Origin: Armatimonadota bacterium
GTDB taxonomy: Bacteria > Armatimonadota > Fimbriimonadia > Fimbriimonadales > GBS-DC
NCBI GenBank assembly: GCA_037444405.1
Contig: JBBIML010000033.1
Coordinates: 1-28,907 of the forward strand
Direction of reading: 5' to 3'
DNA length: 28,907 bases
Numbering within the stretch: the first letter of the stretch is position 1; each line of letters begins with the position of its first letter. Shown piece after piece: positions 1 through 28,907 of this stretch. Under the pieces are notes generated by a model. That model had not been told where the DNA came from. It ran no database searches and saw only the letters and a program-made list of their open reading frames with translations. The position numbers were made by a program, and so were the translations under genes.

Positions 1-25
1 TTACGCCCCGTGAGGTCAGCGCGCC

Positions 26-2953
26 TCAACGCGAATACCGTATTGGCAACCGATGCTTCCAGCTGATGCGCCAGAGCGCCTTGCACGCTGCCTCGCGCAC
101 CCACCAATCCTCATCCTGCAGGCGCGAGATGAGGTGTGGCACCGCCGCACGATCGCCTATCGCCCCCAACGCCTCGCACGCTGCCTTGCGCACATCCTCA
201 TCCTCATCCTGCAGGCGCGGGATGAGTGCCAGCACGCTCAGCTTGCCAGCGGATTGCAGGGTAGGCAAAGTGTACTCGCTGAGCATGTTAGAGAAAAGAT
301 AGCGATGCACCACCCTCTCTGCCACCCTCTGGCGCACGGTCTCATTCGGCACGCGCCCGAAGCCCACCACTCGCGCCTGCAAAAACAGCATCGAGCCGAA
401 AATATCGTCTTTCTCCCGCTCCAATGCTTCCACCAGCGGCGTGGCGTCGTCCACCAGCCCCGCCAGGAAGGTCAACACTTCCCACCATTCGGGCTGGAAC
501 CAGAAGTGCTGGTGTATCTCGTCCAGCCGGTTCGGCTGCCGGCTGAGATGGCGCGCCGCGAGGAACTCCAGCAGGGAGCGGTGGGCGAAGCTCCACTGCC
601 CGTCGCCGCGACGGTCGTAGCCCGCGAACACCACCAGCCCCACCTGCTCCATACGCTCAAGCAGCTCACCTGGGGATATCCCCGCCACAGGCGCATTCTG
701 ACCGAAGGCTGACTCCCACTGGTGATAGGTGAACAGGTTGCTCTGGGGGTTGTTTTGGAACAGGTTCCAGGCGATTTGCTCCAGCGTTTTTGCAACCTGC
801 TCCTGCTGCACATTGCTCATCGGGCTGCTTACGCCGCGCCACTCGCCAGAGAGCAGCTTGCGAAACACATGGGCATACAGTTCGGCGTATGTGGCGTCTG
901 GGGGGAGCGCGTTTTCGCTGTGGAGCAGGCAGACAAAGGCGAGCATCAGGGGGGTTCGGCAGGCGTGGTACAGCGCGTAGTTGTCGTGCAGCTGTCTTAT
1001 CAGCTGGCTGGCGGCGGGCGACTCCGCGCCGAAGAATCGCTCCACCAGCCCACGCTGTGCCTTTCGGTCAAGGGGCGCCAGTTCGGCGGCTTCGGGCAGC
1101 GTTCGCCAGCCCAGCCACTCGCGCCGCTCGTCCCAGTGCATCGCGCGGCAGGTAACAACCACCGTGCCCCGCAGCCGCTCCAGGTGGAGGGCAATCTGGC
1201 GGAAGGCTTGCTCATGCTGGGGCTGGAGCTCATCGAGGGCGTCCACCACAATCAGGCAGCGCCCCTCGTCCAGCGCTTGCCGCAGCCACGCGTGAGCTTC
1301 TGGGGTGGCAGAGCAGAGGGCAGGCATCCCGTCTGTGAGGTTCGCCGCCGTAGAGGACGCCTCTGCCAGGCGGCGCGCGGTAATCCAGAAAGGAGCGGTC
1401 AGGTTTGTGATAGGCTCGCCGCGTTTCAGCCGTTCCAGCGCGTCGAGGGCGACCTGTCGCGCCCAATAGCGAGTGCTGAAGGTTTTGCCGCTGCCTGGCG
1501 CGCCAATCAGCGCGACGCGTTGCCCCGTGCTACGCCGTACAAACTCCTCCCAGCTGATGGCTTCCTTCGTTTCGCGATGCTCAGGCAGCTCATAGTGCGA
1601 GGCGCGTACCGCTTCGTAAGGGCTGAGCTTCTCGTCCTCGCGCTCTTGCTTCTCATGCTCCTGTCGCTGCCTCTCTTCTGGGGGCTTATGCACCAGCACC
1701 TGCAGTTGCGTGAACAGGTCGCTTGCGCAGAGCCGTCGACCCGAACGGTACCATGGCGTCTCGTCCAGCTGCGCAACAAGCGTTTCCAGGTAATTTTTCA
1801 CGGCGAACGCCTGGCGCGTGGCGTGCTGAAAGGCTTCTTCCAGTGTGGCAGCAGGGATCAGGCGACTCTCCCAGTCGGGCAGCTGGTTGCAGGCGCGTGG
1901 ATGGTCTGCTTGCGGTACCACCAGGCGCAGGCTGGGGTATCGGGCGAACGCGAGGGTTTTGGCGTCGTAGCGACCGACGGAAGTCAGCGCGCCGCTGTCA
2001 TTCAGGGCGCCGGTGAGGGCGCAATTGGGGTCGGGCGCGGGGCTGTCTGCCTGCAACGCCCACAGCCCCACGCCGAGCGCCGCGCCGACCGAAGAACCGC
2101 TGAGGGGGCACAGAAGCCAGAGAGCGTCTTCGCTCTTGTAGCGCGTCAATCTCCAGCGGACGGCGCGCTGCAGGTTGACAAGCTGCCACGCGCGTTCCAG
2201 CTGTTCCCCAAATTGCCCATCCCATCGAGTGGTCAGCATCAGGCGCGGGTCGGGATAGAGTTCGGGGAAGGGGGCGTCGGTGAGGCTTACGGTCATATTT
2301 GCCAGCACGCCGTCGCCGCCAGGCGTCGCCATCGGGAAGGGCGCCGCGACGGCGCGCAAGCCATCCGCCCACACGCGCCCACGATAGAACTGGAGCAGGT
2401 CATACAGGGGGTTCAGCAGCCACTGCGGGCAGTGGCTGTGAATCTGGCAGAGCATGTCCAGAAGGGGGTTTTCAGCAACCCAGCTTGGGGTGAGTTGCTG
2501 TGGGGGAGTGTCGGTGGGGTTCAGGAGGGCGGCAGCGCGCAGGAGCCACTCCGAGGCTTGCTGAAGACGCCCTTCGGGCGGTTCACTGGTCGCGTCCAAC
2601 GCGTGCGCGGCGAGGGCGGTCGCAAGCGCCCACCGAAAAACGCGCAGCGAATGCTCCCCCGAACACCCCCGACAGAGAGGGCAAGCACAGGCGAAGCCTT
2701 CGAAGTTGTAGTCCAGGTCGAGCAGGAAGGGGGGCATCGACGCGCTGTTTGCCAGCGTCCACCACTCCTGCAGTTTCTCTGGACAGTTCCGCAGGGCGGC
2801 GGCGATGGCGTCGAACAGATGCCCCTCCTCGAAGAGCGATTTGCGGGCGCAGGCGCTGCCCTCCTCGCCGATGTCGGGCTGGAGGGCAAGCGTCAACGCC
2901 TCAGCGTAGCGCGCCTGACCAATCGCGGTATTAAGCGCGTCTAACTGGCTCAT
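26..2953 (-). CDS. Lon(S16)-like protease domain + NACHT (STAND) NTPase + C-terminal HEAT repeats fusion protein
   Basis: NACHT motifs: Walker A GAPGSGKT, Walker [23 protein letters not shown], winged-helix [12 protein letters not shown]. Two HEAT repeats ([20 protein letters not shown] / [20 protein letters not shown]). Lon-like GSSVGAALG...[21 protein letters not shown]. Start placed at ATG 2953, which has GAGGGG upstream, instead of the track's 3001. Confidence 0.85.
75..226 (-). repeat. Imperfect direct repeat with 93-bp period encoding two HEAT repeats
   Basis: 75-133 and 168-226 are nearly identical (...gcacgctgcct.gcgcac...atcctcatcctgcaggcgcg.gatgag). Confidence 0.8.
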
Positions 2954-3525
2954 GGCTGGCTCAACCCCTCGTCTCTCAGCACATTGGGGAGCTGGCGCCA
3001 CCGCTCGCGATGGCGCGGAGCGAACTCGTCGGCATGCGCCTCAATCCAGCGATTCAGCGCGTCGATGGACGGCTTCGTGGGGGCGGCGCGCCACCTCTAC
3101 TGGAACACTTCAGGGTCGGCGTATCTCGGCACGATACGCGCAACCTCAGGGCAGCCGACGACCCTCCCCGGCAGGACTACCTTCGTGCTGTAGCGCCCCC
3201 ATGCGTTCGGCTTCGAAGGCATTATCACGAAGGCGGTCAACTCTTCCCGCACATTGCGCTCCGGCTGCGTAGCGTCGTACCACTGCCAGTAGCAGTGGAG
3301 CAGGGCGCCTCTCCACTCTTCGCCGCCCGACAGCACCACCTGCACATGCCCCTCGAAGGGTTCCAGAGTGATTTTAAGGTTCAGCCCCTCCGGGTTCCAT
3401 GTCTGTGGCAGTATGGCATCAGGGGGCGCCGCCTCAAGCGTGGGCGCTTCCTGCTGGCGCGGTCGGCGCAGAGCCGCCAGCAAACCCAGCAATTGCTCAT
3501 CGGTCAGAAAGTCCCGTGTTGCCAT
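2950..3525 (-). CDS. Hypothetical protein (candidate sigma partner / protease substrate) interrupted by an in-frame TAG at 3097-3099
   Basis: GGAGGT RBS precedes ATG 3525 ([13 protein letters not shown]). The frame stays open for 48 codons past the TAG, ending at a TGA (2952-2950) that overlaps the NACHT ATG as ATGA. Confidence 0.65.
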
Positions 3526-3542
3526 CTCAGTTACCTCCCGTC

Positions 3543-4190
3543 TCAAATTAGCGCGTTCTGCTGGCAAAACTGTACCAGTTCAGGGCAATTCCTTAGGTTC
3601 TCCAGGAGATAGTTGAATCGTTGCCGTGCGTTATCATGGCTGATGCAGAGCAGGCGCGCAACCTGCGTGAAATCCAGCTCCTCTACCGCTCTGAGATAGA
3701 GAATCTGCCAGTCCAGATCGTTGTTCAGGCACTGCCTGATAATCTGGAAGAGTTGCGTCCTGACATCATCGTCAAGGGCTGGCGCGAATTGGCAGGGAGC
3801 GGGAATGTCCCACTCCTGATCCTCTTCCGGTTCCATTTCTGGGTTCAATGGGACTTCGCGCCGAGCAGCGAGTCTTCTGAATGCCTCAGAGACTCTACCG
3901 CGCAGCACGACGCAGAGATAGATTCCAGGCCCTGCCTCGTGCTCATACTGCTCCCACAGCTGGCGCAGGCGCTCTTGCTCGATGGCGCGGCATACCGTGT
4001 CCCGCACGACATCTTCCACTTCCGCTGCTGGTAAGTTAGGATACCGCCCTCTCACGATTTGTTCCAGCGCGCTGGCTGCCTGATTAAGGATTGTAGCAGC
4101 CACTTCCCACGCACCTTCGTCGCCCTGTTGGGCAAACTGCTCCAGCGCCTTGCAGAACCGTGTCCGTTCCTCGTCACTGAACATCGCCAT
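3543..4190 (-). CDS. ECF-type sigma-70 family RNA polymerase sigma factor (divergent)
   Basis: AQQGDEGAWE start, region-2-like AEVEDVVRDTV, region-4 HTH ILYLRAVEELDFTQVARLLCISHDNARQR. GGAGGG RBS before ATG 4190. Confidence 0.75.
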   Translation of the reverse strand: MAMFSDEERTRFCKALEQFAQQGDEGAWEVAATILNQAASALEQIVRGRYPNLPAAEVEDVVRDTVCRAIEQERLRQLWEQYEHEAGPGIYLCVVLRGRVSEAFRRLAARREVPLNPEMEPEEDQEWDIPAPCQFAPALDDDVRTQLFQIIRQCLNNDLDWQILYLRAVEELDFTQVARLLCISHDNARQRFNYLLENLRNCPELVQFCQQNALI

Positions 4191-4256
4191 GCTTCCCTCC
4201 CGCATAGAAAGGGTTTTCCCGTTAGCAGGATTCGCCATGATGGCGCGGAATCCTGC

Positions 4257-4820
4257 TTAATCGTCGCTCTCGTCGCTCTTTTTGCGGAGGAGCGAGCGGG
4301 TTTCCTCGATCGCGTAGAAGTGGCTGGCGACCACGCGAAGGAGGGGCGAGACATGATTCTTGTAGCTGATGACGGTGACCTCGATCTCACGCCCCCGAAG
4401 CCACTCGGCGATGCGCACAAAATCGCCGTCGCCTGTGCAGATGACCACCATGTCGCCCTGCTTCAGGCGGTGCCGCTCGACGGCGCGTCCGAGCCAGAAC
4501 GCCATCTCCACATCGGCGTTGCACTTCAGATCCCCGTTGCCATTGTGAATGGGGTTGACGCGATGCACCTCAAAACCTGTCTGGCTGAGCATCAGCTGGA
4601 GGTTGATAGTCTCCGGCTTGTCCGTCACGAAAGCAGCCGCTTTTTCCACACGCCCAAACTGCTGACAGAACTTCAGCAAGGCGTCATAATCCACGCGTAG
4701 AGTCGGGTGAATCATGTTCTGGGTATCCACGACCATTAGCACCTTGCGGGTGCAGGCAGAACGCCTGGCGTTCTGCCCATCAGTGTTGCGATTCTTCGCC
4801 ATCGGTTCTACCAGAGTCAT
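4257..4820 (-). CDS. NYN domain (LabA/DUF88, PIN-like) nuclease
   Basis: Acidic motifs VVDTQN, KCNADVEMA, ICTGDGDF, followed by LRGREIEVTVI and SPLLRVVASHF. GGAGGTGA RBS before ATG 4820. Confidence 0.85.
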   Translation of the reverse strand: MTLVEPMAKNRNTDGQNARRSACTRKVLMVVDTQNMIHPTLRVDYDALLKFCQQFGRVEKAAAFVTDKPETINLQLMLSQTGFEVHRVNPIHNGNGDLKCNADVEMAFWLGRAVERHRLKQGDMVVICTGDGDFVRIAEWLRGREIEVTVISYKNHVSPLLRVVASHFYAIEETRSLLRKKSDESDD

Positions 4821-4845
4821 CGTTGTCTTCACCTCCATCATGTAA

Positions 4846-5310
4846 TTAAGGCGTCTGGGGTTCCAGTGTGAAATTTGGGCGTTGCGACTGGAGCATGCTG
4901 GCGAGCGATTCATCCCCGCCACCTGCATGGGGACAGAGGCAGGGCGATAGAGGGCGTGCAGGGTTCACCGTGCGCAGGTGAGGGACGGCGCCCTCATAGG
5001 TGAGGCGGAGCCAGCAGCTGGTGTGCAGCCGTGCGCTGAGGTAGTCTTCCAGCATGCGCAGGGCAAGCCCCGTCGCAATCTGGTTGAGCGTGCGCAGGCT
5101 GCCCCGTCGCTCGCGGCGCCATTCACGCTGGAGTTGGTCAGCGTGTTCCGTCTGCGCCCCCGCGCGGATAGCAGCGATGTGGTCTTCGCGCGCGACGCCG
5201 CCCGTGCAGAGGGCGCCCGTGAGTCGATTCACAACCATAACGCCTTTGCGGTCTGCGAGTCGCCGCGCGGGAAGTGAGAAGGTGGGCGGGAAGGGTACCG
5301 ACTGCATCAT
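4846..5310 (-). CDS. Hypothetical protein
   Basis: 154-aa ORF filling the gap between the receiver ORF and NYN. It starts immediately after, and in frame with, the TAG of the upstream ORF. No recognisable motif. Confidence 0.45.
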   Translation of the reverse strand: MMQSVPFPPTFSLPARRLADRKGVMVVNRLTGALCTGGVAREDHIAAIRAGAQTEHADQLQREWRRERRGSLRTLNQIATGLALRMLEDYLSARLHTSCWLRLTYEGAVPHLRTVNPARPLSPCLCPHAGGGDESLASMLQSQRPNFTLEPQTP

Positions 5311-6022
5311 CTACGATGGATGCAGACTAACGACAGTCACTTCTTGCTGGGACTGTACCTGCACAACGATTTGCTGGGAACGCTGGAGCGACGCCTGTTG
5401 GAGCTTCATCTGGTGACCCCGCTGCTCACGCTCGACGAGACTCTGAGCCAGCTGCTGCAAGATGGATTTATCGGGCGGCTTGTAGAGATAGTCGTATGCC
5501 CCTGCCCGGAAGGCTTCGCGTGTGGTTTCGAACCCAACTGCATGGGCAGTCACGATAATGTAGAGCGGTTCGGGAAAATGCTGCTTGAGAGTCTTCAGCA
5601 CCGAGACACCGCCCGTGTTGGCAGGCTCATCTTCCTGCAGGCAGGTGTCAATCAATACGAGGTGGGGGCGGCGGTGGTTCAACAGCTCAAAGGCAGTTTC
5701 GAGGTTGTTTGCGTAGAACCACTCAAAGTCAGGGAGCTGCTCTTGGAGCGCCTGATAGAAATCGGGCAGGTCATCGTAGACGAGAATGCGGGGGCGCAGG
5801 GGCGTCGATTCTGGTTCATCGGAGTGCAGGCGAAGATAAAGTGTTTGAATCTGGTCCCACTGAGCGGAGAGCTGGATTTTTGTGCGTCGTATCAGTGGTC
5901 GTAGTACCTGTTCAATCCGACGCTGGATATCTTCAGGTCCTGCAGTACCGTTGGCTTGAAGGAGCCACTCTATGAGTACTGGGTCGTACTGTAGGAGCTT
6001 ACCCTCGCTTTTGTGAAACTGG
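5311..6022 (-). pseudogene. Response-regulator receiver-domain protein lacking its 5' end
   Basis: The frame is open from 6057 and reads ...RILVYDDLPDF...PHLVLIDTCL...IIVTAH...AFRAGAYDYLYKP, a complete receiver domain. There is no ATG/GTG/TTG upstream of the domain; the first TTG (5682) lies inside it. Confidence 0.65.
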
Positions 6023-6298
6023 ATAGTTGATGTACCCCATCGCCAGCAGAAGCCCGTTCAGGCGATCGGCGGGCGTCTCGTCGATCGGCGCATGTAGCAG
6101 TTTGGGCACTTTGAATGAAAGGCTCTGCTTCTCCACTATCGGGTCAATCGTTAGCGTGTACCCCTCATGATCTTCGGAGCGGCGCCATCCCGTGTGAATA
6201 ATGCCCTCCTGCTCGAAGGGTTCCTCCACTGCCTTGTATCGGCTCCAGCCGAACCGCTCCAGATAGTCCGTCAGCATCTTCAGAGTCACCTGTGACAT
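5999..6298 (-). CDS. YbjN/T3SS-chaperone-like protein, probably 3'-truncated
   Basis: AGGAGG RBS before ATG 6298 (MSQVTLKMLTDYLERFGW). Ends LLLAMGYINY-PVSQKRG*, 99 aa, shorter than expected for this fold. Family call is from resemblance only. Confidence 0.5.
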   Translation of the reverse strand: MSQVTLKMLTDYLERFGWSRYKAVEEPFEQEGIIHTGWRRSEDHEGYTLTIDPIVEKQSLSFKVPKLLHAPIDETPADRLNGLLLAMGYINYPVSQKRG

Positions 6299-6572
6299 GG
6301 CCCTATCCTCCTGTGCAGACTGGTACCTTTTTATACCCCGTTCTGCAAAAATTACAAAGCCCTCCTCGCCCAGCAGCAACTGAAAGGTCGCAGGACGCCG
6401 CCGATGCCGACACACCCCACAACGCCCCAAACACTGCCAGGCCTTCGGCGCCGAGGCGTTGGTGCAGACGAGTTTCCATCTGTTCCACGAGGGAGCGGTT
6501 CGGTTCCATCGTACTAAGATTGTAGCCCATAAGGGCTAAAATTGATGCGGATGGATTCTACTACGGGTGGGG

Positions 6573-6578
6573 TATAAT
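6573..6578 (+). promoter_or_regulatory. -10 box TATAAT 8 nt upstream of the GTG start (candidate leaderless promoter)
   Basis: GGGGTATAATccctgctgGTG, with no SD sequence. Confidence 0.55.
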
Positions 6579-6586
6579 CCCTGCTG

Positions 6587-7015
6587 GTGAATCGCAAAAT
6601 CGGTGGGAATGTCTCGGTGGAGGACTATCTGAAGGCGATCCTGCGCCTGTCCGAGGGTGGGGAACCTGTCAGCACAACCGCACTGGCACAGCATCTGGCT
6701 TGCACGCCTGCGGCAGTATCGCAGATGTGCAAATCGCTGGCACAGCAGGGGCTGGTGCGCCATCAGCCGTACCGGGGCGTGCGCCTGACCAAGCAGGGAC
6801 GCGCCTACGCCGAAGAGATCGTGCGCCATCACCGCCTGCTGGAGCGCTACCTGTGCGAGCATCTCGGCTTCAGCCCCGAAGCGGCTCATGCCGAAGCCGA
6901 ACGACTGGAGCATCACATCTCCGAAGAGTTCGAAGACCGCATCGCCCGCTTGATGAACGAGCCTGAGACCTGCCCGCACGGACAGCCCATCCCACCCAAG
7001 CGACCTGTCAGGTAA
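6587..7015 (+). CDS. mntR: DtxR/MntR family metal-dependent transcriptional regulator (no FeoA domain)
   Basis: EDYLKAI, HHRLLERYL, EAERLEHHIS, CPHGQPIP motifs. Confidence 0.88.
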   Translation: MNRKIGGNVSVEDYLKAILRLSEGGEPVSTTALAQHLACTPAAVSQMCKSLAQQGLVRHQPYRGVRLTKQGRAYAEEIVRHHRLLERYLCEHLGFSPEAAHAEAERLEHHISEEFEDRIARLMNEPETCPHGQPIPPKRPVR

Positions 7016-7025
7016 AATCACCGCC

Positions 7026-7844
7026 ATGCAACGGCGAGCGGCTGTGCAGATCAACGCGGAGCAGTGGGTGCAGTGCGCCAGATGCAAAAAGATTATTTTT
7101 AAAAACGACTTTGAGCGCGCGCTGCGGGTCTGCAGCCACTGCGGGCATCATCACCGCCTGCGCGCCCGCGAGCGAATCGCCATCACGGTGGACCCCGACA
7201 GCTTCACGGAGATGGACACCGAACTCATTTCCGACGACCCGCTCGCCTTTCCCGACTATCCCGACAAGTTAGCGAAAGGGCGGCAGGCAACGGGTGAGCA
7301 GGAGGCTATCGTCACGGGCACGGCGCAGATTGGCGGCCTGCCCGTTGTGCTGGGCGTGATGGATTTCGCCTTCATGGGGGGCAGCATGGGGTCGGTGGTG
7401 GGCGAGAAGGTGGTGCGCTGCTTCGAACGCGCGGTTGATGAGCGTCGCCCTGTGCTGATGTTCTGCGCATCGGGCGGGGCGCGCATGCAGGAAGGGCTGA
7501 TTTCATTGATGCAGATGGCGAAAACCACCGCTGCCGTCGCCCGCCACCACCGCGCAGGGCTGCCCTACCTGGCGGTGTTCACCGATCCGACGATGGCGGG
7601 CGTGTTAGCCAGCTTCGCCTCACTCGCTGATGTGATTCTCGCCGAGCCGGGCGCACTGGTCGGCTTCGCGGGTCAGCGGGTCGCTGCGCAAGCCAGCGTC
7701 GGCAAAACGCCCGCGAACTTCCAGACCGCCGAGTTCCAGCACGAACACGGCATGATCGACCTCATCGTGCCACGCCGTCAGGTGCGCCCCACGCTCATCT
7801 ACCTGCTGGAGATGCTCCAGAGCGACGCGGGAGGGCGACCATGA
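7026..7844 (+). CDS. accD: Acetyl-CoA carboxylase carboxyltransferase beta subunit
   Basis: Zinc finger CARC...CSHC, FMGGSMGSVVGEK, SGGARMQEG, FQTAEF. Confidence 0.97.
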   Translation: MQRRAAVQINAEQWVQCARCKKIIFKNDFERALRVCSHCGHHHRLRARERIAITVDPDSFTEMDTELISDDPLAFPDYPDKLAKGRQATGEQEAIVTGTAQIGGLPVVLGVMDFAFMGGSMGSVVGEKVVRCFERAVDERRPVLMFCASGGARMQEGLISLMQMAKTTAAVARHHRAGLPYLAVFTDPTMAGVLASFASLADVILAEPGALVGFAGQRVAAQASVGKTPANFQTAEFQHEHGMIDLIVPRRQVRPTLIYLLEMLQSDAGGRP

Positions 7845-8797
7845 CCATCTTCGATTTTGAGAAGCCCATCACCGAGCTGGAGAATGCCATTGAGGAGCTG
7901 CGGCGGCTGGCAGCCGAGAAGGGGCTGGACCGCTCGAAAGAGATTGCCGAGCTGGAAAGCCAGCGTGAACGGCTCCTGCGCCAGATTTTCGCGCACCTGA
8001 AGCCGTGGGATAAGGTGCTGCTGGCACGCCATCCCAAACGACCATATGCGATGGACTACATCCGATTGATGTGTGAGCAGTTTCTGGAGCTGCACGGCGA
8101 CCGTCTGGGCTTTGATGACCCTGCGATTGTGGCGGGGCTGGCACGGCTGGGACGCTATCGGCTGGTTATTGTGGGTCAGCAGAAGGGGCGCGACCTGAAG
8201 GAGCGTCAGCGGCGCAACTTCGGCATGGCAAAGCCCGAAGGCTACCGCAAGGCGATGCGGATGTTTGCACTTGCCGAGAAGTTCCGCCTGCCCGTGCTGA
8301 CGCTGGTCGATACGCCCGCTGCCGATCCGGGCGTCGAATCGGAGGCGCGGGGCATCAGCGAGGCGATTGCCCGCTCGATGCTGACGCTGTTCGATCTCAC
8401 CGTGCCCACCGTGTCGGTCATTCTGGGCGAGGGAGGCAGCGGCGGCGCAATCGCGCTGGCAGCGACCAACCGTGTGCTGATGCTGGAACACGCCATCTAT
8501 TCGGTAATTCCGCCCGAAGGCTGCGCGGCGATCCTGTGGCGCGACCCGAACCGCGCGGCGCAAGCAGCCGAAGCGCTGCGCCTGACCGCCGAAGACGCCC
8601 TGCAGATGGGATTGATCGATCTGATTATTCCCGAACCGCTCGGCGCCGCCCATCGCGACCCGCAGACCACCGCGCTCAGCGTTCGCACCGCCGTGCTCCA
8701 GCAGCTGGACGAGTTGAGCGCGCTCTCGCCCGACGCCCTGCGCGAGCAACGCTACCAGCGATTCCGCCAGATGGGCGTGTACCAGACCATCCGCTGA
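7841..8797 (+). CDS. accA: Acetyl-CoA carboxylase carboxyltransferase alpha subunit
   Basis: DFEKPI, ARHPKRP, ELHGDR, RNFGMAKPEGYRKA, GEGGSGGA, YSVIPPEGCAAILW. ATGA overlap with accD. Confidence 0.97.
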   Translation: MTIFDFEKPITELENAIEELRRLAAEKGLDRSKEIAELESQRERLLRQIFAHLKPWDKVLLARHPKRPYAMDYIRLMCEQFLELHGDRLGFDDPAIVAGLARLGRYRLVIVGQQKGRDLKERQRRNFGMAKPEGYRKAMRMFALAEKFRLPVLTLVDTPAADPGVESEARGISEAIARSMLTLFDLTVPTVSVILGEGGSGGAIALAATNRVLMLEHAIYSVIPPEGCAAILWRDPNRAAQAAEALRLTAEDALQMGLIDLIIPEPLGAAHRDPQTTALSVRTAVLQQLDELSALSPDALREQRYQRFRQMGVYQTIR

Positions 8798-8803
8798 AAA
8801 AAA

Positions 8804-9616
8804 ATGCGCCTGTGCATTATCGGGCTGGGCGGCGTTGGCGCCTCCATCGGACTGGCTGCAAAAGCCAGCGTGGAGTTAGAAATAAGCGGCTACGATATCG
8901 ACCCCGACACGCTCGCCTCCGCGCTGGCGCAGGGCGTGATTGACCGCCCCTGCAAGACGCTTCAGGCGTGTGCTGACGCCGACCTGATTGTGCTGGCGAC
9001 CCCACCCGGCGCGATACCCGATTGCCTTCAGGCGCTGGCGCCCCATCTGAAACCTGCCACCGTGCTGACCGATGTGGCAAGCGTGAAAGCGCCCGTGCTG
9101 GCGTGGGCGCAGGCGAGCCTGCCCTATCCAGAACGGTTTGTGGGCGGGCACCCGATTGCGGGCACGGAGCGGAGCGGGTTGCACGCCGCGCGAGCCGACC
9201 TGTTCAGAGACGCGGTGTGGGTGCTAACGCCCGCCGAGCGCACCGATGCCGACGCCCTCCAGCAGGTGGAAGCGTTCGTGCGCCAGCTAAAGGCAAACCC
9301 CCTGCGGATGGACGCCCTTCAGCACGACCGCGAGTTTGCATTGCTCAGCTTCCTGCCGCACTGTGTCGCGTTCAGCCTGATGGCGTTGCAAAAAGAGAAT
9401 CCCACCCAGCTGTCGGGCGGCAGCAGCTGGCGCGACGCCACGCGCGTGGCTGGTAGTGACCCCGCGCTCTGGGCGGAACTGCTGATGCTCAATCGCGACG
9501 CGCTGTCGCCCCTCCTGCAACGCCTGCAAACGCACCTGCAACAAATCCACGAATGGCTTCAGCAGGGCGACATCACCGCCCTGCAGGCATTTCTGAAGCG
9601 GCACCGTCGGGTATAG
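8804..9616 (+). CDS. tyrA: Prephenate/arogenate dehydrogenase
   Basis: IIGLGGVGAS, TDVASVK, FVGGHPIAGTE, SFLPH, RDATRVAGSDPALW. Confidence 0.92.
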   Translation: MRLCIIGLGGVGASIGLAAKASVELEISGYDIDPDTLASALAQGVIDRPCKTLQACADADLIVLATPPGAIPDCLQALAPHLKPATVLTDVASVKAPVLAWAQASLPYPERFVGGHPIAGTERSGLHAARADLFRDAVWVLTPAERTDADALQQVEAFVRQLKANPLRMDALQHDREFALLSFLPHCVAFSLMALQKENPTQLSGGSSWRDATRVAGSDPALWAELLMLNRDALSPLLQRLQTHLQQIHEWLQQGDITALQAFLKRHRRV

Positions 9617-9637
9617 TGAAAGCGTGGAGGTGAACCG

Positions 9638-10738
9638 ATGCGACATTTCGGATGGAGTCTCGGTCTGCTGCTGTGCCTGATGCCCGCGCTGTGGGCACAG
9701 ACAACGCTCAAAGAGGGCGATAAGGCGCCCCCGCTCAAAGTCGCCCGCTGGATCAAGGGCAACCCGGTACAACGATTCGAACCCGGCAGGGTCTATGTGG
9801 TCGAGTTCTGGGCGACCTGGTGCGGTCCCTGCCGCCAGTCGATTCCCCACCTGACGGAACTCGCCAGAAAGTTCGCGGGCAAGGTGACCTTTGTGGGCGT
9901 CAGCATCTGGGAGAATCCGCGAGGCAACACCCGCGACGACTACATCCCGCGCGTGGAGCAGTTCGTGCGCGAGATGGGCGAGAAGATGGACTACACCGTC
10001 GCGGTGGACGACCCGCAGGGCACGATGGCACGCACATGGATGACCGCCGCCGGTCAGAACGGCATCCCCACCGCATTTGTAGTTGACCAGCACGGGCGCA
10101 TCGTGTGGATTGGACACCCGATGGCGGAGCTGGAGCAGGTGCTGGAGCAGGTCATCGCGGGACGGTTCAACTGGCAAAAAGTTGCAAAGGAGCGCCAGGC
10201 ACGCGAGCGCGATGAAGCTGCGGTGGATCAACTCATGCGGCGCGTGGAGAATCTGCGCCAGCAGAAGAAGTACGCCGACGCGCTGAAGGAGCTCCAGCAA
10301 GCCGAACAGCGCTACCCCGCCTACAAAACGGCGCTGGCACTCACACGCTACGAGATTCTGCTCTATGTGGATGAGCCGAAAGCCTATGCGCTGGCACGGC
10401 AGCTGGCAAACAACGAGTTCAAAAACAATCCCGGCGCGCTCAACATGCTGGCGTGGAGCATCGTGGAGGACAACACCGAGCGACCGCTCAAGTCGCCCGA
10501 CTATGCGCTCGCCGTCGAAATCGCCCAACGCGCCGTGCAACTGACGAACGAGAAGGACCCGTTCATTCTGGATACGCTCGCCTACGCGCTGTTCAAGCAG
10601 GGCAAAGTGGAGGAGGCGATTCGCTATCAGGAGAAGGCGGTCGCCCTGCTGAAGGAGCAGAGCGGTATACCCGATGAACTCAAGCGCGAGATCGAGGAAC
10701 GACTCGCCAGGTTCCGCCAGGCGCAACAGAAGCCGTGA
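9638..10738 (+). CDS. Exported TlpA-like thioredoxin/redoxin with C-terminal TPR-like helices
   Basis: Signal peptide, [50 protein letters not shown]. Confidence 0.9.
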
Positions 10739-10758
10739 GTCGAGCTGAGGCGTGAGCG

Positions 10759-12750
10759 ATGGAGACCCATCTACTACCGACGGAGAAGGTTCTGCTGATT
10801 CTGGGTCTGCCATTTGCAGGCTTTCTGTTCCACGCACTGTTCGGCGGGGCGCTCATCCGCTGGCTGGGCGCCCGCGCCGGCAAATGGCTGGTGGGCGCAG
10901 TCGGCACGGGCGTGGTGTTCGCCGCCTTCGGGTTCAGCCTGCAACTTTTGCAGGCGCTCCTGAAGCTGCCCGAAGAATCGCGCAAAGCCATCCACACCCT
11001 TGCCGACTGGCTCACCGTCGGACAGCTCAGGGTTCCGTTTGAGTTCGTTATTGACCCGCTTTCGGTGCTGATGTGCCTGATTGTGTCGGGCATCGGTGGG
11101 CTGATCCACCTTTACGCGACGGGCTACATGGCAGAGGACGAAGACTATCCGCGCTTTTTCACCTATTTCAACCTGTTCATCTTTTTTATGCTGGTGCTGG
11201 TGCTGGCGGGCAACTTTCTGGTAATGTTCATTGGCTGGGAGGGCGTGGGGCTGTGCAGCTATCTGCTGATTGGCTACTTTTATCGAAGCGCGGAGTGGAA
11301 ATACAACACCGATTCGGCGAACAAGGCGTTTATTGTGAACCGTATTGGTGATCTGGGCTTTCTGCTGGCGATGTTTATTATCGCGGTTCAGTTTGGCACG
11401 CTGTCGTTTGAGCAGGTGAATGCGCGGGCGGAGGCGGTGCTGGGCGTGGGCACGGGGCTGGCGACGACGGTGGCGCTGCTACTGTTTCTGGCAGCGACGG
11501 GCAAATCGGCGCAGTTGCCGCTCTATTTCTGGCTCCCTGACGCGATGGCGGGTCCGACGCCCGTCTCCGCGCTGATTCACGCGGCGACGATGGTCACGGC
11601 GGGCGTCTATCTGTTCACGCGGGTGCATCCGCTGTTTGTGATCGCGCCCGATGCGATGCTAATGGTCGCATTAGTGGGCGCGTTCACAGCGATTTTTGCT
11701 GCCAGCGTCGCGCTGGGTCAGACCGACATCAAGCGCGTGCTGGCGTTCTCCACCGTCAGCCAGCTGGGCTATATGTTTCTGGCGTGTGGGGTGGGTGCGT
11801 TCTGGGTTGGGATGTTTCATGTGGCAACGCATGCGTTTTTCAAGGCGCTGCTCTTTCTGGGCGCAGGGTCGGTGCTGATCGCGCTCCATCATCGGGGCGA
11901 TATTCGGGAGATGGGCGGTCTGCGCCGCTACCTGCCCCTGACGGCTGCGACGATGGTGGTCGGCTTGCTGGCAATCAGCGGCTTCCCGCCCTTTTCGGGC
12001 TACTGGTCGAAAGAGGCGATTCTGTTGAGCGCGTATCGGGGCGGCGAGTCTGTGCTGTTCTGGATAGGCATCGGCACGGCGTTTCTGACCGCGCTCTACA
12101 TGACGCGGCTGGTGTGGCTGGTCTTTTTTGCGCCACCGACCGCTGAGATTCAACACCATCCGCCGGAGCGGGAGCGATACTGGGTGGTGCTGGGCGTGCT
12201 GATTGTGCTGGCGGCAGGTTCGTTGCTGTTCGGCTGGCTGTTGCCGGGCGAGCATGCAATTCATGAGTTTCTGAAGCCGTCGGTGGGGCTGACCACTGGC
12301 TCTGGGATGGAGGGCGCGGGGACTGGATTTGGGGTTGAGGGCGCGGGGACTGGATTTGGGGTTGAGGGCGCGGGAACCGCGCCCGTACAGGTGTCTGCGC
12401 TGCTGGCGGCATTTCTGGGGCTGGCGCTGGGCATCGCGCGCTATCGGTCGGGCATGCCCGCAAAGGAGACGCAGTTGCAGGGGCTGTGGGGCGTGCTGTA
12501 TCGGCAGTGGGGCTACGATGGGGCGATGCGCTGGCTGGGCGTTCAGTTCGGCGGGGTGTGGGCGTGGATTGTCGGCGTGCTGATTGAGGGGCTTATTGAC
12601 GGTGTGGTTGATGTGGTTGGATTGCTGACGCGGGAGCTGGGTGGCGTGGTGCGCCGGCTGCAGAGCGGTTCGGTGCGCGTGTATGCGCTGGTGATGATGC
12701 TGGGCGTGTTTCTGCTGCTGATTGCCGCGTTCGTGTATGGGTGGCGATAG
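10759..12750 (+). CDS. nuoL: NADH-quinone oxidoreductase subunit L
   Basis: GWEGVGLCSYLLIG, KAFIVNRIGD, GKSAQLPL.WLPDAMAGPTPVSALIHAATMV, STVSQLGYM, THAFFKALLFLGAG, C-terminal RRLQSG..RVY. Confidence 0.93.
   Translation: METHLLPTEKVLLILGLPFAGFLFHALFGGALIRWLGARAGKWLVGAVGTGVVFAAFGFSLQLLQALLKLPEESRKAIHTLADWLTVGQLRVPFEFVIDPLSVLMCLIVSGIGGLIHLYATGYMAEDEDYPRFFTYFNLFIFFMLVLVLAGNFLVMFIGWEGVGLCSYLLIGYFYRSAEWKYNTDSANKAFIVNRIGDLGFLLAMFIIAVQFGTLSFEQVNARAEAVLGVGTGLATTVALLLFLAATGKSAQLPLYFWLPDAMAGPTPVSALIHAATMVTAGVYLFTRVHPLFVIAPDAMLMVALVGAFTAIFAASVALGQTDIKRVLAFSTVSQLGYMFLACGVGAFWVGMFHVATHAFFKALLFLGAGSVLIALHHRGDIREMGGLRRYLPLTAATMVVGLLAISGFPPFSGYWSKEAILLSAYRGGESVLFWIGIGTAFLTALYMTRLVWLVFFAPPTAEIQHHPPERERYWVVLGVLIVLAAGSLLFGWLLPGEHAIHEFLKPSVGLTTGSGMEGAGTGFGVEGAGTGFGVEGAGTAPVQVSALLAAFLGLALGIARYRSGMPAKETQLQGLWGVLYRQWGYDGAMRWLGVQFGGVWAWIVGVLIEGLIDGVVDVVGLLTRELGGVVRRLQSGSVRVYALVMMLGVFLLLIAAFVYGWR
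12310..12374 (+). repeat. 27-bp tandem repeat (2.4 copies) inside nuoL encoding EGAGTGFGV
   Basis: gagggcgcggggactggatttggggtt at 12310 and 12337, with a partial copy at 12364. Confidence 0.92.
12366..12388. repeat. REP-like palindrome inside nuoL
   Basis: GGGCGCGG-GAA-CCGCGCCC-GTAC; same stem as the 18111-18137 element. Confidence 0.65.
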
Positions 12751-12759
12751 TCGGCTGAA

Positions 12760-12798
12760 GTAGCAAGCGCATCTTGCGCCTGGGCGGGGCGCCCAGGC
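12760..12798. repeat. Intergenic overlapping hairpins, GTAG-led (REP-like or terminator-like)
   Basis: GTAG-CAAGCGCA-TCT-TGCGCCTG (7 of 8 pairs) overlaps the perfect hairpin GCCTGGGCG-GGG-CGCCCAGGC. Confidence 0.45.
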
Positions 12799-12827
12799 CA
12801 TGAGAGCGGGCGACAGGAGGCGGTTCG

Positions 12828-13940
12828 GTGCATGAGGCGTGGCTGATTCTGCCGGGTTTGATGCTGCTGATAGCGGGCGGCGAATGGCTCGTGCGGGGCG
12901 CGTCGCGACTGGCGGCGGCGCTGGGCGTGCCGCCGATTGTCATCGGGTTAAGCGTGGTCGCGTTCGGCACCAGCGTGCCTGAGCTGGCGGTTTCCACCCT
13001 TTCCGCCTTTCGCGGGCAAGTCGATATCGCCGTCGGCAATGTGGTCGGCAGCAACATCGTGAATATCCTGCTGATTCTGGGGCTGTCGGCGGCGGTGGCG
13101 CCGCTCACCGTGCATCTGCGCCTGATCAAGTTTGAAGTGCCCTTTATGATAGGCGTGAGCCTACTTTTTCTGGCGCTGGGGTACGATGGTTATCTCTCGC
13201 GCACCGATGGATTGGTGCTGGTAGCTCTTTTCGGAGGCTACCTTTACTGGATGGCGCGCACGGCGCGTGAGGAGCCTGTGCTGGAGGCGGAGCTGTCCGA
13301 ATATGAGGAGCTGGTTCAGCCGATAAAGCCTTCGGTGAAAGCGTTCGTTTTCATGGGGCTGCTGATCGTGGGCGGGCTGGTGGGGCTGGTGCTGGGATCG
13401 GAGTGGTTGATTCGGGGCGCAGTGAGCCTTGCCCGCGCACTGGGCGTGAGCGAGCTGGTGATCGGATTGACCATCGTGGCAGCGGGCACATCGCTGCCTG
13501 AGCTGGCAACTTCGGTGATTGCCAGCCTGCGCGGCGAGCGCGACATCTCCGTCGGCAATGTGGTCGGCAGCAACATCTTCAACATTCTGTCGGTGCTGGG
13601 ACTCAGCACCACTGTGTCGCCGAAGGGGTTAACGGTCTCGCCCGCTGTGCTGAACTTCGATGGCTGGGTGATGCTCGCGGTCGCAACCGCCTGCTTTCCT
13701 GTCTTCTTCAACGGTTTTGAGATCAAGCGCTGGGAGGGGTTGCTCTTTGTGGGCTACTATATCGCCTATGTCGCCTATCTGGTGCTGAAGGCGACGGAGC
13801 ATGACACGCTCCCGCTGTTCAGCACGGTGATGCTAATGTTCGTTCTGCCACTCACCGCGCTGACGCTACTGACCTCACTGATTTTCGCGTGGCGTCGGCA
13901 GCGGGGCGTGCTTTCGGGCAGGGAAACGAACCACCCATAG
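12828..13940 (+). CDS. Calcium/sodium antiporter (YrbG-like, CaCA family)
   Basis: Duplicated alpha repeats GTSVPEL...GNVVGSNIVN and GTSLPEL...GNVVGSNIFN. Confidence 0.93.
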   Translation: MHEAWLILPGLMLLIAGGEWLVRGASRLAAALGVPPIVIGLSVVAFGTSVPELAVSTLSAFRGQVDIAVGNVVGSNIVNILLILGLSAAVAPLTVHLRLIKFEVPFMIGVSLLFLALGYDGYLSRTDGLVLVALFGGYLYWMARTAREEPVLEAELSEYEELVQPIKPSVKAFVFMGLLIVGGLVGLVLGSEWLIRGAVSLARALGVSELVIGLTIVAAGTSLPELATSVIASLRGERDISVGNVVGSNIFNILSVLGLSTTVSPKGLTVSPAVLNFDGWVMLAVATACFPVFFNGFEIKRWEGLLFVGYYIAYVAYLVLKATEHDTLPLFSTVMLMFVLPLTALTLLTSLIFAWRRQRGVLSGRETNHP

Positions 13941-13955
13941 CGAAAGAGGAAGCTG

Positions 13956-15191
13956 ATGAGGACACGCAAACCATCCCTGAAGGCGTTGCAGGCGCAGATT
14001 GCCGAGCTGGAGCAGAAGGTTCAGCGGTATCAGACCTTCCTTCAGCTTGCCTACGAGGGCATCTGGTGCTACGAATCGGAGCGACCCATCCCGATTGACC
14101 TGCCGCTGGGCGAGCAGGTTGAGTGGATGTGGCGCTACGGCTATCTGGCGGAGTGCAATCCTGCCTATGCCCGCATGTATGGCTATGATGATCCTGCGCA
14201 GATTATCGGCACACGCCTGAGCGACCGCCTGGTGGCAGGGCATCCGCTGAACGAGGCGATGCTACGCCAGTTCGTGCAGAACGGTTATCGCCTGGAGAAT
14301 GTGGAGACGGTCGAACTGGATCGGGACGGCAGGGAGCGACGGTTTCTGAACAGCGCGGTGGGCATCGTGGAGAACGGGTATCTCGTGCGGGCGTGGGGCG
14401 TGCAGACCGACATCACGGAGCAGCGTCGCCTGCAGGAGGAGCTGGCGGCAGTTCAGCGGCTGGAGAGCATCGGGCGGCTGGCGGGCGGTGTGGTGCACGA
14501 TTCCAATAATCTGCTCACGGCGATTATGGGCTATGCGGAACTGGCGCTGGAACACACGGGCGACGAGCGCGTGCGCCGCTATCTGGAGGGCATCATCAAG
14601 GCGAGCGAGCGCGCTGCCGGGCTGGTGCGCCAGCTGCTGGCTTACGCCCGCCGCCAGATCGCACAGCCGGTGCCCCTCGATATCGCCCGCTGGCTGACCG
14701 AGATCAGCGACATGCTCCAGCGACTGCTGCCCGACAATATTCGCCTGATGCTCGATATCGAGCCGAGGGTGGGCACACTCTACGCCGACCCTGACCAGAT
14801 GACACAGATATTGCTGAACCTGGTGACCAACGCGCGGGATGCGATGCCAAAAGGGGGTGTGCTGACCATTCGCCTGTACCGCCGCCAGCGCTGCTACTGC
14901 GAAAGCGAAGATGCCAGCAACGGTAGCGGTCCGGCGCGAGTGATGCTGGAGGTGGTGGACACGGGTAGCGGCATCCCGCCCGAAGTGCTGCCCCATATCT
15001 TTGAGCCGTTTTTCACCACCAAGCCGTTCGGACAGGGCACAGGGCTGGGGCTGGCGGCTGTGCATGGCATCGTTCAGCAGATGGGCGGGCACATCCATGT
15101 GGAAACGGAGCTGGGCAAGGGCACGCGCTTTATCCTCTGCTTCCTGCAACGCACGCCCAGCGGACGCAAAACAACTACAAAAGAGGTATAA
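13956..15191 (+). CDS. PAS-domain sensor histidine kinase (CckA-like core, no receiver)
   Basis: PAS/PAC ending GVQTDITE, H-box GVVHDSNNLL, N-box NLVTNARDAM, DTGSGI, IFEPFFTTK, GTGLGL. Confidence 0.92.
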   Translation: MRTRKPSLKALQAQIAELEQKVQRYQTFLQLAYEGIWCYESERPIPIDLPLGEQVEWMWRYGYLAECNPAYARMYGYDDPAQIIGTRLSDRLVAGHPLNEAMLRQFVQNGYRLENVETVELDRDGRERRFLNSAVGIVENGYLVRAWGVQTDITEQRRLQEELAAVQRLESIGRLAGGVVHDSNNLLTAIMGYAELALEHTGDERVRRYLEGIIKASERAAGLVRQLLAYARRQIAQPVPLDIARWLTEISDMLQRLLPDNIRLMLDIEPRVGTLYADPDQMTQILLNLVTNARDAMPKGGVLTIRLYRRQRCYCESEDASNGSGPARVMLEVVDTGSGIPPEVLPHIFEPFFTTKPFGQGTGLGLAAVHGIVQQMGGHIHVETELGKGTRFILCFLQRTPSGRKTTTKEV

Positions 15192-15193
15192 TA

Positions 15194-16129
15194 ATGTTAG
15201 CGAGGCGACGGATGAACAATACAGGGTTTGCCGCGATCCAGATGGCGTATAAGCTGGACGATTACAGCAGTCGGGAGGCGTTTCGCAAGCGTGTGCTGGA
15301 GCTGACCAGCGCGGCTCGCCAGCGCGTGCCGCAGAAGCCGCTGCTGGTCGTCTTCCCCGAAGATGTGGGGCTGGGACTGCTGTTTACCCAGGATTTTGAG
15401 CGGGTGCGTACCAGCAAGACGATGGTGGAGGCGGGCGCACGCCTGATGGAAAAGTATCGCATCAGCCCTTACAACGACCGCGAGCTGGGACGGCAGCCAA
15501 ACGCCTTCGCGACCGCCGTGCGCAAACTGCTGGTGCATCTCAGCCCCTTTGTGGAGCGGGTCTATCACGAAACCTTTTCGGAGGCGGCACGCACCTATCG
15601 CTGCTATCTGGTGGCGGGCAGTGCGCCCATCGCCAGCGGCGACTGCGTGTTCAACACCTGCTATGTGTACAATCCATCGGGCGAGCGGATTCTCATTCAG
15701 CGCAAGGTGAACCTTGTGCCGCTGGAGCAGGAGCCGGGACTGAACCTGTGCCCTGCACCACGCGACCAGCTCGAACCGTTTGAGACCCCTGCTGGCAAGG
15801 CGGGTGTGCTGATCTGCTACGACGCCTTCTTCCACGAGCTGGTGGACGCACTGGTCAAACGAGGCGTGCCCATCATCACCCAGCCCTCCTTTAACCCGCT
15901 GCCCTGGACCAGAGAACAGCGCGAATCGTGGGAGAGCGGCTTGCTCGCCGCCGCACAGCGACATCCCCAGCTGATAGGCGTCAACCCGATGGGCGTGGGA
16001 CAACTGTTCGATGTGTCCGCCGAAGGTGTGTCGTCCATCGTGGCACACAGGGAGCGCACGCCCGACGGCACAGGCTACCTCGCCCGCGCCAGAAGCCACA
16101 CCAGCGAGGAGATCGTTGTCTATCCCTGA
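15194..16129 (+). CDS. Carbon-nitrogen hydrolase (nitrilase) family protein
   Basis: Glu-Lys-Cys triad motifs VFPE, RKVNL, ICYD. The true start may be ATG 15212. Confidence 0.88.
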   Translation: MLARRRMNNTGFAAIQMAYKLDDYSSREAFRKRVLELTSAARQRVPQKPLLVVFPEDVGLGLLFTQDFERVRTSKTMVEAGARLMEKYRISPYNDRELGRQPNAFATAVRKLLVHLSPFVERVYHETFSEAARTYRCYLVAGSAPIASGDCVFNTCYVYNPSGERILIQRKVNLVPLEQEPGLNLCPAPRDQLEPFETPAGKAGVLICYDAFFHELVDALVKRGVPIITQPSFNPLPWTREQRESWESGLLAAAQRHPQLIGVNPMGVGQLFDVSAEGVSSIVAHRERTPDGTGYLARARSHTSEEIVVYP

Positions 16130-16144
16130 TGCTCGGAACAGAGG

Positions 16145-16150
16145 TATAAT
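16145..16150 (+). promoter_or_regulatory. -10 box TATAAT upstream of the TPR gene
   Basis: GAGGTATAAT in the intergenic gap, followed by an AGGAGG RBS. Confidence 0.55.
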
Positions 16151-16191
16151 CCAGTCAGTCAAAACACCACAGAATCAGGAGGGAACCTCGA

Positions 16192-17658
16192 ATGCGGGCT
16201 AATGTCTGTGGTTGGAGCGCTGCGATTCTGTTGCTGATGGGCAGCCTGACGTTCCCGATTGTCGGGCACACGCAGGAGCCTGCCGTTGACGAGAAGCCGA
16301 TCAGTGTCGGCGAAGCAATCAAGTTAGCCAATCAGGGCAAGATTCAGGAGGCAATTGAGGCGTTTGAGGCGCTCTATCAGCGGGCGCCACAGAACAAGAC
16401 GGTCGCCAACTGGCTCGGCTATCTCTATTTGAAAGCGGGCAAGCCTGCCGAAGCGGTGCCCGTGCTGGAGAAGGCGGTGCAACTTACTCCTAACAGCGCG
16501 GAAGCCTGGAACAATCTCGGTAATGCCTACCTGCACACGGGTCAAATCGAGAAAGCCATTAACGCCTATAAAAAGACGCTGGAACTCAAGCCGAACTCCG
16601 CCGATGCGCACTACAATATTGCCAACCTGTACACCAAAACGAAGCAGTACCAGCTGGCGATCCAGCATTATCAGCAGGCGATTAAGCTCCAGCCGCGCGA
16701 TGCGAACGCCTATAACAATCTGGGCTATGTGTATCAGATGCAGCGGTTGCCCAGCCGTGCGCTGGAGATGTATCGCAAGGCGGTTGAGCTGGAGCCGGGC
16801 AATCACACCTTCCGTTATAACTACGCGCTGGCGCTGGCGGAGCTGGGACGCTTCAAGGAGGCGGCGACGGAGCTGGAGCGCGTGATGCCGAAACAGCCCA
16901 ACGATCCGGCAGGCTGGCTCAAGCTCGCCGAGTGCTACACGCGCACCAACCAGGCGCCGAAGGCAATCCAGACCCTGCAGAAGGCGATTTCGCTCAATCC
17001 CAGCCAGTCCGATCTGCACTATAATCTGGGCGTGCTGTACCTACAGCGGGGCGACCTGACCGCCGCGGCGAACGCCCTGCAGAACGCGCTGAACCTGCGC
17101 CCGGACGACACCGACGCGCTGGCACAGCTCGGCTTCGTCTACCTGCGCCAGCGACGGCTCGACGACGCCATCGCCACGCTGGAGACCGCTTTAGAGCGCA
17201 ACCCGAAACTGAACAGCGCCCGCCTCAATCTGGCAACCGCCAAACGGCTCAAGGGTCAGAAAGAGGAGGCGATGCGCCTCTATCAGCAGGTGCTGGCGGC
17301 GAACCCCCAGCAGTTCGAAGCGCGGCTCGCGCTGGGCGACCTGCTGATGGAATCGGGCGACCTCAAAGGCGCCGAAGCCCAGTATCGCACCGCGATTCAA
17401 ATCAACGACCGCTCCGATGTCGCCTGGAACAATCTGGGACTGGTGCTGCTGCGCACCAATCGCGTTGAAGAAGCCATCAAAGCGCTGGAGAAGGCGGTGA
17501 GCCTGAACCCGAAATCGCCCGCTGCGCTCAATAACCTCGGCGCCGCCTATGAACGCAAAGGCAACATCGCTAAAGCCAAAACGATGTATCGTCAGGCGCT
17601 CGCCCTCGACGCCCGCTTCGAAGAAGCTCGCGCCAACCTGAAACGGCTGGGTGAGTGA
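16192..17658 (+). CDS. Exported tetratricopeptide repeat protein
   Basis: Signal peptide followed by about 13 TPRs (AWNNLGNAY, AYNNLGYVY, ALNNLGAAY). Confidence 0.92.
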   Translation: MRANVCGWSAAILLLMGSLTFPIVGHTQEPAVDEKPISVGEAIKLANQGKIQEAIEAFEALYQRAPQNKTVANWLGYLYLKAGKPAEAVPVLEKAVQLTPNSAEAWNNLGNAYLHTGQIEKAINAYKKTLELKPNSADAHYNIANLYTKTKQYQLAIQHYQQAIKLQPRDANAYNNLGYVYQMQRLPSRALEMYRKAVELEPGNHTFRYNYALALAELGRFKEAATELERVMPKQPNDPAGWLKLAECYTRTNQAPKAIQTLQKAISLNPSQSDLHYNLGVLYLQRGDLTAAANALQNALNLRPDDTDALAQLGFVYLRQRRLDDAIATLETALERNPKLNSARLNLATAKRLKGQKEEAMRLYQQVLAANPQQFEARLALGDLLMESGDLKGAEAQYRTAIQINDRSDVAWNNLGLVLLRTNRVEEAIKALEKAVSLNPKSPAALNNLGAAYERKGNIAKAKTMYRQALALDARFEEARANLKRLGE

Positions 17659-17689
17659 AGTAAACTCCTGGCAAGGGGTGATTGCGAAT

Positions 17690-17945
17690 GAGCCGAACCG
17701 CCTGCCGCACCTGCTCGCCCTCCCGTTGAGATCGGTGGGCTTATCAACCGCCATGTGTCGTATCGCCTGGCACGCGCGTTGTTCAACCGTCCATCACCAA
17801 CAACACTGGGCGCACTCTTCGCAACCTTCGGATTACTCGCTTGAGTCTGGACGGTAACCCGCCAGTCGGGATTCGGTTGCCGTTGCGGGTGCGCTCGCTG
17901 GCGCCAGGTGCTTCCCACACGATTAGACGGTGGGGATGTGCAGGG
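17690..17945 (+). pseudogene. Eroded fragment of a CDP-alcohol phosphatidyltransferase-like gene
   Basis: One frame reads LINRHVSYRLARALFNRP...ATFGLLA*VW...LDGGD and another contributes VAVAGAL. This resembles the NR..S....R....TPN...DG.DG pattern, broken by a stop and frameshifts. Confidence 0.4.
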
Positions 17946-17957
17946 GATTGACAATCA

Positions 17958-20942
17958 CTACTTTATCGCCTGCAATTGTTCAATCATTCGGGCGAGGCGG
18001 TCGCGGTGGCGAAGGAGCGGGCGCGGGTCGTAGCTGAACTCAGTCAGGCTGCGCGACACATCGGGCGGAACCTGTAAGAGCGTCCGCGCCTCGTTGATTA
18101 GCCTTGCCGAGTAGGGGCGCGGTGACCGCGCCCCTACCGCCGCGTCGCAGAGCCGCTCCAGCAGAGCAAAATATTCATAATCCTCCGCACCGTCGCGTAG
18201 GCACTCCCAGCGGATGGAGGGGATGGGGTCTTCAATCGCGGGTTCGCTCGCGCGGTTGGGGTCGCGGCGCGGCGGATAGAGCAGTCGCCCGTCGCCGTTG
18301 CCCCAGAACAGGCGCGTGCCCGGCTTCAGGCTCGCATCCCACACATAGCTCATCGGGTCCCGCCACGGGTCCTGCAACCTGTCGGGATAGGCGAACTCGT
18401 TGTGCCACCATGTGGTCTGCCAGATGAGGATCCCCTGCACGCCATATTGCCATGTCTGCCAGAGCCAGACGCGCATCTCGGTGCCCGGATGGTCGATAAA
18501 GAGCGTGGCGTAGGGCGCGCGTGGACCCGTGCAGACATACCACCAGACCTCCTCGCCCGCCCGACGCCGCTCACGAATCGATTCGGGACGCACGAAGGCG
18601 GTTAGCGGGCACCACAGATCGACCGCGCCAATCAGTGCCTCTTCGGGCTGTTCCGTCAGCATGCGTGTAAGACCGGGCGCGACACGCTTGATCTTCTCAT
18701 TCACGCGCCGCACAAAGGTGTAATCGGCGGTTTCGGGTTCATCGAACCAGTAGAGATAGGCTTTTTTGAGCCAGCCACACTCGCGCAGGTGTGCCTCCAG
18801 CTGGCGCAGGTAGTCGCTCCAGAGTCGCTCATAGTCGGGCGTGCCCTCCCGAAAGCCGCCGAACTCGCCCGGCGAATAGTTCGGGTGGCGTCCGCCGGGC
18901 AAGCCGTGAATGGGCAGCACGAAGGCATTGAAGCCGAACTCGTCCAGATAGCGCCGGGCGGCGCGGTCGAAGCGCGTGAAGTCCAGCACCACGCGCCGCT
19001 CGGTGCCCTCGCCCTCGAAGCGCACCTCGTACGGGTCATAGGCATAGAAGCTGTAGGGCGCGAGCCGATGCTCCCGAAAACTGCGCATATAGCGATCCCA
19101 CAGCTCGCGCTTCTCGGCTTCAGTGCGCGGCTTGTGATACTGCGCGATGCGTCGGGCATCGATGCCGAACCCGCTGCGCAGGGTGGGCGTGCGCGGCAGG
19201 TTAAAGTCATAAACGGTCAGCTGCAGAGGGATGGTTGCTGTGCCCCTGTCGGTGATGAGGCGAAGCGCGCCCCTGTAGTCGCCCGCAGGCGTGCCGTAGG
19301 GCACATAGACGGTGAGCCAGAGCGGCTGATTGCGCTCCGCCGTCAGACGCATGGGTGTTTTGAGCGGCGGTAGGGGGTCAGGATAGTCGCCCGGCTCGCC
19401 CAGCCAGTCGGTCGGATGCTCCACACGCACATAGGCAACCTCATGCAGGGTGAGATGTTTCGCAGGGAGCCGATTCTTGCCGCGCGTGAGATCGCCGATC
19501 TCCACGCGCTGGAGGGTTGCATCCCTGCGGGGGCGCAGCACAATCTGCACCGGTTCATACTCGCCGCGCGCGGCGCTCAGGCGCACGACGCGGGCGGTCG
19601 CATCGGGCAGGGGTCGCTCGCGTCCCACCTTCCAGCCCCACTCGCACCACCAGACGCCCAGCTCGGCGGGCGTGCCCGCCAGCCGATAGCCGTAGTGCGC
19701 CGCGCCCAGAATGCTCGGCTCCAGCTCAAGCTTCACCTGCCAGAGCGGGCTACCACGCTCGCGCCGCAAGCCCAGCTCCAGCTGGATCGTTTCCAGCCGT
19801 GCTGGCGGCAGCCGAAAGCGAACGGACATGGGCTTGTTCGGTGGGAGCGTGAGCATGGCGGCGCGTTCCGTGCCGACATACGGCTCCACACGCAGGGGTT
19901 GCGTCCCTGCGTTGGTGGCAGTGCCCGTTAGCCACCACTGCCCGCTGCCATCGCGTTCCAGCCGGAGGTCAGCGACGGTCAGCAGGCGGTTCTGAACCGT
20001 GGGGAACAGCACGAGGCTTTTGCCCGTGAGCGTGGCGCGCCCCGCGCCCTCCAGCTCCGCCTCCAGCACATAGCGGTCTACCTGGATCGTGCCGCCCTCC
20101 TGCGTTAGCAGGCGAACAAACAGCACAGGCGTCGGAAACAGTTCGGTGGGCAGCTCGATTCGATGCTCGCCGCGCCCGCTGATCGCGCCCACGATGCGCC
20201 AGTTGCCGTCCTCACGCCCCGCCTGAACGCTCAGCCGACCGCTCTGCTCAAACGGCACATTCAGCCAGAGCGTCGCGCGCCGCATGGTGTACCGGGTCGC
20301 CTGATGGCGGTAGACTACCTCCTGATTCGGGCTGAACACCCAGCGGTTGGTGTTGAAGAAGGCGGTGAAGCGTTGCAGGGGCGCCTGCGCGTTGGACAGC
20401 CGCTGGTCATAGCGGGAGACGAAGCGATAGCGTCCTTCGCGCACCGTTTCGCCCTCGCCCAGCGTCGCATGCACGATCTCCACAGGCATCAGCACGATGC
20501 GGTCGAAAAGAACCTCGCCGTTCCAGTGCCACTGCCCGAAGCGCAGGAAGGTGTCGCGCGTGTCGGCGGGCGTGCGGAAGATGAACTGGCGTCGCGCCCA
20601 GTCGGCAGGCGGCATCATGTCGCGATTGACCGTGTTGGTGCCCGTGATGGCACAGACGCCGTTGCCGGTGCCCTTCAGCCAGAACTCGACGGCATAGGCG
20701 CGGTTCGGCTGAAGCTTCAGGCGCGTGTTGCGCCACCAGCTCATATCGTTGCCCGTGCCCTTCACGCCCAGCACGATGCGGTCGAGGCGGGTCAGTATCG
20801 GCGGCTGATTGGGCAGCTCGCTGGAGCGGGTCTCGATGAACACCTCGTGTTGGGTGAAGGTCTGCCCCTCGCCGGGCTGCCAGTCGGCGGGCGGAGGTGG
20901 CTGAACCTGAGCGATAGACCATATCAGCGGCAACAGCATCAT
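17958..20942 (-). CDS. Exported DUF4091-domain / GH123-like glycoside hydrolase with N-terminal CBM-like region
   Basis: ARGEYEPVQIV, YLYWFDEP, WWYVCTGP, GDGRLLYP, SIRWECLRDGAEDYEY. Signal-peptide-like N-terminus and GGAGGG RBS. Confidence 0.82.
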   Translation of the reverse strand: MMLLPLIWSIAQVQPPPPADWQPGEGQTFTQHEVFIETRSSELPNQPPILTRLDRIVLGVKGTGNDMSWWRNTRLKLQPNRAYAVEFWLKGTGNGVCAITGTNTVNRDMMPPADWARRQFIFRTPADTRDTFLRFGQWHWNGEVLFDRIVLMPVEIVHATLGEGETVREGRYRFVSRYDQRLSNAQAPLQRFTAFFNTNRWVFSPNQEVVYRHQATRYTMRRATLWLNVPFEQSGRLSVQAGREDGNWRIVGAISGRGEHRIELPTELFPTPVLFVRLLTQEGGTIQVDRYVLEAELEGAGRATLTGKSLVLFPTVQNRLLTVADLRLERDGSGQWWLTGTATNAGTQPLRVEPYVGTERAAMLTLPPNKPMSVRFRLPPARLETIQLELGLRRERGSPLWQVKLELEPSILGAAHYGYRLAGTPAELGVWWCEWGWKVGRERPLPDATARVVRLSAARGEYEPVQIVLRPRRDATLQRVEIGDLTRGKNRLPAKHLTLHEVAYVRVEHPTDWLGEPGDYPDPLPPLKTPMRLTAERNQPLWLTVYVPYGTPAGDYRGALRLITDRGTATIPLQLTVYDFNLPRTPTLRSGFGIDARRIAQYHKPRTEAEKRELWDRYMRSFREHRLAPYSFYAYDPYEVRFEGEGTERRVVLDFTRFDRAARRYLDEFGFNAFVLPIHGLPGGRHPNYSPGEFGGFREGTPDYERLWSDYLRQLEAHLRECGWLKKAYLYWFDEPETADYTFVRRVNEKIKRVAPGLTRMLTEQPEEALIGAVDLWCPLTAFVRPESIRERRRAGEEVWWYVCTGPRAPYATLFIDHPGTEMRVWLWQTWQYGVQGILIWQTTWWHNEFAYPDRLQDPWRDPMSYVWDASLKPGTRLFWGNGDGRLLYPPRRDPNRASEPAIEDPIPSIRWECLRDGAEDYEYFALLERLCDAAVGARSPRPYSARLINEARTLLQVPPDVSRSLTEFSYDPRPLLRHRDRLARMIEQLQAIK
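18111..18137. repeat. Perfect 27-bp GTAG-type REP-like palindrome inside the CDS
   Basis: GTAGGGGCGCGG-TGA-CCGCGCCCCTAC, read in frame as VGARSPRPY. Confidence 0.8.
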
Positions 20943-20972
20943 CGGGATTGCCCTCCAGCATAGCCAAGCCGT

Positions 20973-22133
20973 TCAGCGCAGCAGGTTCGGGTCGGTCTGG
21001 TGCTGTTCGCGGAGGCGGGTTTTGGGACGGGAGGCGGCTTTGAGTTCCGTTAGCAGGGCATCATACGCATCGCGGTCAACAGGAATCTCAACCGGGGTGC
21101 CGCGCTTACCTGATAAGATTATCGCGTTAATCAGCTCCACCACGGGCAACCCTCCCTCACCGGGCGCAATCAGCGGTTCATCGTACAGAATGCTGCGAGC
21201 GAAGTTCTGAATGATTGCCGGGTGGTCGCGCAGGGCGTTTTCGGGCAGAGGCTCCAGTGGCACTTCCACCCGCTCGGCGCGAATGGCGCCCCACATCTCG
21301 TCCGTTTCGAAAGTGAACTCGCGGATGGAGCGCTCAAACTGCCAGAATTCGAGTTTGCCGTTATAGAGGCAGAGCTTGCCGCGGTCGCCGCAGATTTCGA
21401 TGGCGTTTTCGTCGGGCACTTCGTTCGTAGTGGCATAGAGGTAGCCGTGTGCGCCGTTGGGGTACTCCAGCAGGGCGAACGCCTCGTCTTCGGTTTCGAT
21501 CTCGTGCAGGCGGGTGCGCACCTGTGCCTGCACCCGCTTCGGCAGCCCGCCCAGCCACTGGAACAGGTCTAAATAGTGCGGCGCCTGATTGATCAGCACG
21601 CCACCACCTTCGCCCGCCCAAGTGGCTCGCCAGCCGCCTGAATCGTAATAGGCTTGCGTGCGATACCAGGCAGTGATGAGCAGGGTGCGGCGCACTTCGC
21701 TGATCGCGCCCTGTTCGATCAGGCGGCGGGCGGCGCGGTGTTCGGGGCGCGTGCGCAATTGATACATGATGCCGAACCTGCGCCCCGATCGACGCGCGGC
21801 GGCGATCATGCGGTCGGCATCGCTCACGCTGACGCAGAGCGGCTTCTCGGTCAGCACATGCAGTCCGTGCTGGAAGGCGGCAATCGCCAGGGGCGCATGG
21901 TGGTAGTGGGGCGTGGCGATCAGCACGGCGTCGACCAGCCCGCTCTGGAAGAGGGCTTCCGGTTCGGTGAAAGCGGGCACCCCATACTGCTCGCCGAACG
22001 CCTTCGCGCGGTCGGCGCTGGTGTCGCAGACGGCGCCCAGCTCGGCTTCAGGCACCAGATCGCGCACATAATGGCAGTACCCGGCACCCATTGCGCCCAG
22101 CCCCACGATGCCGAACCGCACGCGCTCTGCCAT
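20973..22133 (-). CDS. Gfo/Idh/MocA family oxidoreductase
   Basis: GIVGLGAMG, IATPHYHH, HVLTEKP, GGGVLINQAPHYLD. Confidence 0.93.
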   Translation of the reverse strand: MAERVRFGIVGLGAMGAGYCHYVRDLVPEAELGAVCDTSADRAKAFGEQYGVPAFTEPEALFQSGLVDAVLIATPHYHHAPLAIAAFQHGLHVLTEKPLCVSVSDADRMIAAARRSGRRFGIMYQLRTRPEHRAARRLIEQGAISEVRRTLLITAWYRTQAYYDSGGWRATWAGEGGGVLINQAPHYLDLFQWLGGLPKRVQAQVRTRLHEIETEDEAFALLEYPNGAHGYLYATTNEVPDENAIEICGDRGKLCLYNGKLEFWQFERSIREFTFETDEMWGAIRAERVEVPLEPLPENALRDHPAIIQNFARSILYDEPLIAPGEGGLPVVELINAIILSGKRGTPVEIPVDRDAYDALLTELKAASRPKTRLREQHQTDPNLLR

Positions 22134-22146
22134 ACCCCTTTAGCCC

Positions 22147-22497
22147 TTACTTGAAGTAGACGATTTGACGCAGAGCCATCTCGTTGGTGGGATCGCGGCG
22201 CAGCACCTCCTCCAGCTCGCGCTTGGCTTCCGGCTCATAGCCGAGCATGGCGTAGGTCAGCGCGAGATCCAGCCGTGCCTGCACACTCTCTGGATTCAAT
22301 CGCACCGATGTCTCCAGCTCCTGAATCGATTCGTCGAACAGCCCGGTGAAGCAGTAGACCAGCCCCAGCTGGTGATGCGCTTCGGCGTGATTGGGGTTCA
22401 GCCCCAGCGCCTGCTTCAGCAGCTGTTCCGCTTCCTCATACCGCCCTTCCTGTTTAAGGGCGGTCGCCTGTTGTACCAGCACATTCGGGTCGCCCAT
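22147..22497 (-). CDS. Small TPR protein
   Basis: Three TPRs (AEAHHQLGLVY, ARLDLALTY). AGGAGG RBS. Confidence 0.88.
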   Translation of the reverse strand: MGDPNVLVQQATALKQEGRYEEAEQLLKQALGLNPNHAEAHHQLGLVYCFTGLFDESIQELETSVRLNPESVQARLDLALTYAMLGYEPEAKRELEEVLRRDPTNEMALRQIVYFK

Positions 22498-22587
22498 CGC
22501 TCGTGCTTCCTCCTATGACCGATGATTCACTATCAGAGCATCTCTGCATGCACGAGCTTCCGCGAAGCCCAACGATAACCGCCCCTT

Positions 22588-22596
22588 ATTATAGCA
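22588..22596 (-). promoter_or_regulatory. Extended -10 promoter TGcTATAAT for the TPR-oxidoreductase-GH operon
   Basis: Perfect TGnTATAAT about 90 nt upstream of ATG 22497. Confidence 0.6.
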
Positions 22597-22679
22597 CATC
22601 GACGCCCTGTGCATGGGAGCTTGCGATTCGACAGGCAGTGGTTCGATCCCTGCCGTTCAGGGTGGCAGGGACCGCCTGC

Positions 22680-22980
22680 CCAGACGGTGGGGAAATGGTC
22701 GCCCTGCAGGATTTCGACGGGTGCAACATGGATATGCGCTTCGCACACATCCCGTAGAACGCGCGGTCGGCTTGCCAGGTGTTCACCACCTGCACGACCA
22801 CCCAGCCACGCTCATCGCGATACAGCTCCCGATTGAGCAGCGGGGTTCCTGCCGCACGCCCTTCGATCAGCGTGTAGCAGCGTTCCATGCAAATAGCGCA
22901 CCTTGTCCGCGCTCAACAGCGGTCGCGCGGGCAGAAAGCCGTTCTCCCGAAAGAATCGCACCTCCGTTTTCCGTTATCAT
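22680..22980 (-). pseudogene. Phytanoyl-CoA dioxygenase (PhyH)-like pseudogene with frameshifts and a large internal deletion
   Basis: AGGAGG then ATG 22980. Stitched frames: MITEN / EVRFFRENGFLPARPLLSADKVRYL / MERCYTLIEG...VVVQVVNTWQADRAFY / HIHVAPVEILQGDHFPTVW. Confidence 0.6.
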
Positions 22981-23096
22981 CCGAGCCTCCTTCTGCTTTT
23001 CAATACACCATCCTCATCCCTTCTCCTGCTGCAACGGGTATCATTCGCCCACTTCGAGCGGATATTCAGCACTGGTATACTGAGGCGGAATAAAAG

Positions 23097-25856
23097 ATGT
23101 GGAGCGCGCAGGCGTTGCCGAAGGGCTGGACACAGCAGGAGTTTGAGTGGCTGCAGGCGCTGGGTCAGGCATCAACGGTTGCCGAGCAGCAGAAACTCCT
23201 GCAACAGCGGCGGGAGTGGCTGGAGCCGAAATGGGTGGAGCGGTTGCAGGCGACTCTCCGCACAAACGCTCCCGCAGAAGCGCAGGCGTGGCTGCCCGCC
23301 GCGCACGGGCTGCGCATCGTTGCCGACAGCCTGCGCCACGACCGCTTGAAAGGCGCTACGCGCCTGCAGCTCGCCATCCTCTATCTGACCCTGTATGAGC
23401 TTGATTCTGCCTGGCGCTGGGCGCAGGAGAGTCACATGCTGTTTCGCAAAGCGAACCATGTGGAGGGGATGGCGCAGAGCCTGCACCTGCAAGCCGATAT
23501 TCTGGTAGAGCGTGGCGAGCTTCAGCAAGCCATCCGTCAGATGCGGCAGGCACTGCCCCTCTATCAGCGCCTGCGCAACCCGGAACAGCAGGCGCATGGC
23601 GAGCTGGGGATGGGTCGCCTGTATGCGATGGCGGGCGAGCCAGAGCGGGCGCTCCACCATCTGCAGCGAGCGCAACAACTCGCCCATCAGGCAAAGGCGC
23701 ATAACCTGCAGGCTGTGATCGAACTGACACAGGGCATCGTTCTGCGGGCGTTAGGGCGGTTCGATGAGGCGCTCCAGATGCATCAGCAGGCGTTAGAGCT
23801 GTTTCGGCAGCTGAACCGCCCCGTGAATGTGGCACGGCAAATCGCCAACATCGGGCTGGTCTACTGGTCGATGGGTCTCGTGCAGGAGGCGCGCTGGCAC
23901 TATCAGCAGGCGATGCCACTTTTTAAGGAGCTGAACCTCCAGCAGGATGTGGCTATCTGCCTGATGAACACCGCCCTGCTTTTGCAAGCTGAGGGTGAGC
24001 TGGATCGCGCGCTGGAGACCTGCCAGCAGGCGCTGCAGTTGAGTGAGTCGCTCCATGATGCGGTCGGCATCGCCTTTTGCCAGGGCACGCTTGCCGACAT
24101 TCTGAACGCGAAGGGCGATTATGAGCGGGCGCTGGTTTATGCCGAGCGCGCTGTTCAGGATGCCCGGCGCAGCGGACTGAAGAATGTCTATCAGAGCGCC
24201 CAGTTGCGGCGTGCCGCCTGCCTGCACGAGTTAAAACGCTATGCTGAGGCAGAGCGCATTCTCACCGAGCTGGTGAAACAGCTGGATCCCGTCACGGATC
24301 GCCCTGCGCTGATTGAGGCGCTCTTTCTGCTGGGTGAGGGCGCACGGCGGCGTGGGGATTGGGCACGCGCCCGCCGATACTACGAGCGCTGCCTTCAGGC
24401 GATGGAGCGCCTGCACGGGCTTCAGGCGTTGCCACCTGAAGATTGGAGCCGTGCCTTCCAGCAGTTTCAACGCACCATTTCATGGATTGCCTGCGCGTAT
24501 GCGGGTGCGAACCTGCCCGAGCGTGCCTTCGAAATCTGTCAGCGGGGCAAGGGCATCGGGCTGCGCCTGGCGATAGAGAGCCGTCGTGCGCCGATAGGGC
24601 TGTCCCGCTCCGATTCGGCGCGTTTCGCCCGCCTGCGCCAGCGCTGGGAGCGTGCCGAACAGCAGCTAACGGCTGCCCGCACGCTCAGCGAGCGGCAGCG
24701 TGCCCAGCGCGACTATGAGCGCGCGCTCAGCGACTGGAGCCGCGCCCGCATGGAACTCGCGCGGCGCAATCCGCGCTACCAGCTCGTGTTTCAGCAGCCC
24801 GTTCACCTGCAGGAGCTGCCCCTCACGCCCGACACCGCGCTGATCGAATACGCGCTCACGCCGAAAGGCGTGGCCATCCTGATTGTTCGCCGTGAAGGCA
24901 TGCGCAATCGGGTGCGGGCAACCCTGGTGGCGGTCGCCGAATCGCAGCTGCGTTCGGTCATCGGCAGCCTCTATCGCTGGATGGGGCAAGCGGGTGACCT
25001 GCGCTCGATTCACGAAGCGGCACACCAGCTCTATCGCTGGCTGGTACAGCCCGTGGCGAGCCAGTTGCGCGGGGTGCGGCGCGTGATTGTCTGCCCGGAT
25101 GGGATTCTGCATCGGGTGCCATGGACGCTACTGCGCACTCCAGAGGGGCGTTACTGGACGGAGCGGGTGGCGCTCGTGCAGGTGGCGTCGGCGTCGGTGT
25201 GGGCAAGCGTGCAACGGCTGCGCCGTCCGCCAGCAACGGCGCGCCCGCTGATGGTCGCGCTCTCCCAGTTTCCCGCTGTGTCGGGAGGCAGCCCTGGTCG
25301 CGCGCGGCTCGCACCGCTGCCTGGCATCCGACAGGAGCGACTCACACTGAGCCATCTGCTGGGGCGCTCCCTGCAAGTGCTGGGCGAATCGGAGGCGAGC
25401 CGTGCGCGCGTGTTATCCGCGCTACCACGCGCCTCGCAGATTCACTTCGCGACGCATGCGGTGTCGAACCCTCAGCTGCCACTGTTGAGTGCGCTGGCGC
25501 TGTACGGCAGGGCGACTCCTGAGTGGCTTTATGCCTATGAGGTGCTGAACCTGCCGTTGCGGGCGCGGCTGGTGTTGCTATCGGCGTGCAGCACGGCGGG
25601 CGACACCCTCACGGGCGATGGGCTGATGGGGCTGGCGTGGGCGTTTCTGGCAGCAGGCTGCCCCAGCGTGGTCGCAACACTCTGGAAGCTGCCCGACGAG
25701 GGCGTGCCCATGTGGACGGAAGCCTTCTATCGCGCTCTGCAGGCGGGTCAATCCGTTGCGGAAGCCGTGCGTCAGGCGAATCTGCACCTGCTCAAAAGCC
25801 CGCGCTTCTCGCACCCGCGCTACTGGGCGGGCTGGATATTGTTCGGCAAAGATTGA
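23097..25856 (+). CDS. TPR + CHAT (caspase-like) domain protein
   Basis: Long TPR array, then ALIEYAL, IVCPDGILHRVPW, IHFATHA (His), LVLLSACST (Cys), GLAWAFLAAG, SVVATLW, HPRYWAGWILFG. TGGTATACT extended -10 upstream. Confidence 0.93.
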   Translation: MWSAQALPKGWTQQEFEWLQALGQASTVAEQQKLLQQRREWLEPKWVERLQATLRTNAPAEAQAWLPAAHGLRIVADSLRHDRLKGATRLQLAILYLTLYELDSAWRWAQESHMLFRKANHVEGMAQSLHLQADILVERGELQQAIRQMRQALPLYQRLRNPEQQAHGELGMGRLYAMAGEPERALHHLQRAQQLAHQAKAHNLQAVIELTQGIVLRALGRFDEALQMHQQALELFRQLNRPVNVARQIANIGLVYWSMGLVQEARWHYQQAMPLFKELNLQQDVAICLMNTALLLQAEGELDRALETCQQALQLSESLHDAVGIAFCQGTLADILNAKGDYERALVYAERAVQDARRSGLKNVYQSAQLRRAACLHELKRYAEAERILTELVKQLDPVTDRPALIEALFLLGEGARRRGDWARARRYYERCLQAMERLHGLQALPPEDWSRAFQQFQRTISWIACAYAGANLPERAFEICQRGKGIGLRLAIESRRAPIGLSRSDSARFARLRQRWERAEQQLTAARTLSERQRAQRDYERALSDWSRARMELARRNPRYQLVFQQPVHLQELPLTPDTALIEYALTPKGVAILIVRREGMRNRVRATLVAVAESQLRSVIGSLYRWMGQAGDLRSIHEAAHQLYRWLVQPVASQLRGVRRVIVCPDGILHRVPWTLLRTPEGRYWTERVALVQVASASVWASVQRLRRPPATARPLMVALSQFPAVSGGSPGRARLAPLPGIRQERLTLSHLLGRSLQVLGESEASRARVLSALPRASQIHFATHAVSNPQLPLLSALALYGRATPEWLYAYEVLNLPLRARLVLLSACSTAGDTLTGDGLMGLAWAFLAAGCPSVVATLWKLPDEGVPMWTEAFYRALQAGQSVAEAVRQANLHLLKSPRFSHPRYWAGWILFGKD

Positions 25857-26797
25857 GTCAGCGCCGCACGCCAGCGCTGAACCAGCGGGTCATTCGGGCG
25901 GTTCGGCAACGCCTGCAACGCCTCACGATAGCGACCCAGCCGATAGAACAGCATCGTGCAGGTGTAGGGCGCACGCTGGCGATGCTGGCGCGCCCAGTTC
26001 AGCTGTTCTCGCTCCTGTGCGGTGAGCATCCGAAAGCGAAAATGCTGGCGCGGCTCGCTGCCAGGCAGTGCATCGGGCGATAGCACGGTGATGGTCAGCT
26101 GATAGGTAGCGCCCGCTTGTAATTGCTTGCCCGGTGGCAGGGTTGCCCGTGTGCCGTTGATCCGCAGGCTTATCGTATCGCCGTCGGGTTCAGCGATCAG
26201 CGTGGCGCGATAGCCGCTGGCGTCGGGCACGGACGCCCACTCGAACACGGGGCGCGGGTCGGTCAGCCCTTCATCGACAGGTTGGAGCAGGCGCACCAGA
26301 GGCGCACTCGCCGATTCGGAGCGGGTGACGGAGGGCGGGTTCGGAAACTGGAGCGCCGCTTTCGCCGCCCAGTCGGGCAGGCGGAGCGCACCCTCGTACA
26401 CCGCGCCGCGCTCCACTCGCACCGCCACCTGCCACGCGGGATAGCTCCGTCCCACCAGTAGCCAGAGCAAGATGATAGCCCCAACCGCAGCAGCCGTTGC
26501 AGGCGCCAGCCACCAGAAGAGGCGACGCAAGCGTCCAGCACCCTCCGATAGACCCCGAATCACCTGCTCGGTGGCGAGCATCTCCCTGTAGGCGGCGCGA
26601 CACATCGGGCACTCCACGATGTGATTTATCCGCTCGCGGTAGCCCCGACAGCGGCGACCCCGCTCCACCAGTTCGATCAACTGCTCCGCAGATCGGAAGA
26701 GCATCTGCACCACCGTTCGTTGCCCCGATGCCTGAATTGAAACAGGACATGTCATGATACCTGATATCCTCCCTGTGCGCTCAGGGCATGCCTCCAT
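25820..26797 (-). CDS. Membrane-anchored zinc-binding (ZAS) anti-sigma factor with extracytoplasmic Ig/FN3-like domain
   Basis: HIVECPMC matches HxxxCxxC. TM segment WWLAPATAAAVGAIILLWLLV, then PRPVFEWASVPDASGY. Start is ATG 26797 (TGATG-coupled to the sigma gene) or ATG 26756. Confidence 0.78.
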   Translation of the reverse strand: MEACPERTGRISGIMTCPVSIQASGQRTVVQMLFRSAEQLIELVERGRRCRGYRERINHIVECPMCRAAYREMLATEQVIRGLSEGAGRLRRLFWWLAPATAAAVGAIILLWLLVGRSYPAWQVAVRVERGAVYEGALRLPDWAAKAALQFPNPPSVTRSESASAPLVRLLQPVDEGLTDPRPVFEWASVPDASGYRATLIAEPDGDTISLRINGTRATLPPGKQLQAGATYQLTITVLSPDALPGSEPRQHFRFRMLTAQEREQLNWARQHRQRAPYTCTMLFYRLGRYREALQALPNRPNDPLVQRWRAALTQSLPNNIQPAQ

Positions 26798-27531
26798 CAC
26801 CAGTTGATGAACCGCGCGATTTTGAGGCAGGCGCGGCGCAGCAATAGCTGGTTGCGTCCCGGATGGGCTAAGGCATGCCGTTCGGCAGGGGTCAGCTGTT
26901 CGGACGGCTTGCCACGCATCTCCAGCTGTTGCACCGCCTCCCAGATACGCTCCATCCCGCCCACCAGCGCCGGCTGGTGCTGCACCACATAAGCCAGCAC
27001 CTTCGCCCGCGCCCGCATCAGATGCGTGCGCACCGTGTTGATGTTCAAATGTAGCATCGCGGCTATCGATTCGGTCGTCTCGTCCTGTGCATACAGCAGG
27101 ATAACCTGCCGCTCGGTCTCGGAGCAGACTTTGCCGATAACGACTCGAAGCTGCTGCGCCATCTGCTCCGTCCCTATCTGTTCGACAAGACTCGATTCGG
27201 GTGATTCCTGTTGCAAGAATCGGGGGGCTGGCTCCGACTCGAAGGTGCTGAGCGGGATGTCGGTACCGGCAACGCGCTGATAGAAGGTGCGCAGGCAGTT
27301 CGCCGCGATGTGCATCAGCCACGGTTCGAAAGGCGTGTCGGGTTTGAGCCGGGGCAGGAAGCGGGCGACGCGCAACAGCGTCTCCTGCAGGATGTCCTCA
27401 CTGTCCTGCTCCGACCTGGCACGCTTTCGAATGTAGCGCCATAGTAGGGGACGATACCGCTCCAGCAGCTGTTCCAGTGCCGTCTCGTCGCCCTCGCGCG
27501 CCGCCTGCAACAGCACCTCAATCTCTGCCAT
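26797..27531 (-). CDS. ECF sigma factor with C-terminal extension
   Basis: AAREGDETALEQLLERY, DSEDILQETLL, FEPWLMHIAAN, IAAMLHLNINTVRTHLMRAR, followed by about 60 extra residues. Confidence 0.92.
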   Translation of the reverse strand: MAEIEVLLQAAREGDETALEQLLERYRPLLWRYIRKRARSEQDSEDILQETLLRVARFLPRLKPDTPFEPWLMHIAANCLRTFYQRVAGTDIPLSTFESEPAPRFLQQESPESSLVEQIGTEQMAQQLRVVIGKVCSETERQVILLYAQDETTESIAAMLHLNINTVRTHLMRARAKVLAYVVQHQPALVGGMERIWEAVQQLEMRGKPSEQLTPAERHALAHPGRNQLLLRRACLKIARFINW

Positions 27532-27558
27532 TCCAGCCCGATGAGATTATTATACTCG

Positions 27559-27596
27559 AAAAGCGAAGGCGCCCCGCTGTTTCCGCAAGGCGCCTC
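27559..27596 (-). terminator. Candidate intrinsic terminator after the PEP-CTERM gene
   Basis: Minus strand GAGGCGCCTTGC-GGAAACA-GCGGGGCGCCTT forms a 12-bp stem with G-U pairs, followed by CGCTTTT. Confidence 0.5.
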
Positions 27597-27623
27597 GGAC
27601 AGGGACAACAGAAGGCGAAAGGT

Positions 27624-28664
27624 TCAGGTGTTTTTGCGTCGCCGCAGCAACAGCCCCAGCAGCCCTGTGCAAAGGGCGGTCAGGCTGAACGGCTCGGGCA
27701 CCATGTCGCAGGCGTTGTTGATCCAGTTAGCGTAGTTGGCAAGTCGTGCATCCCACCAGCTATAACCTGCATTCACGCGAACAGGGTTCCCCATATTGTC
27801 GGCGTCATACTCTGTAAAAGAGTGAACCCCTGTCAGAACCCACTGGTTTCCGCTGAGCTGTAGAGAAGGGCCTCCGGAGTCGCCAAACAGCACGTGTGCT
27901 TCGCCAGTATTCGCAGTGAAATCCAGATCAGCGCGTAGGGCGGTGAACCGATAGTGCTTGCGATTAGGCGCCTCGCCAGCGTCGACATCTTCCCCGTTAG
28001 GATTCTCCCAGGTATTGCGCCCAGCCTCGAAAGTGCCGTAGATCCTGACAATATTGTAGAAATTCCCGGCCCCTCTCCGTCCCTGCATCCCGTAACCGGC
28101 AGCGACGAGATTGTGATTGGGCGGCGCTGCAATGGCTATGCTATCGGGGATGTTGGGGATTTCATCGCGCTGACCATTGCCGTTAACATCGCGAATGAAC
28201 ACGCCCAGCATCGCCAGATCGACCCATGTGCCATCGTTGTTTTGCGGACCTCGAAACATTAGACTGGCGCGGAACTCCAGACGGTCGTAGTCCTCCCGAT
28301 CCCTTGGCAAGCCACCCCCACGAAAGCCTATTGACCATGTTCGGGGGTGCCCAACCACATGATCAGCGGTCAGCACGCAGAGCCACCAGCCATTGGCAGC
28401 AGGCTTGACATGGATGACTGTGCCTGAACCTCCGCCTGAACCGTCATCTACGCCAATCCGGACAATCGCGTCCCTTATCCCTGCAGGCAGAGTGACGCGT
28501 GTGTTTTGCTGGGCGATGGAAAATCCAGGCAGGGTTGAGCTCAAAAGGCTCGCTGTGATACCGAGAGAAACCAGTATGAGCCGCCTGGTGCGGCAAGTCG
28601 CCAGAATGGCTTGCATGGCAAACGCCAGTCCGCTGTACCGTGCAATTGCTCTATCGCTTCTCAT
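27624..28664 (-). CDS. Secreted trypsin-like (S1) serine protease with PEP-CTERM sorting signal
   Basis: Triad motifs VLTADHV, DLAML, GDSGGP. C-terminus VPEPFSLTALCTGLLGLLLRRRK. Signal peptide and AGGAGG RBS. Confidence 0.9.
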   Translation of the reverse strand: MRSDRAIARYSGLAFAMQAILATCRTRRLILVSLGITASLLSSTLPGFSIAQQNTRVTLPAGIRDAIVRIGVDDGSGGGSGTVIHVKPAANGWWLCVLTADHVVGHPRTWSIGFRGGGLPRDREDYDRLEFRASLMFRGPQNNDGTWVDLAMLGVFIRDVNGNGQRDEIPNIPDSIAIAAPPNHNLVAAGYGMQGRRGAGNFYNIVRIYGTFEAGRNTWENPNGEDVDAGEAPNRKHYRFTALRADLDFTANTGEAHVLFGDSGGPSLQLSGNQWVLTGVHSFTEYDADNMGNPVRVNAGYSWWDARLANYANWINNACDMVPEPFSLTALCTGLLGLLLRRRKNT

Positions 28665-28782
28665 GGTTCAAGATCCTCCTTTCGAAGGGGCGGTGCTGGG
28701 CTGCAGCTCCCGCGTTCCCTTCCAGCAGGAGAAGACTCGGCTTTCGCACGGGGCGTTGCAAGTTTTAAGAGGGATTCCCAGC

Positions 28783-28907
28783 TCAGCGCCACAGGTCGCG
28801 TTCCACATCGGCGCGGAAGCGATGGAAGCTGGCTGCCTCCATGCGCTCCCACTGCTGGCGCACATTATACAGCCCCTGCATGCAGACCTCAAAATTCTCC
28901 GAGAGCT
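28783..28907 (-). CDS. 3' end of a gene entering from beyond the window
   Basis: Open frame ...LSENFEVCMQGLYNVRQQWERMEAASFHRFRADVERDLWR*. Confidence 0.55.
   Translation of the reverse strand, partial: LSENFEVCMQGLYNVRQQWERMEAASFHRFRADVERDLWR

Follow-up and report, generated by a model that had tools for sequence, protein, structure and literature searches.

The window analysed here, a stretch of 28,907 nucleotides of an Armatimonadota contig, raises the question of what a Lon-type protease domain may do at the head of a NACHT protein and to which cellular response it may be coupled. STAND and NLR-like receptors are central in the immunity of bacteria, plants and animals, and among the known outputs of bacterial STAND proteins lethal enzymes predominate. 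To these a protease head of the Lon type would add a further, new class of effector. The coordinates of the gene, of the domains of its product and of the neighbouring genes are collected in Table 1.

Table 1. Features of the Lon-NACHT-HEAT gene and of the genes upstream of it, in window coordinates.
Feature	Position	Strand	Basis
Lon-NACHT-HEAT gene, 975 aa from ATG at 2953	26..2953	minus	ORF list and translation
Two HEAT repeats, residues 907-963, presumed sensor array	65..235	minus	Pfam HEAT_2, E 2.3e-14
NACHT NTPase module, residues 479-643	1025..1519	minus	Pfam NACHT, 31.8 bits (cut-off 26.7)
Walker B LIVVDALDE	1229-1255	minus	read directly
Walker A GAPGSGKT	1481-1504	minus	read directly
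Lon (MEROPS S16) type protease domain, residues 200-381	1811..2356	minus	family profile, AlphaFold2 model, Foldseek
Lys332 codon, predicted general base, in V-G-R-Y-D-A-K	1958..1960	minus	conservation and Lon alignment
Thr314 codon	2012-2014	minus	conserved position
Ser288 codon, predicted nucleophile, in G-S-S-V-G-A-A	2090..2092	minus	conservation and Lon alignment
All-helical N-terminal domain, residues 1-192	2378..2953	minus	AlphaFold2 secondary structure, pLDDT mostly >90
Cys/His cluster C89-x-C91-P-L-C94-x6-H101, possible zinc knuckle, residues 89-101	2651..2689	minus	homologue alignment
Gene X, small predicted sigma-binding protein	2950..3525	minus	translation, orthologues, complex prediction
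Divergent sigma-70/ECF-like sigma factor, 231 aa (database form 215 aa)	3543..4238	minus	Pfam Sigma70_r2/Sigma70_r4
NYN-domain gene, predicted RNase	4257..4928	minus	Pfam NYN, E 8.3e-17; PADLOC NYN, E 8.2e-9
154-aa ORF matching the C-terminal ~120 residues of a ThiF/E1-like protein	4846..5310	minus	tblastn

All peptides quoted in an earlier reading of the window, made from the sequence only, are found in one minus-strand ORF, 26..3001. An upstream alternative start (GTG at 3001) would add 16 residues to the product; the residue numbering used here is counted from the ATG at 2953. The database protein P0003 has the same 975 residues and is identical to the translated product. Another protein, P0004, is collinear with it (76% identity across residues 1-960). 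A plus-strand ORF, 722..2944 (740 aa), was rejected as an opposite-strand shadow of the minus-strand gene, the G+C content being 62-66%.

The product has a tripartite layout formed by the Lon-type domain, the NACHT module and the C-terminal HEAT repeats. The protease domain precedes the NACHT module, as the sequence-only reading had placed it, and in all 141 of the 141 relatives whose match covers the catalytic core it lies within the first ~300 residues. No AAA+ unfoldase is found upstream of the protease, Pfam detecting neither Lon AAA nor Lon_lid nor LON_substr_bdg; it is the NACHT module that occurs in the protein, and by Pfam it sits downstream of the protease domain. The window protein has two HEAT repeats versus 8-15 in its relatives, and P0004 carries ~430 extra repeat residues between window residue 960 and the C-terminal tail. 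The segment C-terminal to the Lon domain contains long charged linkers.

The sequence membership in the Lon family holds at the level of the family; the window's own sequence falls below the Pfam cut-off (Lon_C, E 0.29, 11.1 bits, with 21.1 required). Searched alone, it matches 1xhk in the PDB with E 0.026, two of the seven PDB rows being PDZ proteins, and NCBIfam LonB with E 0.036. A profile of four close homologues (A1) is also weak against the PDB (E 0.17). The profile of 60 family sequences (A2) retrieves 47 Lon sequences of the PDB with E from 4.4e-15 to 7.5e-7. Of 49 relatives, 4 score above the Pfam Lon_C cut-off and 13 have Lon_C listed at E<=0.01; the genome-derived family member L014 scores 55.7 bits. 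The segment 1810-2330, to which the dyad-bearing domain had originally been assigned, corresponds to residues 209-382 and nearly matches the modelled Lon domain.

The AlphaFold2 model of the domain has a pLDDT of 95.1. Its superposition on the proteolytic domain of E. coli Lon (residues 594-773, VIA) gives Z 19.3 and rmsd 2.2 Å over 165 aligned residues of a 180-residue chain, and that on the Lon domain of CalpL gives Z 12.2 and rmsd 2.6 Å over 137 residues; both comparisons had been proposed along with the original assignment, and the outcome is a predicted Lon fold where the lack of one had been named as a ground for giving the assignment up. Foldseek matches of the model reach E 3e-8 with TM 0.73-0.77, and in a wide fold search all 20 of the 20 matches at Z>=10.5 are Lon-fold proteins. 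Birnavirus Ser-Lys VP4 proteases match the model at Z 10.5-11.2; the title of one VP4 structure entry refers to an intramolecular (cis) acyl-enzyme. The Lon-fold domains of RadA, ComM and BrxL match at Z 15-18, that is nearly as well as Lon itself, and for this reason the predicted fold by itself is no proof of proteolysis.

In the HMMER alignment Ser288 and Lys332 fall on the motifs that hold the catalytic serine and lysine in the solved Lon domains 1xhk and 2x36: Ser288, harbored by an 11-residue peptide quoted earlier (residues 284-294, window 2072-2104), is aligned with the serine of GDSA/GPSAG, and Lys332 with the lysine of IGGVNEK/VGGIKEK. All 147 aligned relatives, and likewise all 18 locus proteins, have the serine. 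The lysine is kept in 126 of 143 relatives (absent in 17) and is present in 17 of the 18 locus proteins. These counts answer the concern that the two residues might not be conserved in homologues, and the dyad, described at the outset as an intact Lon-type one, is borne out by them and by the alignment with the Lon motifs. The spacing of 44 residues from Ser to Lys also agrees with what had been stated; in E. coli Lon (S679/K722) it is 43. Around the dyad, the aligned relatives retain Gly286 (139 of 146), Gly290 (129 of 147) and Thr314 (110 of 145), so that these three positions together with Lys332 are 76-95% conserved although the relatives share only 20-30% identity. Such conservation of the dyad region is what one would expect if catalysis were selected for, and enzyme activity is predicted on this basis. 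Ser288 and Lys332 presumably contact each other in the predicted model, and the Lon-type domain is probably proteolytically active.

The segment preceding the Lon-type domain is all-helical. A fold search with it gave TPR-like matches only, at Z ~6, which is under the bar for helical folds. This domain is confined to the nearer relatives, profile matches beginning at positions 37-110. It contains the 13-residue Cys/His cluster (residues 89-101, window 2651-2689) that had earlier been singled out as a possible zinc ligand. The cluster is invariant among four close homologues, and Cys89, Cys91, Cys94 and His101 occur together in 10 of 17 rows of the alignment that cover this stretch; the fourth cysteine of the original description, Cys97, is not kept. 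Zinc binding by the cluster is plausible. In a check of the co-variation of this CCCH motif with the type of X, the protein of locus L032 was not matched by the regular expression, yet the locus has X of the window type, and no co-variation is claimed.

The genes directly upstream suggest to which response the protease may be coupled. The sigma factor gene shows Pfam Sigma70_r2 (E 0.053) and Sigma70_r4 (E 3.7e-3) in the correct order; P0159, which is 61% identical to it and named sigma-70 family sigma factor in its source, passes the Sigma70_r2 cut-off. Between this gene and the Lon-NACHT gene lies X, in the window's branch an unclassified ~180-aa protein. Orthologues of X (177-190 aa) occupy the same position in L046, L047, L048 and L032. 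The order sigma-X-Lon-STAND is common to the window and to L046, L047 and L048; in L032 X is directly upstream of the Lon gene. On a wider scale, 13 of the 16 loci with upstream flank have a sigma-70/ECF-like gene in the same orientation and no more than two genes upstream, usually with one gene between; none was detected in the other three (L032, L038 and L041). Of the 13 sigma calls, eight reach Pfam E<=1.2e-4, the other five being weaker or homology-based. The 16 loci are not independent, as they include four close relatives and three genomes that give two loci each. In the distant branch the HxxxCxxC motif of ZAS type is found in the intervening protein at 6 of 6 loci, as compared with 4 of 149 other ORF products. 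For one of the six intervening proteins Pfam gives a weak match to zf-HC2 (E 1e-3). The association of Lon-STAND genes with sigma genes is described here for the first time.

X is predicted to bind the adjacent sigma factor. For the L046 pair the predicted complex has an ipSAE of 0.86 (median of three runs), the best of three controls being 0.02; the contact agreement between the runs is at least 81% and the partner pLDDT at least 80. When the tool was calibrated, 58 of 80 solved complexes attained its mark, as did 2 of 110 mismatched pairs; these counts hold only roughly for the present prediction with its 5-row alignments. The interface is formed by residues 149-219 of the sigma factor, and Pfam places Sigma70_r4 at residues 172-209. 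X of the window's branch has no detectable likeness to known anti-sigma factors: its Foldseek search against the PDB returned nothing at E<=1e-3, the Atlas matches were not usable (scores <=0.82, TM <0.5), and PADLOC gave no match. The connection of X with the protease is drawn from gene order only.

The cassette extends further upstream. The NYN gene is conserved in the near branch, with orthologues in L046 and L047. In the relatives the cassette is headed by a ThiF/E1-like protein with Pfam ThiF matches in L046 and L032; in the window, residues 299-416 of the ThiF-like protein of L046 match positions 5211-4858 by tblastn, the ThiF domain itself being unmatched. X of the window consists of 142 codons (3525..3100) followed by an in-frame TAG at 3097-3099, which is present in the contigs of three runs, and by 48 in-frame codons, the closing TGA sharing bases with the start codon of the Lon-NACHT gene (ATGA). 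A scan of positions 1-6600 gave two promoter-like sites (1.0 expected) and one terminator-like site (4.6 expected), nothing usable. Because of the TAG in X, the ThiF-like remnant and the presence of only two HEAT repeats, the window's cassette looks partly decayed and this copy may be non-functional.

We propose, with chances that seem a little better than even, that the gene product is a protease switch of the Lon type, gated by its STAND module, which sets a sigma factor free, by analogy with CalpL-CalpT-CalpS and without SAVED or CRISPR. Of this proposal, the analysis shows Lon homology, the predicted Lon fold, the conserved dyad, the intact P-loop and the C-terminal repeat array; the mechanism built on them is inferred. 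The HEAT array would bind a ligand, and the NACHT module would then oligomerise with NTP and cluster the Lon-type domains, allowing cleavage in trans. The preferred substrate would be X, the product of the gene immediately upstream, which would hold the co-encoded ECF-like sigma factor via sigma region 4. Cleavage of X, perhaps in its disordered stretch 21-35, would free the sigma factor and redirect transcription.

The main alternative is a direct killer, in which the activated Lon-type domain degrades many proteins of the cell or phage and aborts infection, as has been proposed for STAND proteins headed by trypsin or caspase, sigma and X regulating the operon only. We consider it unlikely. 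In its favour, protease-headed STAND proteins are an established class, and the distribution of the family is patchy. The Lon-type head family comprises at least 232 cluster representatives of several STAND types; of 49 relatives examined, 21 show NACHT, and others have NB-ARC/AAA_16 with TPR, nSTAND1 with WD40, or AAA_35 with or without TIR. In a sample of the phylum searched with profile A3, 26 of 301 genomes match at E<=1e-15. Canonical LonA accounts for at least 10 of the 26, two (G219 and G292) are ambiguous, and 13 are counted as family members beyond the window's genome, i.e. 13 of the 300 other genomes and 0 of 33 of the same order. The genuine LonA genes of the relatives carry the Lon AAA, Lon_lid and LON_substr_bdg domains, and the canonical LonA of the window's own genome is encoded elsewhere (C14). 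With profile A1 no relative was found in genome contigs (63 pattern matches, none confirmed), and three loci were found in metagenome contigs. Two cassette neighbours have relatives in the defence library, namely the NYN protein and the ThiF-like protein, the latter similar to CBASS E1-E2 at 2e-17. Against the killer, no defence island is seen around the gene, its neighbours outside the cassette being housekeeping genes, an observation that weighs against the proposed switch too. PADLOC has no model for the seven Lon-STAND proteins tested, which gave repeat matches only. The killer also leaves unexplained why, in most loci, very different STAND types are directly preceded by a sigma factor together with a protein that binds sigma or is of ZAS type.

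The same association is left unexplained if the Lon-type domain cuts its own chain or a downstream STAND partner and not X. Such processing is improbable, even though the VP4 proteases, one of them described as a cis acyl-enzyme, are among the structural matches, charged linkers follow the Lon domain, and in distant members a second gene, of AAA_35-WD40 type, lies downstream. It is more improbable still that the domain is a non-catalytic oligomerisation or binding platform of the RadA/ComM/BrxL kind with a relic dyad, as the similarity to these proteins and the missing lysine in some relatives would allow, given the invariant serine and the conservation of the glycines, the threonine and the lysine in so divergent a family.

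Taken beyond this locus, the sigma-switch proposal would make the family an unnamed class of bacterial NLR-like receptors that switch transcription rather than kill, the protease, activated when a ligand makes the STAND module oligomerise, cutting a co-encoded anti-sigma in trans and freeing a dedicated ECF-like sigma factor. This broader reading is possible, its chances being somewhat short of even, and at that same joint level the class would span NACHT, AAA_16, nSTAND1 and AAA_35 proteins with HEAT, TPR, WD40 or FGE-type sensors. The steady presence of a sigma factor and its binding partner suggests that regulated proteolysis can connect NLR-like sensing to gene expression.

Regulated proteolysis of ZAS-type and other anti-sigma factors of ECF sigma factors is known from site-1/site-2 and Clp proteases. 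The distant branch resembles ZAS-type systems in that its sigma gene is followed by a gene for an HxxxCxxC protein; the proposed protease would differ in being cytoplasmic, a STAND-fused Lon-type enzyme and a product of the same operon. With LonA, LonB and LonC (MEROPS S16) the window protein shares the proteolytic fold, over E. coli Lon 594-773, and the aligned Ser and Lys motifs. Unlike canonical Lon, it has no AAA+ unfoldase, Lon N-domain or lid, and a STAND NACHT follows the protease domain.

The effector, NOD and repeat sensor layout is that of bacterial NACHT and Avs proteins. Caspase, trypsin and transglutaminase-like peptidases are described as protease heads of bacterial NACHT proteins (bioRxiv 10.1101/2022.07.19.500537; PMC7159879), and a further preprint concerns Avs2-trypsin (10.64898/2026.08.25.746987). 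The survey main texts searched on bacterial NACHT and Avs proteins do not mention a Lon-type head, and the supplementary domain tables of these surveys may list an S16/Lon head. Our literature searches found no paper in which STAND or NACHT proteins are joined to a protease of the Lon type; among the papers listed, the one with both 'Lon protease' and NACHT deals with mitochondria. In the ECF classification paper PMC7826278 a whole-word search for NACHT, Lon, WD40 and STAND was negative. No PADLOC model matches the window protein. In contrast to the NACHT and Avs proteins, the conserved neighbour here is a sigma factor module, and this speaks for an output at the level of transcription and not for a lethal one.

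The closest analogy is provided by CalpL-CalpT-CalpS. In that system CalpL filaments cleave in trans, the cut falling in a poorly structured part of the anti-sigma CalpT, and the ECF-like CalpS is released (bioRxiv 10.1101/2024.05.08.593097). In both cases genes for an ECF-like sigma factor and for a sigma-binding protein, the latter predicted here, accompany the gene of a Lon-fold Ser-Lys protease devoid of its own Lon ATPase, and in both the protease is part of a protein whose sensor domain drives oligomerisation, as would be the case here. No cas family, and with it no association with type III CRISPR-Cas, was detected among the 22 ORFs of the window (~29 kb) or the scanned neighbours of related loci. 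Unlike CalpL, the window protein has no SAVED domain (Pfam, E<=10) and has NACHT with a HEAT sensor instead, and in structure its Lon domain is closer to that of canonical Lon (Z 19) than it is to CalpL's (Z 12). Unlike CalpT, X lacks detectable likeness to known anti-sigma factors, and the distant branch has ZAS-type HxxxCxxC proteins in its place. If the proposed switch is true, the logic of CalpL, in which an oligomerisation-gated Lon-type protease acts on an anti-sigma and through it on a sigma factor, exists outside CRISPR.

The Lon-NACHT gene, its conserved residues and its neighbors are listed in the table. Residues are numbered from the ATG at 2953, which is the start of an identical 975-aa protein on record (P0003). 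The sequence-only reading placed an intact Lon-type Ser-Lys dyad at 1810–2330 (residues 209–382); its quoted peptides are all present in the minus-strand frame, and the spacing of 44 residues between Ser and Lys holds at verified coordinates. The window has a G+C content of 58–67% and long shadow ORFs are therefore common; the plus-strand frame opposite the gene was rejected as such an ORF.

Coordinates of the Lon-NACHT gene, its conserved residues and the neighboring genes
Feature	Position	Strand	Remarks
ORF, 991 aa	26..3001	minus	overlaps the finding; contains protein families and all peptides quoted in the sequence-only reading
ORF, 740 aa	722..2944	plus	opposite the Lon-NACHT gene; without protein family
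Ser-motif peptide, 11 residues	residues 284–294	minus	quoted in the sequence-only reading
Ser288, conserved	codon 2090–2092	minus	coordinates verified
Thr314, conserved		minus	coordinates verified
Lys332	codon 1958–1960	minus	44 residues past Ser288
Cys/His cluster	residues 89–101, 2651–2689	minus	coordinates verified
Gene X	3525..3100 (2950–3525 with the frame past the TAG)	minus	between the sigma gene and the Lon-NACHT gene
Sigma-70-like gene, 231 aa	3543–4238	minus	weak Sigma70_r2 and r4 matches in the right order
NYN gene	4257–4928	minus	upstream of the Lon-NACHT gene; Pfam E 8.3e-17
ThiF/E1-like ORF, 154 aa (remnant or split form)	4846–5310	minus	matches residues 299–416 of the 428-aa protein of related locus L046

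Taken alone, the window sequence is only suggestive of a Lon domain. Pfam Lon_C matches in the right place (residues 299–376 of the GTG form on profile positions 106–181) with E 0.29 and 11.1 bits where the cut-off is 21.1, and NCBIfam LonB gives E 0.036. The best phmmer match in the PDB is 1xhk, the M. jannaschii Lon protease domain (E 0.026); Lon accounts for 5 of the 7 rows, with the Ser and Lys motifs aligned. Scoring of 8000 candidates brought up only three close homologues besides the protein itself, and a profile of these four sequences did no better against the PDB (E 0.17). Searched against 1.84 billion cluster representatives, the same profile retrieved 232 proteins at E≤1e-3, of which 44 reach E≤1e-10. 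In local realignments of 152 stored relatives Ser288 is invariant (147/147) and Lys332 is kept in 126 of 143, along with Gly286 (139/146), Gly290 (129/147) and Thr314 (110/145). This pattern is the Lon signature G-x-S-x-G, followed by T-G and G-G-x-x-x-K. The wider family adds to this evidence: Lon_C is listed at E≤0.01 in 13 of the 49 scanned with Pfam and passes its curated cut-off in four (P0016, 25.5; P0018, 31.8; P0024, 26.5; P0054, 30.0 bits). A profile of the 60-sequence family alignment A2 matched 47 distinct Lon sequences in the PDB (E 4.4e-15 to 7.5e-7), with RadA and ComM far behind; the narrower profile A3 also retrieved canonical LonA genes from whole genomes at about 1e-16. One further member (L014, G164:C124) has an N-terminal Lon-type domain at residues 157–247 of a 799-aa frame (Lon_C 55.7 bits) without an AAA+ module, which makes it a helpful intermediate for relating the divergent forms fused to STAND modules to canonical Lon.

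Structure prediction agrees with the Lon identity. The AlphaFold2 model of residues 1–414 built on A2 (mean pLDDT 95.1, pTM 0.90) consists of a helical domain (1–192) and an alpha/beta domain (200–381). Its best Foldseek matches, out of 184 at E≤1e-3, are proteolytic domains of E. coli Lon (E 3e-8, target TM 0.73–0.77). VIA-align superimposes model residues 200–381 on Lon 594–773 with Z 19.3 and an rmsd of 2.2 Å, 165 residues being aligned to the 180-residue chain. A second, independent search covered 48,161 representative chains; all 20 of its matches with Z≥10.5 have the Lon fold (LonA/B/C 17–19, ComM 18, BrxL 16.8, RadA 14–15, CalpL 12.2, birnavirus VP4 about 11), and the next falls to Z 7. 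The observation made from the sequence is confirmed, and the alignments together with the predicted model support a Lon-type head of the NACHT protein. Neither of the refuting outcomes named with the sequence-only reading was seen, as a Lon fold is predicted and Ser and Lys are conserved among relatives.

The NACHT domain behind this head scores 31.8 bits against a Pfam cut-off of 26.7 and has intact Walker A and Walker B motifs. It is followed by only two HEAT repeats (in the region 26–235 of the window) against about 15 in the 76%-identical homologue P0004, which stays collinear with it up to residue 960, continues with ~430 additional residues of repeats and closes with the same C-terminal tail. 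The contig ends (position 1) 25 bases past the stop codon, and therefore the short array may be real or possibly a repeat collapse in assembly. For the N-terminal helical domain the 48,161-chain search yielded no assignable fold, TPR-like matches reaching only Z about 6. Of the 17 alignment rows with residues at its C-x-C-P-L-C-x6-H motif, 10 retain the motif, which is compatible with a small zinc site.

The N-terminal position of the protease domain is general: it starts within the first 300 residues in each of the 141 relatives matched across the catalytic core (median length 1113 aa; at least 700 aa in 103 of 141). Among the 49 scanned relatives the downstream module is NACHT in 21, mostly with HEAT; others carry NB-ARC/AAA_16 with TPR, nSTAND1 with WD40, WD40 alone, FGE-sulfatase, NHL or laminin-G. 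Genomes of the same phylum also encode proteins that combine the Lon-type domain with TIR and AAA_35 and whose genes precede an AAA_35-WD40 gene. In three such loci of distant members (L035, 4091–10140; L036, 8737–15302; L040, 7194–12992) a sigma factor gene lies upstream and the AAA_35 + WD40 gene directly downstream, a pairing of two STAND genes in which one protein combines two different effector domains. The family is patchy. It was found in 13 of 300 other sampled genomes of the phylum after removal of at least 10 canonical LonA matches, and a profile search detected none in 33 genomes of the same order; the window's genome has one copy and a canonical Lon elsewhere.

Three metagenomic loci with close relatives share the gene order (ThiF-like)-(NYN)-sigma-X-Lon-NACHT, and L032, a distant relative with an FGE-sulfatase tail, retains the ThiF-like, X and Lon genes. 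A 61%-identical homologue of the 231-aa sigma-70-like protein carries the source annotation sigma-70 family factor and scores above the region 2 cut-off. A sigma-70-family gene stands at most two genes upstream on the same strand in 13 of the 16 loci with upstream flank. These loci do not count as independent, with four being close relatives and three genomes supplying two loci each. The assignment reaches Pfam E≤1.2e-4 in eight (L033, L034, L035, L036, L039, L040, L042, L043) and is weaker or homology-based in five (the window, L046, L047, L048, L037); no sigma gene was detected upstream in L032, L038 and L041. The gene between sigma and Lon-STAND matches no Pfam family at E≤1e-5. Its product contains HxxxCxxC, the zinc anti-sigma (ZAS) motif, in each of the six distant loci where it is definable, against 4 of 149 among the other ORF products from these loci. 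One of the intervening proteins weakly matches zf-HC2 (E 1e-3). The X protein of the window's branch differs from these proteins. The model of its L046 orthologue (AlphaFold2, pLDDT 81.6) shows an N-terminal helix, a disordered stretch (21–35), a beta-sandwich and three C-terminal helices, with no Foldseek match at E≤1e-3. Complex prediction for the L046 sigma and X proteins gave a median ipSAE of 0.86 over three runs (best of 3 controls, 0.02), on a calibration, rough with our own 5-row alignments, in which 58 of 80 solved complexes and 2 of 110 mismatched pairs attain the mark. The runs share at least 81% of contacts, with partner pLDDT of at least 80. The predicted interface involves sigma residues 149–219, where Pfam puts region 4, and the N-terminal helix and sandwich edge of X. 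The prediction supports binding of X to the co-encoded sigma factor without demonstrating it. A second protease and sigma neighborhood is present in the window: a 919-aa TPR + CHAT (caspase-like) protein (23097–25856, plus) lies beside an unannotated 500-aa ORF (25820–27322, minus) and an ECF-type sigma factor gene (26797–27531, minus).

The window's cassette may be decaying. Gene X is interrupted past codon 142 by an in-frame TAG (3097–3099, minus); the same frame runs on for 48 codons, aligns locally with the C-terminal part of the L046 orthologue at 22 identities in 39 residues, and closes with a TGA overlapping the Lon-NACHT start codon ATG. TAG serves as a normal stop here, ending 4 of the 17 window genes checked. 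Three runs of a single study, one of them possibly the origin of the window DNA, have contigs with the same letters. The TAG could be a recent nonsense mutation or a site of read-through. Of the ThiF-like protein only the C-terminal ~120 residues are left and the ThiF domain is absent; the 154-aa ORF is therefore either a gene remnant or a split form. Intact relatives in the L046 and L032 cassettes resemble the E1 part of CBASS E1-E2 in PADLOC (E 2e-17).

A Lon-homologous domain with a conserved dyad heads STAND NTPases, and linked to its gene are those of a sigma factor and of a protein predicted to bind sigma. The output of the system is likely transcriptional: ligand-dependent oligomerization of the STAND module would bring the protease domains together, and their cleavage of X or of the ZAS-type protein would free the sigma factor. 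Rival explanations are that the head kills directly as a protease, that it processes its own chain, or that it is a non-catalytic scaffold.

Literature searches found no paper in which a Lon-type protease is joined to a STAND or NACHT protein. Two conflict-system surveys (PMC7159879, PMC8195603), the bacterial NACHT preprint (10.1101/2022.07.19.500537) and the 2026 Avs survey (PMC13581612) do not use the word Lon in their main texts, though their supplementary tables may list the architecture. PADLOC v2 run on 7 Lon-STAND proteins gave no matching model beyond repeat hits and one weak match. The new part of the finding is the sigma-linked gene context. The closest precedent for the proposed reading, a CalpL-like protease switch, is the CalpL-CalpT-CalpS system: as described in a preprint (bioRxiv 10.1101/2024.05.08.593097), cA4 binding to the SAVED domain leads to CalpL filaments, in which one subunit holds the anti-sigma factor CalpT and its neighbor cuts it in a poorly structured region, and cleavage followed by further degradation releases the ECF-like CalpS. 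Peptidase heads of NACHT proteins named in the main text of the NACHT preprint are caspase, trypsin, transglutaminase-like and SMT4 (10.1101/2022.07.19.500537). The Lon-NACHT protein shares the layout of STAND receptors with enzymatic heads, the head in this case being a Lon-type protease.
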